Below, one piece after another: positions 1 through 64,000 of a DNA stretch of 64,000 nucleotides. A model generated the notes under the pieces. The model worked only from the letters and a program-made list of their open reading frames with translations. It was not told the origin of the DNA and did not search any database. The first letter of the stretch is position 1; the number at the start of each line of letters is the position of its first letter. The DNA is from Candidatus Saccharimonadia bacterium. Lineage in GTDB: Bacteria; Patescibacteriota; Saccharimonadia; UBA4664. The stretch spans positions 15,680-79,679 of the forward strand of contig JBGTMQ010000017.1 in the NCBI GenBank assembly GCA_041743505.1, read 5' to 3'. The translations under genes were made by a program, and so were the position numbers.

Positions 1-184
1 GATGCAGTAGCACCATTAGCTCGTATGTCTTTTGCATCGCTTCCTTTCTATGGAAACCCCGGGGCTCCCGGGATTGCGGCCCGGAAGTACCCGGGGCGCA
101 AAAAGGTTAATGATTGGTAAACCTGGCAATTATAATCTTTTTAGGCCGTTTGGTCAATCTGAGCGCCAAAGGTACAATACGTGC

Positions 185-715
185 ATGTACTCCCTAGCCA
201 GCAAACTTGCTTCTCTACCCATTGTTAGCCTCCAAACCGGCGAAGCAGTGGCGTCGGTAATACGGGCCGTAATTGATAGCTCTAATCTCGAAGTTATTGC
301 CTATCTCTGCGAAGTACCTAAGCAAGCTGAGCTGCTTACCCTTATAACCCAGGACATCCGTCAAATAACCCCTGATTGTTTTATTATCGACTCCGAAGAC
401 GAGTTAGCCGAAACCGGTGATATCGTGCGTATCCGGCATCTGTTGGAACAAAACTACACGCCACTCGGAAAACTGGTCGTGACCGACCTCAACCGGCACC
501 TCGGCCGCATCGACGACTACACCATCAACTTAGATAGCCACCGGATTCAAAAGCTATATGTCCGGCCATCACTGCTACGGTTCTGGCTAGGGGCCACTGT
601 CATCGTCGACCGCACTCAAATTATCGATGTCACGCCCCGTCAAATCGTTGTACGCGACACAGCCGTAACAGCCTCGCTAATGCCCACTGAACCAACCCCC
701 GAAACAAACCCTTGA
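185..715 (+). CDS. PRC-barrel-like domain protein (hypothetical); six-frame ORF begins at 32 but the likely start is Met at 185
   Basis: ORF 32..715; N-terminal 50 aa are Arg/Gly-rich and atypical; the body has two PRC-barrel-like repeats (weak recall of the family). Confidence 0.4.
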   Translation: MYSLASKLASLPIVSLQTGEAVASVIRAVIDSSNLEVIAYLCEVPKQAELLTLITQDIRQITPDCFIIDSEDELAETGDIVRIRHLLEQNYTPLGKLVVTDLNRHLGRIDDYTINLDSHRIQKLYVRPSLLRFWLGATVIVDRTQIIDVTPRQIVVRDTAVTASLMPTEPTPETNP

Positions 716-824
716 ACCTTCTTACTACTTACGCTAAGCTGTAGCTAATAAGAGGGCGAAAAGTGGTAGTAATACTCCTGTTCGCGGTAGCATTCGTTGT
801 AGCATATCGTCTCGTTACCGCTAA

Positions 825-1436
825 CTAATTATCAAGGCGCCCCAGCGCCTTTTTAATTTGGTCATAAGTAAAACCCTGTCGCGACAAATATTGCATAAGC
901 CTAGTATTGTCTTGGTACTGCGATAACTTACGCCGACGGTTAATGATATCCTCTAGCATCTGCTCTTGAGCTTCCTCACCTAGTTCATCCAGTGCATCAG
1001 TCACCGTTTGCCGGTCTAGTCCTTTTTGGAACAACTCCTGCTCCAGCACGTAACGGCTACGAGGACGTGTGGCCTGACGGCTAGCTATCCAGCTGGCCGC
1101 AAACGCCGCATCATCCACCAAACCATGCTCGGTCAAACGGGCTATGACCGGCTCAATGATCTCCGCCCGATAACCCTTGTTAGTCAAATGGTTCACCACC
1201 TCCCGCCGGCTCCGCGGGCGGTGCCCCAAAAACCTCAAAGCCAGATTGTAAGCACTGCTCGCAGACGACTGTCCCTGCCAACCATTCACTTCATCGGGCG
1301 TTAGCTCCCGGCCAATCCGCAACTCGCTGCCCGATAATTCCAGATCGGACAGCGAGAATGCGTATACGTTATCGAGATAGACCGAGTAGCTACCAGGAGT
1401 CCGTTTCTGCTGCCGGATGTCGGTAATAACCGCCAC
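825..1436 (-). CDS. recX: recombination regulator RecX
   Basis: 203-aa protein with RecX-like three-helical-repeat composition; immediately downstream of recA on the same strand (conserved recA-recX synteny). Confidence 0.75.
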   Translation of the reverse strand: MAVITDIRQQKRTPGSYSVYLDNVYAFSLSDLELSGSELRIGRELTPDEVNGWQGQSSASSAYNLALRFLGHRPRSRREVVNHLTNKGYRAEIIEPVIARLTEHGLVDDAAFAASWIASRQATRPRSRYVLEQELFQKGLDRQTVTDALDELGEEAQEQMLEDIINRRRKLSQYQDNTRLMQYLSRQGFTYDQIKKALGRLDN

Positions 1437-1445
1437 GGCCCAGGC

Positions 1446-2531
<1,086 letters not shown>

Positions 2532-2574
2532 CCCGTTACGCTATTACTACAAGATAGTAACCGAACAGAAACCG

Positions 2575-2594
2575 TACTGTCAACTCCCCGGTAA
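2575..2594 (-). promoter_or_regulatory. recA promoter -35 region (cggggagTTGACAgtacgg on the minus strand), 17-nt spacer to a TTACTA -10 that overlaps a TTACTA-N5-TAGTAA palindrome
   Basis: TTGACA hexamer about 45 nt upstream of the recA start; the same 37-nt segment recurs at 4846-4882. Confidence 0.45.
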
Positions 2595-2648
2595 TTATCC
2601 CCTAGATACATAACACTTACCCTTACTCCCAACTGCTATAATTGGGCC

Positions 2649-2807
2649 ATGAGTGACATAGCCAAAAAGCCGGTTAAACCGGCTCAAGAAAAGCGCCCGC
2701 TAGGCTGGTCTGACCGCCCAGAGCGGGACAAGCTACCCCAAGACCGGGAGGATGCGAGGGAGTCTTTTGACGCGCTGTTGGATAAGGTGAGCAAACCCAA
2801 GAAATAA
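2649..2807 (+). CDS. candidate small ORF (52 aa, MSDIAKKPVKPAQEKRPLGWSDRPERDKLPQDREDARESFDALLDKVSKPKK), divergent from recA
   Basis: Clean ATG-to-TAA frame in the recA upstream gap; below the 60-aa cutoff of the ORF track; no RBS or homology support. Confidence 0.2.
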   Translation: MSDIAKKPVKPAQEKRPLGWSDRPERDKLPQDREDARESFDALLDKVSKPKK

Positions 2808-3016
2808 GCATTGGCAGTCTCTTGACCCGATTGCTAAAAGCGGCTATGCTCCAGGTAAGTCGTCGTGCCGGTTTGTCCCAGCACACGGCCCACGGTCAAC
2901 TAGCCGTGAGTAAAATCAAAGCCTTTAGGTAAGTTTGGGCGGGCTGGCGCTGCCAGTCGTTAAAAACTAGACCCGCACGGCGGTACGCGCCACCTTCCGA
3001 CAGTCACACTGGCGGG

Positions 3017-3205
3017 GTGGAGGGTAAAGGTTTGGGATACATTATTTTCCGACCCAACAGCAACCCCCAGCCGCGACGTAAAACTCCGGCCGAGAAAGAG
3101 CTGGAGGAGCAGCAACAAGCTGCTACGCTCGCCTATGTCCGGGAGCATTTTCAAAAGCTCCAACTACAAAAGGCTGACAACCATAAAGGTCGCAGCCCAG
3201 AGTAG
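3017..3205 (+). CDS. hypothetical small basic protein (62 aa)
   Basis: ORF followed 10 nt later by a clean intrinsic terminator hairpin. Confidence 0.3.
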   Translation: MEGKGLGYIIFRPNSNPQPRRKTPAEKELEEQQQAATLAYVREHFQKLQLQKADNHKGRSPE

Positions 3206-3215
3206 TGTCCCAGCA

Positions 3216-3244
3216 AACAGCACCTTCGGGTGCTGTTCCTTGTT
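3216..3244 (+). terminator. rho-independent terminator (AACAGCACC-TTCG-GGTGCTGTT then CCTTGTT)
   Basis: Perfect 9-bp stem with tetraloop followed by a T-rich run. Confidence 0.5.
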
Positions 3245-3296
3245 AAAAGACTATACCGCGTGCGCTTATTCGTCAATAGCACAAGCGTTATGCCTC

Positions 3297-3608
3297 TTAT
3301 GCTACTCTTTTTAGCAACAGTTCGAACATCGGCTCGTGACTCTTACGGTTCGAGTACCGCCAAGCGTATTCAGCCGCGTACAGGGGTAAATATCGCTTAT
3401 CGACATGCCGGTACACGGTAGTAATTCCATTCTTCAAAATAGACCAAAAGCCCTCTATGGTGTTGGTGTGGATCTCGCCCATAGTATAACGCTCAGAGTG
3501 GTTAATAGCGCTGTGTGGATAGCCGAGACGCGGCAAGACCTTATAAGCCAGCAATTGATCACTCATAACCCTAGAACCGCGTGAGACGTTAGCCTGGACG
3601 TGCGGCAT
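3297..3608 (-). pseudogene. IS1595-family (ISXO2-like DDE) transposase, C-terminal fragment only
   Basis: HTNTIEGFWSILKNGI...VYRHV...YLPLYAAEYAWRYSNR matches the conserved C-terminal block of IS1595 transposases; no N-terminal zinc-ribbon or DDE-N half is present upstream. Confidence 0.6.
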
Positions 3609-3749
3609 CAGCTCTGGCGCCGTAACGTGATCGACAACCGCTGTTCGAACTCGCCCAACCAGCGCTACGGCAGCATAGAAAATAAGCTGACCCTTACCGA
3701 AAACTAGAGCTGCAATCAGCCAATATGGTGACTTGAGCGGTGAGTGCGA

Positions 3750-4133
3750 TTAAGAATGTTTTTTTGAATGAAACCATTTCTTGCCAAGCACAACCCCGTA
3801 GGCGGTGAGTAAACTTATTAGAACAATGTCAAAAAATCGAATGTGGTTCCAATAATCAGTTGGCATAAAGCTTGCAAGAGTCCAGTTGGTAAATCGGATA
3901 TGCGCCATAATCAGGTAGTAAGAAGCGAGGCTGAATGCGATCCAAGCTAGCGGCGTGAACCACACTCTAATGTAGCCACGTTTGTAGACCTGTCGAGTGA
4001 TGTATAGCCCGGCCACTATCGCAGTGGCGTCGTGAAGTATGTACTGTCCGTGAACAAATACTAAGGCAGCTATCAGCCAATACGCTGTCTGGGCTATAAG
4101 CGCGATCAAGAATGTTTTTTTAAATGTGGTCAT
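3750..4133 (-). CDS. small polytopic membrane protein (about 4 TM), candidate immunity or partner of the upstream secreted protein
   Basis: 127-aa hydrophobic ORF directly downstream of and co-directional with the secreted Cys-rich protein; its N-terminal 20 codons are duplicated as a truncated copy at 3720-3777. Confidence 0.5.
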   Translation of the reverse strand: MTTFKKTFLIALIAQTAYWLIAALVFVHGQYILHDATAIVAGLYITRQVYKRGYIRVWFTPLAWIAFSLASYYLIMAHIRFTNWTLASFMPTDYWNHIRFFDIVLISLLTAYGVVLGKKWFHSKKHS

Positions 4134-4202
4134 AATAATTGCTTTATTTGGCGACGGAGGTTGGTAAGCCCTCCGCCGCCATATGTTACTACCGCGTTGC
4201 CG

Positions 4203-4658
4203 CTACCAGCCGCCACCACCGTTGCCGGGTGCCCCGCACTTCCAGTTATAGGCATTCCACATGGGTGCGTAGTAGTTACTTACGTATGCTTTGGTGCCCG
4301 GATGATAGGTAGAGCAATAGAGTTGCGTGTCAACGCCGCCGATGATCTGCCATTCACTACCCCATTCGGCAGAGGCCGTGAGAGACTTATCGGTGCTGGC
4401 AGAAAAGCTGCCACCTGTACTGTCGCTTATTTTACGCTTGCAGTACCAAGTATAAGGGTTGGCCGGATCTTGATACCAAGCATCCATTGTTTGGTGGAGG
4501 CCGCCGTACTTGAGATGACAGGCACTTGCCATGTTAATCCCGTAGCCGCCATCAGCGGCGCTGGCCGCTGTCGCATTCACAGCCATGGTGCCGAAACTCA
4601 CCCCAACGAGGGTGGCGAGAACGGCGAGAAACCTTACAAACCGCTTGGTGACAGACAT
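4203..4658 (-). CDS. secreted cysteine-rich small protein (signal peptide, 4 Cys, C-terminal GGGGW), bacteriocin-like or toxin-like candidate
   Basis: N-terminal signal peptide ending in ASA-A; mature part about 115 aa, Trp/Tyr/Cys-rich; no recognisable family. Confidence 0.5.
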   Translation of the reverse strand: MSVTKRFVRFLAVLATLVGVSFGTMAVNATAASAADGGYGINMASACHLKYGGLHQTMDAWYQDPANPYTWYCKRKISDSTGGSFSASTDKSLTASAEWGSEWQIIGGVDTQLYCSTYHPGTKAYVSNYYAPMWNAYNWKCGAPGNGGGGW

Positions 4659-4848
4659 GCCACAACCTTTCGGGTCTGGGATTGGATGTAAAGAAGGACG
4701 CTCAATTGTCTTGGGGGACGGTCGAATTGAGTTAGCCAGAAGTTACCATATGACTGACAAGGATGCAAATTTGCGGCTCTGGTTTGGCATTTATGGCCAG
4801 GCGGTTTGCGTGCCCATCGAAAACCTACCCGTTAAGAACCGATCAAAA

Positions 4849-4867
4849 GCCGTACTGTCAACTCCCC
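4849..4867 (-). promoter_or_regulatory. copy of the recA -35/spacer promoter segment (cggggagTTGACAgtacgg), driving the 4658..3750 operon
   Basis: 37-nt near-identity to the recA upstream segment at 2558-2594; about 190 nt upstream of the secreted-protein start. Confidence 0.45.
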
Positions 4868-6705
4868 GTAACTGCCTGCCTCAATGCCGCCCGAATATCC
4901 CCCTGACCCAACACATGAAGCGACGTCATAGCCCGCGTCAACGCCACATACAACTGATCCTGATTAAGCCGCCGCCGCTCCGCCGCCACAGTCACAGATT
5001 CCTCTGGCACCGCAAACGTGTCAGCCTCAATGCCTACCAAGCAAACCGTATCAAACTCCACTCCCTGAGCCTCACGGATTGTCAGGCAATGAACTCCCGG
5101 CCGACCCGCCAACCCCGTCGCATAGGCCTCTATCGTATCCACGTCCTTGGCCAGCACCCCGATAGTACCCCCAGCCGGCACCTCCAATTGCTTAATGTAC
5201 GAAATCGCCGCCACCTCATCAGTCGCCAATTCCACCACCTCCGGGCCTTCGCTCAAACCCTCCGGCAACTCCACGTCATACCCCAACTCGCGAATATACG
5301 CCAAGATCTGCTTCGTATTGCGATAAACCTTATGTAACTTAATGTGCCGCTCAGCCGCAATCGTCTCACCAATCTCCCGCCAATCACGAATCGTCCCAAA
5401 TTGCGTCTGCTGAGCCAAATCACCAATATAGAGCATGGCTTCAGTCCGGCCGCTTACAGCACCTCGCATCAGCCGCAACTGCTCCGGCAGGTAATTCTGA
5501 AATTCATCCACCAGCACCAACGAATAGTTAAGCGGCTGCATGGTCACCTTGGTCCGAACTTTGCCGCCCGGCAAGAAAGTGTAGCTCTCCACACCGGCCA
5601 TCAACCGTCCCTCAGTCCGCTGCTTAGCCACCAGCAACATTGTCAAATCATGGCGGTCAAGCGCCCCTTCCCCCAGCTCGCTTGCCAGCATCTTCAACTG
5701 CCCATGCGCCAGATAGGCCGCATAAGCCGCCTTCAAAAACTGATCCGGCCGCTTGGCGTCAAACCGCGCCTCCAGTGGCTCATGAAGTGCCTTCAGTTTG
5801 GCCGCTTCATAGGCGTCCTGCTCAACTTCATTAGCCCCGGGTCGGACCCGAAAAAAGTAGGCCCTCAGCCCCAGCCGCTCCAACGCCCATTCCGCAAAGG
5901 TAGTTATCCGCACGTCATGAATACCCAGTTCCGGTAGCAAGGTAGAGAAATACTCCTGCGTCCGCCCGTCCTGAACAAATACCATAATCGCCTCAGCCGG
6001 ATAAAGGTCGGTTGTCTCTGGCGCTTGGCGAAGATAGGCAATGCGGTGCAGCGCCAACGTGGTCTTACCGGAGCCGGCCGGCCCGGAAATCACCAACGGC
6101 CCCCGGTGATCCGCCCGGATAACCTGGTCCTGGGCCTTTTCCATCTGGGCCACAATCTCCGGCAGCACAAAGCCTTCTTTGTGAGTCGAAAAGTGGTCTT
6201 GATAAATCAGTTCCCGGGCATCATCCTCCGACTCGCTAGTCATAAACCGGATCTCGCCGCTGGTAATCATAAACTGGTCCCGCCGCTGCAACCGCCCCGA
6301 CACCTGCCGCCCATCCGGCGCAGCGTAGCTAACCTCTCCCGGCTCCTCAAACCGCACCCGCGCCACCGGCGCCGCCCACGAATAAATACCGTGCTCACTA
6401 GCCGGAAATTTGGCAAAATAATAAGCCTGTGCCGGCCGGCCGGGCAGCTCCAAATCACACCGGGCAAAGTATGGCGATGGCGCTAAGGCCTGAAGCTGCT
6501 GCTTCATCATCGTCGTATTTGTGCCCACCGCCAAAGCCCGCAGCCGGTCCTCATACTCGGTATCCCCCTCAATTTCCTTGAAGGCCTCCCAATCCCGCTC
6601 CAAAGTCGTCATCACCTCACCCAGCCGCACGTCCAACTGCCGCCGGGTCTCCGTCAAGTGCTCTTTAGCTTCACCTAGAAGCTGCTCCTTGTGGGTTCGG
6701 TCCAT
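4858..6705 (-). CDS. UvrD/HelD-like superfamily-1 DNA helicase
   Basis: Walker A GPAGSGKTT, VDEFQN (motif II), UvrD_C-like GVEFDTVCLV; N-terminal accessory domain of about 190 aa as in HelD. Confidence 0.7.
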   Translation of the reverse strand: MDRTHKEQLLGEAKEHLTETRRQLDVRLGEVMTTLERDWEAFKEIEGDTEYEDRLRALAVGTNTTMMKQQLQALAPSPYFARCDLELPGRPAQAYYFAKFPASEHGIYSWAAPVARVRFEEPGEVSYAAPDGRQVSGRLQRRDQFMITSGEIRFMTSESEDDARELIYQDHFSTHKEGFVLPEIVAQMEKAQDQVIRADHRGPLVISGPAGSGKTTLALHRIAYLRQAPETTDLYPAEAIMVFVQDGRTQEYFSTLLPELGIHDVRITTFAEWALERLGLRAYFFRVRPGANEVEQDAYEAAKLKALHEPLEARFDAKRPDQFLKAAYAAYLAHGQLKMLASELGEGALDRHDLTMLLVAKQRTEGRLMAGVESYTFLPGGKVRTKVTMQPLNYSLVLVDEFQNYLPEQLRLMRGAVSGRTEAMLYIGDLAQQTQFGTIRDWREIGETIAAERHIKLHKVYRNTKQILAYIRELGYDVELPEGLSEGPEVVELATDEVAAISYIKQLEVPAGGTIGVLAKDVDTIEAYATGLAGRPGVHCLTIREAQGVEFDTVCLVGIEADTFAVPEESVTVAAERRRLNQDQLYVALTRAMTSLHVLGQGDIRAALRQAVTGS

Positions 6706-6716
6706 TGAGCTCCCTG

Positions 6717-7220
6717 CTACCGATAGTTCTGGAAATCCAACGGAAAATCCAAATCTTTACCCTTCAACAATGTCATAACTCCTTGCAAATCATCCTTGCT
6801 AGCCGAGGTCACCCGCACACTGTCACCCTGAATCTGCGTTTTTACCTTGGGATAACTATCCCGAATCGCCTTGGTCAGCTGCTTGGCCTTATCCTGATCC
6901 AATCCTTTCTTAAACGGCACCGTCCAGCGCATTTCCTTGCCACCCTCAACCGGACTCCCGCTCGTATCCAACGTCTTGAGCGACACCCCACGCTTCACCA
7001 GCTTGCTCTGCAACACGTCTAAAATAGCATCGAGCTGGTTTTGGCTCTCCCCCGCGATCAACACGCCGGTCTTGCCGTCCACAAACTCCAATTTGGCCGC
7101 CGTGCCCTTAAAATCGTACCGCGTACTAATCTCGCGCTGCGCCTGGTCAACCGCATTGGTCATCTCAGCCACATCGTAGTCACTAACGACATCAAATGAA
7201 AAATCTTTCGCCATTATCAT
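6717..7220 (-). CDS. yajQ: YajQ-family nucleotide-binding protein (UPF0234/DUF520)
   Basis: About 165 aa; FDVVSDYD...EMTNAVDQAQREISTRYDFKG signature typical of YajQ. Confidence 0.75.
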   Translation of the reverse strand: MIMAKDFSFDVVSDYDVAEMTNAVDQAQREISTRYDFKGTAAKLEFVDGKTGVLIAGESQNQLDAILDVLQSKLVKRGVSLKTLDTSGSPVEGGKEMRWTVPFKKGLDQDKAKQLTKAIRDSYPKVKTQIQGDSVRVTSASKDDLQGVMTLLKGKDLDFPLDFQNYR

Positions 7221-7362
7221 GCCTCCTTGTCGGTTCTTAGTTTATACGAGTTTCGTACTTTGATGTAGCCCAAGAAAGAACGAGCACCGCAGGGAGGTCG
7301 CGTAGCGACAAAGCGGAGCGCAAGTTATGACGCCGGGATATGCGAAGCACGAAACTCGTAGT

Positions 7363-8421
7363 TTACGGAATAACGGTGTCCTTGGCAAAAGCCTGATTGC
7401 GCCGGATCTCACCTTCTCCACCCAGCGCATCAATTTTCTTGCCCGCCACCACTGCATTAGTAATAGTCAAGCTTGTCGCACCTGCATTACCAGTCGTGAT
7501 ACTAACGTCCTTCGTAGCCATGAATAACCTGCTCCACCCGGCTACCGTTGTACCACGCCAAACTTCCTTACCATCAGCCACAACCACCACCGACGTAGTC
7601 TCCTTGACCTTAACAGCCATGGCAATGCCATCGAATGGCGCCGGAGGCACTGCCGCTGCAGCCGGGTCAACCTTGGGCAAATGCGCCAGAATGTTACGCG
7701 TCACCGCCGAAGTCTTGCCCAGCTTACTCCGCGACACCACATGCACCGCATTCACGCCGTCTTGCAATGCCACCTTCTCGCTAAAACCCCCGTTCGTATC
7801 CGTCAGCACCGGCGAATCATTGATAGTTACATCAGATCCCGGCGTGGTCTTACCGCTCAAATCAATAACACCACCCGTAATAGTCGTGTCACCCGAGGGG
7901 TTATTAACGCTCAACATTGGCGCCGCCGCCAGAGCCGAAAATTGCCATAACAAGTAGGCCAAAACCGCCACAATAACCGCCACAACAGTAATAGCCGCCA
8001 CAATCGGACCGGTAAATACCAGCCGTTTAGGCCGCTCCAGCTGTGGCTGCTTAGTTGGACCGGTCTCCAACCCGCCGCGCTCCGCCACATACATCGCCGC
8101 AACCAATGCCCCATCCAGGCCCAAATGGTTAGCGTAATGCTGCACAAACCCGCGCGTATAAATATCATGCGGCAAGCTCGAGTAATCACCCGATTCCAAA
8201 GCCGTCAAAAACTTGCCACGAATCTTCGTATCCAGCTCCACCTGGGCCAAACTCAGCCGCAAGGCCTGCCGCCGGCTCTTTAACTGCTGGCCAACGGGAC
8301 TATTAGGCTTAATCTTAGCGTCTTCGGACATAATCTCATTGTACAGGTTTGAGTACACAGATCGAACCCGTCGCCCATCTGGCGCTACCAAGACAAAAAA
8401 ATGCTTACCGTTTTTTGCCAA
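7363..8421 (-). CDS. RodZ-like membrane protein (XRE-type HTH, TM, C-terminal DUF4115-like)
   Basis: HTH segment QQLKSRRQALRLSLAQVELDTKIRGKFLTALE, single TM, Ser/Thr/Gly-rich C-terminal domain; the real start may be the internal MSEDAK. Confidence 0.55.
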   Translation of the reverse strand: MAKNGKHFFVLVAPDGRRVRSVYSNLYNEIMSEDAKIKPNSPVGQQLKSRRQALRLSLAQVELDTKIRGKFLTALESGDYSSLPHDIYTRGFVQHYANHLGLDGALVAAMYVAERGGLETGPTKQPQLERPKRLVFTGPIVAAITVVAVIVAVLAYLLWQFSALAAAPMLSVNNPSGDTTITGGVIDLSGKTTPGSDVTINDSPVLTDTNGGFSEKVALQDGVNAVHVVSRSKLGKTSAVTRNILAHLPKVDPAAAAVPPAPFDGIAMAVKVKETTSVVVVADGKEVWRGTTVAGWSRLFMATKDVSITTGNAGATSLTITNAVVAGKKIDALGGEGEIRRNQAFAKDTVIP

Positions 8422-8496
8422 AAAAAGCGTATAAAACCTTTGTAAGCAGCGAAGTCAACAGAAAAAGTGTTAGCCCCTTGGACTTAAGTTTATACG

Positions 8497-8922
8497 TTAT
8501 CGACGCCAATTGCGTTTTAGTTCGCGGATATATACAGCCGCGATAATAGCAGCGGCAAGGTAGATTGTAATTATCATAATAATGGGGATATCATTGCCAT
8601 GATAAACGTATGCTCTCAGCACCATTGGAATAATGAGAGCGACAATCAAGGGAAAAACGACTATCGAAGCCATAAGAGCAAGCAAGTTCTTCCTATAAAT
8701 TCCTATAATAATTATGGAGAGAAAAACACTAACGCTCATAGTCATTAGTAAAAGCAGAATAGGAAGACCAGTTTCAAAATTACCGGAAAGTCCATACGCT
8801 ACTATGGGCAAAAATATAAAAGCTACTACTATCAAAAACGCCCAGATAATGATCGGAGCTGATAGTAGACAAGTCAGAATAAAAACAGGGGTTAGCCCCT
8901 TAGCCGTAGGCTTCATATACAT
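8497..8922 (-). CDS. hypothetical polytopic membrane protein (AT-rich gene)
   Basis: 141-aa, Ile/Leu-rich with 4 predicted TM; GC content far below its neighbours. Confidence 0.4.
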   Translation of the reverse strand: MYMKPTAKGLTPVFILTCLLSAPIIIWAFLIVVAFIFLPIVAYGLSGNFETGLPILLLLMTMSVSVFLSIIIIGIYRKNLLALMASIVVFPLIVALIIPMVLRAYVYHGNDIPIIMIITIYLAAAIIAAVYIRELKRNWRR

Positions 8923-8971
8923 AGCATACCATCATAAACATGCCTGAGTAAGCTCAAAATCAGCACAGATA

Positions 8972-9000
8972 TTTACAAAGCAGCAACAATATGCTATAAT
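8972..9000 (+). promoter_or_regulatory. sigma70-type promoter TTTACA-17-TATAAT
   Basis: Consensus-like hexamers with 17-nt spacing about 85 nt upstream of the 9085 start. Confidence 0.5.
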
Positions 9001-9084
9001 TAAATATTAGTGCAGAAAGAGCTCCCTATGGACTCTTTGTTTTTCTGCCTGCTCATCGACATCCACAGGGAGGACTGGTCATCC

Positions 9085-9558
9085 ATGTCCAGACGAACAA
9101 AGATGTGGGGTTCGCTTTTGCTGGTAGCAGTAATCGCTTTAGCAGGCTTTTTTCTACTCCCTCGCAACAGCGAAACTGTCGCCCCAGCTCATGGCAGCGG
9201 TACCGTAGCAGGTGCATCACCTGCTGAACAGATGCCGCCAACCAACATCCAAGCTCTTCAGCAAGCTATCAATAGCAGCGACGTGGGGACTCAGGCCGGG
9301 ACTCTGGCAAGCACTACCCGCTCTGACTTCCTGCAGCAGAACCAGCTGATGCTACCACCAGGCATTACCGTTCGAATCCTAGCGGGTCAAGCAGAGAACT
9401 CCGTCGTCACCCAGAACACATTCTTGGCAGATGGCGATAACGGTCAAGTTACCGCTGAAGCGTTAGACCAGGACCGCCGCGTTGTACAACACTATGTCCT
9501 GCGCCTCGTCCGTGAAAACGGTGCCTGGCTCATTCTCTACACAGAGGAGACGAAATGA
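9085..9558 (+). CDS. hypothetical membrane-anchored protein (N-terminal TM)
   Basis: GGGAGG RBS 11 nt upstream of ATG 9085; stop overlaps the start of the next gene (ATGA). Confidence 0.45.
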   Translation: MSRRTKMWGSLLLVAVIALAGFFLLPRNSETVAPAHGSGTVAGASPAEQMPPTNIQALQQAINSSDVGTQAGTLASTTRSDFLQQNQLMLPPGITVRILAGQAENSVVTQNTFLADGDNGQVTAEALDQDRRVVQHYVLRLVRENGAWLILYTEETK

Positions 9559-10934
9559 ACGCCAAGTTGCTACGATGGATCGGTGCGATTCTTACCGCAA
9601 TGATGGCCGTTTTGTTCAGCTCGTTTTTTGCTCCTGCCCAGGCGAGCGCTAAAGCAGGCTGCTTACCGGATATCGGCAAGCGGTTGCCTGTTATCCTAAT
9701 CCATGGCTTTGGTGATCGGGCGGCTGTCTGGGGTAGCGCCGACGATCCCAATTCAACGCTACATGAAGTCGACAATCTGTTTAACGTATATGCCGAGACC
9801 TTCGACTACGAGACCACAAACAGGCATTGGGTCGATGACGCAAACATTGGAACTCGCTTGGCTCAAAGAATCGCCTGTATAGCAACGTCATCAAGGCAAG
9901 CCGGCGGACCTGGCAAGGTGACGTTAGTTGTCCATTCCATGGGTGGACTCGCAGCCAGATATGCAGCTACACAAACGATGGATGGCCGCAGTTTGTCGAG
10001 TGATATCGGTCTGGTAGCCACCATTGGTACACCAAATACGGGTAGTGGGCTAGCCGATGCTGGCTCAATTCTCTGCTCTCCGATTGCCGAAACACGTAAG
10101 CTAGAACAAAGTGCTGAACATGATAACAGTATTTGTACAGGTGGTGCCGTCGATGCTATGCACAACCATTCCCAGCAAATCGACGATCTGCCCCAACTAC
10201 CCAGCACCATTCCCGTTGTGACAATCGCCGGAGACGTTACAGTTACGTACTCGGTCTTTCGAGTCCCACTAAACGATACGGATAGCGATCTTGTCGTCAC
10301 CAAGCCATCTGCCCTCAAGGGGGCAGCTAAGATCCAATCGATTGGTGGCGAAAAGGTAGTAGCCTGCAGCACCAATATCCAGTCAATCGACCCAGTTGCT
10401 GTCGGTATGGGTATTGGCCAAACTGCCGGCAAGCTGGCATTCAAACAGCCCGTGCTACCCTCATGCTGGCACAACGGCCTGCCAAGTCACCAGGAGGTCA
10501 AGCAAAGCGTAACTGACGCGATCAAAGCCTATCAGAGCAAGTTGAAAGCCCAAGCCGACGCCGCCAACGCCAACCAGGCGCTTGCACCATACATCGGCGT
10601 CTGGACGGTCCATGGCGGTAAGCTGGAGATCCGGTCCGACCGCACTGGCACCCAAACTATCAGTCTCGGATGCGGCGCCGCTGCCATCTGCAACGAAGTT
10701 GTCCAGCTCTCATTCGCTGGCCCGTCCAATGGGAGCCTCACCGCAAAAATAAACCGCGTATCCGTACCGGACGGCTATCAGCCCAGCGTGAAAGTTGGTG
10801 ATTCCTTCACACTCACACTACAGCGTGACCGCCATGTATTACACACCATCTGGTCTGATGGCAAAGATCACGGCAACCCTTTCTGGTGCGACGCGTTCGC
10901 AACAACACAAAGTTTTACTGAATGTGGCCAGTAA
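9555..10934 (+). CDS. secreted alpha/beta-hydrolase (lipase/esterase; GxSxG = HSMGG) with a C-terminal Cys-containing domain of unknown function
   Basis: Signal peptide; ILIHGFGD...VVHSMGG lipase class-2/DUF676-like motifs; C-terminal half of about 200 aa unrecognised. Confidence 0.55.
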   Translation: MNAKLLRWIGAILTAMMAVLFSSFFAPAQASAKAGCLPDIGKRLPVILIHGFGDRAAVWGSADDPNSTLHEVDNLFNVYAETFDYETTNRHWVDDANIGTRLAQRIACIATSSRQAGGPGKVTLVVHSMGGLAARYAATQTMDGRSLSSDIGLVATIGTPNTGSGLADAGSILCSPIAETRKLEQSAEHDNSICTGGAVDAMHNHSQQIDDLPQLPSTIPVVTIAGDVTVTYSVFRVPLNDTDSDLVVTKPSALKGAAKIQSIGGEKVVACSTNIQSIDPVAVGMGIGQTAGKLAFKQPVLPSCWHNGLPSHQEVKQSVTDAIKAYQSKLKAQADAANANQALAPYIGVWTVHGGKLEIRSDRTGTQTISLGCGAAAICNEVVQLSFAGPSNGSLTAKINRVSVPDGYQPSVKVGDSFTLTLQRDRHVLHTIWSDGKDHGNPFWCDAFATTQSFTECGQ

Positions 10935-11257
10935 CAGCACGCCCACAAGGACGGAATCTACGGCAAACCAGCCGGCAGGTCTCCGTCCTTTTTATTTAGT
11001 GTATTTCTCAAACTAATAAGTTACAGAACCCGCCAGCCCGAAGGATGCTCTGCAAATAACCCCGATTGGCGCAGAGCTCCGGGACAAGAAAACCGTGATA
11101 GTAGATAGCCAAATAACTCTCAGCCTCATACCCGGCGACTACAAACATGTGCTACGCGAAGGAGGCACCATAGCCGGACTTAATCTTGCCAAACCCACTC
11201 ATGCTAAAGTGGAAAGCAGCCACCCCCGGCACCTGCCCCTCGACAAAGGAGTCCCCC

Positions 11258-11839
11258 TTGGACCTCACGGCACGTGCCTTTGCCAATGTCCTGATCGAGG
11301 CCAAAGTTTTTATGCAAGGTGATTTTGAACTCACCGATGGCAGCCACTCAAGTTTCTACATCAACTTTGGTGCAATCTGCCGGCCCAGCCACCTCAGTAT
11401 TCTTGGCCACTGTTTCGCCACCCAAATCATCCAGTCGGGGATCAAGCTTGACGTCGTCTATGGACCGGCCTACAAGGCCATCGCCATGGCCACCGAAACG
11501 GCCAAAGCCCTGTGGCAGGGCTACGGACTCGATATACCGTTCGCCAGCAGCCGCCGGGAAAAACGCAGCCACGGTATGAAGAATCCTCATCTCGGGGCAC
11601 CACTTCAAGACAAAAAAGTCGTCGTAGTCGACGATGTAGCCACCGGAGGCGATTCCAAACTGGACGCCTGTGAGTACGTCATGGACAAAGGCGGCACTGT
11701 CACGGGCTTTATCATTGGCGTTGACCGTACTCACAACCCGGCTGTCCTCGAGCAGCTCACAGCAAAGACGGGGGCACCCGTCTTTGTCATCATGCAACTA
11801 GAGGACCTTCAGCAGATCGCCGCCCAACATGTAGCATGA
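11258..11839 (+). CDS. pyrE: orotate phosphoribosyltransferase-like type-I PRTase
   Basis: Aligns with PyrE: GDFELTDGSHSSFYINF, VYGPAYKAIAMAT, PRPP-binding VVVVDDVATGG; TTG start 7 nt after the AAGGAG RBS. Confidence 0.55.
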   Translation: MDLTARAFANVLIEAKVFMQGDFELTDGSHSSFYINFGAICRPSHLSILGHCFATQIIQSGIKLDVVYGPAYKAIAMATETAKALWQGYGLDIPFASSRREKRSHGMKNPHLGAPLQDKKVVVVDDVATGGDSKLDACEYVMDKGGTVTGFIIGVDRTHNPAVLEQLTAKTGAPVFVIMQLEDLQQIAAQHVA

Positions 11840-11842
11840 CCA

Positions 11843-11872
11843 CTGTCCGGCCTTAGACCCCACCAAGGCCGG
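11843..11872 (+). terminator. intrinsic terminator (GTCCGGCCTT...AAGGCCGGAC then TTCAAACTTT)
   Basis: 10-bp GC-rich stem after the pyrE-like stop. Confidence 0.45.
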
Positions 11873-11948
11873 ACTTCAAACTTTCGAGCAATCCCTATGC
11901 TAAAGTAATAAAAGCCATCTGGCATCGCCCTTCGACAAAGGAGCCTTG

Positions 11949-12524
11949 ATGAATCTGGCAGATCATGCCTTTGCCAATGTGCTCATCCAATCCAATGCCT
12001 ACATGGAAGCTAGTCTCTCTGGTGGAGCTGGAACTTGTTTTATCCGTCGCCTCAATTTGGCCAAAATCCGCCGGCCTGAACACCTAGACACTCTGGCGAG
12101 CGGGTTCGCCCGGGCCATCATGCAGTCAAATGTGGCCTTCGATGTCATTTACGCCTTATCAGCCAAATCAATCCACTTGGCTGTCGCAACATCCCTTGCC
12201 ATCTGGCAGGGATATAATTTCAATAGACCCTTCGCCACCGCCAACATCACCACGTCTCTGGTCCCAAACAACCTCATCGGTGAGCCGCTCCGTCACAACA
12301 AGATCCTCATCTTGGACGACCCATCAGTTGACGACTATAGCGTCAGCGATGTCTGCCAACACATTCTGCAACATGACGGCACCGTCGCCGGTATCGTCAG
12401 CCCCGTGGAAGGCCTCCGGGATCCGGCAGTTCTACGCCAGATCGCTAACGACGCGGAACTGCCTGTCATTTCCGTAGTCCGCCTCGAAGAGCTTCGGAAA
12501 CTCGCCGGCTACCTCGCAGCCTAA
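11949..12524 (+). CDS. degenerate PyrE-like paralog (PRPP loop replaced by ILILDDPSVDD), probably a catalytically inactive pseudo-enzyme
   Basis: Collinear with the upstream PyrE-like gene, including a duplicated leader (atgctaaagt...cgacaaaggag); the Thr-Gly-Gly of the PRPP loop is lost. Confidence 0.5.
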   Translation: MNLADHAFANVLIQSNAYMEASLSGGAGTCFIRRLNLAKIRRPEHLDTLASGFARAIMQSNVAFDVIYALSAKSIHLAVATSLAIWQGYNFNRPFATANITTSLVPNNLIGEPLRHNKILILDDPSVDDYSVSDVCQHILQHDGTVAGIVSPVEGLRDPAVLRQIANDAELPVISVVRLEELRKLAGYLAA

Positions 12525-12526
12525 CA

Positions 12527-12566
12527 ACAATCCGGCCTTGGGTAACTCCAGGGCCGGATTTATTTG
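12527..12566 (+). terminator. intrinsic terminator (AATCCGGCCTTGG...CCAGGGCCGGATT then TATTTG)
   Basis: Stem-loop followed by a T-rich stretch. Confidence 0.45.
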
Positions 12567-12598
12567 ACTAATATAGTAAGCGCGCTTACTATATTACC

Positions 12599-13018
12599 AT
12601 GAAGATTATTGCCGCCGCCACTGCCATCACAACCGCCAAGCCTGGAACCGTTTTTCGTATCTGGTCCGACGTCGAACATTGGCCACTCTGGGATGTCGAA
12701 ATCACCTGGGCTAAATTAAACGGTCCTCACGCCGTCGGTACGACCGGCGCCTTAAAACCAGTTAACGGCCCCAGGACCAACTTCACCGTCATTGAAGTCA
12801 TCCAAAATCAATCCTTTACTGACGTCTCGCATCTGCCCGGCGCCAAGCTCCAATTCATACATCAGCTCGCCCAAACCGGCGATATGACCCAAGTCACTCA
12901 CACTGTATCAATCTCCGGGCCTTTAGCCTGGCTCTGGGAAAAGATCCTTGGCCACAATCTCCGCCGTGGCTTACAACCAGCCGTTCAAGGACTAATCAAG
13001 CTGGCAGAAAAAGCATGA
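12599..13018 (+). CDS. SRPBCC (START/Bet v1-like, polyketide-cyclase-type) family protein
   Basis: 139-aa; Trp-rich signature WSDVEHWPLWD typical of SRPBCC ligand-binding proteins. Confidence 0.5.
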   Translation: MKIIAAATAITTAKPGTVFRIWSDVEHWPLWDVEITWAKLNGPHAVGTTGALKPVNGPRTNFTVIEVIQNQSFTDVSHLPGAKLQFIHQLAQTGDMTQVTHTVSISGPLAWLWEKILGHNLRRGLQPAVQGLIKLAEKA

Positions 13019-13431
13019 AATATTGGATCGCCACCGTCTCCCACAACCACGTCAAACGTGGCCTGGAGCTTGGCGTCGCACAAATTGGCCATGGTAAACG
13101 CACCGGTCTGGCCCGCCTGCACGCCGGCGACTGGCTGGTCTACTACTCACCGCGCGAGAGTCCGGATGGCAACATCCCAGTCCAGGCCTTCACCGCCATC
13201 GGCCAAGTAGCCGGCGAAGCCATTTGGCAAGCCAATGAGGGCGATTTCAAGCCTTATCGCCGAAAGGTCAATTACGCTCGCGCCACCGACGCCACGATCC
13301 GTCCCTTATTAGAGCAGCTAAACTTCACCCAAGACAAAGCCAATTGGGGCTATGCCTTTCGCTATGGATTATTTGAAATCAATGAGCATGATTTCAGCCT
13401 CATTGCTCGTACCATGGACGTACAACCATGA
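13015..13431 (+). CDS. EVE (PUA-like) domain protein
   Basis: 138-aa; MKYWIATVSHNHV...GDWLVYY pattern resembles EVE/PUA-like proteins; ATGA overlap with both neighbours. Confidence 0.45.
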   Translation: MKYWIATVSHNHVKRGLELGVAQIGHGKRTGLARLHAGDWLVYYSPRESPDGNIPVQAFTAIGQVAGEAIWQANEGDFKPYRRKVNYARATDATIRPLLEQLNFTQDKANWGYAFRYGLFEINEHDFSLIARTMDVQP

Positions 13432-13895
13432 CAGCACACGATCCCGGCCTTAGCTCCGCTTACGACGCTCCTGAAGTCAGCCCGGGCTTCCTGCTCTGGC
13501 AGGTCACAAACCATTGGCAAGCCATGCAGCGGGCAGCCTTAAAGCCTTTCGGACTGACTCACGTACAGTTCGTCCTCCTGGCCTCACTGGTCTGGCTTGA
13601 AACTAATGACGAGCCCGTGACCCAAAAGTACCTGGCCGGGCATGCCGGCATCGATGTCATGATGACTTCACAAGTAGCCCGCACACTGGAGACAAAAGGC
13701 CTGATCAAGCGCTTACCGCATCCTAACGACCGGCGTGCCATCTTATTGACCGCTACCACGGAAGCAGTTGTCCTGGTCAATCAGGCCGTCCTTGCCGTAA
13801 AAAAAGTTGATCAACAGTTATTTGGTTATCTGGGCCACCGGCAAGATAATTTTATTGAAGCCTTGCAATTACTACGCGCAAATTTTAACTGCTAA
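13428..13895 (+). CDS. MarR-family transcriptional regulator
   Basis: Winged-helix segment VTQKYLAGHAGIDVMMTSQVARTLETKGLIKRLPHPNDRRA characteristic of MarR. Confidence 0.75.
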   Translation: MTAHDPGLSSAYDAPEVSPGFLLWQVTNHWQAMQRAALKPFGLTHVQFVLLASLVWLETNDEPVTQKYLAGHAGIDVMMTSQVARTLETKGLIKRLPHPNDRRAILLTATTEAVVLVNQAVLAVKKVDQQLFGYLGHRQDNFIEALQLLRANFNC

Positions 13896-13943
13896 ATACA
13901 AAACCGCCATGTCATGCAAAAGCGCACAACATGGCGGGGTGAA

Positions 13944-14477
13944 TCAGGCGCCGAAGACGCCTTCGTAGTAATTTTGGTCCCGCACTGAAGTACAGCCGGG
14001 GCCAAAAATCGGTGGTGGCAGCTCAGTCGGCCATTGCCCGGTCGCCCAAAACACATCGATGGACCAAGTGCAAAAACCATTACGGCCATTACCATCGCCG
14101 CGAGGGTGGGCGTACTCGTACTGCTCATACCGCACCAACGGCGAATTGCTCCGGTCGTCGGCGAACTCAGCTGCCCAGGCCTTTAGCCGCTCCTCAATCT
14201 CATAAGCTGGAACCGCCTCACTACCTGCCAAGAACACAGCCGGACCAACCCGGTAAGTAGCATAATCTGGCTCAATCAAGCCGGCCAGCTTAGCCTCCAA
14301 AGCCAAGAGATCGGCCGATGTAACCGTCTCGGGTCGACGGTTGTAAGCAAACTGCTTAGCCAAAGCATATGCCGCCTGAAGACCTGCGATCTGGCGAGGT
14401 GCCGTAGCGCCCTGCAGCTCACATTCGAGCCAACACAGCTCTATATCACGTTCAGTCAGACTCACGGGCTGAGTCAT
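13944..14477 (-). CDS. hypothetical protein
   Basis: 177-aa ORF with coding-like composition; no family recognised. Confidence 0.4.
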   Translation of the reverse strand: MTQPVSLTERDIELCWLECELQGATAPRQIAGLQAAYALAKQFAYNRRPETVTSADLLALEAKLAGLIEPDYATYRVGPAVFLAGSEAVPAYEIEERLKAWAAEFADDRSNSPLVRYEQYEYAHPRGDGNGRNGFCTWSIDVFWATGQWPTELPPPIFGPGCTSVRDQNYYEGVFGA

Positions 14478-14651
14478 ATCGGCCTCCCTTCCAAGGCGGA
14501 TACAAGATTACATCAGAATTTCTGAATAAGTATATTATACACCCAAATCCAATTTTGCGCAATACAAGGCTGCCTGTAAAATCGGCATTTTCACCGGAAC
14601 CATAAATGAACCAGCAAGACTGCGAACTCCGATCCATTGTATACTCCGGAC

Positions 14652-16091
14652 ATGAAAGTAGCATTTATCGTACCTTATGAAGGTAAAAAGGTTTACCAAC
14701 AAGCCTACGATCAAATCTTGTCCGCCATCGAGACCAATGGCGGTTTAGTTCTAAGTCCTGAAAAAACCGATGAGTATGGCCATGCCCTAGCCACCGGCCT
14801 TCCAACGCATGACCTATCACGCTCGCACTATGAATTTATTCGTAAAAGCATTATCGATAGCGACGTCGTCATTGTAGAAGCTAGCTATGAAGACTTTCGA
14901 GTAGGCCACGAAACCACACTGGCGCTAATTTATCGCAAGCCTGTATTAGTAATGGCCCAACATCTTGATTTCGGAAAATTTATATATCACCCCAACCTTA
15001 CCGGTATCCATTACTACCCAACACAAGTAGCACAAATAATTAAGGACTTCCTTGACGCTGCTATCAGTCAACCACAGCAGCACCCGCAAGCGCGCATCCC
15101 GAATACATACCATCAACCGTATAAACCGGTTCGAAAACCAAAAATCATTGCCGTATTTGGTGGCATTTACGCCGACATATTTAATAAAGTTAGTCGCATC
15201 CCCCGCGAAAATGAAGTCAGCTTGAGCAGTGATTTTAAAATCTCGCTTGGCGGTAAAGCAACAAATGCCGCCGTTGCCATGGCCCGCCTCGGGAATAAAG
15301 TCATCATGCTCGGCCAACTTGGCCACGACTCTACTGCCGTAGACTTAGAGGCTACATTAATTTATGAAAGTATTAATACGGATTTCATAAGCCGCAATTC
15401 TGCGCATCCAACCGGCACAGTAGTATTGGCAGTCGACAAAAATGCTCAGTACAGCACCGTAGTACACGAAGCAGCCAATATTCAGATTGAGCTGACACAT
15501 ATTGATAACTTTTTTAAAGAAATCGACCATAACACATTAAAGCTTGATTGCCTGTATCTGACTCTTGAGGCTCAACCCGCAGCTATCGATTATATTATTC
15601 GCGAAGCATGCAAGCGGAATATTTTTATCTTCTGCGACGCCGCTCCTCATGCCCGCCCACTTAACTCGCAACTCCTATCATTGATTAATATCATCGCACC
15701 CAACCAAATCGAGGCGGAAGCAATGACAGGTATAGTGGTCGATGATCAGGCGGCAGCTCATCAGGCAGCGATGGACTTGACCCGAAAAGGAGCTCGTCAA
15801 ACAATTATTACCCTGGGCGACCAGGGCGTCTATTGGAATTCTGCCGACAGCAACAGTTATTGTTTACCCGCATTACCGGTCAAAGCGATTGACGAAGCTG
15901 GAGCAGGAGATGCTTTCAGAGGAGCTTTCATCAGCGAACTGCTTTCCTCAAAAAATACTATCAATGCTCTCAGGTTCGGAATACGCGCCGGAGCATTTGC
16001 CGTAACTCGGTTTGGCAGCTACGATTCTATGCCAACTCATGACGAATTAGCCTTCTTTAAGCCAGCCAAGCATCAGCCAGAACAACCCTAA
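14652..16091 (+). CDS. fusion protein: N-terminal nucleoside 2-deoxyribosyltransferase-like domain plus C-terminal PfkB-family (ribokinase/adenosine-kinase-like) carbohydrate or nucleoside kinase
   Basis: N-domain DFRVGHETTLALIYRKPVLV (NDT-like D-x-G..E..KPV pattern); C-domain PfkB signatures GGKATNAAVAMARLG and DEAGAGDAFRGAF. Confidence 0.6.
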   Translation: MKVAFIVPYEGKKVYQQAYDQILSAIETNGGLVLSPEKTDEYGHALATGLPTHDLSRSHYEFIRKSIIDSDVVIVEASYEDFRVGHETTLALIYRKPVLVMAQHLDFGKFIYHPNLTGIHYYPTQVAQIIKDFLDAAISQPQQHPQARIPNTYHQPYKPVRKPKIIAVFGGIYADIFNKVSRIPRENEVSLSSDFKISLGGKATNAAVAMARLGNKVIMLGQLGHDSTAVDLEATLIYESINTDFISRNSAHPTGTVVLAVDKNAQYSTVVHEAANIQIELTHIDNFFKEIDHNTLKLDCLYLTLEAQPAAIDYIIREACKRNIFIFCDAAPHARPLNSQLLSLINIIAPNQIEAEAMTGIVVDDQAAAHQAAMDLTRKGARQTIITLGDQGVYWNSADSNSYCLPALPVKAIDEAGAGDAFRGAFISELLSSKNTINALRFGIRAGAFAVTRFGSYDSMPTHDELAFFKPAKHQPEQP

Positions 16092-16101
16092 TAAACTCAA
16101 C

Positions 16102-18315
16102 CTATTCGTCGTACGGTTCGGCCGGGCGCATCTTATCATCAGCCCCGCCCGCAGCACCTGATCCCCCACCTCGCACCTGGTCCACTGAGCTCACCAGCAC
16201 GTCGCGCGGCCGGGCGCCGTCAGCCGGCCCCACCACACCTTGCTCCTCCAAGAGGTCAATCAGCCGCGCAGCCCGGGCGTAGCCCACCCGCAGCCGGCGC
16301 TGCAGCATACTGGTACTCGCCTTGCCAGCCCGAATCACTGCCTCAGCCGCCTCGTCAAACAAGTCATCATCAATCTCGCCGTCACCACCGCCTCCACCAC
16401 CAATGGACTTCCCGCCAATCGTTACCTTCATGGCCAACACCTCGTCATTGTATTGCGGCCCACGCTGTGCCCGTAGAAAATCAGTTACCGCCTTAACCTC
16501 TTTCTCATCCAGGAAGGCGCCCTGGATCCGGCGCGGCTTCATAAACTCTGGGCTCATAAACAACATGTCGCCCTTACCCAAGAGCTTCTCGGCCCCCATC
16601 TGGTCCAAAATTGTCCGCGAGTCCACTTGGGATGCCACGCTAAACGCCAGCCGGGCCGGAATATTGGCCTTAATAATACCGGTAATCACGTCCACGCTCG
16701 GCCGCTGCGTTGCCAGCACCAAATGGATACCGATGGCCCGGGCCATCTGCGCCAGCCGCACAATCAGCGACTCCACGTCAGCTGCCGCCAGTACCATCAA
16801 GTCAGCCATCTCATCAATCACGATCACAATGTAGGGCATGGCCTCGTCCGGATGAGCCTTGTTGTACTCAATAATGTTTCGATTACCCACCTCAGCCAGC
16901 AGCTTGTACCGGCGCTCCATTTCCGCCACCGCCCACTTCAGGGCGCTAATGCACTTCTCCGGCTCCACAATTACCGGCGTCAGCAAATGAGGAATGTCAT
17001 TGTACAACCCCAGCTCCACGCGCTTAGGATCAACCAAAATCAGCTTCATGTCGTTGGGCGAATTCCGATATAGCAAGCTAGTCAAAAACGAGTTGATCAT
17101 GGCCGACTTACCCGAACCGGTGGCCCCGGCTATCAGCATATGCGGCATCTTCGCCAAATCGGTAAACATCGGTATACCCGACACATCCCGGCCCAGCGCA
17201 AACGTCAGCGGCGTCTTTTCCTGAGCCCACGCCGGCGCTTCCAGCACGCCACGCAAGCGCACCATGGCAATAGCCTTGTTTGGAATCTCCACACCTACCG
17301 CACTCTTACCCGGTATCGGCGCCTCTATACGAATAGGATGCGCCGCCAAGCTCAAGGCCAAGTTTGTATCAAGAGTAGTTATTTTGTTCAGCTTTACACC
17401 GTTCGGCGGGGTAAAGGTATATTGAGTTACGGTTGGCCCCACATTAACCTCACCCATCTGTACACCAATACCAAAACTCTCCAATGTCTGCTGAATAGTT
17501 GCCGCATTGGCCTTCACGTCACCCGCATCAGCCTTCGACCCCATCGCCGAAAGCAAGTCCATCGCCGGCGGCTGCCAAGCCTCATCCGTGCCGGCCGTCA
17601 GCGCCTCCTGCGGCTCCTCTTTAGCCGCCGGCTTCTTAACCGCACCGCCCAAATTCAGCTCACCCTTAACCGGCAGTGCATTGCCAGCACCAGAGTTATC
17701 ATTGACTCTCAATAACTCAGCTGTCGGATCATTAACCTTAATCTCCTGAGGCGCCGGCACCGACTCACGCTTAAACGCCGACAGCATCCGACGCACAACC
17801 TCTATCAGGTTCGTATTCGTCGCCACAATCACAAACACCACCACCAGAGCCGCCAAAACAATGCTAGCCGCAGCCACATTCAGCACATTCAGCATCATAC
17901 TGGCAATACTGTAGCCCACCAGGCCTCCGCCGGTACCTGCCTGTGCCTTGTCCAGAGCGTCAGCCGGATCAACACCCACATGCGCCAGCGCCGCCAAAGC
18001 TAACTCAAGCCCGATAAAACCCACGTAGTTATGGGCTCTGGGCGGATTATCGCGACGAAACAGCATGATCGACAAGCCTGCAAATATCCACGGCAACAAA
18101 TAAGCCGCGTAACCAAACGCCAGGCGCAAACCGTCAAACATACCGGTCACCAAAGAGCCGCCAAAATCAAACACTGCAAACAGCAACAGGATCGTCAGTG
18201 CCGCTAACAGCACCGCCGCAATTTCGCGCTTAGCTTCGATTGACAGGAGCGGCTCCTGATTCTTCTTGCGTTTCACGGATTTTCTCGTTGATCGGGCTTT
18301 CTTCTTGGCCATACA
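16102..18315 (-). CDS. ftsK: DNA translocase FtsK
   Basis: N-terminal TM segments, linker, motor domain with Walker A GATGSGKS and IVIDEMADL Walker B; the ORF extends to 18393 but MAKKKARS (18315) is the likely start. Confidence 0.9.
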   Translation of the reverse strand, partial: CMAKKKARSTRKSVKRKKNQEPLLSIEAKREIAAVLLAALTILLLFAVFDFGGSLVTGMFDGLRLAFGYAAYLLPWIFAGLSIMLFRRDNPPRAHNYVGFIGLELALAALAHVGVDPADALDKAQAGTGGGLVGYSIASMMLNVLNVAAASIVLAALVVVFVIVATNTNLIEVVRRMLSAFKRESVPAPQEIKVNDPTAELLRVNDNSGAGNALPVKGELNLGGAVKKPAAKEEPQEALTAGTDEAWQPPAMDLLSAMGSKADAGDVKANAATIQQTLESFGIGVQMGEVNVGPTVTQYTFTPPNGVKLNKITTLDTNLALSLAAHPIRIEAPIPGKSAVGVEIPNKAIAMVRLRGVLEAPAWAQEKTPLTFALGRDVSGIPMFTDLAKMPHMLIAGATGSGKSAMINSFLTSLLYRNSPNDMKLILVDPKRVELGLYNDIPHLLTPVIVEPEKCISALKWAVAEMERRYKLLAEVGNRNIIEYNKAHPDEAMPYIVIVIDEMADLMVLAAADVESLIVRLAQMARAIGIHLVLATQRPSVDVITGIIKANIPARLAFSVASQVDSRTILDQMGAEKLLGKGDMLFMSPEFMKPRRIQGAFLDEKEVKAVTDFLRAQRGPQYNDEVLAMKVTIGGKSIGGGGGGDGEIDDDLFDEAAEAVIRAGKASTSMLQRRLRVGYARAARLIDLLEEQGVVGPADGARPRDVLVSSVDQVRGGGSGAAGGADDKMRPAEPYDE

Positions 18316-18364
18316 TCGCCTATTATACTGCTTTTGTTCCAGATAAGAAAAGCCAGCCCGCTGG

Positions 18365-19243
18365 TCAAACCAATTGAAACTCCAACAGCTCAAATTCTGC
18401 CGTCACGTTAAGCATGACTATGCTACCCAATGACTGTTTTTGCTCAGCTGTCATAAACCAGGCGTTCGGCGTCATGCGAACAAGATCCGCAATCGCTACC
18501 CCATCCAATGTCAACGGCACCGCCAAAACATCAACACTAGTCAGTCTAAAAGCATCTGCCATTGCCCTCTGGATTGCCTGCCGCTTATCAGCTTGTATCG
18601 CTAGTAGCGGCTGGACAGCTCTCAATTCGGCCAGATGCCGTAATGTCGGAATCGCTACCAAAAGACGGCCGCCCGGCGCCAGCACACGGGCAAACTCCGT
18701 GGAATTCCGCGGCGCAAACACATCCAATAACACATCCGCGGATCTCTCAGGCAGTGGCACCAAGCGGTTAGTATCCGCCACAGCAAATTGAACCTTCGGG
18801 TAGCGCTTGGCCGCCAGCCGGATGCCGTCCTTAGCAATATCCGTTCCGAAGCACATTGAACTACTTATGTGTTCAGATATTCCACCTATGTAATATCCCT
18901 CCCCACAGCCGGTTTCTGCTACTCGATTATGCGGTATTAAGGCTACACGATCAATAATTTTTTGCCGCAGCAAAGTATACAATCCTCGTTCAAAATGACG
19001 GCGGCGGGCCGCCAACATGTCTGGAGTATCGCCTTTAAGTCCTGACTTTTGCCGTCCGGCCATCAAGTTCACATGCCCTTCCTTCGCTATATCAAAGCTA
19101 TGGCCATTAACACATCTCAACGAACCGCCAAGCGGCTCCAGCAAATTACGACATATCGGACAGATCCAAGCAGCCTTCATTGATTTCTTTCCATAGAATT
19201 GAAGAGTCCCGGCAACCATATAGGCTACCGGGACGACTGACAA
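18365..19243 (-). CDS. RlmA-like 23S rRNA (guanine-N1) methyltransferase (Zn-ribbon plus class I SAM MTase)
   Basis: N-terminal CPICRNLL...LRCVNGHSFDIAKEGHVNL zinc-binding module then MTase motif I VAETGCGEGYY; architecture of RrmA/RlmA. Confidence 0.6.
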   Translation of the reverse strand: MSVVPVAYMVAGTLQFYGKKSMKAAWICPICRNLLEPLGGSLRCVNGHSFDIAKEGHVNLMAGRQKSGLKGDTPDMLAARRRHFERGLYTLLRQKIIDRVALIPHNRVAETGCGEGYYIGGISEHISSSMCFGTDIAKDGIRLAAKRYPKVQFAVADTNRLVPLPERSADVLLDVFAPRNSTEFARVLAPGGRLLVAIPTLRHLAELRAVQPLLAIQADKRQAIQRAMADAFRLTSVDVLAVPLTLDGVAIADLVRMTPNAWFMTAEQKQSLGSIVMLNVTAEFELLEFQLV

Positions 19244-19284
19244 GTCCGCTTTTCATATTCCCCACCGTTACGCATCTAGTGCCA

Positions 19285-19506
19285 TTACGACACATAGCGC
19301 AACCCGGTGAGCAAGATGAAACCGGCAACGGTGCAAACCGTCAAGAGCACTCGGGCCGAATGGCTCGACTTGCGCTCGGGCGACCACACCTTGATCATGA
19401 TCCAGACACCGATCGCCAGGAAAATCATGACCCAGTATTCCAATGCGACACCGTACCATGTCCCGATCGCAGCCGCGAATGCCCAGTAAATCAGCAGGAT
19501 AATCAT
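19285..19506 (-). CDS. hypothetical small membrane protein (2 TM)
   Basis: Hydrophobic 73-aa ORF in the rlmA-rnj gap; weak support. Confidence 0.25.
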   Translation of the reverse strand: MIILLIYWAFAAAIGTWYGVALEYWVMIFLAIGVWIMIKVWSPERKSSHSARVLLTVCTVAGFILLTGLRYVS

Positions 19507-19601
19507 TTGATCACCTCTCGGAGAACGAAGGCAAATTGTGAAACAGAGGCAGGATGCCACTGTTTATCTATTGTACCACATTCCTAGAATTTTTGCAAGT
19601 A

Positions 19602-21704
19602 CTATACCTCGTTAATAACCGGCAAGATCATCGGATTACGCTTGGTCTTGGAATACAGCAAGTCACCTATTTCATCCCGTAGCTTAAGCTTAAACTTAGA
19701 CCAGTCAGTCGGCTCAGACGTATTACGCTTCTCAAAGGCTTTACGGACTTCAGTCCGGGCCTTATTAATCAGCTCCTCATTCTCCTTCATGTAGATAAAC
19801 CCGCGGCTAATAATATCCGGACTCGAAATCAACCGGCCGGTCTTGCGGCTAACCGTCGCAATGATCATAAATACACCGTCACCTGCCATCGCCAGCCGGT
19901 CGCGCAACACTACACCTTCTACGTCTCCCACGCCAGCTCCATCGACCATTACCATACCGGCCGGCACGCGCTGGCCTTTCTGGGCTCGATTCGGAGTTAA
20001 TTCAAGCACGTCACCATTATCCATCACAAAAACATTGGCCTGAGGTACACCATTTTCGATAGCAATCTCGGCATTATAAACCAAGTGGTGAAACTCGCCA
20101 TGAATTGGCATATAATACTTGGGCTTAATAAGACTAATGAGCTCGGCGGCATCATCACGCTTAGCATGGCCACCCACATGAACCGGCCCATGACCCCGCA
20201 GCCCCTCGGTCATCCGGGCAAAGACGCTGGCGCCCTCGCGCATGAGGTTGTCAATAAGACCCACCACAGACTTCTCATTGCCAGGTATCACGCTCGAACT
20301 AAAGATAACCGTATCACCTGGCTTAATCTTGACGCTCTGATGATCACCAGTCGACATACGCACGAGTGCTGCGTTCTCCTCGCCCTGGGAACCCGTACAC
20401 AGCACCACTATCTGGTTATCCGGCAAGGAAGCGATATCCTGAGCCTTTACCATAAGGCCCTGCGGCACCCGCAGGTAACCCATCTTAACGCAAAGCTCGA
20501 TCGTGGAGAGCATAGATCGGCCCACCACCGCTAACCGCCGGCCCGTTTTAGCCGTAGCATCTATAATCAGTTGAACACGCGTAATAGAACTTGAAAATGT
20601 AGAGATAATAATGCGCCCATTGGCCCGCCCATAGAGGTCGTGAATGGTCGGCTCAACCAATCGCTCGCTACCACCGCGGCCGGGCTGGTCACAGCTAGTA
20701 GAGTCGCTCATGAGCAGCAGTACGCCCTCGGCAGCAATCTCACCCAAGCGGGGCATATCCATCATCTTGCCATCAAGCGGGTCGGGGTCAAGACGCCAGT
20801 CGCCGGTATCTATGATAATTCCAGCCGGCGTCCGCAACACTACGGCAGTAGAATCCGCAATCGTATGAGTTACCCGCACCAGTTCAATATTAAAACTGCC
20901 AAGCTGCACCCGTTCATGCTTATCGGGATCAAGTACCACATACTGAGGCGTATGAATCTTAAATTCCTCGATCTGTTTTGCAACCATACCCAAACTGAGA
21001 CGCGAGCCGTATATCGGCACAGGAAACTTTGGGATCATGTAGCCGGCAGCCCCAATATGGTCCATATGCCCATGAGTAATCACGATTCCGCGAACCTTAT
21101 GACGGTTGCGTTCAAGATAGGTGACGTCCGGGATAATATAGTCGACACCCGGCTGCTTAGCCTCCGGAAAGCCGAAGCCCATATCGAGAATCACAATGTC
21201 GTTACCATACTCAACGGCCATCATATTCTTCCCAATCTCACCAAGACCGCCCAACGGGATAACCCGTATCATCGGCTCACGAGTAACCTGGTTGGCCGTC
21301 CCGCGGCCCTGGATGGCTGGCCGTACCTGGCTTTTCTTGCTCTGCTGAACGCCATCCGTGCCGTTAAAGACACTTTTGTTAACCGGCATCGTATCCAGCG
21401 CCGGGATCAAATCAGTGTGATTCGGTACCTGCTGCTGACCATTTCGCCGCCGGCCACCCCCACGGCCCCCGCCACCACCTCGGCCACCGCCGTTACCGCC
21501 ATTGTTATTGCCGCTACCCTTTTGTGGCCTCGGCTGGGCCAATTTTGGCCCAGGTACACCCTCAGACACCGGTCGGTTCGGGTCCTTAGTCACGGCCGGC
21601 TTTTGAAACCGCGGCGGGCGCGGTGGTCGCTGCGGCCGGTTATTAGGCCGGGCCGAACCTGGCTGAGGAGTATTTGAATTGTTATTGTTATTATTAGGCT
21701 CCAT
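19602..21704 (-). CDS. rnj: ribonuclease J (metallo-beta-lactamase/beta-CASP RNase) with an N-terminal low-complexity extension of about 130 aa (Asn/Pro/Gly/Arg-rich)
   Basis: HGHMDHIG zinc motif, beta-CASP region and C-terminal domain; N-terminus MEPNNNNNNSNTPQ...GGGRGGGGGRGGGRRR. Confidence 0.9.
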   Translation of the reverse strand: MEPNNNNNNSNTPQPGSARPNNRPQRPPRPPRFQKPAVTKDPNRPVSEGVPGPKLAQPRPQKGSGNNNGGNGGGRGGGGGRGGGRRRNGQQQVPNHTDLIPALDTMPVNKSVFNGTDGVQQSKKSQVRPAIQGRGTANQVTREPMIRVIPLGGLGEIGKNMMAVEYGNDIVILDMGFGFPEAKQPGVDYIIPDVTYLERNRHKVRGIVITHGHMDHIGAAGYMIPKFPVPIYGSRLSLGMVAKQIEEFKIHTPQYVVLDPDKHERVQLGSFNIELVRVTHTIADSTAVVLRTPAGIIIDTGDWRLDPDPLDGKMMDMPRLGEIAAEGVLLLMSDSTSCDQPGRGGSERLVEPTIHDLYGRANGRIIISTFSSSITRVQLIIDATAKTGRRLAVVGRSMLSTIELCVKMGYLRVPQGLMVKAQDIASLPDNQIVVLCTGSQGEENAALVRMSTGDHQSVKIKPGDTVIFSSSVIPGNEKSVVGLIDNLMREGASVFARMTEGLRGHGPVHVGGHAKRDDAAELISLIKPKYYMPIHGEFHHLVYNAEIAIENGVPQANVFVMDNGDVLELTPNRAQKGQRVPAGMVMVDGAGVGDVEGVVLRDRLAMAGDGVFMIIATVSRKTGRLISSPDIISRGFIYMKENEELINKARTEVRKAFEKRNTSEPTDWSKFKLKLRDEIGDLLYSKTKRNPMILPVINEV

Positions 21705-21814
21705 AGATCCTTTCTATGATTTTTTTATTAAGAGAAATGATATTGTCACTCCGAACACGAGCCGCAAAAGCTGGTTTTCGAACCGAGTCCGCAGGACAAA
21801 GTTTCTTCTATTAG

Positions 21815-22393
21815 TTACGTAATTTTCTTTAAAATAGCGGGAATTAAACCAAAATCATCTACCAAAGTTTGCCGCATCGCACCGTTATAAAGCGCGGCTG
21901 CGGGATGAAACAGCGGTAAATATACCTGGCCCATTTTGCGTACCGGCTTCCCATGGGCCTGACTGATCCTCAACTCGGGTAAAAACACACTCATAGCATG
22001 CCGGCCCAGAAACACCACCAGCTTGGGTTTAATAATCGCCAGTTGCCGTTCCAAATACGGGATAAACACCTCAATTTCCTCCGGCTCAGGATCACGGTTA
22101 CCGGGCGGCCGGTACTTGACGATATTGGTGATGTAAATGTCCCCCCGTTCAAGGCCAATGCCGGCCAGCATCTCGTTCAGAAATTTCCCGGCCGCGCCCA
22201 CAAACGGCTCACCCTGCAAATCTTCGTTCTTGCCCGGCGCCTCACCAATAAACACAATCTCCGAATTCGGATTGCCCACCCCAAACACCAATTGGGTCGC
22301 CGTCTCCTTCAAATGCGGCGTCACCCCATCTGCCTCAATGGCTCGGGCAATATCAGCTAACAATTTGGCTTTATCGGTTGCAGGTTCGTCCAT
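21815..22393 (-). CDS. uracil-DNA glycosylase, family 4
   Basis: GEAPGKNEDLQGEPFVGAAGKFL and the C-terminal HPAAALYN motif typical of family-4 UDG. Confidence 0.8.
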   Translation of the reverse strand: MDEPATDKAKLLADIARAIEADGVTPHLKETATQLVFGVGNPNSEIVFIGEAPGKNEDLQGEPFVGAAGKFLNEMLAGIGLERGDIYITNIVKYRPPGNRDPEPEEIEVFIPYLERQLAIIKPKLVVFLGRHAMSVFLPELRISQAHGKPVRKMGQVYLPLFHPAAALYNGAMRQTLVDDFGLIPAILKKIT

Positions 22394-22478
22394 ATACCCT
22401 CAAACAAACACTCGGGGCGGCAATTACCGCGTCCCTTCGGGCGTCCAAATCACTTCAGGCGCCCTCGTGACGTAGTAG

Positions 22479-24593
22479 CTAATCTTTTTTATTAACCGCT
22501 TTCATACTCAAGTTGAGTCGGCCCTGCCCATCGACCTCCATCAATTTTACACGAACCTCATCACCCACCTTCACCACGTCCTCCACCTTGGCCACTCGCT
22601 CATCGGCCAGCTGGCTGATATGCACTAGGCCGTCCTTGCCCGGCAAAATATTCACAAATGCCCCGAATTCCATCAGTTTCACCACTTTACCGGTATAAAT
22701 AGTGCCCACTTCAGGGTCTTCGGTCAGCCCGCGGATAATCTCGATCGCCCGCTCAGCTCCCTCAGAATCAGTCGAGGCAATCATCACCAGGCCCGAGTCC
22801 TCGATATCGATCTCCACGCCTGTCTCAGCGATAATTTTGTTAATAGTCTCGCCACCCTTACCAATGACCACCGCGATCTTCTCGGGGTTAATCATCAGCT
22901 TGGAGATCCGCGGCGCTAGCGGGCTCAAGTCCGGCCGTGGCTTATCCAGTACTTCTAACATCTTACTCAAGATGTGTGCCCGGCCAATCTTAGCCTGGGC
23001 CAGCGCATCCCGCATAATCGCAGGCGTAATACCCTTCACCTTAATGTCCATCTGCAGAGCCGTAATCCCATCCTCGGTCCCGGCTACCTTAAAGTCCATG
23101 TCGCCGGCAAAATCCTCGGCACCCTGGATATCGGTCAAGATAATGTAATTATCGCCCTCGCCCTTAATGAGTCCCATAGCAATACCCGACACCGGCTTCA
23201 ATATAGGCACACCGGCGTCCATCAAGCTCAACGTCGAGCCACACACGCTCGCCATCGAGCTCGAACCATTCTGGCTCAACACCTCGCTAACGGTCCTAAT
23301 CGTGTACGGAAAGTCCTCCACGGCCGGAATCACCGGCAATAGCGCCCGCTCGGCCAATGCCCCGTGACCAATCTCGCGGCGGCCCGGCGAGCGCATCGGC
23401 TTCACCTCACCGCTCGAGTAACCCGGCGCATTGTAGTGGTGCATGTACCGTTTGGTCGTATCCTCTTCCATCGTGTCTATCATCTGTGCATAGCTCGTAC
23501 TAGCAATCGTCGTCACGTTCAGCACCTGGGTTGTGCCACGAGTAAATAGCGCTGAGCCGTGTGCTCGCGGTAGCAATCCCGCCTGCCCCGAAATCGGCCG
23601 GACCTCAGTCGTCTTGCGCCCATCTGGACGCTCACCGTCCTCCACAATACCCCGCCGGATCTCATAATCAATCACCTTGCGAAAGGCCACTTCCATGTCG
23701 GCATGCTCGTAGTCATTCTCAAATTGCGCCAACACCTCTTTCTCGAGGTTCCGAATCGCATCATGACGTACATAATGGTCTTGATGCCGAATTGCCGGAC
23801 CCAACCGGTCCTTCAAAAATCCCCGGATAGCCTCAGCCAAGTCTTCGTCAGCCCGAAACAGCTCGTATTCCTTGGGCTTCGCACCCAGCTCTTTCACAAT
23901 CTTCTCTTGGAGATCAATCACCGGCTGAACCGCCTTATGCGCTAGCTCAATTGCGGCAATCATTGTCTCCTCGTCCACCTCCATAGCGCCGGCTTCCACC
24001 ATCATAATGGCGTCCCGCGTCGCGGCCACAGTCAAATCAAGCTTGGAGGTCTCCATTTGCTCAGCCGTCGGGAAAGCTACCAGCTCACCGTCTACCAAAC
24101 CAACCCGCACGCCCGCCACCGGCCCCTCAAATGGAGCTCCAGATAGCATCAACGCCGTCGACACCGCCGTCATGGCAATAATATTCGGCGCGTACACCTG
24201 GTCCGCACTCAAAACCATCGCCACCGACTGCACATCATGCCGGTAACCCTTAGGAAACAGTGGCCGCACCGGCCGGTCAATTAGCCGCGCACTCAGCGTG
24301 GCATGCTCACTCGCCCGGCCCTCGCGCTTAATAAACCGCGAGCCACTAATCTTACCAGCCGCATAAAACCGCTCTTCATAGTCAACCAACAATGGGAAAA
24401 AATCAATCCCGTCCCGCGGGTTATTGCTAACTACAGCCGTTCCCAGCACCATCGTGTCGCCATAGCGCACCGTCACGGCGCCATCGGCCAAAAAGGCCAT
24501 CTTGCCGGTTTCAATAGTCAACTCACGCCCACAGAACTCGGTCGTAAACTGCCGAATCGCACCCCCAAACGGGTGAATTATATCTTGCTTCAT
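22479..24593 (-). CDS. pnp: polyribonucleotide nucleotidyltransferase (PNPase)
   Basis: Two RNase PH domains, KH and C-terminal S1 domain (GKVVKLMEFGAFVNILPGKDGLVHISQL); 704 aa. Confidence 0.95.
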   Translation of the reverse strand: MKQDIIHPFGGAIRQFTTEFCGRELTIETGKMAFLADGAVTVRYGDTMVLGTAVVSNNPRDGIDFFPLLVDYEERFYAAGKISGSRFIKREGRASEHATLSARLIDRPVRPLFPKGYRHDVQSVAMVLSADQVYAPNIIAMTAVSTALMLSGAPFEGPVAGVRVGLVDGELVAFPTAEQMETSKLDLTVAATRDAIMMVEAGAMEVDEETMIAAIELAHKAVQPVIDLQEKIVKELGAKPKEYELFRADEDLAEAIRGFLKDRLGPAIRHQDHYVRHDAIRNLEKEVLAQFENDYEHADMEVAFRKVIDYEIRRGIVEDGERPDGRKTTEVRPISGQAGLLPRAHGSALFTRGTTQVLNVTTIASTSYAQMIDTMEEDTTKRYMHHYNAPGYSSGEVKPMRSPGRREIGHGALAERALLPVIPAVEDFPYTIRTVSEVLSQNGSSSMASVCGSTLSLMDAGVPILKPVSGIAMGLIKGEGDNYIILTDIQGAEDFAGDMDFKVAGTEDGITALQMDIKVKGITPAIMRDALAQAKIGRAHILSKMLEVLDKPRPDLSPLAPRISKLMINPEKIAVVIGKGGETINKIIAETGVEIDIEDSGLVMIASTDSEGAERAIEIIRGLTEDPEVGTIYTGKVVKLMEFGAFVNILPGKDGLVHISQLADERVAKVEDVVKVGDEVRVKLMEVDGQGRLNLSMKAVNKKD

Positions 24594-24872
24594 GCAAATC
24601 CTTCTTATGGAGTAATGGCGCTGTACGTACCAGGGACAAGAGATTAAAACAATTTAATCCCAAAGCTCCAACACATACTTACTTCAACGCCACACAAGGT
24701 TAATTAACCTGGATGTGTATTACGGGCATTATAGCATAAAAGCTACCTGAGCTCAAATATACCCCACTTTAAACCTGCAAATAACACTATAATCCAAACC
24801 AACATTATCTATCGAGACAGCAAATGAGCCGGCCAATCTGGCCGACCCTCTTGCTTGATTCATTACCGCCTA

Positions 24873-25139
24873 TTACCGGCGTAGGTCGAGCTTCTTAAGC
24901 ACTTCCTGGTAGCGGTTTACGTCTCTCTTGCTCAAATAGTCGAGCAATGAGCGTCGCTTGCCGACCATCTTTAGAAGACCGCGGCGTGAGTGCTCGTCCT
25001 TCTTGTGCTCTTGCAAATGACGGGTCAAGCTCTTGATCTGCTCAGTAAAGATGCCGATCTGAACCTCCGGCGAACCGGTGTCCTTCTTGTGAACCGCAAG
25101 TCCTGCGATAACCTTAGTTTTCGTGTCAGGCTTTAACAT
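24873..25139 (-). CDS. rpsO: 30S ribosomal protein S15
   Basis: 88-aa; [29 protein letters not shown] is the S15 signature; conserved position upstream of pnp. Confidence 0.95.
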
Positions 25140-25281
25140 AACGAAAGAATACTAGCATTTTTCCCCATATTAAGCAAGTCCCATAGGGGTACCCAGCCAA
25201 CCTCAGTGCTCAAATCGAGCTTATAGCGCTAGGGTTAGCCCTCCAGCCGGAAGTAGTAAATTCCAGCTGGAAGTAGGCAGT

Positions 25282-25431
25282 TTAACACAGAAGAGCTCCC
25301 AGGACGGCGAGAACAATCAGCATGCCAAAAACAAAGAGCATCACTCCTCCCAGTAGCAAGATCAAATACACAACGACGGAAACCACCACAACCATCACGA
25401 TGATGGCCAGAATCGCCTCAATCAAGCACAT
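25282..25431 (-). CDS. candidate 49-aa hydrophobic peptide (MCLIEAILAIIVMVVVVSVVVYLILLLGGVMLFVFGMLIVLAVLGALLC)
   Basis: GGAGAG RBS 7 nt upstream of the ATG; co-directional and immediately downstream of membrane paralog A; below the ORF-track size cutoff. Confidence 0.3.
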   Translation of the reverse strand: MCLIEAILAIIVMVVVVSVVVYLILLLGGVMLFVFGMLIVLAVLGALLC

Positions 25432-25449
25432 CTCTCTCCAGACAACTAC

Positions 25450-25815
25450 TCAGGCCGGATTATGCAGCGGCCCACGTGCCGGCGTTATGCTCTCCGCCAG
25501 TTTGGCCAAAAGTGCCTTGACCTTGGCACCCGCCTCCTTGAGTCGCTTCTTGCGCTTACCAGGACGACGGCTCGCAAACCAACAAACCAGAATGGCAGAA
25601 ACAAGGTAAACGGCCCAATGTATTATCGAGGATGCAGGCTCACCAAGGATAATATTCGACGCCATTACAAACACCGCCATTACCGCTAAAAGTGCACCCA
25701 CCACTGCTAGCAGGGGGTCAGGAGTTGGCAGAATATTCCGCCAAAGACCTATGCTCAACCCCACATTGACCGTGATTCCAAAATAAACACTGATTACAGC
25801 AATCGTATCTAACAT
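25450..25815 (-). CDS. small membrane protein, paralog A (3 TM plus basic C-terminal tail KRKKRLKEAGAKVKALLAKL)
   Basis: GGAGGA RBS before ATG 25815 (the ORF track extends further upstream in frame); tail conserved with paralog B. Confidence 0.5.
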   Translation of the reverse strand: MLDTIAVISVYFGITVNVGLSIGLWRNILPTPDPLLAVVGALLAVMAVFVMASNIILGEPASSIIHWAVYLVSAILVCWFASRRPGKRKKRLKEAGAKVKALLAKLAESITPARGPLHNPA

Positions 25816-25828
25816 GGATCCTCCAAAC

Positions 25829-26206
25829 TCAGGAAGGATTGGGCAGTGGCGCTCGGACCGGCGGCATTGATTTGACCTGCTCAATGAGCTTAGCCAAAAT
25901 GGCCTTAGCCTTGGCACCCGCCTCCCTCAGCCACTTTTTACGCTTACGCGGACCTCGCGGCCATGTGACCCAGCTCCAGATAGTAAGAGCCACGATATAC
26001 AAGACTCTCGCAACAATCGGCTCAGTACCGTCACCAAGCCATATATCAGCGACCACAGTCATCGCCAACAACGCCGCCAGACTGGCCGACAAAATCGAGG
26101 GGACCCAGCTGCCATATAATCTCATCCCACTCCGGACAAGCAGTATTCCTATCAAGCCGAAAACAAGGCTGACACTGGCGATGACAAGATGAAATGCTTC
26201 AAGCAT
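25829..26206 (-). CDS. small membrane protein, paralog B (3 TM plus basic tail KRKKWLREAGAKAKAILAKL)
   Basis: GGAGG RBS before ATG 26206; tandem paralog of 25450..25815. Confidence 0.5.
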   Translation of the reverse strand: MLEAFHLVIASVSLVFGLIGILLVRSGMRLYGSWVPSILSASLAALLAMTVVADIWLGDGTEPIVARVLYIVALTIWSWVTWPRGPRKRKKWLREAGAKAKAILAKLIEQVKSMPPVRAPLPNPS

Positions 26207-26379
26207 ACAAGCCTCCAAGTATTTACGGTAAATCAAGCTGGATTCGGCAATGCCCGACGCACCGGCAACCTGAACTCAATTCATTAAGTCAGCCATTCGC
26301 CAAGGAATCGGTCAAAGAACTCGCCAAACGCGCCCGTATACTATGCACATTTTCAAGTAAAATATCAATATATAACCAT

Positions 26380-27306
26380 CTACTCAGAATGCCGTTTGAG
26401 CGGGATTGTCCACTCCGGCATCGTTGGCTCACCAGGAGCAATCAGCCGCTCTGCGGTAACAGGCTGCTGCCGCTCATCATACGCATCAAGGTGCTTTTGA
26501 GCATGCGGCACACAGAAAGTATCATCATCCAGCCGCCGGTCATGTGGCGTGGGCAATTGAAGCTGCCATACCGCTCGCGTAACGGACGGGCCCTTACAAT
26601 CCTTACAACATCGGAATTCACCGGGGCTACTCTTACTAATGGTTGTTAATGCCTGGTCGGCCAAGCCAATTATTTCCCCATAGGCGTCCCGAAGTTCCTC
26701 GGCCTGAGACCCAGGCGCTTCAAGCATAGTCGTCACCCGGTCTAGCCGCTCAGCCAGCGCTTTATTCAGGGCAGCAACGGTCCCCCAACGCCCTTGGGCG
26801 GCCACAGATTCGCCCAGCTCAGACAAAGGCGCCTCATCCTGGGGCTCCAAGCCACTAAACTGCTCGATCCAAGCCCTGGTATTCTTAGCGTTCTCCATGA
26901 GGTGGATATAGTGCCCAAAGATCATGTGTTCAGTAGCAACAGGGTCTTCATCAAGGTACCGCTCAATACCAGCCAGCATATATCCATCATTCTTAACATT
27001 CCGGACTACGCAATCCCAGTACGAATCAAACGCCTTCTCGCCCTTTAGCTCATTGCCATATCCCGGCTTAATCTCAGACTGCGCCTTCGCGGCCTCCAAA
27101 GACGCCGCCACGACAACCTCCTCCACATAATGCCACTCGCCAGAATATGGCGCCGTTTCACACCAGGCCCCCACTCTGTAAACCGGTCCTTCGGCAGGCT
27201 GCTCCAAAGCCTCCTGATGTTTCGGTACCTCAGGCACCCAGGCCGTAAATTCAGCCCCGTTACCATCAGCCGACTCAGGCCTTGGCCCGCCGCCCCGCTC
27301 GCTCAT
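26380..27306 (-). CDS. hypothetical protein (308 aa, acidic, C-terminal CC-x2-C cluster), translationally coupled to truB
   Basis: Start overlaps the truB stop (ATGA); sits where ribF normally lies between truB and rpsO. Confidence 0.45.
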   Translation of the reverse strand: MSERGGGPRPESADGNGAEFTAWVPEVPKHQEALEQPAEGPVYRVGAWCETAPYSGEWHYVEEVVVAASLEAAKAQSEIKPGYGNELKGEKAFDSYWDCVVRNVKNDGYMLAGIERYLDEDPVATEHMIFGHYIHLMENAKNTRAWIEQFSGLEPQDEAPLSELGESVAAQGRWGTVAALNKALAERLDRVTTMLEAPGSQAEELRDAYGEIIGLADQALTTISKSSPGEFRCCKDCKGPSVTRAVWQLQLPTPHDRRLDDDTFCVPHAQKHLDAYDERQQPVTAERLIAPGEPTMPEWTIPLKRHSE

Positions 27307-27971
27307 GACACATCTCGCAAATGCTGTTCAAGACTAGCCGCCTCAACCTCATCGAGCACCAGCGCTTCGCCCAACCTATATTTGCCCACCTCTGTCCGTA
27401 CCAAACCGCTCAAATAAGCCCCGGTGCCAAGTATCTCGCCCAAATCCTCAGCCAACGTACGAATGTAGGTGCCACTCGAAACTTTTGCCTCCAGTTCTAC
27501 GATCGGATACTCATAACTGACCAGTTTGTTCTCGTAAATCACTACCGGACGCGCTGGAATCTCCACTGTCCGCCCGGCTCTGGCATACTTATACGCCTCC
27601 TTGCCGTCAATCTTGATAGCCGAATAAACGGGCGGAACCTGTGTTATGTGGCCGCTCAACCGCTCTAGAGCCTCCAGGATGGCCTCCTTAGCCGCGGCCG
27701 TATCGGACACGGCTGTCTTTTCGCCTTCGCCATCCCCAGTCGTGCTGGTGGCGCCCAGCGTTACCTGTGCCACATAGCGCTTATCAAGCTTGGTCAAAGC
27801 CTCCGCCTGCTTACAGGCTGTTCCAAACAGCATCAGCATCAAGCCGCTCGCCAACGGGTCCAATGTCCCGGCATGACCAATCTTGCGCACACCGGTAACC
27901 TTGCGCAAACGACGAATCACGTCAAAAGACGTGATTCCAATAGGTTTATCTATCAGTAACAAGCCGTTCAT
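27303..27971 (-). CDS. truB: tRNA pseudouridine(55) synthase TruB (short form, no PUA domain)
   Basis: GHAGTLDPLASGLMLMLFG catalytic-Asp motif; 222 aa. Confidence 0.85.
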   Translation of the reverse strand: MNGLLLIDKPIGITSFDVIRRLRKVTGVRKIGHAGTLDPLASGLMLMLFGTACKQAEALTKLDKRYVAQVTLGATSTTGDGEGEKTAVSDTAAAKEAILEALERLSGHITQVPPVYSAIKIDGKEAYKYARAGRTVEIPARPVVIYENKLVSYEYPIVELEAKVSSGTYIRTLAEDLGEILGTGAYLSGLVRTEVGKYRLGEALVLDEVEAASLEQHLRDVS

Positions 27972-27989
27972 ACGACTAGTATACCTGCT

Positions 27990-29210
27990 TTAGCGGTCTT
28001 CGTCCGCCCGCTTGCCCTCGGGTGAAGCCTTGCGCAATAACTCAGCAGCCGCTGCAAAATCAGCCATCGGAATGGCGGCGGGCTCAGCCGGTTGCGTTTC
28101 CGCATTGATTAATTCAGCCTGCGTAGGCTGCTCTGGCGCCGGCTCAAGCGGAACACTCGGCTCAATGTGATGAGGCTCAATAATCGACTCTTCAGTCGTA
28201 CCTGGAGCCGTCGTGCGCTCTGCATCCGGATTAGCTACCCGCTCAACTGCGGCGGCCTCAGGCTGCGAGCGGCGAGCCAACTCCTGACGCGGCGCCTCCT
28301 GTTGACGTGGAGCCTCTTGCGAACGCACAGCTTCTTGCTGGCGCTCAGGCTGGCTCGGCCGGTCGCCACGCGAGCGGTCATCGCGTGAACGGTCGTCACG
28401 GCGGTCACTACGCTCTGAACGATGATCACGCTCGCCACCATCACGACCACCCTCACGGCTATCGCGGAACAAACCTTTCACCACCACCTGCTGCTTAGCT
28501 CCAGCAGCCATCATCTGCGCAGCCACTGTTAGGCTCTTAGAGGTCGTGTGACTGGCCGTAAACCGGTCCGTTGAGGCCATGAGACCGGTCAGCATCACCG
28601 TAGCGATATCAGCATCAATCAACCCGCTCTGCAGGCTCTCGCTGGTAGCTACCAAAATCTCGCACAAGCTAGAAGCCGTTGGCTCAATCAAGTTAATGGC
28701 GCCATAGCTCTCATTCGTGCGATGAAAGTCCAAATTAATAACCGGGATCGAGTTAAACAATCCCTGGTTCTCAGCATAAACCCGGTCAATACGAGCCCGC
28801 GTTGGCACACCCAAAACAATGGCGATGTCATAGTGGAAATCACCGTACCCGAACGTCACGTCGCTCGGCGCAAACCCGCCTTTAAACGGCGTAATATACA
28901 CGTTGAGCTTGCCGTCTTCTACCTCGTAGCGCAACTTATCAACCTCAGCCTTATTTACATCCACCTTCAGAATAAAATCACGCATCCCGCTCAAGCGCTT
29001 ATCAACGCCTGTCTGGTCCAAAAACTGAACCGATTGAGGCAGCTGATCGCTAATTATGGCGCTAACCTTCTTGCCAAACTTGCGCAGTATCGCCGCTAAG
29101 GCAATAACCGCCGCTACCTGGTCTGCACTAGGATGCTGGCCACTCGTAATTAGAATAGTTTCCGCCTGGCGGATCGCTTCGGATGTTTGCTGTTTGGGTG
29201 TCAGGTCCAT
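27990..29210 (-). CDS. DHH-DHHA1 phosphoesterase (NrnA-like nanoRNase/pAp phosphatase) with a C-terminal Arg/Asp/Glu/Ser-rich disordered tail of about 160 aa
   Basis: DHH motif region and GGGH-like DHHA1 region in the first 250 aa; tail RDSREGGRDGGERDHRSERSDRRDDRSRDDRSRGDR... Confidence 0.7.
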   Translation of the reverse strand: MDLTPKQQTSEAIRQAETILITSGQHPSADQVAAVIALAAILRKFGKKVSAIISDQLPQSVQFLDQTGVDKRLSGMRDFILKVDVNKAEVDKLRYEVEDGKLNVYITPFKGGFAPSDVTFGYGDFHYDIAIVLGVPTRARIDRVYAENQGLFNSIPVINLDFHRTNESYGAINLIEPTASSLCEILVATSESLQSGLIDADIATVMLTGLMASTDRFTASHTTSKSLTVAAQMMAAGAKQQVVVKGLFRDSREGGRDGGERDHRSERSDRRDDRSRDDRSRGDRPSQPERQQEAVRSQEAPRQQEAPRQELARRSQPEAAAVERVANPDAERTTAPGTTEESIIEPHHIEPSVPLEPAPEQPTQAELINAETQPAEPAAIPMADFAAAAELLRKASPEGKRADEDR

Positions 29211-29407
29211 GGAGGTAGCTATGCTCGCTTAAAGAATCTACCAGCCTACCACATAATTGCTAATCTTGTCAAGAGTAATGGTTATGGTTAATTAAATGGG
29301 TTGGAAAGCTATTCGCTCTCCAACCCATTAACCATCCCGCTTACCGCGAAAAAGTACCACATATGAAACTAGCGCAGACGAACTAATCTCTAGACAACTG
29401 TTCAGAC

Positions 29408-29602
29408 TTATTCGCCGGCTCGCTCTGCTCTCGTCGCAGCATTACCCATATCTGTAGCTCTGGCCCCTTGTTCATGAACAGCGACAGTGCCCGGTGCAAT
29501 CTCTAACCTGTCAGCGATCTCTTTGGTCGTCATGCCCTCTGCCCGACCAAACCTTACCTCTTCCTCCATTTCAGTATGATCTCTGAACGAGCGTATTCCC
29601 AT
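29408..29602 (-). CDS. small HTH protein (sigma-70 region-4/LuxR-like helix-turn-helix)
   Basis: GMTTKEIADRLEIAPGTVAVH resembles a region-4-type HTH; flanked by 21-bp direct repeats. Confidence 0.35.
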   Translation of the reverse strand: MGIRSFRDHTEMEEEVRFGRAEGMTTKEIADRLEIAPGTVAVHEQGARATDMGNAATRAERAGE

Positions 29603-29825
29603 AGCAAATCCCCTTTCAGGTCGTCTGAGCCCTCATACTCATAATGAGCTACTAATTCAATATTTCAAGCAAACAACCCCAGGCATTGACATGCTTTTAC
29701 CCGCATAGCCAAGAGTAATAGTTATGGTTACAGAGATAAGTAAAAATCCACTGGTGCTGAGTCGCAAAGAAACGCGCCCCAGCCAAACGGCGCAGGAGCG
29801 CGTTTCACTGGGGCGTAATGTTGGG

Positions 29826-30389
29826 TCAGGACTGGACCGAGGTTACCGCTGCCCGATCACGTGCAACAGTAACGAGGAAACGCGCCCCAGCCAAACCAAG
29901 GCCACGCTGGCGGCGCAGCTCCTTGATGGCAGTGATGACGCTGCCGCTTTTGGCGTAAAGCCAGGCGGCCAGCTTGGCATCGGACAGCTCAGCGAGCTCC
30001 GGATCAGTACCTTGTACCGCGGCTTTCTCGCGCCGGACACGAACCTGTGCCGCCGCAACGATATCCCTGGCCTCCAGAAGACCCAGGCCTAGGTGAAGAT
30101 CCTGGCGGAGCTTCTTGATTACCCAGATCATCTGGCCGCCAGCAGAAACAAGCTGATAGGCCAGGTCGTCGGCAGTCGGCACAATGGGGACGGTTTCATT
30201 GTCAACTACATACTCTGTGGCATCGAGTGTCACAGGAACAACACTGCCGGTCAGATAATACTTGGCTATGTAGTTTCGAGCATCACCCTCACTCTCGAAG
30301 AAAGCGATGAGTTGCAAGGCAGGCCCAACGTTTGGCACACGGTAATCATGCAGAATTCCATACTGAGGTGCGATCATGTCATACTCCAT
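29826..30389 (-). CDS. hypothetical protein with two C-terminal ribosomal L7/L12-CTD-like repeats
   Basis: VIKKLRQDLHLGLGLLEARDIV and ITAIKELRRQRGLGLAGARFLV resemble the L7/L12 C-terminal GLGLKEAKDLV motif; likely start MEYDMIAPQ. Confidence 0.4.
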   Translation of the reverse strand: MEYDMIAPQYGILHDYRVPNVGPALQLIAFFESEGDARNYIAKYYLTGSVVPVTLDATEYVVDNETVPIVPTADDLAYQLVSAGGQMIWVIKKLRQDLHLGLGLLEARDIVAAAQVRVRREKAAVQGTDPELAELSDAKLAAWLYAKSGSVITAIKELRRQRGLGLAGARFLVTVARDRAAVTSVQS

Positions 30390-30580
30390 CTCGGTGGGTA
30401 AGGGTGACGTGACTATAGTTATAATAGCATACTTTGCTAAATTTTGCAAGTTTATCTTCTATCTTCAGCTCTATTTCACCTCCTCGATCAAGTAGGGCGA
30501 ACAAAGCGGAATATATCACAACATATACATTGAACAATGTAAAACAAAAAGCCTGTTCCACAACAATCCAGCACCGGTTA

Positions 30581-30609
30581 TTTACATTCCTGCCCAAATA
30601 AGCTATAGT
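30581..30609 (+). promoter_or_regulatory. sigma70-type promoter TTTACA-17-TATAGT for rpsT
   Basis: Hexamers with 17-nt spacing about 65 nt upstream of the rpsT ATG. Confidence 0.45.
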
Positions 30610-30675
30610 CTCCTGGTATTTGCCGGCCGGATGCGCGCCGCAATTTTGTATCAACCCCACACTAAGGAATCCTTT

Positions 30676-31092
30676 ATGCCCATCATCAAATCAGCTATGA
30701 AGCGCGCCAAGCAGGCCATTGTACGCCGCAGCCGCAATCTCCAGGTCAAACGTGCCGTCAAGCAGGACATTACCGCCCTGCACACGGCCATCACCGAAAA
30801 CAAGGTCGCCGAACTCCCGGAAAAGCTAGCCGCCGCTTACTCCGAGATCGACCGGGCCGTCAAGAAAGGCACGCTGCACAAAAACACCGCTGCCCGCCGC
30901 AAAAGCCAGCTGGCCAGCCACGTAGCCAAGGCCTCCGGCGACATCAAGACTGAAGAGCCCAAGACCACCAAGGGTGCCGGCAAGAAAGCCGCTACCACCA
31001 AAACAGCAGCCAAGAAAACCACTGCTACAAAGACTGCAGCCAAAAAGCCGGCCGCCAAAAAAACTCCAGCCAAGAAAACTGAGAGTAAATAA
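30676..31092 (+). CDS. rpsT: 30S ribosomal protein S20 with a Lys/Ala/Thr-rich histone-H1-like C-terminal tail
   Basis: MPIIKSAMKRAKQAIVRRSRN...GTLHKNTAARRKSQL matches S20; followed by about 50 aa of KK/AA/TT repeats. Confidence 0.85.
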   Translation: MPIIKSAMKRAKQAIVRRSRNLQVKRAVKQDITALHTAITENKVAELPEKLAAAYSEIDRAVKKGTLHKNTAARRKSQLASHVAKASGDIKTEEPKTTKGAGKKAATTKTAAKKTTATKTAAKKPAAKKTPAKKTESK

Positions 31093-31098
31093 CTCTCG

Positions 31099-31131
31099 CA
31101 CAATACCAGGGGCCCGCAAGGGCCCCTGGTA
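31099..31131 (+). terminator. intrinsic terminator (AATACCAGGGGCC-CGCAA-GGGCCCCTGGTATT)
   Basis: Perfect 13-bp stem just after the rpsT stop. Confidence 0.55.
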
Positions 31132-31147
31132 TTGTTAGGATAAACAT

Positions 31148-31729
31148 ATGGCAACCACTGATCAGCTCAAACAAGACATCATCTTCCAGACGCCACTACG
31201 CGGACACTTATTCACCTTTCATTCCACCTGGGGCCTATTCAGCCCCAAAGCCATCGACGAGGGCACCCAATTACTCGTTGACCACCTCGACATTCGCCCC
31301 ACGGACGACTGCCTCGATCTAGGCTGTGGTTATGGACCGCTTGGCCTGGCTATGGCTCATCTGGCCCCCAAAGGCACCACCCACCTCGTCGACAAAGACT
31401 TCGTTGCCGTAGATTATTCCGCTCGCAACGCCAAAATCAACCAGCTACCCAATGCCCAAGCCTACCTGTCCAACGGACTCGCCCAAGTCCCGCCCAATCA
31501 AAAATTCGACATTATTGCCTCCAACATTCCCGCCAAAATTGGCGGCGAGCTGCTCAGCATCTTCCTCCACGACTCGTACGCCCGTCTCAATCCTGGTGGC
31601 AAGCTCTACATCGTCACCGTCTCCGGGCTCAAGGACTACATGAAACGCCACCTCACCGAAGTATTCGGCAATTATGATAAGCTCAAGCAGAGCCGAACCT
31701 ACACCGCCGCTGTAGCCATCAAGCGCTAG
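31148..31729 (+). CDS. class I SAM-dependent methyltransferase, MTS small domain (RsmC/RlmG-like rRNA m2G MTase)
   Basis: LDLGCGYGPLGLAMA (motif I) and NIPAKIGG (N-P-P-like motif IV variant). Confidence 0.6.
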   Translation: MATTDQLKQDIIFQTPLRGHLFTFHSTWGLFSPKAIDEGTQLLVDHLDIRPTDDCLDLGCGYGPLGLAMAHLAPKGTTHLVDKDFVAVDYSARNAKINQLPNAQAYLSNGLAQVPPNQKFDIIASNIPAKIGGELLSIFLHDSYARLNPGGKLYIVTVSGLKDYMKRHLTEVFGNYDKLKQSRTYTAAVAIKR

Positions 31730-31744
31730 ACTAAGGAGACCGGC

Positions 31745-32137
31745 ATGCTCCCGCTGACACTTGTCGAAGACCCTGCGGGGTTCCACCCGGTATTTCTTCA
31801 AGCCATTCACTCTGAATCCCGCATTATTGGCTGGTTAACCTATGGCCACGACGAACCACCGATGACCGCCCAAGAAGAAAAAGAGCTTAATAGCTCGGAC
31901 CTACTACCTGGATTCCGTACCCACCGGCGCCTCCAACGCCCCTATTTCCTCATCTGCACAGCCTATTGGGCTAGCGCCGAAGAGCATGGCGTCTGCTATC
32001 GGGCCCTCGATAAATCCAAATCTAACTCATCGCCAGAGTGGTTTCGCCCCCTCCACACACTCGACGGCAAAGGCTGGCTAGACCCTGAACCAGATGGAGG
32101 CCCCAGGTTCACACAAGACCTCCCCCAACCCCGCTAG
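31745..32137 (+). CDS. hypothetical protein
   Basis: 130-aa ORF; no family recognised. Confidence 0.35.
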   Translation: MLPLTLVEDPAGFHPVFLQAIHSESRIIGWLTYGHDEPPMTAQEEKELNSSDLLPGFRTHRRLQRPYFLICTAYWASAEEHGVCYRALDKSKSNSSPEWFRPLHTLDGKGWLDPEPDGGPRFTQDLPQPR

Positions 32138-32225
32138 ACGCGTCAAGCAATGCTCCGTCGTCAGCGGGGCATTGTTTTACTAGAACAACGTAGACCCAGA
32201 ACTCCATACACGTTAGGCTAGAACC

Positions 32226-32438
32226 ATGCCAAAACCACCTGTCGATCCACTACGAGCCAGGATGCTCGAGTACGTCCAAGAACTCATGGAGCGCAGCGCC
32301 CAACTGCGCGACTACGCCGCTACACCCGGCAACGCCTGGCTCGCCAAAAGTGAGCTGCAAACCATTAGCCAGCTCACCAGCGAACTAGATTCCCTCCTCG
32401 AAGACATCAAACAAGCCGACACCGAAAACGGCTACTAA
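32226..32438 (+). CDS. hypothetical small helical protein (70 aa)
   Basis: ORF with acidic helical composition. Confidence 0.35.
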   Translation: MPKPPVDPLRARMLEYVQELMERSAQLRDYAATPGNAWLAKSELQTISQLTSELDSLLEDIKQADTENGY

Positions 32439-32658
32439 CCTACCCCACCCTCAAGCAAATCCCAGCTTTCCGCTTTGAAAAAGGGAAATTGTTTCTGTAC
32501 AAGCGGAAGTGTTGGCGACCAGCTAAATAACGCAATAAATTCTCTCGTAATACTATCGTTGACCTCGGCAAAGTCACAGCTTGCCGCTGTACAGAACAAT
32601 TTCCCTTTTTCTGTCCCAGGCAAAGACGCAGCTTGCCGCGATGCGAAAAACATTCCCT

Positions 32659-33597
32659 TTATCTGTCTTTACTAGCCGTCGCCACCCGGTAAACCAACTG
32701 CTCCACTGCCGCTTCAGGCTTCAACCGGCCTGATTTTATGTCAAACTCACACTCAGCCGCCGCCCGGTAGGCGTTCACGAGCGTAGCCTGGCTATGACGG
32801 CGATGGCTGCTCAGCATCTTGCCCGCCACAAACGGAGACATGCCGGCCGCTTTAGCCAGCTCTGATTGTGACAACCCAGGAGCAGTTTTGGCCAATAACA
32901 AGTTACGCAATTGCCACTGAACCATGGTCAAAATGTATAGCTCGTTCTCCCGGTTAGCCAGCAGGTTACGGTAACCAACCAGGGCCGCGTCAGTACGGCC
33001 TGCCGTCATTGCCTCCACCATATCAAACACCGACTGGTCGATACTCGGCGCCACCAACTTGCGCACCGTTTCCACCGTAACCACCGGATCATAATTGACC
33101 AGCTTGCCGATCTCGCCGGACAGCCGCCATTGGTCGCCCCCGGTAAGGTCCAGCAACTCTTGCAGCATCCGGCGGTCAGCCTGGCCACCAATACGCTCGG
33201 TCTCAGCCTTAGCCCAAGCCAATAGCTGTGGTACCGGCAGCGGATCAAATTTAACCACTTTATCGGCCCGGCTCAACGCCTTAAACAAAGCCGTCCGCTG
33301 GTCAATGCTCTGTTCCACGAACACCGCCACAGTGCTACTCGGAACCGCCGAAAGCATGGCCGCCAATTTCTCACTTATGGCTTTATTGAGAGATAAATCC
33401 TCCACAATTACCAAACGGCTAGTCGCCATAAACGGCGCTGCCTGCAACGTCGCCACTAGCTCACGCGGTTTCACATTAGAGCCATTAACCCGCTCCAGCC
33501 CGATATCCGAACCCGTCTTAGCCTTATAGGCCTCCATCATTTGGCTCAGCTGATGGCGCAAAGCATAGGTATTTGGCCCGTAAAAGAAAAACGTCAT
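32659..33597 (-). CDS. holA: DNA polymerase III subunit delta
   Basis: 312-aa; N-terminal FFYGPNTYALRH...VIVEDLS pattern and overall length typical of HolA. Confidence 0.7.
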   Translation of the reverse strand: MTFFFYGPNTYALRHQLSQMMEAYKAKTGSDIGLERVNGSNVKPRELVATLQAAPFMATSRLVIVEDLSLNKAISEKLAAMLSAVPSSTVAVFVEQSIDQRTALFKALSRADKVVKFDPLPVPQLLAWAKAETERIGGQADRRMLQELLDLTGGDQWRLSGEIGKLVNYDPVVTVETVRKLVAPSIDQSVFDMVEAMTAGRTDAALVGYRNLLANRENELYILTMVQWQLRNLLLAKTAPGLSQSELAKAAGMSPFVAGKMLSSHRRHSQATLVNAYRAAAECEFDIKSGRLKPEAAVEQLVYRVATASKDR

Positions 33598-34475
33598 ACC
33601 AAATCAAGCTTCTGACACATAGGGCAAACGTGCGTACCCCGGCCGGCCACGCGAATCTTTTCAATCAACGTTCCGCAAACTGGACATGGCTGCCCCTCCC
33701 GGCGAAATACCCGGGCATTCTCTAAATAATCACCCTTACCACCCAGCGAGTTAACATAATGGGCAAAACTCGTGCCGCCATGCTCAATGCCCAGCCCCAT
33801 AATCTCCCGGACAGCCGCATGCAGCCGCTTATTCTCAGCAGCCGTCAGCGAACCAGCCAACCGCCGCGGATGCAGTTTGGCCAGGTGCAATGATTCATCA
33901 GCATAAATATTGCCAATCCCCGCCACCACCGCCTGGTCCAAAATCACCGGCTTAACCGGTGCTCGCTTATGCCGCTCCAATTGAGACTGTAAATACGTCA
34001 CGCTAAACGCATCCGACAATACTTCCGGCCCCAACCGCGACACCAACGTATCAAGTTCAACCTCAGCCGTCGGCACCAGTTTAATCCAACCGAACTTACG
34101 CTGGTCATTAAAATACAGCACGTCACCCGAAGTCAGCCGGAAAATCACCCGTGTCGACACGTCCGGCAGCTCGCTGGCCATGCTCTCGGTCGGATGTCCC
34201 CCGGCCATACGCACGCCATCGGCTTTCACCAGCACCATCTGGCCGGTCATCTTGAGGTGAAACAGCAGCGAGTAGCCATTATCCAGATCAATTATCAAGA
34301 CCTTAGCCCGCCGGCTTACCCGGATAATCCGCGCCCCAGGCATAATCTGCTCCCGCAAGACCTGCGGCATCTGAAAGCTCCTCTCCCACAATACCTCAAT
34401 ATCCGACACTCTCTGGTCCACCACCTCCCGCTCCAAACCGCGCCTGATTGTCTCAACCTCCGGCCCTTCCGGCAT
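33594..34475 (-). CDS. mutM: formamidopyrimidine-DNA glycosylase (Fpg/MutM)
   Basis: N-terminal MPEGPEVE (catalytic Pro2/Glu3), H2TH region, C-terminal zinc finger CPVCG...CPMCQ; the ORF track begins two codons earlier at MGM. Confidence 0.85.
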   Translation of the reverse strand: MPEGPEVETIRRGLEREVVDQRVSDIEVLWERSFQMPQVLREQIMPGARIIRVSRRAKVLIIDLDNGYSLLFHLKMTGQMVLVKADGVRMAGGHPTESMASELPDVSTRVIFRLTSGDVLYFNDQRKFGWIKLVPTAEVELDTLVSRLGPEVLSDAFSVTYLQSQLERHKRAPVKPVILDQAVVAGIGNIYADESLHLAKLHPRRLAGSLTAAENKRLHAAVREIMGLGIEHGGTSFAHYVNSLGGKGDYLENARVFRREGQPCPVCGTLIEKIRVAGRGTHVCPMCQKLDLV

Positions 34476-34533
34476 CCCCAAAACCTCGTTACGCTAATTA
34501 GTATAGGGCATCAACAAATTATCAACCCCAACA

Positions 34534-34562
34534 TTGACAAATCAATCAGGATATGCCAATAT
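34534..34562 (+). promoter_or_regulatory. cassette-1 promoter TTGACA-17-CAATAT (alternative TATAAT with a 20-nt spacer)
   Basis: Conserved with the cassette-2 promoter TTGACA-17-TAAAAT; followed by the conserved leader GATATCCG...TCGGACATCGCA..CCGACAAATCACCCGAT-ATG. Confidence 0.5.
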
Positions 34563-34610
34563 AATAATGATATCCGGTTTTCGGACATCGCACCCGACAA
34601 ATCACCCGAT

Positions 34611-34928
34611 ATGATCCTGGAGGTCATGGTGAACGCTCAAACCGATGTATCGGGCAGCTCTACAACCAAGAGCCAGCCCAAACCAGTGTACAAAGCCAGT
34701 ATCTGCTCCTGGGCCGTCGTATTCTGGATGGTGCTGTTATTGGTCAGCTCCCTCACAATCGACCAATATCTCGCCCTCTACGTGTGGCTGGCAACCGGTA
34801 TTGTATTCCTCTACACAACCGGCCTGTGTGTGATAATCATCAGACACATCGACTTCCGCTCGCAGTACCCAGTCACCAGCTCACCTGCGACAGAGCCGCC
34901 GGCCTCAACAACCACCACGGAAAGCTAA
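34611..34928 (+). CDS. small membrane protein, cassette 1 (MILEVMVNAQT..., 3 TM)
   Basis: In frame with ORF-track entry 34194..34928, whose N-terminal part is antisense to fpg; the N-terminus MILE(V/S)(M/I)V(N/T)A is shared with the cassette-2 ORF. Confidence 0.45.
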   Translation: MILEVMVNAQTDVSGSSTTKSQPKPVYKASICSWAVVFWMVLLLVSSLTIDQYLALYVWLATGIVFLYTTGLCVIIIRHIDFRSQYPVTSSPATEPPASTTTTES

Positions 34929-35008
34929 TCTCAGCCTCACAGGCAAGCGGCCCAAGAAACCTGACCGGGACATCCCGCATCAGTCCGCTTGCCTCCGGGT
35001 GATTTGTC

Positions 35009-35066
35009 GGTACCTTAGTCAAATGTATATTTTGGCCTGACGAGTCCTAAAGGACGAAAAGGTACC
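35009..35066 (+). ncRNA. type-III hammerhead self-cleaving ribozyme, copy 1 (predicted cleavage after A35017)
   Basis: GGUACCUUA|GUCAAA-UGUAUAU-UUUGGC-CUGACGA-GUCC-UAAA-GGAC-GAAA-AGGUACC. Conserved core C3U4G5A6N7G8A9 and G12A13A14 present; stems I (6 bp), II (4 bp, UAAA loop) and III (8 bp) all form; U16.1-A15.1 pair and H17=A. Confidence 0.8.
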
Positions 35067-35083
35067 ATTCACAGCCACAGAAG

Positions 35084-35112
35084 TTGACAAATCAAACAGC
35101 TTGTGCTAAAAT
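35084..35112 (+). promoter_or_regulatory. cassette-2 promoter TTGACA-17-TAAAAT
   Basis: Consensus -35, 17-nt spacer, good -10; lies 18 nt downstream of hammerhead copy 1. Confidence 0.55.
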
Positions 35113-35161
35113 AATAAAGATATCCGATCCTCGGACATCGCAACCCGACAAATCACCCGAT

Positions 35162-35482
35162 ATGATCCTGGAGAGCATCGTGACTGCCAAGACATCAAAA
35201 TCAGGCAACGATCAGCCGGCAAACAACCATGAAGGTAGGTTCTTCGTTGCAATGGGAATCGGCTTGTGGATTATGAGCGTCTTTCTGTACATAAGAACCG
35301 GCATGGACGAACTCAGCCTTGAGGCGCTCGTGAAAACCACCACCGGCTGCGTAGTTCTCGCATCAGGAGGGATTATCCTGGTCGTAATCGGCGCCGCTCT
35401 TGGGATACTGAGCCGCATCGACTCTGCGGTGGCAAAGTTGACCACAACAGACACCGCTCCCGCGCCCGACAGCAAAAGCTGA
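35162..35482 (+). CDS. small membrane protein, cassette 2 (MILESIVTAKT..., 3 TM)
   Basis: ORF-track entry 35084..35482 trimmed to the ATG homologous to cassette 1; the upstream in-frame part covers the promoter. Confidence 0.45.
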   Translation: MILESIVTAKTSKSGNDQPANNHEGRFFVAMGIGLWIMSVFLYIRTGMDELSLEALVKTTTGCVVLASGGIILVVIGAALGILSRIDSAVAKLTTTDTAPAPDSKS

Positions 35483-35514
35483 CACCGGACACACCCCGAC
35501 CAGGAGGTCATAGG

Positions 35515-35805
35515 ATGACTGCCCCAGCCACCACTCCCGGCAACAAGCAGCTCAATCAATGCGTATGGACGCTAAGCGTCGGAATAGGCCTGTTGGTCTT
35601 TAACACCATTCTCAGCGCAGCTGTCGCATTCCAGGTCGAAGATTGGCAGATGGCCATAAAGTTCCTGGGCATCCAGTTTAGCCTGCTTTCCCTCGGAGTT
35701 CTTCTGGTCACAATCGCCGCGGTTCTCTACTTCGCCGGTAAACAAGCCCCACTGGCGGCAGACACCGGGACGGTTCCTACACCAGCAGAGACCACCGGCG
35801 CCTAA
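35515..35805 (+). CDS. small membrane protein, second gene of cassette 2 (96 aa, 2-3 TM)
   Basis: AGGAGG RBS 7 nt before the ATG; hydrophobic. Confidence 0.45.
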   Translation: MTAPATTPGNKQLNQCVWTLSVGIGLLVFNTILSAAVAFQVEDWQMAIKFLGIQFSLLSLGVLLVTIAAVLYFAGKQAPLAADTGTVPTPAETTGA

Positions 35806-35886
35806 CCCTCCAACCACACAGGCAAGCGGCCCAAGAAACCTGACCGGGACATCCCGCATCAGTCCGCTTGCCTCCGGGTGATTTGT

Positions 35887-35944
35887 CGGTACCTTAGTCA
35901 AATGTATATTTTGGCCTGATGAGTCCTAAAGGACGAAAAGGTAC
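35887..35944 (+). ncRNA. type-III hammerhead self-cleaving ribozyme, copy 2 (predicted cleavage after A35895)
   Basis: Identical to copy 1 except U7 (canonical CUGAUGA); lies within a 130-nt block matching 34937-35066. Confidence 0.8.
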
Positions 35945-36059
35945 CCCTTCTAGCATATGACCAATATTAGTCCGCTCAGCAAGCAGTTTGCTCGCCATAC
36001 TGCCCAATGTTCTCGTCATGCCAAGACGACTACTGTATAGAAGTTAAGGAGAGGATCTT

Positions 36060-36278
36060 ATGGCAAGTGACAGTGAGAGTATTAGCCCGGCCGAAGCCCA
36101 AAAAGCGCTTGCAGGCATTAGTTTTCCTGCCGAAAAGCAGGACTTAGTGGAGCGCGCCAAGGAAAATGACGCTGATGAGCGCGTCATGGACTTCCTGGAG
36201 CGCATTCCAGATCGGGAATATGAAGGTGTAACCGATGTATCAAAAGAGATCGGTCGTCAAGACCGGGAATCGTCTTAA
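36060..36278 (+). CDS. DUF2795-family small protein
   Basis: ISPAEAQKALAGISFPAEKQDLVERAKENDADERVMDFLERIPDREYEGVTDV fits the DUF2795 pattern (Y/F-P-A-x-K-x-D-L...LP-D-R-x-Y); AAGGAGAGG RBS. Confidence 0.55.
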   Translation: MASDSESISPAEAQKALAGISFPAEKQDLVERAKENDADERVMDFLERIPDREYEGVTDVSKEIGRQDRESS

Positions 36279-36295
36279 ACAAAAAGTGCAGGTAC

Positions 36296-36336
36296 AAACA
36301 GGGCGGCCCTCCTAGGTCGCCCTGTTTTTTTGATAC
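36296..36336 (+). terminator. intrinsic terminator (AAACAGGGCGGCCCTCCTAGGTCGCCCTGTTT then TTTTTGAT)
   Basis: Long GC stem plus T-run right after the DUF2795 gene. Confidence 0.6.
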
Positions 36337-36382
36337 AATAAAAACAAATAAGCATTAGGACTTAGGAGCTAGAAGCACCACC

Positions 36383-36730
36383 ATGGCCAAATCCTCCATC
36401 CGCAAAATTCCGTTTAGCCGTTTCGTGGTTGTGGCAAGTGCCGGCCTCGTGGGCTTTTTAGCTTTCTGGCAAGCTTTTTTCTCATTTACAGGCTACCGGC
36501 CGTGCGCCCTTCAAAATCCCGACTACGTCATACCGCCTAACCCCAACGCCGCCATAACCGAACTGGGTATATGCATCATAGCCATGGTTGTCCTGTTTTG
36601 GGGTGCCAAACGGTTACGCACCAACTTCCCCGAAGGTTTCTTCGGCTACAGCATGGTCGTCGTAAACCTTCTCATCGGTGAAGGCTTACTGGCCTTTGTC
36701 TTCTTGCGGTTATCAACCTGCGCCGGCTAG
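36383..36730 (+). CDS. hypothetical membrane protein (115 aa, 3 TM)
   Basis: Hydrophobic ORF; convergent with polA. Confidence 0.4.
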   Translation: MAKSSIRKIPFSRFVVVASAGLVGFLAFWQAFFSFTGYRPCALQNPDYVIPPNPNAAITELGICIIAMVVLFWGAKRLRTNFPEGFFGYSMVVVNLLIGEGLLAFVFLRLSTCAG

Positions 36731-36732
36731 CT

Positions 36733-39567
36733 CTACAACTCGCCCCAATGCCGGCCAATCGCCGTATCCACCGCCAACGGCACACCCAAATCAATTATCC
36801 CACTCATCGTCTCTTGCATCAGCCGGGCCACTTCCTCGCCTTTTTCGACCGGTGACTCCACGATCAGCTCATCATGAATCTGTAACAATAATTTCGAATC
36901 CGCATCGAGCTTAGCAGCCAGCTCTATCATGGCCAGTTTATAAATATCCGCCGCCGTACCCTGAATTGGCACGTTTACAGCCATCCGCTCAGCCCCGGAC
37001 CTTATCTGAAAATTATTCGACCGGATTTCCGGACAAGCCCGCCGCCGCCCAAATAACGTCGCTATATATTGGTTGTCATAAGCAAACTTCTTGGTCACCT
37101 CAATATAATCTTTAAGCTTGGGACGCATCTCAAAATAACGCCCGATAAACTCAGCTGCCGCCTTGCCATCCATGCCCGTAGCCACGCTCAAACCATGTGC
37201 ACTCATGCCATACAACACACCAAAGTTAATGGTTTTAGCCGCATACCGCTGCTCCTTGGTCACTGCATCCAGCGGCACACTAAACAGCTCGGCCGCCGTC
37301 TGCTGATGCAGGTCAATACCGGTCCTAAACGTCTCCAGCATGGCCTCGTCCCCAGACAGCGCCGCCGCCACGCGCAGCTCAATCTGCGAATAGTCCGCAC
37401 TCACCAGCACCCGTGACCTAGGCGCCACGAACGCCGTCCGAATCTCCCGGCCCAGCTCAGTCCGCACCGGTATGTTCATCAAATTCGGGTTCGATGAACT
37501 CAGACGCCCCGTCTGCGCAATCACCTGCGAAAAACTCGTATGCACGCGCCCATCTACACCAACCTCTTCAGGCAAGGCCGTTACATATGTATTCATCAGT
37601 TTATCCAGCTCGCGGTATTCCATAATGAGCTCGATAATCGGATGCAAATCCCGCATCCGCTCCAACTCACCCACCGCCGTCGAGTAGCCGGTTTTGCCTT
37701 TCTTCACGCCCACGGTACTCAAACCAAGCCGCCCATACAAAATCTGACCCAATTGTGCCGGGGAAGCCAGGTTAAACTCCTCACCGGCCAGATCATACAC
37801 CTTGCCCTTCAGCTCGCCAATCCGCGCACTCAGCCGTCCACCCAGCCGCTCGAGATAACCTTTATCAAGCTCAATTCCAGCGATCTCCATCTCACCAAGA
37901 ACCGAAATAATCGGCCACTCAACTTCACTTGCCAGTCGCTCCATGTTCCAGCCGTACTCGTTTACCTGGCCTGCATGTTGCTTCAGCTCATCCCGCAGCT
38001 TCACATACAGCCGCCAGGCCATATCCGCATCCTCAGCCGCATACGTCGTAGCGTGCTCAATCAGCGTCTTGTCAAACGTCACCTGCGTCTTCTTATCCGC
38101 TCCGATCAGTTCCGAGATTGGAATCATCTCCACATCCAGCTCGTTATATGCCAGGTCCGCCAAAGACTGCGCCCGGCCGATCGAGTTCAACAAAAACGCC
38201 GCAATCATCGTGTCAAACACGATCCCCTGCATCCGCACCCCATGCCGCCGCATCACTTCATAATCAAACTTTATATTATGCCCCGTCTTACCAATCTTCG
38301 AGTTCTCGAACAGCGGCTTCAGTTTCCGGATCACCTCGTCCCGCTTCAGCTGCGTACCCTCGGTGTGACCCACCGGAATGTAATAAGCTTCTGCTTCTTT
38401 AAATGACACGCTCACACCCACCAGGTTCACGCTCAACGTATCCAGCGAATCCGTCTCCGTATCAAACGCAAACACCTCCTGCTGCTCCAGTTGTCCGATC
38501 AACACCTCCAGCTTACCCATATCCGTAATAGCGTCATATTTCACGCTAGCCAGATGCGTCCGCTCGCGCTTAACTGTCGGCGCACCCGAATCATCAAACA
38601 GTGTTGGTATCGCCGGCTCCACCCCAGCCGCAACCCCGCCGTTCACGCGCATATCCGGCGGCAATTTAGCTAGTAAACTCCGAAAATCCAGCCGGTGAAA
38701 CAGCTTCGTTACATGCTCGCGGTCAAAATGCCCCACCCGCGCCGGTTCCAGCTCCAGCTTAATCGGTGCGTCACACACAATCACGCTCAGCTTGCGGCTT
38801 AAATAAGCCATATCCTTATTCACACGCAACTTGTCACCGGTACTCCCGGCAATCTCATCAATGTGCTCATAAATCCCATCCAGCGTCTTATATACCGCCA
38901 ATAACTTCCGCGCCCCCACGTCCCCAATACCTGCTACACCCGGGATATTGTCGCTCTTATCGCCAATCAGCGCCTTATAATCAATAAATTGCTGCGGCGT
39001 CAGCCCGTATTTTTCCTGCATTTTGGCCAGATCATACCGCGTCGGCTCCAAGCCACGCGGATTAAACATATCTACCACCGTTTGCTTATCCACCAGTTGC
39101 AACTGGTCCTTGTCGCCGGTCGCGATCACAATATCCAGGTCACCTCGCTCCTCCGCCTGCCGCGCCAACGTCCCAATAATATCGTCCGCCTCGTAGTTCT
39201 CCAACTCAATCCACGGGAGGTTCAACGCCTCCACCAGCTCCCGCGTTGCCGGAATCTGCGCATACAAATCATCCGGCTGTTTTTTTCGCGTTGCCTTATA
39301 TTCCGGATACATTTCATTCCGAAACGTCTTCGACGACTTGTCCCACGTTACAATCACGTACTCCGGATTCAGGCCCTGAATCACCTTCAACATAATGTTT
39401 GTAAAACCCAGCACCGCATTCGTCGGCAAGCCTTCTCTATTCGATAAAGGCGGAATAGCATGATAACCGCGGTGAAATACCGCTGAACCGTCCACCAACA
39501 CCAACAATGGCTTTTTACTCATATACCCATTGTAAGCCCATCCGACGCGAGGGCCCAAATCAACCAT
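36733..39567 (-). CDS. polA: DNA polymerase I (5'-3' exonuclease, 3'-5' exonuclease-like and polymerase domains)
   Basis: 944-aa; polymerase motifs DYSQIELR (A) and RRAAKTINFGVLYG (B) and QIHDELIVE (C); N-terminal 5'-nuclease LVLVDGSAVFHRGYHA. Confidence 0.95.
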   Translation of the reverse strand: MVDLGPRVGWAYNGYMSKKPLLVLVDGSAVFHRGYHAIPPLSNREGLPTNAVLGFTNIMLKVIQGLNPEYVIVTWDKSSKTFRNEMYPEYKATRKKQPDDLYAQIPATRELVEALNLPWIELENYEADDIIGTLARQAEERGDLDIVIATGDKDQLQLVDKQTVVDMFNPRGLEPTRYDLAKMQEKYGLTPQQFIDYKALIGDKSDNIPGVAGIGDVGARKLLAVYKTLDGIYEHIDEIAGSTGDKLRVNKDMAYLSRKLSVIVCDAPIKLELEPARVGHFDREHVTKLFHRLDFRSLLAKLPPDMRVNGGVAAGVEPAIPTLFDDSGAPTVKRERTHLASVKYDAITDMGKLEVLIGQLEQQEVFAFDTETDSLDTLSVNLVGVSVSFKEAEAYYIPVGHTEGTQLKRDEVIRKLKPLFENSKIGKTGHNIKFDYEVMRRHGVRMQGIVFDTMIAAFLLNSIGRAQSLADLAYNELDVEMIPISELIGADKKTQVTFDKTLIEHATTYAAEDADMAWRLYVKLRDELKQHAGQVNEYGWNMERLASEVEWPIISVLGEMEIAGIELDKGYLERLGGRLSARIGELKGKVYDLAGEEFNLASPAQLGQILYGRLGLSTVGVKKGKTGYSTAVGELERMRDLHPIIELIMEYRELDKLMNTYVTALPEEVGVDGRVHTSFSQVIAQTGRLSSSNPNLMNIPVRTELGREIRTAFVAPRSRVLVSADYSQIELRVAAALSGDEAMLETFRTGIDLHQQTAAELFSVPLDAVTKEQRYAAKTINFGVLYGMSAHGLSVATGMDGKAAAEFIGRYFEMRPKLKDYIEVTKKFAYDNQYIATLFGRRRACPEIRSNNFQIRSGAERMAVNVPIQGTAADIYKLAMIELAAKLDADSKLLLQIHDELIVESPVEKGEEVARLMQETMSGIIDLGVPLAVDTAIGRHWGEL

Positions 39568-39659
39568 AACAAAAAACCCGTGGAGAAGCAGTTGCTAGCA
39601 ACCCCTCCACGGATTAGACACCGGCAAACTAGGTTGCTTGTGTCAGCCTATGCGTTGCG

Positions 39660-40061
39660 TCAGCGAACACCTATTCGCCTCGAACACGTTGGCCACGCTT
39701 TCCAGCCTTGGCCTTTCTTGCCATCGTGCCCGTTAAGTATCCGTTGAGCAACGACAATCTGATTAGAGCGGGAAGTCTGGTTAGGGTAGGCCGCAAACTG
39801 GCGTCCCCCATAGTAATTCCAGGTCGACTTACTGATCTGGAGGCCACCATAATAGCCATTACCGGAATTAATCTTCCAGTTCCCGCTTGACTCACATCTA
39901 GCCAGGCGATCCCAGACAGAACTATTCCCGCCCGCCTGCGCTGTGTCATGCTTCGGCGCCGCCACTGCGGCAGCCGGAGATAGTGCCATAAGCGCAACCA
40001 CCAAAAGCGCGCTCACAACCACACCGACACCTGCGCGTAGAATTCGAAGCACGAGGTTCAC
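39660..40061 (-). CDS. resuscitation-promoting-factor-like secreted transglycosylase (Rpf domain)
   Basis: Signal peptide then WDRLARCESSGNWKINSGNGYYGGLQISKSTWNYYGG...GWKAWPTC, the Rpf/Transglycosylase-like signature. Confidence 0.7.
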   Translation of the reverse strand: MNLVLRILRAGVGVVVSALLVVALMALSPAAAVAAPKHDTAQAGGNSSVWDRLARCESSGNWKINSGNGYYGGLQISKSTWNYYGGRQFAAYPNQTSRSNQIVVAQRILNGHDGKKGQGWKAWPTCSRRIGVR

Positions 40062-40475
40062 TCCCTCGCTCGCGACCGCTCACTTTAGAGCAGCCTGGAA
40101 ATCAAACCAAACCGGTTTGGTACCAGACGCATCTCCCTTCGACTCAAGGTACCCCGCAAGAATAACAATTATCATAAGCTTGTCAATAACGTACATAAGC
40201 AACTGACAATTCTATATCTGTTATTACAAATTTACAAAGATTAATATTCCGACTCGTTGGTATATTTACGGCCACTACCGCCGTAGCGCTGAGCCATTTC
40301 ACGGTATTGGTCGTAGTCCGCCATAACCTCGGGATTTAAAGCCCAGAGAAAATCACCCAATGAGACAGCCCAGCTTGCTCCATCAAAAGCGCGGCATTAC
40401 TCCGGTATTCAAAATCACGAGCAGCCCGGCCTGTTTCTGGTTTAGTACTCATATTCTCAAGCATACCAGAAGCGG

Positions 40476-41867
40476 CTACACTCTCGCCGGCTGCACCGTT
40501 TTCAATCGCGTACCTATATCAATCGGGTACACCCCGTCAAAGGATGAGGTATTAAGCTTAGACCGCGGCCAGCCGGTCGCCTTAATCATGCCGTCAAACG
40601 ACAAAAAACCCAGCGACTCAGCCCCAATATGCCGGCGTATGCCCTCAACATCCATCCGCGCCGCAATCAGGTCATTTTGGTTCGGCGTATTAATCCCATA
40701 AAAATCCGGATACCTGATCGGCGGCGAGCTTACTAGTACATGAACTTCGCGGGCCCCGGCCCCGTGCAACATGTGCACAATCTGGCCGGTAGTTGTGCCC
40801 CGGACTATTGAATCATCAATCACAATCACCCGCTTGCCCATAATAGCCTCGGGCACCGGGTTGAGCTTGGTCCGGACTTCACGGTCGCGCATCGATTGGG
40901 TCGGCCGGATAAATGTGCGGTGAATATAGCGGTTTTTAATGAATCCGTGGTCAAACCGCACCCCCGACTCCTCGGCATACCCCAGCGCCGCCGGAATCGC
41001 CGAATCCGGCACCGGCACCACCACATCTGCCGGGGTTGGATACTCCCGGGCCAAGGTCCGGCCTAGTTCACGGCGGACTTCATTAACCTTGCGCCCCATC
41101 ACCCGGCTATCCGGCCGTGCAAAATAGACGTACTCAAACACATCGAGCTTAGTCCGGCTCTTAGCCAACTGCCGCGAACTGACGCCCGCTGCACTCACAC
41201 TGAGCATCTCGCCCGGCTTAATGTCGCGCAAGAAGCCTGCGCCAATCGTGTCAAAGGCGCACGTTTCTGATGCCACGGCAAAGCCGTCGGCCAGGCTACC
41301 CAAAGACAGCGGCCGGATGCCACACTCATCGCGAAAAGCCACCAGCGTATCCTTAATCATCACCACGCATGAAAACGCCCCGGTAAACAGGGGCCAGGCC
41401 AGCTCCACTGCATTAGCCAATCCTCTACCTTCACGCACATACGAGCCAATAGCCGCCGCCATCATCTGAGAGTCGTTCAAACCGGTGCGAACAATACCGC
41501 GCTGACCCAGAAAAGCCTCTAGCGCCAAGGTGGAGGGCAAGTTGCCGTTATGAGCAAAAGCGATGCCCAACTCCTCGTCCACAATCGGTTGTAGGTTACC
41601 GATGTATCCTCCCGATGTCGCGTAACGGTTATGACCGATCGCCACCTGGCCTCGTAAGTGCTTCAAATCCTTCTCGCTATAAACATGCGCCACCAAACCT
41701 GTATCACTGTGGCTATATAATTTACGCCCGTCAGAACTCGCAATACCCGAACTCTCTTGCCCTCGGTGCTGCAACGCCCACAACCCGTAGTACACTAACC
41801 GCGACGCGTCCGCGCTGGCCGTAAAGACGCCCATGACGCCGCACTTTTCGCCTAATTCCTGATCCAC
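40476..41867 (-). CDS. purF: amidophosphoribosyltransferase (PurF, with propeptide before the catalytic Cys)
   Basis: CGVMGVF Ntn-hydrolase N-terminus after an 8-aa propeptide; PRTase domain with VIVIDDSIVRGTT. Confidence 0.9.
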   Translation of the reverse strand: MDQELGEKCGVMGVFTASADASRLVYYGLWALQHRGQESSGIASSDGRKLYSHSDTGLVAHVYSEKDLKHLRGQVAIGHNRYATSGGYIGNLQPIVDEELGIAFAHNGNLPSTLALEAFLGQRGIVRTGLNDSQMMAAAIGSYVREGRGLANAVELAWPLFTGAFSCVVMIKDTLVAFRDECGIRPLSLGSLADGFAVASETCAFDTIGAGFLRDIKPGEMLSVSAAGVSSRQLAKSRTKLDVFEYVYFARPDSRVMGRKVNEVRRELGRTLAREYPTPADVVVPVPDSAIPAALGYAEESGVRFDHGFIKNRYIHRTFIRPTQSMRDREVRTKLNPVPEAIMGKRVIVIDDSIVRGTTTGQIVHMLHGAGAREVHVLVSSPPIRYPDFYGINTPNQNDLIAARMDVEGIRRHIGAESLGFLSFDGMIKATGWPRSKLNTSSFDGVYPIDIGTRLKTVQPARV

Positions 41868-42332
41868 GCACCCACCCTTCTATTACTTTCATGGTATGGG
41901 CATCCGGCTAATGATTCAACACATGCCCACACAAATTAATATGCCCGCCTCTTCGTAAAGAGACGGGCGAAAACATGTTTTGGTGATCTGCAGCTCACCA
42001 AAACATCGGTGTAGTGCTAACCACAAGGAAAATAGTGCGTGCACACACTATCCTCTAGCCCGTGGCGTCACAAGCAGGTGCACCTACTCATGACAGGTAA
42101 TTCGGAAAAGTTAGAAATATGACAGTACTGCATACAAACCTACATATAACCACGTTACGGTCTCTAGCTTCTGCTAGGGATGACTCATGCTCTTGAGCCC
42201 GCCCTTTCTTCCGCAAAACATATGAGCGATGAAAGGACAGGCATGTGGCCGGAGGTTACCGGTTAATGTCTGACCCATCAAGGATCATAGGTACTCGCGC
42301 AGGGTACAATTGGAATAAACCAAACAACCTTG

Positions 42333-43145
42333 TCACCGGCGGGCCGCCCATGCGCACTCCCACGGCTGGAGGCCGCGCTTGTTGTACAGCATCTGAGCCC
42401 GCATGTCCTGCTCGGCCGGGCTGGCGTCAGCCGGATTGCCCTTGCCGCCCACACTACGCCACGTCGGCAGGTCAAACTGGTAAGCACCGTAGTGGCCATG
42501 CGGAGCGCGACTGCGGTAATTACCGCTCGACTCGCACTGGCGCAAGGCCGCCCAGTTAACGTTACCAGACATCCGGACATTACCCCGGGTCTTCGTCGAC
42601 GGCTTAGTCATGCTCTGGTGAGCCTGTAGCCTAACTTGACTACGCGGCTTAGTCTCCACCACCGGCTTCGGACCGGGGTCAGCGTCAGCCAGATGCTCTG
42701 ACCAAACAAACGCCCCATCCGGCAGCTTAAACCAATCCGGCTTACCCGTGCCGTAGGGATCCTGACCCTTCACCATGTCACCAACCGCAATCTTGTCCCG
42801 ATAGTTCAGTTGGCGCAGCGGCACATTGGCCGTGTTTGGCGCCAACCGGACATTGCGCGTGGATACTAGCACCCACTTTTCGCGTGGCACCACTACCGGC
42901 ACCGGAGGTTCCGCCGGAGTTACCGAAGCCAGAACCGGATTTGCGGGAGTCTGCGGCTGGTTAGCCGTTACGGTAGGGGTGGGGTTCGAGAATGCAGTGG
43001 CCTTACCGGCCACAACGCCGGCTACGTGCGGGTTCTGCTGGATGACAATGCCGGAGATAGCAAGTATGAGTATAATCACAGCGGCAATCCAATGCCGCGC
43101 CTTAAAGCGCCTCAACACTTGCCCGTATCGTTCGGCTCTCATCAT
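42333..43145 (-). CDS. Rpf-like transglycosylase with N-terminal TM and Pro-rich linker (RpfB-like)
   Basis: C-terminal NWAALRQCESSGNYRSRAPHGHYGAYQFDLPTWRSVGG...PWECA Rpf domain. Confidence 0.6.
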   Translation of the reverse strand: MMRAERYGQVLRRFKARHWIAAVIILILAISGIVIQQNPHVAGVVAGKATAFSNPTPTVTANQPQTPANPVLASVTPAEPPVPVVVPREKWVLVSTRNVRLAPNTANVPLRQLNYRDKIAVGDMVKGQDPYGTGKPDWFKLPDGAFVWSEHLADADPGPKPVVETKPRSQVRLQAHQSMTKPSTKTRGNVRMSGNVNWAALRQCESSGNYRSRAPHGHYGAYQFDLPTWRSVGGKGNPADASPAEQDMRAQMLYNKRGLQPWECAWAARR

Positions 43146-43264
43146 ATTCCTTTCCTAGAGGGAAGGTACCTGCGACTGGGCTGCAGGTGCAGCTCGCAGA
43201 AGCAATGTATGGGTATATCACAAGCTATTTTTCAGTGTCAATCTTGTCAAATCAAATAAAAAGA

Positions 43265-43295
43265 GGCCTCGTAGGGCCTCTTTTTATGGTTTGTA
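43265..43295 (-). terminator. bidirectional intrinsic terminator (AAAAAGAGGCCCTACGAGGCCTCTTTTTAT)
   Basis: Perfect stem flanked by A-run and T-run, between rpoD and the Rpf-like gene. Confidence 0.6.
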
Positions 43296-43306
43296 TAGCT
43301 TTTTAT

Positions 43307-44410
43307 CTAGCGCAAATAGTCTTTTAGTTTCTTGCTCTCACGGTGTTTTCTTAGCTTTGCCAAGGCCTTTGCCTCAATCTGGCGGATACGCTCGCGCGTC
43401 ACGCCAAACTCTTGACCAACTTCTTCCAATGTGTGACTGCGACCATCTTCCAAACCGAACCGCATCCGCAAAATCTTCTGTTCGCGGGGCGTTAACAGCG
43501 CCAGTACGCCATTCACATGCTCTTTGAGTAGCTGGTGAGTGGCAGCCTCTTCCGGCGTCAGCGAATCCTCATCAGCGATAAAGTCACCCAGCTGAGAATC
43601 CTCTTCCTCACCAACCGGCGCCTCCAGCGACACAATATCCTGCTTGATCTTCAGGATATGATTGACCTTGTCAACATCCATCTCCATCTCAGCAGCAATT
43701 TCCTCCGGAAGCGGCTCACGGCCTAGCTCCTGCACCAAGCGGCGCTGCGTTCGGATAAGCTTGTTGATGGTCTCCACCATATGCACCGGGATACGAATAG
43801 TACGGGCTTGATCAGCAATCGCCCGGGTAATGGCCTGGCGGATCCACCAGGTAGCATAGGTCGAGAACTTGTACCCCTTGGTGTAGTCAAACTTCTCCAC
43901 CGCTCGCAACAAGCCGGTGTTACCTTCCTGAATCAGGTCTAGTAGGTCCAAGCCTCGGCCAATGTACTTTTTGGCAATCGAAACCACCAGCCGCATGTTG
44001 GCCTCGGCCATCGCGTCCTTAGCCGCCTTATCACCCGACTCAATGCGCTTAGCCAGCATTACTTCCTGCTCACCAGTCAACAGCGGGATCTTACCAATCT
44101 CGCGCAGGTACAACCGGACGCTATCGTCAGCAATATCTTTAATGTAATCCTCACCACCAGCCGGGTCCTCATCATCTTTGTCCCAGATCAAGGCGTCCTT
44201 CTGGTCGGTAATCTCCACGCCTTGCTCTAACAACGCAGCGTAAAGTTCGTCGAGCTCTTCCAGATTCTCCTCGGCTTCGGGCAACACACCAGCAATCTCC
44301 TGCTGGGTCACATACCCTTGTTCCTTACCCTTGGCAATCAGACGCTCAACTTCAGGAGAGTAGCCCCCGGTCTGTTCCAGAGTCTCCTCATCTACGGATT
44401 TTTTGGCCAA
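43307..44410 (-). CDS. rpoD: RNA polymerase primary sigma factor (sigma-70 family, regions 1.2-4)
   Basis: Region 2 [27 protein letters not shown] and region 4 [24 protein letters not shown]. Confidence 0.95.
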
Positions 44411-44412
44411 AG

Positions 44413-46212
44413 TTAGACCTCCTCGTCATTTATAGCCTGAATTTGCAATGTCAGGCTATCAATAAGTTGCGCGTCACCTAGGCTTTCGGCTTCACGCAAT
44501 TGATTAATCAAAATTTGTTTGAGCTCTTTGTTCGATGCCGTTTGCAGCCTTCTGACCAGCTCGAATGCCTCGATACTGCGGTCTGCTGGAGTAAGTTCGG
44601 CAAATTGCCGCTCGCCCACTAACAATAAGATATTAATATCTTTTGACAGGTCTGTCAACGTTGCCGCTAGCGCTTCCCCCGGCTCATCACGACTCGTCCG
44701 CAAACCCCGAAAAATGGCTTGGTACTCAAAAGAACTAAAGTCCCGCTCATGCAAATCATCGAGGCTGAGGCGCGTCAGCGGATAACTCAGCGCTAGCGCC
44801 AACACTAGCCTCTCCAGCTGAATCCGGGCGCCCGGACGGGACGCAGCCTGGACCTTGGCACGAGGCGACTCAGCCTCAAACCTCCCCGAATCACTTTGAG
44901 CAGCTCTTGACCCTTCGTCAACCTGTTCCGATAACTTTGCCTTAACAGCCTCCTCCGCCACCCCCACCCGCTCAGCCAACAGTTTAACGTAATGATCTCT
45001 CTCCACCGGATCACCCAGCCGCCGCAAATTCGCCGCCAACCGGTCAGTATACTGCCGCTTCCCAATAGCCGATTTCAAGTCAAAATCCTTCTCAAACCGG
45101 TCAAACAAGTAATCGACAATATACTTGGCATCAATAATCGCCTTTGTCCAGGCTTCCACCCCCCGCTCTTGGATCAACTCATCCGCATCCTTAATCCCCT
45201 CAGGTACCTCAACCATCCGCAAGGTCAGACCCAGCTTCTGACCCAGCTCAATCGCCCGCTCGGTAGCAGCCAAACCCGCTCGGTCAGCGTCAAAAGCCAG
45301 CTTAATGTTCTTGGTCAGCTTGCTCAGCGTCCGCAGCTGCTCCATCGTCAGCGCCGTGCCGCTAGCCGCTACCACGTGGCATACTCCCGCCTGATGACTA
45401 GCAATCACGTCCATGTTCCCTTCCACCAGCACTACTTCGCCATTCGATCGAATCGCCTCTTTGGCTAGATGAAGCCCATAAATCGCCAGGCTCTTGTCAT
45501 ACAGAGGACTCTGCGGTGTATTGAGATACTTCGGCCCCGAATCATCCAGCACCCGGCCCGTAAACCCGATCGGCCGGCCATCCCGGTCGTGGATCGTAAA
45601 CATTATTCGACCCCGAAAAAGGTCATATATCGTACTCCGACCTTGTTTCTGACCCGCCAGTCCGCCTTGCAATAACTCCTGGTTTTTGTAACCATTTTTC
45701 GCCAAAAAATCCGTCAGCGCATCCCAAGAATCCGGCGCATACCCGATCTGAAAATCCTTAACGGTCTGCTTCGTCAAGTGACGCTTCTTAATGACATAAT
45801 CAAGCGCCTTCTTGTTCTGCACCAAACTCGCCTGAAAGTACTTTACTGCTAGCTCATGAGCCGCCAACAACCGTTCCCGGCGCTGCCTAGCCTCCACGTC
45901 TTCACCACGACGAGCCTTAAGCTCCACTCCTGCCTGACGGGCCAGTTTCTCCAGCGCCTCCCGAAAATCGATCCCCTCCATCTTCATCACAAAGCTAAAA
46001 ACGTCACCACCTTCCTGACAACCGAAACAGTGGTAAATGCCCTTTTCCGGACTCACCATAAAACTAGCTGATTTCTCAGCGTGAAATGGACACGGCGCCT
46101 TCAAATTACGCCCTGCCTGTTTCAGCGGCAAATACGCCCCCACTACCTCGACTATTTCCAGCCGGTTCTTGACTTCCGCCACTTCATCCATAGCTTCATT
46201 ATAACCTGGCAC
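44413..46212 (-). CDS. dnaG: DNA primase DnaG
   Basis: Zinc-binding [13 protein letters not shown]...[20 protein letters not shown]...AFDADRAG; dnaG-rpoD operon. Confidence 0.9.
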
Positions 46213-46235
46213 CAGGGGTCATGCGAACAAAAAGC

Positions 46236-46272
46236 GAATAAAAAACCGTCCCCAACCTTAAAAGTCAGGGAC
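46236..46272 (-). terminator. intrinsic terminator on the minus strand (CCGTCCCTGACTTTTAAGGTTGGGGACGG then TTTTTTATTCGCTTTTT)
   Basis: Stem-loop plus U-run immediately downstream of the small ORF 46293..46454. Confidence 0.5.
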
Positions 46273-46292
46273 GGAAGTACTGTTATCTGGGA

Positions 46293-46454
46293 CTACTCGT
46301 TCAGACTGTCATAAATCTGCTTAAATCGGTCCCGTGCCTGCTTGGCCTCCGGATCCTCCGGATACATCCTCAACTCTCTCTCAGCTCGCTCTAAATCACG
46401 TTTTGCCTGGGCGAGAGCCTTTTTATTCAGCTCCTCATCATCAGACGAACCCAT
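46293..46454 (-). CDS. candidate 53-aa helical protein (MGSSDDEELNKKALAQAKRDLERAERELRMYPEDPEAKQARDRFKQIYDSLNE)
   Basis: GAGGAG RBS 9 nt before the ATG; followed by its own terminator; below the ORF-track cutoff. Confidence 0.3.
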   Translation of the reverse strand: MGSSDDEELNKKALAQAKRDLERAERELRMYPEDPEAKQARDRFKQIYDSLNE

Positions 46455-46909
46455 TTCAACCAGCTCCTCAGATTAATCAGCCCCTGAACCTAAGGTCCAG
46501 GGGCACGAACGCTAACAAAAACGTAACTCATCACTCCAGCGGCGGACATTTGCAGTTGATGCAGTATTTGTTCGTACCTCTGCATTCACTGCATCCAGTG
46601 TGACTATTAGCCTTGACTGAGCATGTATACACATCACGCTCATTGCACCGTCTGCATAGCTCACCATGCAGGTGCCTTCGATTGCGAGGCAAGGTCGTCG
46701 CCACCTCCTCGGTCGTATGATGATTTATCTCGCCGAATTGTTATATCACTTATCGAGCTTTTTGTACAAGATGCACGCCCACAACTAAGGAAACCCAACC
46801 ACAGGCCCACTCTAAATGTAAGCAACTTACATATAAACTTACCGTAAATAAATGTAAGTTACTTACATTTAGTGAAAGGGTAAATACCTAAAGGCGCCGG
46901 ACCAACTGG

Positions 46910-47962
46910 CTAACCCAAGTTACTCCAGGTCGAATCCAGCTCACGCCCCTCCATCAGCCGCACAGTCTGCCCGATCGTCTTATTGGCCAATGGCCTCTCA
47001 CCCGCAAACCGGGCAAAATCCGTTACCCGGTGGCTATCAATCCCAATCGTCACTAGCACACCTGTCCGCTCAGCCATACCACGCAACCGGCGCTCATCCG
47101 CCTCCACCTGGTTATCCATGAAACCCGAGCGCACCTCTACCCCATCCAGCCGCCCGTCGCGCAAAAACCCTTCCAGCATATCAGCGTCAATCTTGCGCTT
47201 AATAGTCGGCCAATGCGCCATCACTGCCACCCCTCCAGCACCCCGGATCAGCTCCACACTCCGGTCCATATCAATCGAGTATAAGTAATCCACATAAACA
47301 TCCGGCACGTACGCGTCATCAGATAAAAACAACCAGTACGGATGGTCAGTCACATCCCGCTCCAGCATTCGCATATATTTCATCGCCACATCCGGACTGG
47401 TGACAGCCGAGCGCGCCATATCAGCTTTAATACCTTCCATCACAGCCTCATTCTCAGCATGAGATTTCAGTGCCCGCACAATATGAGGACGACCCACGCT
47501 CTCGCCACCTGAAGCCGCCAAACAGTCATCTTCGCTAATGGTAAAGCCAATCCCCCGCAAATTAGCCACGATCCGCTGCATCCGCTCAGCCCGGGCCACC
47601 AGCGCCTGACGGCAATGCTCCTGCAACGCCGGATCAGTTGGATCGGTAAACAAACCCAAAATATGGAACATGCTAGCCGCACCGCCCCCCAACTCCCGGG
47701 GCAAACCACTACTAATCTCACACCCGACCAGCCATTTGACCGGCCCGGTATACGCCCTAAGCACCTCTAAATCAGAGGTACTCGGCAGCGTATCGTGGTC
47801 ACAAAACGCCACCACACCAAAACCCGTCTGCTCAGCCGTAGCCAAAACCTCAGTGTAATTCTGGTCTCCATCCGAAGCCGTCGTATGATTATGCAGCGAC
47901 TCGTAAGCCAGCATTACTTGGGCCGGTCCGCTAACCGGTAGACAAACTTCAGTCCGGACCAA
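46910..47962 (-). CDS. PHP-domain metal-dependent phosphoesterase (histidinol-phosphatase/Pol-X PHP-like)
   Basis: HNHTTASDGD...AFCDHD N-terminal PHP motifs. Confidence 0.65.
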   Translation of the reverse strand: MVRTEVCLPVSGPAQVMLAYESLHNHTTASDGDQNYTEVLATAEQTGFGVVAFCDHDTLPSTSDLEVLRAYTGPVKWLVGCEISSGLPRELGGGAASMFHILGLFTDPTDPALQEHCRQALVARAERMQRIVANLRGIGFTISEDDCLAASGGESVGRPHIVRALKSHAENEAVMEGIKADMARSAVTSPDVAMKYMRMLERDVTDHPYWLFLSDDAYVPDVYVDYLYSIDMDRSVELIRGAGGVAVMAHWPTIKRKIDADMLEGFLRDGRLDGVEVRSGFMDNQVEADERRLRGMAERTGVLVTIGIDSHRVTDFARFAGERPLANKTIGQTVRLMEGRELDSTWSNLG

Positions 47963-48324
47963 TCATCGGTCAAAGCCGCAACCTTCACATCGACCAAGCC
48001 TACCGCCAGACCTAACTCCCGCACCGTAGTCTCACTCAAACCAGTATGCAACGGCGAAGTCCGCTTGGCCCAACTCACCCATAACATCCCATCGGACAGC
48101 AAATGACGCTTCAGATTAGGCAAAACAGCCTCAAGCTGCTCAGTACTGGTCGCAAAATATTGAATAAAATCAAACACCCCCGACAGCCGCGTCACCATAT
48201 CCACCCGCTCAGGCAACTCCGGCATCAACCCCACATAATCCTTGGGCGCCCGCAATAAAATCACCCGCGAACCCGCGCGCACTCCCAATTTCTCAATTAA
48301 AGGTCGTTGCGAATAACCTGCCAT
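47914..48324 (-). CDS. hypothetical protein (DUF3052-like)
   Basis: 136-aa ORF overlapping the PHP start by 49 nt. Confidence 0.4.
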   Translation of the reverse strand: MAGYSQRPLIEKLGVRAGSRVILLRAPKDYVGLMPELPERVDMVTRLSGVFDFIQYFATSTEQLEAVLPNLKRHLLSDGMLWVSWAKRTSPLHTGLSETTVRELGLAVGLVDVKVAALTDDWSGLKFVYRLADRPK

Positions 48325-48339
48325 AATGAGTATCCTACG

Positions 48340-49173
48340 CTATGCCAAACAGTATCGTCCATCCGCTTGGCGAATAATAAACCCTTCCTGCACCAACGCC
48401 GCTAGCACGATCTCCAGCCGCCCGTCCTCGATAACAAACTCACCCGCCAACCGCGGCCGCTCCAGCAGTTGCCGCAACACCTCACCCCGTAGCTGCCGCA
48501 AACTACCCTCAAACTTACTCTGCACCGCATAATGCTTGCTGCGCCGGTTCGGATTCGGCACCCGCTTCGCCAAGTCTGCCCCATAGTCCATCAGCGCGTG
48601 GTACCACTCACGCGGGTGCTCCCGGTCCAGCGCCACCTCAATCACCGGTCGCAGCTCCGCATCAGTCACATCGTCGCGGTCGGCAAAAAACTCATGGATA
48701 AACACCCGCCGGATATTAGTCTCAATAAAAATCACCGGCTCGTCATACGCAAACGCCGCTATGCTACCCGCCGTATTCGGACCGATTCCCGGCAGCCGCA
48801 CCAACACCGCCGGATCACGTGGCAGCACACCATCAAACTCATCCACCACCATCGCCGCCGCCCGCTCTAGCCACAAAGCCCGCCGGTTATAGCCCATGCC
48901 CTGCCAAGCCGCCAACAACTCAGTCACACCAGCCCCGGCCAGTGCCTCAAAATCCGAAAAAACTCGCAGCCATTCCGGATACTTAACCAGCACCCGGCTG
49001 ACCTGCGTCTGCTGCAGCATTACCTCACTCACAAACACCTGATACGGCGTAGGATCATGCCGCCAAGGCAAGTCACGGCCATAATCCCGGTAGAAATCCC
49101 AAACCTTTTCTTGAAATAGGCTATACTTGAAATTATCCATACAATATGGTATTTTAACCCGGTTCCTTGCCAA
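48340..49173 (-). CDS. HhH-GPD superfamily DNA glycosylase (endonuclease III/MutY-like, apparently without the 4Fe-4S Cys cluster)
   Basis: VMLQQTQV...LPGIGPNTAG helix-hairpin-helix and Gly/Pro-rich loop plus a catalytic Asp region; no C-x6-C-x2-C-x5-C. Confidence 0.6.
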   Translation of the reverse strand: MARNRVKIPYCMDNFKYSLFQEKVWDFYRDYGRDLPWRHDPTPYQVFVSEVMLQQTQVSRVLVKYPEWLRVFSDFEALAGAGVTELLAAWQGMGYNRRALWLERAAAMVVDEFDGVLPRDPAVLVRLPGIGPNTAGSIAAFAYDEPVIFIETNIRRVFIHEFFADRDDVTDAELRPVIEVALDREHPREWYHALMDYGADLAKRVPNPNRRSKHYAVQSKFEGSLRQLRGEVLRQLLERPRLAGEFVIEDGRLEIVLAALVQEGFIIRQADGRYCLA

Positions 49174-49190
49174 CTAGAAGAGGTGATCTC

Positions 49191-49616
49191 ATGCCATCCT
49201 GGAACAGGCGTTCTAAGGCCCAAACCGTGAGACCGGACCGGCCCGACCCGGATCCCGTCATCGAAGCCCGCCTCCAGCAGCTCGATGAACTTGCAACCCA
49301 AAACACCGTCAAGCGCGGGCAAATCAACGACTACCGCGCTGAAATCAACCTGCTTCATTCTCAACTGCGGAGCTTCGCCCATAAGGCAGCGAGTGCCACC
49401 TATACTTCCGATGAGACTAAGTACAAGACTCAAATCAAAACCGGTGAAGCTCGCATCGAACAACTCCAGGATGAAATCCGCCAGCTGGAAGCCGGCATCA
49501 ACGCCAACCACGAGCAGATCATCACATATCACGAGCAAATTGTGGCGCATCGCCAGTCGCTCGCGCAAGCCCGCGACGACATGATCCTCCGCTATAAACC
49601 CCCGACCGACACATAG
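49191..49616 (+). CDS. coiled-coil protein, paralog 1 of a tandem triplet (N-terminal RPDRPDPDPVIEARLQQLDEL)
   Basis: AAGAGG RBS; basic Pro-rich N-terminus then heptad-like helical region. Confidence 0.5.
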   Translation: MPSWNRRSKAQTVRPDRPDPDPVIEARLQQLDELATQNTVKRGQINDYRAEINLLHSQLRSFAHKAASATYTSDETKYKTQIKTGEARIEQLQDEIRQLEAGINANHEQIITYHEQIVAHRQSLAQARDDMILRYKPPTDT

Positions 49617-49647
49617 CCGGCCCAAACCTAGCGAAAAGAGGCCAGTC

Positions 49648-50043
49648 GTGGCTCTCCTACGACGCCGACGTTCCACGCCCGAACCCTCACCCCCAACTCG
49701 GCCGACTCATCCGGATCCGGCTATCGAAGCCAAGCTTCAGCAGCTCGATAGCCTACGCCAACGAGTCAAGGACAAAGAAGAGCAGGTTAAGCAGTACGGA
49801 TACGAAATAGCCCAACTCCACATTTTAAATCGGGAGTTAAGCGCCGATGCCGCCTCGGGATACTCAAGCTACGATAGCTGCCAGGGTCAGATCGAAAGTA
49901 ATGACGGCCGGATCGAAGCACTCGCTAGCGCCACCACTCAGCTCGAGCAGGAAATCGACACCGCTCACGAGCGCATCGTTGCATTAATTGCTGATCTGAG
50001 CAAAACAGTCGAAAAAGAGTTTCTCAGCTACTTCATCCAGTAG
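49648..50043 (+). CDS. coiled-coil protein, paralog 2 (N-terminal PTHPDPAIEAKLQQLDSL), GTG start
   Basis: AAAGAGG RBS; same architecture as paralog 1. Confidence 0.45.
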   Translation: MALLRRRRSTPEPSPPTRPTHPDPAIEAKLQQLDSLRQRVKDKEEQVKQYGYEIAQLHILNRELSADAASGYSSYDSCQGQIESNDGRIEALASATTQLEQEIDTAHERIVALIADLSKTVEKEFLSYFIQ

Positions 50044-50066
50044 CCCTAAACGAGAAAGGCTGTGCT

Positions 50067-50450
50067 ATGCGCTTCCTCCGCCCCAAAGTCGCCACACCAC
50101 CACCGCGCGCACCCGACCCGGACCCTGTAGTCGAAACCCGGTTGCAGCAACTCGACGAGCTGGCCTCGCAAAACTCCTTTAAGCGTACTCAGATGGGTCA
50201 GTACCAGACCGAGATTCAGAAGCTATATGACGATATGCGGGCTCTCGAACACAGAGCTCAGAGCTCATACTACAGAAAAGGGGAGGCTCAACGTCAGGGC
50301 CCTGTAACCGAGCGGCGTATCGCGCAGCTGCAAGCCGAAATTCGAACACTCGAGAGTGATATCCAGGCCAATCTGGCCCGAGCTACTGAAGTCAGGCGCC
50401 AGATCGAGCAGGAACGGTTCAGAGACATCAGAGACTTCAAAGCCAACTAG
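50067..50450 (+). CDS. coiled-coil protein, paralog 3 (N-terminal RAPDPDPVVETRLQQLDEL)
   Basis: GAGAAAGG RBS; same architecture; followed by a terminator. Confidence 0.5.
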   Translation: MRFLRPKVATPPPRAPDPDPVVETRLQQLDELASQNSFKRTQMGQYQTEIQKLYDDMRALEHRAQSSYYRKGEAQRQGPVTERRIAQLQAEIRTLESDIQANLARATEVRRQIEQERFRDIRDFKAN

Positions 50451-50454
50451 TCTG

Positions 50455-50490
50455 TAGCGCCCCGGAAGTTTCCGGGGCGCTAATCATTTT
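50455..50490 (+). terminator. bidirectional intrinsic terminator (AGCGCCCCGGAAGTTTCCGGGGCGCT then AATCATTTTTA)
   Basis: Perfect 11-bp stem between the coiled-coil triplet and the convergent yjbR-like gene. Confidence 0.55.
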
Positions 50491-50810
50491 TATCGTTTTT
50501 TCTTCGTCACCAACTCATACGAATGATCTATCAGCTCCCGCACCAGCTCATCCGGCAACTTCCCGGTCAAATCCAGCGTGTTCCAGTGCTGCTTGTTCAA
50601 ATGATAACCAGCCGTAACCTCCGGATAATCCTGCCGCAAAATCTGCGCCCGCACCGGGTCACATTTAAGGCTAATCGACCGCGGCGCCTCACTCGCCGGC
50701 GCCACAGCAAACATCTTGCCACCTACCTTAAACACCGTTGCCTCCGGTCCAAACGGATACGTCTCCTCTGCACCGGGCTTGCTCAAGCAATATTTCACCA
50801 CATCAATCAT
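50490..50810 (-). CDS. MmcQ/YjbR-family protein
   Basis: 106-aa; YCLSKPGAEETYPFGPEATVFKVGGKMFA pattern of YjbR. Confidence 0.55.
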   Translation of the reverse strand: MIDVVKYCLSKPGAEETYPFGPEATVFKVGGKMFAVAPASEAPRSISLKCDPVRAQILRQDYPEVTAGYHLNKQHWNTLDLTGKLPDELVRELIDHSYELVTKKKR

Positions 50811-51229
50811 GATTTTCCGCTCGGTTTAAAATCCAACGCACACGAACTCACGCAATAATGCTGCCCCGACTTAGCCGCCGGATCACCCTCAAACAAATGC
50901 CCCAAATGCGAGCCGCACCGGGCACAAGTCACCTCGGTCCGCCGCATGCCAAACGAGTTGTCTTCACGTAGCTCCACCCGGCCTTTCGCCGCCTCAGCAT
51001 AAAATGCCGGCCAGCCCTGCAAACCAGGCAAGGTACTCTCAAACTTCGTATCCGCTAAAAATAGCTCCTGACCGCAAGCCGCACAATGATAAGTCCCGTC
51101 CTCGTAATTGTCTACGTACCGAGCAGTCCCAGGCGCCTCAGTTCCTTTCTCACGAAGCACATGGTATTGCTCCGGCGTCAGCCTCTCACGCCAATACTCC
51201 TCGGGCTTATCCCGCATGTCCTCAGTCAT
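50807..51229 (-). CDS. msrB: peptide-methionine (R)-S-oxide reductase MsrB
   Basis: Two CxxC pairs (YHCAACG...CARCGSHLGHLF) and the RTEV(T)CARC catalytic region. Confidence 0.85.
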   Translation of the reverse strand: MTEDMRDKPEEYWRERLTPEQYHVLREKGTEAPGTARYVDNYEDGTYHCAACGQELFLADTKFESTLPGLQGWPAFYAEAAKGRVELREDNSFGMRRTEVTCARCGSHLGHLFEGDPAAKSGQHYCVSSCALDFKPSGKS

Positions 51230-51250
51230 AATCTTTATTCCTTTCCCGAG

Positions 51251-51757
51251 TTAACGAATACGAGAATACGTCGTCTCAGCCCCGCCGTCCTTGCTTCCGT
51301 CCGGTGCAAGATTATCCATCCTGATAATTACTTTATCCTTGCTCACAATCTCAATCATCGTGCGCCAACCATAACTGACTTCACCCTCACCGTTTCCCAG
51401 GTCAATCGAATAGTGGCCAACTACCGAAAAGCTTTCGCCTGCCTCGCCCTTAGAAAACATAATACCGTCCCCATTGTGAAAGCTATCAACCCAAGCCGAT
51501 TCGAACTGTTTTGTGGCAGTATTATAACCGTAAATAGCCGCCCCGGAGTGAGGCTTCCCGTCCACACTCCCCCGGTATTCATGCAAAATAAACCGGCCGT
51601 CAAGCATTAACCGCATTGTCCCGCTGGTTTTATCAGTCAAAATGGGACTCTCAGCACCAAACTGGACGGTAGTCACACCTTCCCACTCACCCACGAGTCC
51701 GCTAAGTAAAGGATGCAAATCTTCCTCTTTCATTTTCTCAGACGAATCATTACTCAT
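51251..51757 (-). CDS. DUF1579-like (lipocalin-fold) protein
   Basis: LVGEWEGVTTVQFG...GTMRLMLDGRFILHEY pattern resembles DUF1579; likely start MSNDSS (the ORF track extends to 51847). Confidence 0.45.
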   Translation of the reverse strand: MSNDSSEKMKEEDLHPLLSGLVGEWEGVTTVQFGAESPILTDKTSGTMRLMLDGRFILHEYRGSVDGKPHSGAAIYGYNTATKQFESAWVDSFHNGDGIMFSKGEAGESFSVVGHYSIDLGNGEGEVSYGWRTMIEIVSKDKVIIRMDNLAPDGSKDGGAETTYSRIR

Positions 51758-51843
51758 AAATCTATTATATCCCTCAATCACCAACTTCCGCACTACACAA
51801 ACCCAGCCGGTCGCACAAAAAACGGGGCCGGATCGTATCGGGC

Positions 51844-52371
51844 TCAATACTGATACACATAGGCCTTCGCGGCATATGAAGCCGAGCCTTTGAGCTCAAT
51901 CACAGCCTGTGCCCGCCGCGCCAGCGGAAACTGTACCGACACTACTCTGGCGCCACGAGGTAACATTTGGTCAAACCTAGGCTCCAAACGGCGCATCAAC
52001 TCCGGGCCCAAATACACTACCACCCGGTTGGCCCGGGACAAGTCCTGGTCCAAAACGTCACGGCGCACCAACCTTACGGCGCCCCTTGTCCGCCACCTGG
52101 CTAATCCCAGTAGCAAAAAATTATTTTCGATCCCAACACAACTCACACCCCCAACCGCCTTAACCGCCATCAAGACCCTCCCGTCCCCGCAACCCAAGTC
52201 ATAAACCACATCACCACGGGCCAGTTGCAGCGCCTTCAGTACCTGAGGAATAGCCGCATCAGGCAAGGACACATAGGGCACCCGGTTGCGCAACAAAAAA
52301 TAGCCATGCAGCAGGAATAATCCCACAAAAAGGGCCCAAAAAGCCCCAACGATCAGTGCAACCCACTGCAT
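51844..52371 (-). CDS. membrane-anchored class I SAM-dependent methyltransferase
   Basis: N-terminal TM then VVYDLGCGDGRVLM motif I. Confidence 0.5.
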   Translation of the reverse strand: MQWVALIVGAFWALFVGLFLLHGYFLLRNRVPYVSLPDAAIPQVLKALQLARGDVVYDLGCGDGRVLMAVKAVGGVSCVGIENNFLLLGLARWRTRGAVRLVRRDVLDQDLSRANRVVVYLGPELMRRLEPRFDQMLPRGARVVSVQFPLARRAQAVIELKGSASYAAKAYVYQY

Positions 52372-52440
52372 TAATCATCCTCCACTAGGCCTATTCTACG
52401 CCAAAAACCAAAGACAGTCCTAGCGAACCAGGACTGTCTT

Positions 52441-52528
52441 TGGCGGAGGGAGAGGGATTCGAACCCTCGAGGGCTTGCACCCAACGCGCTTTCCAAGCGC
52501 GCGCCATAGGCCACTAGGCGACCCCTCC
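52441..52528 (-). tRNA. tRNA-Ser (anticodon GGA), encoded CCA
   Basis: Reverse complement GGAGGGGUCGCCUAGUGG...CUUGGAAAG...GGUUCGAAUCCCUCUCCCUCCGCCA: 7-bp acceptor stem, D-loop, anticodon loop with GGA, long variable arm, T-loop GTTCGAATC. Confidence 0.85.
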
Positions 52529-52586
52529 GAACCGGACTATTATAACCATCTTTTTCAGTTTGAGCCATAATGTCGCCCGGACGAAA

Positions 52587-52615
52587 TTGACTTATACAAC
52601 AATACGTATTATAAT
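52587..52615 (+). promoter_or_regulatory. consensus sigma70 promoter TTGACT-17-TATAAT
   Basis: Perfect hexamers with 17-nt spacing, 60 nt upstream of the 52677 start. Confidence 0.55.
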
Positions 52616-52676
52616 ATATAACACGCACCTTATAGGGTAAACTCCTTACCCTACGATCGACCTTTAAGGGGGCCAA

Positions 52677-53045
52677 ATGCGTGCTGTCATTCCCTTGGTT
52701 GTCATCCTTTTTCTCATTCTGATGACCTGGCTTGTGTTTACCATTTACCGGGCCGGGCAGACGAGACGCATCAACGCAATTGCGGCAGCCGAGGAAGATC
52801 GTTGGGCCAAGGCCATTGCGGCTGCCCGGTGGGAGGATTCACATCGTACGCGCGGCGACATAACCGACGTCATCGTACAAAAAGTAGCCCGCCTCTCGTC
52901 TGGCGAGGAACATGAGCTTGCACCACCGGCAGTCATTGAGTCGATTGCAAATTCAGATCCTGATTGGCACAACAAGTTCAAGATCGCCAAGCAGGAAGCC
53001 TGGAGTCGGGCGATTGATCTCAACAATCCTCCTCTCACAATATAG
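52677..53045 (+). CDS. hypothetical membrane-anchored protein
   Basis: N-terminal TM; AAGGGGG RBS. Confidence 0.45.
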   Translation: MRAVIPLVVILFLILMTWLVFTIYRAGQTRRINAIAAAEEDRWAKAIAAARWEDSHRTRGDITDVIVQKVARLSSGEEHELAPPAVIESIANSDPDWHNKFKIAKQEAWSRAIDLNNPPLTI

Positions 53046-53071
53046 GCAGCTATCTCCAACACCGCCAGCGC

Positions 53072-53122
53072 GGCGGAGTTCAGGACATTAGTCCTGGGCT
53101 CCGCCCCTGGCGGATTCTCTTT
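53072..53122 (+). terminator. repeated terminator element, copy 1 (GGCGGAGTTCAGGAC-ATTA-GTCCTGGGCTCCGCC then CCTGGCGGATTCTCTTT)
   Basis: 15-bp stem; same element at 55180 and 57836. Confidence 0.5.
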
Positions 53123-53163
53123 GCCCTAGCCACAAAATAAGCCCGCACACAAATCAAATATGC

Positions 53164-53192
53164 TTGACTAATATATAAATATGTACTATAAT
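53164..53192 (+). promoter_or_regulatory. consensus sigma70 promoter TTGACT-17-TATAAT
   Basis: Perfect hexamers; predicted 5' UTR of about 130 nt to ATG 53329. Confidence 0.55.
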
Positions 53193-53210
53193 TAAAGAAT
53201 AGCCATTCCC

Positions 53211-53276
53211 GCAAATACTTTCATTCTCGAGACTCACGTGGGTAGAGTCCGGAAATGAGGGGTTTTGCTCCTCCGG
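53211..53276 (+). promoter_or_regulatory. conserved structured 5'-leader element, copy 1 (...GGTAGAGTCCGGAAATGAGGGGTTTTGCTCCTCCGG)
   Basis: About 65 nt alignable with 55317-55381, including a compensatory change in the GAGGGG/CUCCUC hairpin. Confidence 0.4.
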
Positions 53277-53328
53277 TTGGACGACCGCCTCGTCTAGCAC
53301 CCTCACATCTGGAAGGAGTTGAGCCCAA

Positions 53329-55131
53329 ATGGGCCCGTTCCTCAAAACGCTCGGCAAAATAGCCGCGGTCTGGCTCTTACTGCCGTTCCTGATCTTTCTC
53401 TATTGGGTATGCCTCAAGCTGATCGTACCCGGTTTTGGCGGCTGGCATACCGAACTCTGGCTATGGCTCGATAGATGGTTCTATTCGGGTGGTGGCTGGC
53501 TCTGGATATGGCTGGTAATTGTCTCAATCATCAGCCTGCTCATAGTCGCCGATGCCCTTGGTTACGAGTCCCGCAGCTCAAGACAGCTTCACGCCGGTCT
53601 CGGCCTTCTGCTGGTCATTAGCCTGCTCGTCTCGGGATTCCAGTTCATTAATGTAATCTGGAACAACGACAAGGACTGGGCCAAATACTACGCCAGCACC
53701 ACGACATTCGTCATACCGGATCTCAACAACCCACCGGCCTCCATCAGAAAACTGTTCGATCGGAATCCCCACGGGGACAACAAGCCGTGCGTCCTGCTCG
53801 GCCCGGTCAGCGTATCCGGAGAAGCCGACGATATCCCAGTTTGCATTACACCGGGCACACTGCCCATCGCAGGCTGGGAATCACGGGTGTCATCACTGGA
53901 TGCAGCAAAGTTCATGCTCAAAAACGCCTCTGGCGCCACCCCGGGCACGAACATCAACGAAGACACTGTCACCTATCTCAATGCCAGTAATGGCAACGCG
54001 GCCAGGTGGAGTGCCATCCGGGACGGCTCCGGTATTAGCCAACCCATGGACGCCATCATCGAGTGGACCGGCCAGGGTAGTCCCACGGCTTGCTTCTTCC
54101 GGGGCCCACACAGCATCAACCGGGCATTTGCGGGCGGCAAAATGAATAACCTCCCGAATCTGCTCAACGACCTCCATCCCCGGTTGCTCTTTGATACCAA
54201 AGACGCCTGGGGTTACTGCAATAACGGGGAGCCGGTTATTGTCCTACCTGTGCAGGAGCAGATTCACATCCCTACCCGGACAGCACAAACTGCCGCGGGT
54301 GTCGTGATTATGCGGGGATCGCCTTCGGGCGCTCCCAAGTTCGAGCACAAGCGCAACATCGCGCCTGGCGAGCTACCGGGGCCGGTTTACCCCATGACTC
54401 TGGTAGCCGCTCAACGCGAAGCCATCCCTTGGACGCCGGGCCGGGCCATCATGAACAACAACAACTTTGGCTACGATCCGACAACCCACGAGGCTCAAGA
54501 AGGGAATGTTTCGGAGTATCTGCTCCGCAGCGAAACCGACGACCGCCTCTACTGGGTTACCCCGCTCACCCCCAACGGAGACTCACAGGTCCTAGTTGGA
54601 TACTCAGTCACCCCGGCCGACACAGTCAACCAGGGTTCACTGAACGAGCAGAAGATCTACATGCTGGCTGATAACGATCCCAGGATTATCAACCTGGCCA
54701 TCTTGTTCAGCAAGGCTCAGAACTACATGGCCCACCTTAACCCCGGTTTCGCCTCGAATCATGGCAAGGTAACCGAATTCCTACCAACAGGCGGTGCCCA
54801 GGGTGATGAATGGCAAGCATATGGCGAGCTCAACGGACAGGTTATCTACAAGATCACCCTGTCAGCAAGCGAATCGGTTCACCCGATCGCCGTCTCGCTG
54901 CACCGGGACTTCCCACTGCCCAGTCCAGAGCAGCAGCTAGCCGGGACCACGCAGTCAGCTCCTTCAAGTCAACCAGCCCAACAGGGCCAAGCACCCACTA
55001 CCCAGACCCCCACCGGTCTGAACTGCGGGCGGCCACTTGATCAAATCCCTCCAACGGATCTGATCACGTGCATCAGGGGTTTCGCTGACGAGTTAGCTCG
55101 CCGGCCGGCCACAAACCAGCCTGGAGGCTGA
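53329..55131 (+). CDS. large membrane-anchored extracellular protein (600 aa; 3-4 N-terminal TM, Trp-rich; Gln/Pro/Thr-rich C-terminus)
   Basis: Hydrophobic N-terminus, long hydrophilic ectodomain; no family recognised. Confidence 0.5.
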   Translation: MGPFLKTLGKIAAVWLLLPFLIFLYWVCLKLIVPGFGGWHTELWLWLDRWFYSGGGWLWIWLVIVSIISLLIVADALGYESRSSRQLHAGLGLLLVISLLVSGFQFINVIWNNDKDWAKYYASTTTFVIPDLNNPPASIRKLFDRNPHGDNKPCVLLGPVSVSGEADDIPVCITPGTLPIAGWESRVSSLDAAKFMLKNASGATPGTNINEDTVTYLNASNGNAARWSAIRDGSGISQPMDAIIEWTGQGSPTACFFRGPHSINRAFAGGKMNNLPNLLNDLHPRLLFDTKDAWGYCNNGEPVIVLPVQEQIHIPTRTAQTAAGVVIMRGSPSGAPKFEHKRNIAPGELPGPVYPMTLVAAQREAIPWTPGRAIMNNNNFGYDPTTHEAQEGNVSEYLLRSETDDRLYWVTPLTPNGDSQVLVGYSVTPADTVNQGSLNEQKIYMLADNDPRIINLAILFSKAQNYMAHLNPGFASNHGKVTEFLPTGGAQGDEWQAYGELNGQVIYKITLSASESVHPIAVSLHRDFPLPSPEQQLAGTTQSAPSSQPAQQGQAPTTQTPTGLNCGRPLDQIPPTDLITCIRGFADELARRPATNQPGG

Positions 55132-55179
55132 CACAGCGCCCACCCCGCCGGCCTCAGAGCCGGCAACCCCCGCCAGTAC

Positions 55180-55234
55180 GGCGGAGTTCAGGACATCCAG
55201 TCCTGGGCTCCGCCCCTGGCGGTTTTTCTTTTAC
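55180..55234 (+). terminator. repeated terminator element, copy 2 (then GGTTTTTCTTTT)
   Basis: Same stem as copy 1 with a better T-run. Confidence 0.55.
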
Positions 55235-55316
55235 CCCCAACCAAATAGCCATTTCCCACCTCAGTTGACGAACCATATCAAACGTGTTATTAATAGTTAA
55301 GTTTTAAGTCTATTGG

Positions 55317-55381
55317 CAAATCTTTTCGTCCTAGCGGCTTTCGAGGGTAAAGTCCGGAAACGAGGAGGTTTGCTTCCTCGG
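55317..55381 (+). promoter_or_regulatory. conserved structured 5'-leader element, copy 2 (...GGTAAAGTCCGGAAACGAGGAGGTTTGCTTCCTCGG)
   Basis: See copy 1; lies about 70 nt upstream of the 55450 operon. Confidence 0.4.
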
Positions 55382-55449
55382 CTACAGCTCAGGCTGCTGC
55401 ACATTGACAGACAATTCCCACCCACGACCATACTCGGAGAGGAGGATCG

Positions 55450-56502
55450 ATGGGACGATTTATCAGCCTATGGCTAGCTATCCTCGGGCTCACGCTCCTG
55501 GCAACCCCATCAGCCAACGCCGCGACTTACCTCGAAGAGGCGGCCGCGGGGTTACAAGAGGCCAGAGTGTTTGTCTCTGCGCAAGCAGAAAACACCACCC
55601 CGGAAACCACCGGCCGGCTGGAACGGCTCCTCAATGATCGCGACGGCATTGTCATCGCGATACTGCCGGAAGCCGCTTCCACCGAAACCAACGGGGACGT
55701 CCAGGAATTCGCCCGCCGGCTCGACGCAAAGCTTGGCAATAAGTCCGTCGTAGCCGTCGCCATCGGCAAGAAAGTTGCGGCCTCCGCAGCAATTCTGCCT
55801 ACTGGTGTCGCTGTCGAGCAGGCCAAACGCGCCAGTACCGTCTCTTCCAACACGGAAGAAACCCTGGGCACGTTTATTGCCAATATCCACGACTACCAGC
55901 GAGCACACCCAGAGATCAAGATTCCTGCACCGCCAAGCGCTCCAGCGCCGGCCGAAACTGAATCCAGCAGCAATCTGGGCTGGATACTGATTGCGGCTTT
56001 GGCAGTCTCGTTCCTGATCGTCATCTTCATGCTCCTTGGCCCTGGATCGAAGCGGACGACACCAGTCGTGCCTCGTCCGGCCAACCCGGAGTTCGACCTC
56101 ACGTCGCCACCGGTCGTCCGCGAAGTTCTGTCAGGGGTTTTGGCCCTCCGGTCACAGATCCGCGACACCGAACTGCGGAGTACCATCACCCAGCTGGCTC
56201 AAGACATCGAATACTTGTTCGGTGAACTGAGTCAGAGCAAGGAAGTTGGCATCGTCGAGGTTAACGCTGACAGGTTCAACCAGAACCTAAATAGCATCCG
56301 GGAAGTCCTGGTCAAGTACATCAGGATCCAGGACAACCCGCGCTACTACCCACAGGAGTCGCTGGCCAAAGGCCGCCAATCAGTGGCCGATTTTGCCCAG
56401 CACGTACTGCAATGGACCCAGTCCGTCAGCAGTATGAGCCTCCTGGAGTACAACGTTAACACCGAGCTCCTGTCCACCCGTGAAAGGCGGCCAGGACAGT
56501 GA
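55450..56502 (+). CDS. TPM-domain-like membrane protein (signal peptide, extracytoplasmic TPM/YgcG-like domain, TM, cytoplasmic C-terminal domain)
   Basis: GGAGAGGAGG RBS; RLERLLNDRDGIVIAILPEAAS...AVAIGKKVAASAAIL resembles TPM-domain phosphatase-like proteins; one internal TM. Confidence 0.45.
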   Translation: MGRFISLWLAILGLTLLATPSANAATYLEEAAAGLQEARVFVSAQAENTTPETTGRLERLLNDRDGIVIAILPEAASTETNGDVQEFARRLDAKLGNKSVVAVAIGKKVAASAAILPTGVAVEQAKRASTVSSNTEETLGTFIANIHDYQRAHPEIKIPAPPSAPAPAETESSSNLGWILIAALAVSFLIVIFMLLGPGSKRTTPVVPRPANPEFDLTSPPVVREVLSGVLALRSQIRDTELRSTITQLAQDIEYLFGELSQSKEVGIVEVNADRFNQNLNSIREVLVKYIRIQDNPRYYPQESLAKGRQSVADFAQHVLQWTQSVSSMSLLEYNVNTELLSTRERRPGQ

Positions 56503-56858
56503 CCGGCAACCAAGACGGCCTCGTAGTCGTCGTTGACGGTCGCCTGACTCCTCGCTTCGCAGCTACCTTACTGCGAACATGCGAGGCAGCCATAGACCTG
56601 CTCGAGGACGTCCCCGTCCGCGAGTTATGGCTGCGGCACGATCTGCCGGATCGCACCGGCATCACCACGCTCGTTGAGTTTCTTGTCAGCGAGTCTCCCT
56701 GGGAGGGACGGTCACAGATCGAAACGATCGTTCTCTTCTCGCCGTCCGGTGATGGTGGTGAGCTCAAAGCCCTGCTTCAGCCTCACTACCAGATCCGGCT
56801 CGAAAAAGTTACCCCCGAATTGTTCGATGAGCTTCCCGAAGCTCTTGGAGAAAGGTAA
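56499..56858 (+). CDS. hypothetical protein (ATGA-coupled to the upstream gene)
   Basis: 119-aa ORF in an operon. Confidence 0.4.
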   Translation: MTGNQDGLVVVVDGRLTPRFAATLLRTCEAAIDLLEDVPVRELWLRHDLPDRTGITTLVEFLVSESPWEGRSQIETIVLFSPSGDGGELKALLQPHYQIRLEKVTPELFDELPEALGER

Positions 56859-56866
56859 GGCAGGTA

Positions 56867-57802
56867 ATGAAACGACGCACGAGAGTCTTGGCGCTGTTTC
56901 TCGGCATTATCGCCATGGTCGCCACCCTCGGAGCTTGCTCCTCGGCCACCAACACCGACCAGTGCGCCTGGGTGGTGGGCGATGGCCAAGACGGCGGCGA
57001 CCGCAACCTCCACCGGGTTGTCTACCCCGGTCAGGCTGCCAACGAGGGGGTGAACGAAGATGTTTGGTTTGTCCCCTGTAGTTACCGTAACTTCATCGTT
57101 ACCCCCCGTACTGACGTCGGTGACCGGCACGACGCCGTCCTCATCCGGACCAAGAGCCCGGACGGCCAAACACCGGGAACACCACTGAAGGTGTGGTTGT
57201 CGGCCTATTGGACTCCCAACCAGGACCGCGCCGCCATGGAAGATTTCTTGGCGCTGTGCCGAAAGTACACCTGCTACACGCAAAGTGCTGACGAGGCCGG
57301 TTCCGCCAATTACTCCACCCCGGGCTGGAACTCAATGCTACGGGAGAACTTCAGCTTCCCGATCGACCGCATTGGGCTGGTAGCAGGCACTGAGTTTGAC
57401 GACAGCCTTTGGCGTAACCCTTCCAAAGAGCAGACTGACAAACTCGCCAACCGGATGTCCGAGCTCTTCGCCGAGGAAGTCCGCCGCACTACCGGCTCCA
57501 ACAAGGACCTGTTCTGCGGATCAGGTAACTCTGCCTGGCCGGACCCCACCAAGCCTGGCGAGGGTGAGTTCAAGTGCACCCAGGTCCGGTTTGCCATTGA
57601 CCGGATCGAACCGGATGACCCGAAGCTCGTCGAGCAAACTAACCAGGCCAACGTCACCGACCAGCGCCGTCAGGATGCCGAGAAGCTTTACGGGCCTACT
57701 TGGGCGCCGTACTGGCTGGGCGTGCAGGACGCCTGCCGCGACAAGCCCAACTGCACCATCGTTGTCAGCCCCAACGGGAGCCTTCCGGTCCCCGTCCGCT
57801 GA
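56867..57802 (+). CDS. secreted lipoprotein (lipobox LGAC), Cys-containing
   Basis: Signal peptide with L-G-A-C lipobox; AGGTAAGGCAGG RBS region. Confidence 0.5.
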   Translation: MKRRTRVLALFLGIIAMVATLGACSSATNTDQCAWVVGDGQDGGDRNLHRVVYPGQAANEGVNEDVWFVPCSYRNFIVTPRTDVGDRHDAVLIRTKSPDGQTPGTPLKVWLSAYWTPNQDRAAMEDFLALCRKYTCYTQSADEAGSANYSTPGWNSMLRENFSFPIDRIGLVAGTEFDDSLWRNPSKEQTDKLANRMSELFAEEVRRTTGSNKDLFCGSGNSAWPDPTKPGEGEFKCTQVRFAIDRIEPDDPKLVEQTNQANVTDQRRQDAEKLYGPTWAPYWLGVQDACRDKPNCTIVVSPNGSLPVPVR

Positions 57803-57835
57803 TCCATCCGCCGCCTAGCCGGCACACCGCCTTGC

Positions 57836-57888
57836 GGCGGAGTTCAGGACATCTAGTCCTGGGCTCCGCCCCTGGCGGTTTTTTCTTT
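57836..57888 (+). terminator. repeated terminator element, copy 3 (then GGTTTTTTCTTT)
   Basis: Same stem as copies 1 and 2. Confidence 0.55.
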
Positions 57889-57919
57889 GCCTCTTCACCC
57901 CACCCTACACCGGCTCACT

Positions 57920-58978
57920 CTATACCAGCTCAGCCTTCAGTTTCTCAATCAAATCCACCGGCGTCGGGTCAATACCGTTCAAAAACGCCAGATACACCAT
58001 CACGAAATCACCCAAAATCATCGTCCATAGCATCTGCTCCAGCTTGGTTTTACCTTCGGCATAAACCTCAATCGGCGCAAACTGGCCTGAGCGCAGTTTA
58101 TTAGTCACATCAAAACGCTTCTGCACCTGAGGATGATCCAGGTTCGAGCGTAGCTCAATCACCCTCAGCCCGCTCCGTTCCGGGTGGTTCCAGCCCAAAA
58201 ATTCATTATGGTTAAATTCGGGAAAGTAATTATAAAAAGCCAAGTGCTTGGCATTCTCATTGGCATTAATCTTCCACTTCATCGCCGGCAGCGCCAAAGT
58301 CGGACCACCGTAAACCACCACCGGGTGACCCAACAGCTCGGCTGCAATCTGCTTGGCCGGATTATCAGCCGTCGGCACATCGGCCATCCAGGCAGGTAGC
58401 TCACCCGCTACCCAGTCTGCAGCCGCTTCTAGCTCCTTCTGAGCACCTTTAGCCAGTCCAAGCGTCTCCAACAGCACCGTCAGAGCCTTAACGCCGTACA
58501 GCACCGCCATACGCGGCTGCAGCCCACTTGGCAAATCCAAGTGTGGATGGCCGTGCGGCACAGTCCGGATGTGATGGTGATCTTTATCCTGAGCCAGCTC
58601 CAACAATTTGCCACCCGCCGTCATTACCACAATCTTGGCCCCGCGCTCCTCAGCCTGCTCCAGCATGCTCAGCGCCTCCTCGGTATTACCCGAGTAACTT
58701 GACGCCACCACCAGCGTGTCCGGTCCCACAAAGGCCGGCAGAGTATAATCACGGACAATCACAACCGGCAATGCCAAACGGTCTGCCAGCCAGCTTTTAG
58801 CAAATTCCGCCGGTAGCGCCGAACCCCCTAAGCCGGCTACCACGATCTGCCTTATGTTCACTAGCTTGCTAACATCGGCTAGTTCATATTGATGGTTCAA
58901 TTGGTCCGGTTGCCCGGCTATCACACCAAGGGCGTTGTGCTTATCGTAACGCGCGATAAAATCAGCTTGGTCCAGCAT
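57920..58978 (-). CDS. bifunctional phosphoglucose/phosphomannose isomerase (SIS-domain PGI/PMI)
   Basis: Two SIS-like halves; VVASSYSGNTEEALS...GAKIVVMTAGGKL typical of archaeal/bacterial bifunctional PGI/PMI. Confidence 0.65.
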   Translation of the reverse strand: MLDQADFIARYDKHNALGVIAGQPDQLNHQYELADVSKLVNIRQIVVAGLGGSALPAEFAKSWLADRLALPVVIVRDYTLPAFVGPDTLVVASSYSGNTEEALSMLEQAEERGAKIVVMTAGGKLLELAQDKDHHHIRTVPHGHPHLDLPSGLQPRMAVLYGVKALTVLLETLGLAKGAQKELEAAADWVAGELPAWMADVPTADNPAKQIAAELLGHPVVVYGGPTLALPAMKWKINANENAKHLAFYNYFPEFNHNEFLGWNHPERSGLRVIELRSNLDHPQVQKRFDVTNKLRSGQFAPIEVYAEGKTKLEQMLWTMILGDFVMVYLAFLNGIDPTPVDLIEKLKAELV

Positions 58979-59050
58979 ACCTCTAGTCTCCTTGCCAGGT
59001 ATTATGACATGAAGCGGCCCCCGAGTCTTGCAAGACTCGGGGGCCGGTAT

Positions 59051-59659
59051 TCATCCTCCGGCGGATACCGCTGGGAGCAGCCTGCTCACAATTCTCCGGG
59101 CCTTCATCAATACCTGTTCGAGGCTATTGAGATCCCGCCGGGACGAATAGCGTGAAACCGGGCGTCGCAACGACTCCCGGTCCGTTTGCCAAAGCCCACC
59201 ATGGCCATTAAGCCGGGACCCATGCTCGCCCATGAGTACAGTCCGTGCTACCTCAAGCCGGTCAGCCCGCTCAGCATGTCTCTGAACGTTACCTTCAGCT
59301 ACGCAAACCGCTCGCGCCAATTCATACCGCCGGGCTATGCCGGTCGAAACAGTGCGGTAAACCCGCCCATTACCCAAAACGCCCAGAAGTTTGTCTCCAT
59401 ATTCGCCGAGTAAGGCTTCGCGGCGGCTACGAACACTATCAGCCAACACCGCCCATCCTATCTGAAGACACCACAAAATACCTGAACGGTAGTTGGGACC
59501 GGCATCCACGGGGACAGGTGGGGCCAGCGTTTCCAGAACACGACCCGTTACCACAGCCAGACCGCCGGCCCGGACAAACGCTCCACGGTAATCTTCCAGC
59601 CTTTCAGCCGATGGAATGCCGCCGTTGCTACCGGTCTTGTCGCCTGCCATAACGACCAC
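59051..59659 (-). CDS. hypothetical protein (GC-rich gene)
   Basis: 202-aa ORF with GC content clearly above the window average. Confidence 0.4.
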   Translation of the reverse strand: MVVMAGDKTGSNGGIPSAERLEDYRGAFVRAGGLAVVTGRVLETLAPPVPVDAGPNYRSGILWCLQIGWAVLADSVRSRREALLGEYGDKLLGVLGNGRVYRTVSTGIARRYELARAVCVAEGNVQRHAERADRLEVARTVLMGEHGSRLNGHGGLWQTDRESLRRPVSRYSSRRDLNSLEQVLMKARRIVSRLLPAVSAGG

Positions 59660-59852
59660 TCCTTAGCGTAAAGCCGCACGGATTGTCGACGATCACCTTA
59701 CAAAATCCCGTAAGGACTAACTATATTATAGATTATTTCTACCGCTTGAAAGTTTAATGCTAATCTAAACACTCAAGTGGTATGACAACACGTGCAGTAA
59801 TATGGTTTGGAGGGTGGCCGGCGCAGCCGGCCACCCTCCAACGAAAAACTAG

Positions 59853-60740
59853 TCAGACCTTCTTGCCACGAGCATCAAGGATAGCCTTGTTACGCTCACG
59901 GCCTCGGGCCCGGGCTGCCTCATTGCCACGGCGGCCACCACCTCGGACACGAGGCGACTCGGTAAGCCCGCGGACAAATGCCACGAAATCCTCGATGGCG
60001 TCAGCCAGGACCTTGAGCTTCTTCTCGTCGGTGGTGAGCCGGGACTTGGTACTCACGATTCGCACCCACTTGTAGCGGTCATCTCGCCTGAGCAAGTGCT
60101 CGTGCGCATCCCACAGCTCGGAACGCCTGGTTTCGAGCTCGTGCCACCGGCTATCCAATCCTTCCGCAGCCAGCGCATCGGCCTCATCGGCCAATGCCTG
60201 CGCCCGGTAGGCAGCCACCCGCTCCTCAGCGATCCCAACTGCCCGGGTAAGGTCCCGGATGTCAGGATTCTGGGAAAGGAGGATTCGGTAAGGCCAGCCG
60301 CGGCCAATAGCCAGCGGCAGCTCATCCTGGAGCCCGACCAAGTCATTGCAACGCTTCCTCAGTTGAGAAAAGCGGAGCATGCCCTCGCCAATGGTAAGTG
60401 CCCAGCTAACGCTAGAGCGCTTGCTGCGGTCAAAGTCCACGTCGTCTTCGGGCAAATCACCCACAAGCACGTCATGCACCCGACCGTTCACCAACTCAAG
60501 ACCGCCGTCAGCCACGAAGGCTGCATGGCGCTGCCTAAGCTCCGCGGCGGCCGGAACAGGCGGCGGCTTGCGCTTGGACTTGCATCCGGTCCCGGGCTTG
60601 GTCACCGCGCCGTTCACGGCGGGAGCCTTGGGGCCAGGCTTCGCCACGGTGGCGGGATCAACGACAGTAGAAGTGGTCATCGGGACCAGTCCTTTCAGTA
60701 GTACTACACGTGTTGTCAGGGTAACACCCGGCGAAAACAA
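59853..60740 (-). CDS. hypothetical protein (GC-rich; likely start MTTSTVV at 60680)
   Basis: 295-aa ORF; Ala/Arg-rich; large palindrome in its upstream region. Confidence 0.4.
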   Translation of the reverse strand: MFSPGVTLTTRVVLLKGLVPMTTSTVVDPATVAKPGPKAPAVNGAVTKPGTGCKSKRKPPPVPAAAELRQRHAAFVADGGLELVNGRVHDVLVGDLPEDDVDFDRSKRSSVSWALTIGEGMLRFSQLRKRCNDLVGLQDELPLAIGRGWPYRILLSQNPDIRDLTRAVGIAEERVAAYRAQALADEADALAAEGLDSRWHELETRRSELWDAHEHLLRRDDRYKWVRIVSTKSRLTTDEKKLKVLADAIEDFVAFVRGLTESPRVRGGGRRGNEAARARGRERNKAILDARGKKV

Positions 60741-60944
60741 AGTTTCCGTAGGGAATTAAACATCATAGCATAAGTAATTTAACTTGTCAATAGCTAAAGA
60801 CCTGAGTCTCAAACCCCCTAGCAATATTGGGTTACACGTTATGAAAGGTGCTTATATAAGTTACTTTCATAACGTGTAAAGACATAATGGCACCCTTCTT
60901 GGCCGGTCAATGTTAAGCTTTTAGACTCAGGTTTAAAGATCAAG

Positions 60945-61865
60945 CTACTGATAATACCGGTGCGGCGCATGAACCCGCGATTCATAATCCGCATGAAGCG
61001 CCTGCCGCACCTCACGGCGCAGAATATCCAGCCCGCGCCGGGTTATCCGAAAGTCCTCAATCGCTTCCCGCGGCACCGACACCTCCAGATGCAGGTGACC
61101 GTGCTTGCGAATCGTCAAAGGCCGGTACAAGCCGCTCTTGGCATCAATAGTCACCAGATCCCCCTGCCAGTGAGCGACGAAATCATACCCGGTCAAATCC
61201 TCGTCCACCGTAGCATAACGCGAGCCTTCCAGCTCCGGCAGCCCCATTATCGCAGCGTGCAGCGCCACTTCCGACACCGCCCCCGTAATCTCGCCCACTA
61301 CCCAGCTATGCACACCCAAGCTCGCCCGGGTTAGCCAGTCCGTCAGCTCATGGCGGTTCAATTGGTCGCCGTACCGGGCAATCAGCCCCCGCAACAAATG
61401 ATTGTAAATACAGGCCTCACGCCGCAGCATCTCATAGTGATGACCTACCGCCACCCTGCCCTCGTGGTTCAAGTCCCCGTGATGCAGTTGCTCCCGGTCT
61501 TCATCCAGCTGCCGCTGCGTAGTAGCCTGCCGCCGCCCGTCCGCAATAATCTCGCTAAACCGGCGCAGATCCTCGCCCGGCTCATGCTCCACAAATCGCT
61601 CCCAGAGCTGCGTCTGCGCCTCACTCAGCCCCACCTGCGGCCGGAGTACCTCCAGCAGCCCGATAATTGCTTCGGCCCGCTGCTCAAAGTCCCAATGCTG
61701 CAAATGCCGTGTTGCTGTTCCGATAGCCATAACTACTACTAGCGTACCTCGGCGCGGGCCCAAAAGAAAGTGCGTACAATCAAACCAAAGATCGTACGCA
61801 CCAGCAGCATTTAATTTAAACCCGCGTACCCCGCCGCCCGCAACCGGCAAGCAGAGCAGGCCCAA
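60945..61865 (-). CDS. hypothetical protein
   Basis: 306-aa ORF; His-rich central region; true start may be internal. Confidence 0.35.
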   Translation of the reverse strand: MGLLCLPVAGGGVRGFKLNAAGAYDLWFDCTHFLLGPRRGTLVVVMAIGTATRHLQHWDFEQRAEAIIGLLEVLRPQVGLSEAQTQLWERFVEHEPGEDLRRFSEIIADGRRQATTQRQLDEDREQLHHGDLNHEGRVAVGHHYEMLRREACIYNHLLRGLIARYGDQLNRHELTDWLTRASLGVHSWVVGEITGAVSEVALHAAIMGLPELEGSRYATVDEDLTGYDFVAHWQGDLVTIDAKSGLYRPLTIRKHGHLHLEVSVPREAIEDFRITRRGLDILRREVRQALHADYESRVHAPHRYYQ

Positions 61866-62026
61866 GTGTGTCCCACTAATGCCTGCCAGGCCATAAAAGC
61901 CAACTCTGGATCCGCTTCCGGATCAGACACCGGCGGAGACACGTAAATACCCTCAAGCACCTCCGCACACAGCGGCTCAAGCGGATAATGCTGTTGTAAT
62001 GCGACATCAATCCGGTCAGTTATCAT
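61811..62026 (-). CDS. hypothetical small protein (71 aa, Cys-containing)
   Basis: ORF only; weak. Confidence 0.2.
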   Translation of the reverse strand: MITDRIDVALQQHYPLEPLCAEVLEGIYVSPPVSDPEADPELAFMAWQALVGHTWACSACRLRAAGYAGLN

Positions 62027-62146
62027 TCACTTCCTCTCACGGGCCCGGGATCACACAAAACCGCCCTCAGACCATTGCACAAAGCCAAAATCTGTGCAAT
62101 AGTTACTCGGCACTATTGCAGACACCACCAAAGGAGGCCAGTTGCA

Positions 62147-62314
62147 ATGGCAAACCAGCCTGGCCCCCACGACGGGGACCAAACTGACCCGCTCACCCGG
62201 GAAGCCACAGAATTGCAAGAATTGCTCGACACCGAATTGCCCCTAATGCTGGATGTAAACAACCTCGACCCAACCGGCATCTCTGCAACCGTTCAAGAAC
62301 CAATCAATCCCTAG
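62147..62314 (+). CDS. small acidic protein (55 aa, MANQPGPHDGDQTDPLTREATELQELLDTELPLMLDVNNLDPTGISATVQEPINP)
   Basis: Strong AAAGGAGG RBS 8 nt before the ATG; the ORF-track entry starts at 62075, but the RBS argues for 62147. Confidence 0.35.
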   Translation: MANQPGPHDGDQTDPLTREATELQELLDTELPLMLDVNNLDPTGISATVQEPINP

Positions 62315-62334
62315 CGGCTTCGTCAGAAGCCTCC

Positions 62335-63756
62335 CTACCCGCGGGCAGCCCTGGCTGCCCGTTTTTCATTCAATCGTGACACCAAAGCCCGCTCAATCCC
62401 GGCAGACAATTCAGCAACCCTCTGAGCCCCACCCGAAATCTTGCGGCGTCGGTACACTAATGCCTTCACAATATCATCAGTCTTGCGCTCACTATCTACC
62501 ATCATTACCACCCGGTGATCATAACCCTCACCCTTACCTGCCTCCGAACCTTTAACCTGAATAGGAATGATTCCAACCCCACGCTCACTCTTAACAACCA
62601 CTTCGGTATCATACGAGTGGCGCGGCTGGTGGTTGGGCAACATCCCATCCTTCGGCCAGTCCTGCCGGGGAAAGGCCTGGTGAGCGTAATGGGTGTCATA
62701 AAGCCCTTTTTGCTTACTTGGATTTTCCCGGTTTAAATACCGCTCACGCAGTAACCACAACACCGATAACTCAACTTCCCGCCCCCGCAACACTGCTTGC
62801 TTAGACTGATCCAGTTTGGTCCGGGCCGCGTTAGTGGCCTCCAGGAGGGCGCCTAGGCTATCCTGGGCGCCCTTCGCCAGCTCATGAGCCTGAACCGTCA
62901 ATTCTTCGTCGCCTTTACTCCTGGCTTCCGTTAGCATACGCCCGGCTTGACGCAATTGAAGATCAGACAAATATACCTTAGCCAGATACGCTTCCTGGCT
63001 ATCCGGTGAACCCTTAGCCAGAGCCTCAAACCGGCTCCACGCCTCCTGCTCGTATTGCTCCTGCCGGACAGTATCTGGAGTCTGTGACCGGTCATTGATT
63101 AGACTTGCCTCCATGAGCATACAGCCGGAGTATAATTGTTGCTCTTCGGGTGGATACTCGGCTCGTTTCTTTCGGTCAACCGGTAGGTCGGCCGCGTACA
63201 CCAGCATCTCCTCAGCTCCCTCAAGCCGCGATAAGGCACCGAGACGCAGGTACCACTCACTAGCCGTATCAAGGCTAGCTCCAGACCTGAACATCTCTGC
63301 CTGAGCTTGCTCAAGTCGCCTTTGATTATTCCGGCAAATTTCCGCTAAGACCGCGTCCTCTTCCTGGTTCTGCTCCTGCGTCGTGCGCCAATAATTACCA
63401 TAAGCGCGCGGATTATCCTTTTGTTCTCTTTCCTTCTGCAAGGCCATATCTCGACGCTCAGTTGCACCCTGGATCCGCTCGTCATGTCTGTAAACAGTCG
63501 AAAGCGCCGGGTAGAGTTCATCAAATAGCTTTTCGTGTTGTTCTGCGCTCAACCCGTGTGAAAATTCTGGATCAGTCAACACTTCTAGTTCTTCAACGTT
63601 CTTCGGGTTGAAGGTCAGCCTAATATCAGCCCGCTCATTCGGATCCGTCGTTGCCCGCAATAAATCTTCTTCATATTGCGGAAATTCATCGAGATTATAG
63701 GGACTAACCGCCGGACGCCGTCCTGGCTCTTGATCACTTGACGCTTTTTCACTCAT
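62335..63756 (-). CDS. hypothetical protein (473 aa, highly charged, coiled-coil-rich)
   Basis: Long ORF, Glu/Arg/Gln-rich; no family recognised. Confidence 0.45.
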   Translation of the reverse strand: MSEKASSDQEPGRRPAVSPYNLDEFPQYEEDLLRATTDPNERADIRLTFNPKNVEELEVLTDPEFSHGLSAEQHEKLFDELYPALSTVYRHDERIQGATERRDMALQKEREQKDNPRAYGNYWRTTQEQNQEEDAVLAEICRNNQRRLEQAQAEMFRSGASLDTASEWYLRLGALSRLEGAEEMLVYAADLPVDRKKRAEYPPEEQQLYSGCMLMEASLINDRSQTPDTVRQEQYEQEAWSRFEALAKGSPDSQEAYLAKVYLSDLQLRQAGRMLTEARSKGDEELTVQAHELAKGAQDSLGALLEATNAARTKLDQSKQAVLRGREVELSVLWLLRERYLNRENPSKQKGLYDTHYAHQAFPRQDWPKDGMLPNHQPRHSYDTEVVVKSERGVGIIPIQVKGSEAGKGEGYDHRVVMMVDSERKTDDIVKALVYRRRKISGGAQRVAELSAGIERALVSRLNEKRAARAARG

Positions 63757-63792
63757 GGCTTAAGCCTAGCATAATCTCAATCAGACACAAAA

Positions 63793-63822
63793 AAGCCGCT
63801 AAATGCGGCTTTTTTGTCAGTA
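63793..63822. terminator. bidirectional intrinsic terminator (AAAAAAGCCGCTAAATGCGGCTTTTTTG)
   Basis: Perfect stem flanked by an A-run and a T-run between convergent genes. Confidence 0.6.
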
Positions 63823-63840
63823 ACGAGTCTGGCTGCTACA

Positions 63841-64000
63841 TCAGGCCTGGACTTACTGCCAAGTCCAATAGTTACGGCCGTTAGCCTGCCAAACAATCTT
63901 GCCCGGCTGGACCAAGTCGTAATTCACCACCTTAAACGCCATGCCCAAGTCTTTAGCCAAATAATTGTCACGGTTCAGGGTCAGCGCAAACGCGTGCTGG
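63841..64000 (-). CDS. partial CDS (C-terminal end; continues beyond the window)
   Basis: Open frame running off the window edge, ending ...KIVWQANGRNYWTWQ*. Confidence 0.3.

Follow-up and report, generated by a model that had tools for sequence, protein, structure and literature searches.

A candidate regulatory hairpin shared by the 5' leaders of two adjacent transcription units in a Candidatus Saccharimonadia genome

Described leader elements and intergenic repeats

Operator hairpins bound by proteins or small RNAs, namely, those of ribosomal-protein leaders and CsrA/RsmA targets, are conserved in sequence at their loops and bulges and chiefly in pairing along their arms, and a single element can be common to the several transcripts of a small regulon. 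The locus described here, a 66-nt block found in two leaders of a 64-kb window (the whole stretch of DNA analyzed), resembles them in each of these respects, and the CsrA/RsmA-type motif GGA is present both in an unpaired CCGGAAA internal loop and in the Shine-Dalgarno (SD) sequence. It departs from them in having no sequence or covariance model similarity to curated families, in the distance of 45 to 67 nt from the hairpin to the downstream SD, and in that its factor is putative. With the 5' stabilizers of the ompA, aprE, and ermC type, which guard against RNases dependent on the 5' end, the block shares a stable hairpin near the predicted mRNA 5' end. Those stabilizers need no specific sequence, whereas 19 of the 21 nucleotides of the core are identical between the copies here, and the predicted 5' single-stranded tail of 10 to 14 nt is longer than typical; a core sequence this strongly conserved speaks for a role beyond passive stabilization. 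Genes for RNase J and PNPase lie in the same 64-kb window. As in four-segment attenuator leaders and translational riboswitch platforms, the segments CUUUC, GAGGRG, CUCCUC, and SD can pair either as 1:2 and 3:4 or as 2:3, but neither an aptamer nor a leader peptide is present and the energetic logic is inconsistent between the copies. The block also resembles REP, BIME, and MITE repeats, being an imperfect ~60-nt palindrome that recurs between genes, close to a family of repeated terminator hairpins. Unlike those repeats, it has two copies only in the 64 kb, is oriented with the genes, lies between promoter and ribosome-binding site (RBS) and not at gene 3' ends, shows no terminal duplications, and keeps a strand-asymmetric pairing by compensatory change.

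To our knowledge, gene regulation in Patescibacteria/Saccharibacteria is almost unexplored, and a literature search returned no lineage-specific cis-regulatory RNA described for them. An element common to two operons for uncharacterized envelope proteins would offer a way into the coordinated control of surface functions in these episymbionts. A further use could be as a native regulatory part in the genetic tools now under development, for which the need for inducible expression has been noted (PMC11665869).

Transcription units and the shared block

The promoters, genes, and terminators of the region, all on the plus strand, are as follows.

53062 to 53124, plus strand: terminator repeat copy 1, ending a 122-aa gene; hairpin of ~23 bp followed by a U-rich tail, -46.1 kcal/mol, z -7.2
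53164 to 53192, plus strand: predicted sigma-70 promoter of the 600-aa gene, TTGACT-17-TATAAT, 11 of 12 consensus matches; inferred transcription start site (TSS) near 53199 to 53201
53313 to 53331, plus strand: SD AAGGAG and ATG (53329) of the 600-aa membrane protein gene (53329 to 55131)
55170 to 55235, plus strand: terminator repeat copy 2, ending the 600-aa gene; -44.6 kcal/mol
55265 to 55293, plus strand: predicted promoter of the 350-aa operon, TTGACG-17-TATTAA, read from the sequence and below the promoter-scan threshold; inferred TSS near 55300 to 55302
55440 to 55452, plus strand: SD AGGAGG and ATG (55450) of the 350-aa operon
55450 to 56502, 56499 to 56858, and 56867 to 57802, plus strand: genes of the 350-aa operon, for proteins of 350, 119, and 311 aa
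57826 to 57891, plus strand: terminator repeat copy 3, ending the 350-119-311 operon; -43.0 kcal/mol

A preliminary description had proposed a structured leader shared by two operons with exported products. The 66-nt block (53211 to 53276 and 55316 to 55381) was aligned without gaps at about 72 to 74% identity, which bears out the shared leader. Both copies have the same orientation and the same site, between the predicted sigma-70 promoter and the RBS and start codon of two non-homologous genes. Protein comparison showed that the products are not paralogs, and their predicted features agree with an exported or membrane location: three transmembrane (TM)-like segments in the 600-aa protein, a signal-peptide-like N terminus and one TM segment in the 350-aa protein, and a lipobox-like N terminus in the 311-aa protein. 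Identity was 72% in the block, 44% in the promoter and spacer, and 34% in the remaining leader; the block is a conservation island in flanking sequence that is essentially unalignable. A recent local duplication of promoter and leader, raised earlier as a possible source of the similarity, is contradicted by the unalignable promoters and the unrelated genes. The motif ATAGCCATT(T)CC, shared at differing promoter positions, was not significant.

The center of the block is a 21-nt core, found at two positions.

53240 to 53260, plus strand: conserved core copy 1, GGGTAGAGTCCGGAAATGAGG, covering the apical loop, the 3' side of the upper stem, and the CCGGAAA internal loop
55345 to 55365, plus strand: conserved core copy 2, GGGTAAAGTCCGGAAACGAGG, found by the window scan for the core

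The core GGGTARAGTCCGGAAAYGAGG occurred in the 64 kb at 53240 and 55345 only, even with up to 3 mismatches allowed (shuffle expectation, 0), and a covariance model run on the window gave 94 bits for the two copies, with the next best match at 12.8 bits. The stretch of 20 nt that had previously been left unaligned also aligns without gaps and holds the bases that in fact compensate the changes at the three variable core positions.

Two mutually exclusive folds

Nearly the entire block is spanned by an imperfect hairpin of ~58 nt with 19 to 21 pairs.

53211 to 53268, plus strand: long hairpin copy 1, minimum free energy (MFE) -27.1 kcal/mol, z -5.66; supported by the RNAalifold consensus and pair counts
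55316 to 55373, plus strand: long hairpin copy 2, MFE -24.7 kcal/mol, z -3.57; supported by the RNAalifold consensus and pair counts

In copy 1, it consists of the base GCAAA/UUUGC, the stem CUUUCAUU/AAUGAGGG, the upper stem GACUC/GAGUC, and the apical loop GUGG. It starts about 10 to 15 nt after the predicted TSS in both units, and the genuine SD follows its 3' end by 45 nt in copy 1 and about 65 to 67 nt in copy 2. An RNA thermometer of the ROSE or fourU type was rejected, the genuine SD being outside the hairpin and the stem holding only an SD-like decoy, GAGGRG.

The long hairpin was both the MFE and the centroid structure in the two copies, and none of 200 shuffles folded equally well. 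RNAalifold independently returned the same hairpin with three pairs altered on both sides. Counted over the ungapped alignment, its 21 pairs were 97.6% paired with one one-sided change, one broken pair, and three double compensatory changes (C-G/U-A, A-U/G-C, and C-G/U-A), compared to zero double changes in any of six slid-register controls. When the same 14 differences were substituted at random, three or more compensated pairs were obtained with P = 0.0067, and three or more compensated with at most one broken with P = 7e-5. These differences are distributed as 4 of 29 positions in the 3' half and 10 of 29 in the 5' half, and each of the three variable positions in the conserved 3' half has its complementary change on the opposite, 5' side. 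The reverse strand folded 8 to 10 kcal/mol worse than the gene strand in both copies because of the G.U pairs present in the latter, as would suit an RNA transcribed in the direction of the genes. As there are two copies only, both in one genome, the covariation rests on three events without phylogenetic replication. It backs this larger hairpin over nearly the whole block, not the small hairpin of the preliminary description.

The excess of conservation in the 3' half would also be expected if a transcription factor bound the DNA at AGTCCGGAAA, about +45, as a roadblock repressor; this sequence includes the 6-bp palindrome TCCGGA, and the third unit of the island has a related GGGTAAAcTCC in its leader. 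There is only a slight chance of such an operator, since a DNA site leaves compensatory changes 20 to 40 nt away unexplained, the palindrome is just 6 bp, and the promoter distance differs in the third leader. A leader attenuator, in which the hairpin and the U-rich GUUUUGCU or GGUUUGCUU form a weak intrinsic terminator that an antiterminator protein overrides, has a slimmer chance still. Intrinsic terminators have a GC-rich uninterrupted stem with five or more U residues directly after it. The stem is flanked by the A-tract GCAAA upstream and the U-tract UUUGC downstream, as in many terminators, but only four (copy 1) or three (copy 2) U residues are consecutive, the hairpin is long and interrupted with an AU/GU-rich stem base, and the space upstream is too short for an antiterminator helix. 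The scan that detected the real terminators of the island did not call it, and the block was rejected as a member of the intrinsic terminator or attenuator class.

The island holds a second repeat family, the three near-identical terminator hairpins listed above. Their presence suggests modular or recombining intergenic elements, and no conservation of the block was seen outside the source genome among the collections searched; a neutral or selfish palindromic repeat (REP/MITE-like), or a remnant of cassette duplication, with no regulatory role would account for both. We regard this origin as unlikely. In these 64 kb of a 149,533-nt contig there are two copies only, in the same orientation and promoter-RBS position, the promoters between the repeats are unalignable, the copies have diverged by 26% yet retain pairing through compensatory changes, and the strand asymmetry caused by G.U pairs favors a transcribed RNA.

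Conservation of the block runs ~8 nt past the long hairpin, through the CUCCUC tract, with which the purine tract can form a smaller structure.

53257 to 53273, plus strand: small hairpin copy 1, GAGGGG-UUUUG-CUCCUC, an alternative fold mutually exclusive with the long hairpin
55362 to 55379, plus strand: small hairpin copy 2, GAGGAGG-UUUG-CUUCCUC, an alternative fold mutually exclusive with the long hairpin

This is the hairpin of the preliminary description. It can form in both copies, but it is not the structure backed by covariation and it excludes the long hairpin. The compensatory change claimed for it affects one side only: a G.U pair has become A-U, and the opposite base is U in both copies. 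Since each 5' arm can pair with the 3' arm of either copy, no covariation signal comes from this change. The outer stem proposed from the flanking CCGG sequences amounts to 2 to 3 bp only.

The two folds could be the states of a translational switch in which GAGGRG pairs with either the upstream CUUUC or the downstream CUCCUC, and CUCCUC, when free, blocks the SD and initiation. Consistent with it are the presence of both mutually exclusive hairpins in both copies, the extension of conservation through CUCCUC, the CUCCUC-to-SD duplexes of -14.4 and -11.8 kcal/mol, and the MFE of copy 1 folded without its coding region, which pairs the CUCCUC tract with the SD. Such duplexes are, however, expected from any polypurine and polypyrimidine tracts, and no informative covariation is seen in the small hairpin. 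When each fold is forced, the energies favor opposite states in the two copies, with -52.2 for the long and -46.4 for the small hairpin in copy 1 versus -47.2 and -52.1 in copy 2. Predicted SD accessibility shifts inconsistently between the states, and thermodynamic modeling found no consistent effect of the hairpin on it across the two copies. A switch of this kind is doubtful.

Further copies, known RNA classes, and the preferred reading

The preliminary description had made its case depend on further homologs; within the data searched, only the two copies in one genome were found. Exact core patterns gave three matches in 185,579 species genomes and two in JGI metagenomes, all in unrelated contexts and unrecognized by the covariance model, and none in IMG/VR viruses. 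No block match was obtained by blastn against phages and plasmids, and no homolog of the block in related or candidate loci (~90 kb plus ~97 kb). The 600-aa protein has 103 relatives with at most 48% identity in Frankia, Nocardia, Actinomadura, Streptomyces, a Saccharibacteria metagenome-assembled genome (MAG), and phage-like contigs, and the block was present in none of the upstream regions examined among them; the 350-aa protein was an orphan in a word-indexed database. In six related Saccharibacteria loci, identified by synteny via pgi, the pgi-msrB interval is variable, and the covariance model found no copy. One relative, L018, carries the orthologous operon with a leader lacking detectable similarity to the block. 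A hairpin in that leader (UUUUCUCAUG...CAUGAGGAAG) was aligned to the block by MAFFT, with homology backed by neither BLAST nor the covariance model; the likeness is an unproven analogy. A Logan contig, L001, is identical to the window, so it offers no strain variants; the locus is also carried by Logan run SRR28170470.

At gathering thresholds, an Rfam scan of the window returned tRNA only, and scans of the two leaders at E ≤ 10 gave chance miRNA or intron matches far under gathering scores. These scans uphold the earlier rejection of a resemblance to RNase P RNA (P4 or CR-I, AGUCCGG), which had no match even at E ≤ 10 and is a similarity over a 9-nt string. An SRP-like GGAA resemblance was likewise rejected, with no covariance model match and no helix closing the GGAA. 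Leader peptides fared no better: in the GCA-AAT frame, the small open reading frame (ORF) reads ANTFILETHVGRVRK* in copy 1 and ANLFVLAAFEGKVRKRGG... in copy 2 with no common stop, no start codon follows the TAA at 53190 in copy 1, and the 67-aa minus-strand ORF that overlaps copy 1 is not matched by one at copy 2.

The term riboswitch-like, applied earlier to the leader, finds no support. A small-molecule riboswitch would be in keeping with the conserved unpaired nucleotides of the loop and internal loop and with the alternative pairing downstream. It is the least probable of the readings weighed here, the block being a lone imperfect hairpin with no junction, no Rfam match, and no phylogenetic spread in the genomes and loci searched. 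No consistent long-range pairing or pseudoknot of the GGGUA loop was found in the two leaders, and the downstream genes encode uncharacterized envelope proteins, not transporters or pathway enzymes, with no metabolic link.

The block is a candidate orphan regulatory element, real as a shared hairpin, of which no copy was found beyond these two. We consider it somewhat better than even (probability about 0.55) that it is a lineage-specific cis-acting 5'-UTR hairpin for shared post-transcriptional control of the two adjacent non-homologous units, probably via a common factor; a protein- or RNA-binding cis-element is the most plausible reading of the conservation pattern. The 5' arm would be constrained by complementarity only and the apical loop and 3' half (GGGUA.AGUCCGGAAA.GAGG) in sequence. 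The latter would most likely dock the putative trans-acting factor common to both units, either a small RNA or an RNA-binding protein, which may set the stability and/or translation of both mRNAs and so place the two membrane or exported-protein units under common post-transcriptional control. Through pairing of the purine tract GAGGRG with the adjacent CUCCUC, the RNA could instead adopt the small hairpin, making a structural switch possible.

A wider and rather speculative proposal is that the hairpin represents a regulatory RNA class specific to Saccharibacteria. Such a switch, bound by a dedicated protein or a small RNA, would link the expression of a small envelope and surface-protein regulon to contact with the host or to stress on the envelope in an ultrasmall episymbiont. 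Such a regulon would include a TelA/XpaC-type membrane-stress operon and the 600-aa surface protein family common to Actinobacteria hosts and their phages, with the third leader (GGGTAAAcTCC) as a divergent member. Known from two copies in one MAG, and with no homologs found, the element is for now a local curiosity and not a family.

A shared leader block in two intergenic regions

The preliminary description had proposed a leader common to two operons, and this block was recovered far beyond chance. The features flanking its two copies are the following.

53062-53124, 55170-55235 and 57826-57891, + strand: near-identical terminator modules, each closing one of three + strand units
53164-53192, + strand: promoter-like stretch of copy 1, TTGACT-17-TATAAT, from a promoter scan
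53329-55131, + strand: 600-aa gene, one of the two units behind the block
55265-55293, + strand: promoter-like stretch of copy 2, TTGACG-17-TATTAA, read from the sequence
55450-57802, + strand: operon for proteins of 350, 119 and 311 aa, the other unit behind the block

The order in both intergenic regions was a near-identical terminator hairpin, an AT-rich promoter-like stretch, the shared block, an unrelated stretch, and a strong Shine-Dalgarno (SD) sequence. The block (53211-53276 in copy 1, 55316-55381 in copy 2) spans 66 nt and is 74% identical without gaps. With up to 3 mismatches allowed, its 21-nt core GGGTARAGTCCGGAAAYGAGG occurred in the window at these two sites only, 0 being expected from shuffles. 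Identity along the aligned intergenic regions was 86% in the terminator, 44% in the promoter and spacer, 72% in the block, and 34% in the rest of the leader, and comparison of the proteins downstream (600-aa gene and 350-aa unit) found no similarity. Given the unique core, this identity profile and the unrelated proteins, the block is real and did not arise by a simple recent duplication of promoter, leader and gene.

The terminators consist of a hairpin of about 23 bp, GGCGGAGUUCAGGAC...GUCCUGGGCUCCGCC inside CCGCC...GGCGG, followed by a U-run (-43 to -46 kcal/mol, z -7 to -8.5). They are 86 to 93% alike, far more than the sequence around them, an indication that they are modular cassettes or have recombined with one another.

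Fold and covariation of the long hairpin

Folded alone, the block gave an identical hairpin as minimum free energy (MFE) and centroid structure in both copies, much larger than the one proposed first. Its parts are as follows.

Base: GCAAA/UUUGC
Stem: CUUUCAUU/AAUGAGGG in copy 1, CUUUUCGU/ACGAGGAG in copy 2
Middle helix: short
Upper stem: GACUC/GAGUC in copy 1, GGCUU/AAGUC in copy 2
Apical loop: G(U/A)GG

At -27.1 kcal/mol for copy 1 and -24.7 kcal/mol for copy 2, the fold was matched in stability by none of 200 shuffles, and RNAalifold independently gave the same structure. Counted on the ungapped alignment, 21 pairs are 97.6% paired. The conserved 3' half varies at three positions, 53245 (G/A), 53256 (T/C), and 53261 (G/A), and each is answered by a complementary change on the 5' side; these double changes are C-G/U-A, A-U/G-C, and C-G/U-A. 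One further pair has changed on one side only, and one is broken. Sliding the alignment into six other registers yielded no double change. When the 14 differences were placed at random, P was 0.0067 for at least three compensated pairs and 7e-5 for at least three with at most one broken pair, this covariation being that of two copies in a single MAG.

Three G.U pairs are invariant and copy 2 has a fourth, and the reverse strand folded 8 to 10 kcal/mol worse; modeling therefore favors an RNA read in the same direction as the genes, rather than a palindrome in DNA or an antisense transcript. A DNA operator is very improbable, as it would leave the compensatory changes unexplained, and an attenuator, for which the hairpin has no U-run, slightly more so.

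The small hairpin of the preliminary description (GAGGGG-UUUUG-CUCCUC in copy 1, GAGGAGG-UUUG-CUUCCUC in copy 2) can form in both copies, but its supposed compensatory change is one-sided, from G.U to A-U. Since the G-to-A change faces U in both copies and either 5' arm pairs with each 3' arm, it carries no covariation information. The two hairpins are mutually exclusive because both use the GAGGRG tract, and a genuine switch between them would fit the conservation through the CUCCUC tract, which is complementary to GAGGRG and to the true SD (-14.4 and -11.8 kcal/mol) and pairs with the SD in the MFE structure of copy 1 without the coding region. Such a switch is nevertheless unlikely, as forced-fold energies prefer opposite states in the two copies and predicted SD accessibility did not change consistently.

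Candidate function and search for further members

A strand-specific, compensated hairpin occupies the same place in two leaders. Between the copies, 4 of 29 positions differ in the 3' half and 10 of 29 in the 5' half, where the changes follow those of the 3' half. This pattern suggests that the apical and 3' part is recognized by its sequence, in which case the 5' arm would serve mainly as pairing partner. In the preferred reading, to which we assign a probability of about 0.55, a shared putative trans-factor would bind this cis-acting 5'-UTR hairpin and set stability and/or translation of both mRNAs, placing two membrane or exported-protein units under common control. The window also encodes RNase J and PNPase, whose action such a hairpin would be expected to modulate. 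A palindromic repeat or a remnant of a cassette would suit the three near-identical terminators but misfits the copy number, orientation and position of the block, its divergence with compensation, and its strand asymmetry, and is as improbable as the switch.

Rfam gave no match at the gathering threshold, nor when the leaders by themselves were scanned at E<=10. The riboswitch-like element suggested earlier is the least probable reading, every defining feature testable here being absent. A covariance model (CM) built from the two copies recovered no third one in the window: both score 94 bits, and the next best hit 12.8 bits. The window comes from the chromosome of a Candidatus Saccharimonadia member; among its genes are recA, ftsK, rnj, pnp, polA, and dnaG, and the best matches of its pgi were Saccharimonadia MAGs (76% identity). 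The CM found no copy of the block in six related loci around pgi. A hairpin in the leader of about 230 nt at one of these, L018 (UUUUCUCAUG...CAUGAGGAAG), was aligned to the block by MAFFT; backed by neither BLAST nor CM, it was not counted as a homolog. The 600-aa protein has relatives in Frankia, Nocardia, Actinomadura, Streptomyces, a Saccharibacteria MAG, and phage-like or IMG/VR contigs, and the block was absent from the upstream regions examined; the 350-aa protein was an orphan in the indexed database. Core scans requiring an exact core with two variable positions free, which diverged homologs could escape, gave three genome, two metagenome and no viral matches, about the chance expectation. 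These five lie in unrelated contexts, none was recognized by the CM, and they were rejected as members. Phage and plasmid collections gave no blastn match. The further homologs that the preliminary description proposed to collect were thus found in neither Rfam, CM searches, core scans, nor related loci.

The element is genuine and has structural support, in two copies from one MAG. It would act in the manner of a wide class of leader hairpins in bacteria, those serving as operators for RNA-binding regulators or as stability determinants. It is a member of no curated RNA family and is so far an orphan within that general class. Its main importance is that regulatory RNAs of Saccharibacteria are essentially undescribed; a literature search on them found nothing relevant.

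Genomic setting of the island

52441-52528, - strand: tRNA-Ser(GGA), bordering the variable interval
52589-52676, + strand: leader of the 122-aa membrane protein gene (first unit), with a strong promoter (TTGACT-17-TATAAT) and a hairpin

The hairpin of this third leader, UAGGGUAA-ACUCC-UUACCCUA, folds differently from the shared block. Its GGGTAAAcTCC agrees with the block core in 10 of 11 positions and, when the comparison is extended, in about 16 of 25; it could be a divergent third target of the same putative factor or a chance likeness (rough p 0.02-0.05).

Gene content between pgi and msrB (52677-57900) differed in all six relatives (L014, L016, L018, L020, L021, and L022); by this comparison the interval is a variable hot spot, in agreement with its earlier designation as an island. 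The one detectable ortholog set of the 350-119-311 operon, likewise beside pgi, was in L018 (11146-15083), with a 341-aa homolog of the 350-aa protein, a TelA gene inserted after this first gene, and 113-aa and 349-aa homologs of the 119-aa and 311-aa proteins. Weak domain matches were cREC_REC for the 119-aa protein and its counterpart in L018, Halogen_Hydrol/XpaC for the L018 counterpart of the 350-aa protein, and PspB for the 122-aa protein, and they hint at a role in membrane stress or conflict. With the TelA gene of L018, those of the operon proteins hint at a module of TelA/XpaC type. The sequence TTGACAGAC was common to the copy 2 leader (55404-55412) and the L018 leader (about 15128-15120, - strand), some 40 to 55 nt upstream of the start codon, and may provide the -35 box of an additional internal promoter lying 3' of the hairpin, with a poor -10 in both.

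Elsewhere in the window, small coiled-coil proteins are encoded by a series of paralogous genes (49029-50450; ORFs of 131 and 127 aa) with upstream repeats at 49242-49315, 49711-49749, and 50112-50185; the proteins matched no informative Pfam family and have the common N-terminal motif PDPxxExxLQQLD. GC skew was negative in all 2-kb bins of positions 1-64000 (-0.07 to -0.28), and most housekeeping genes lie on the - strand and the island genes on the + strand.
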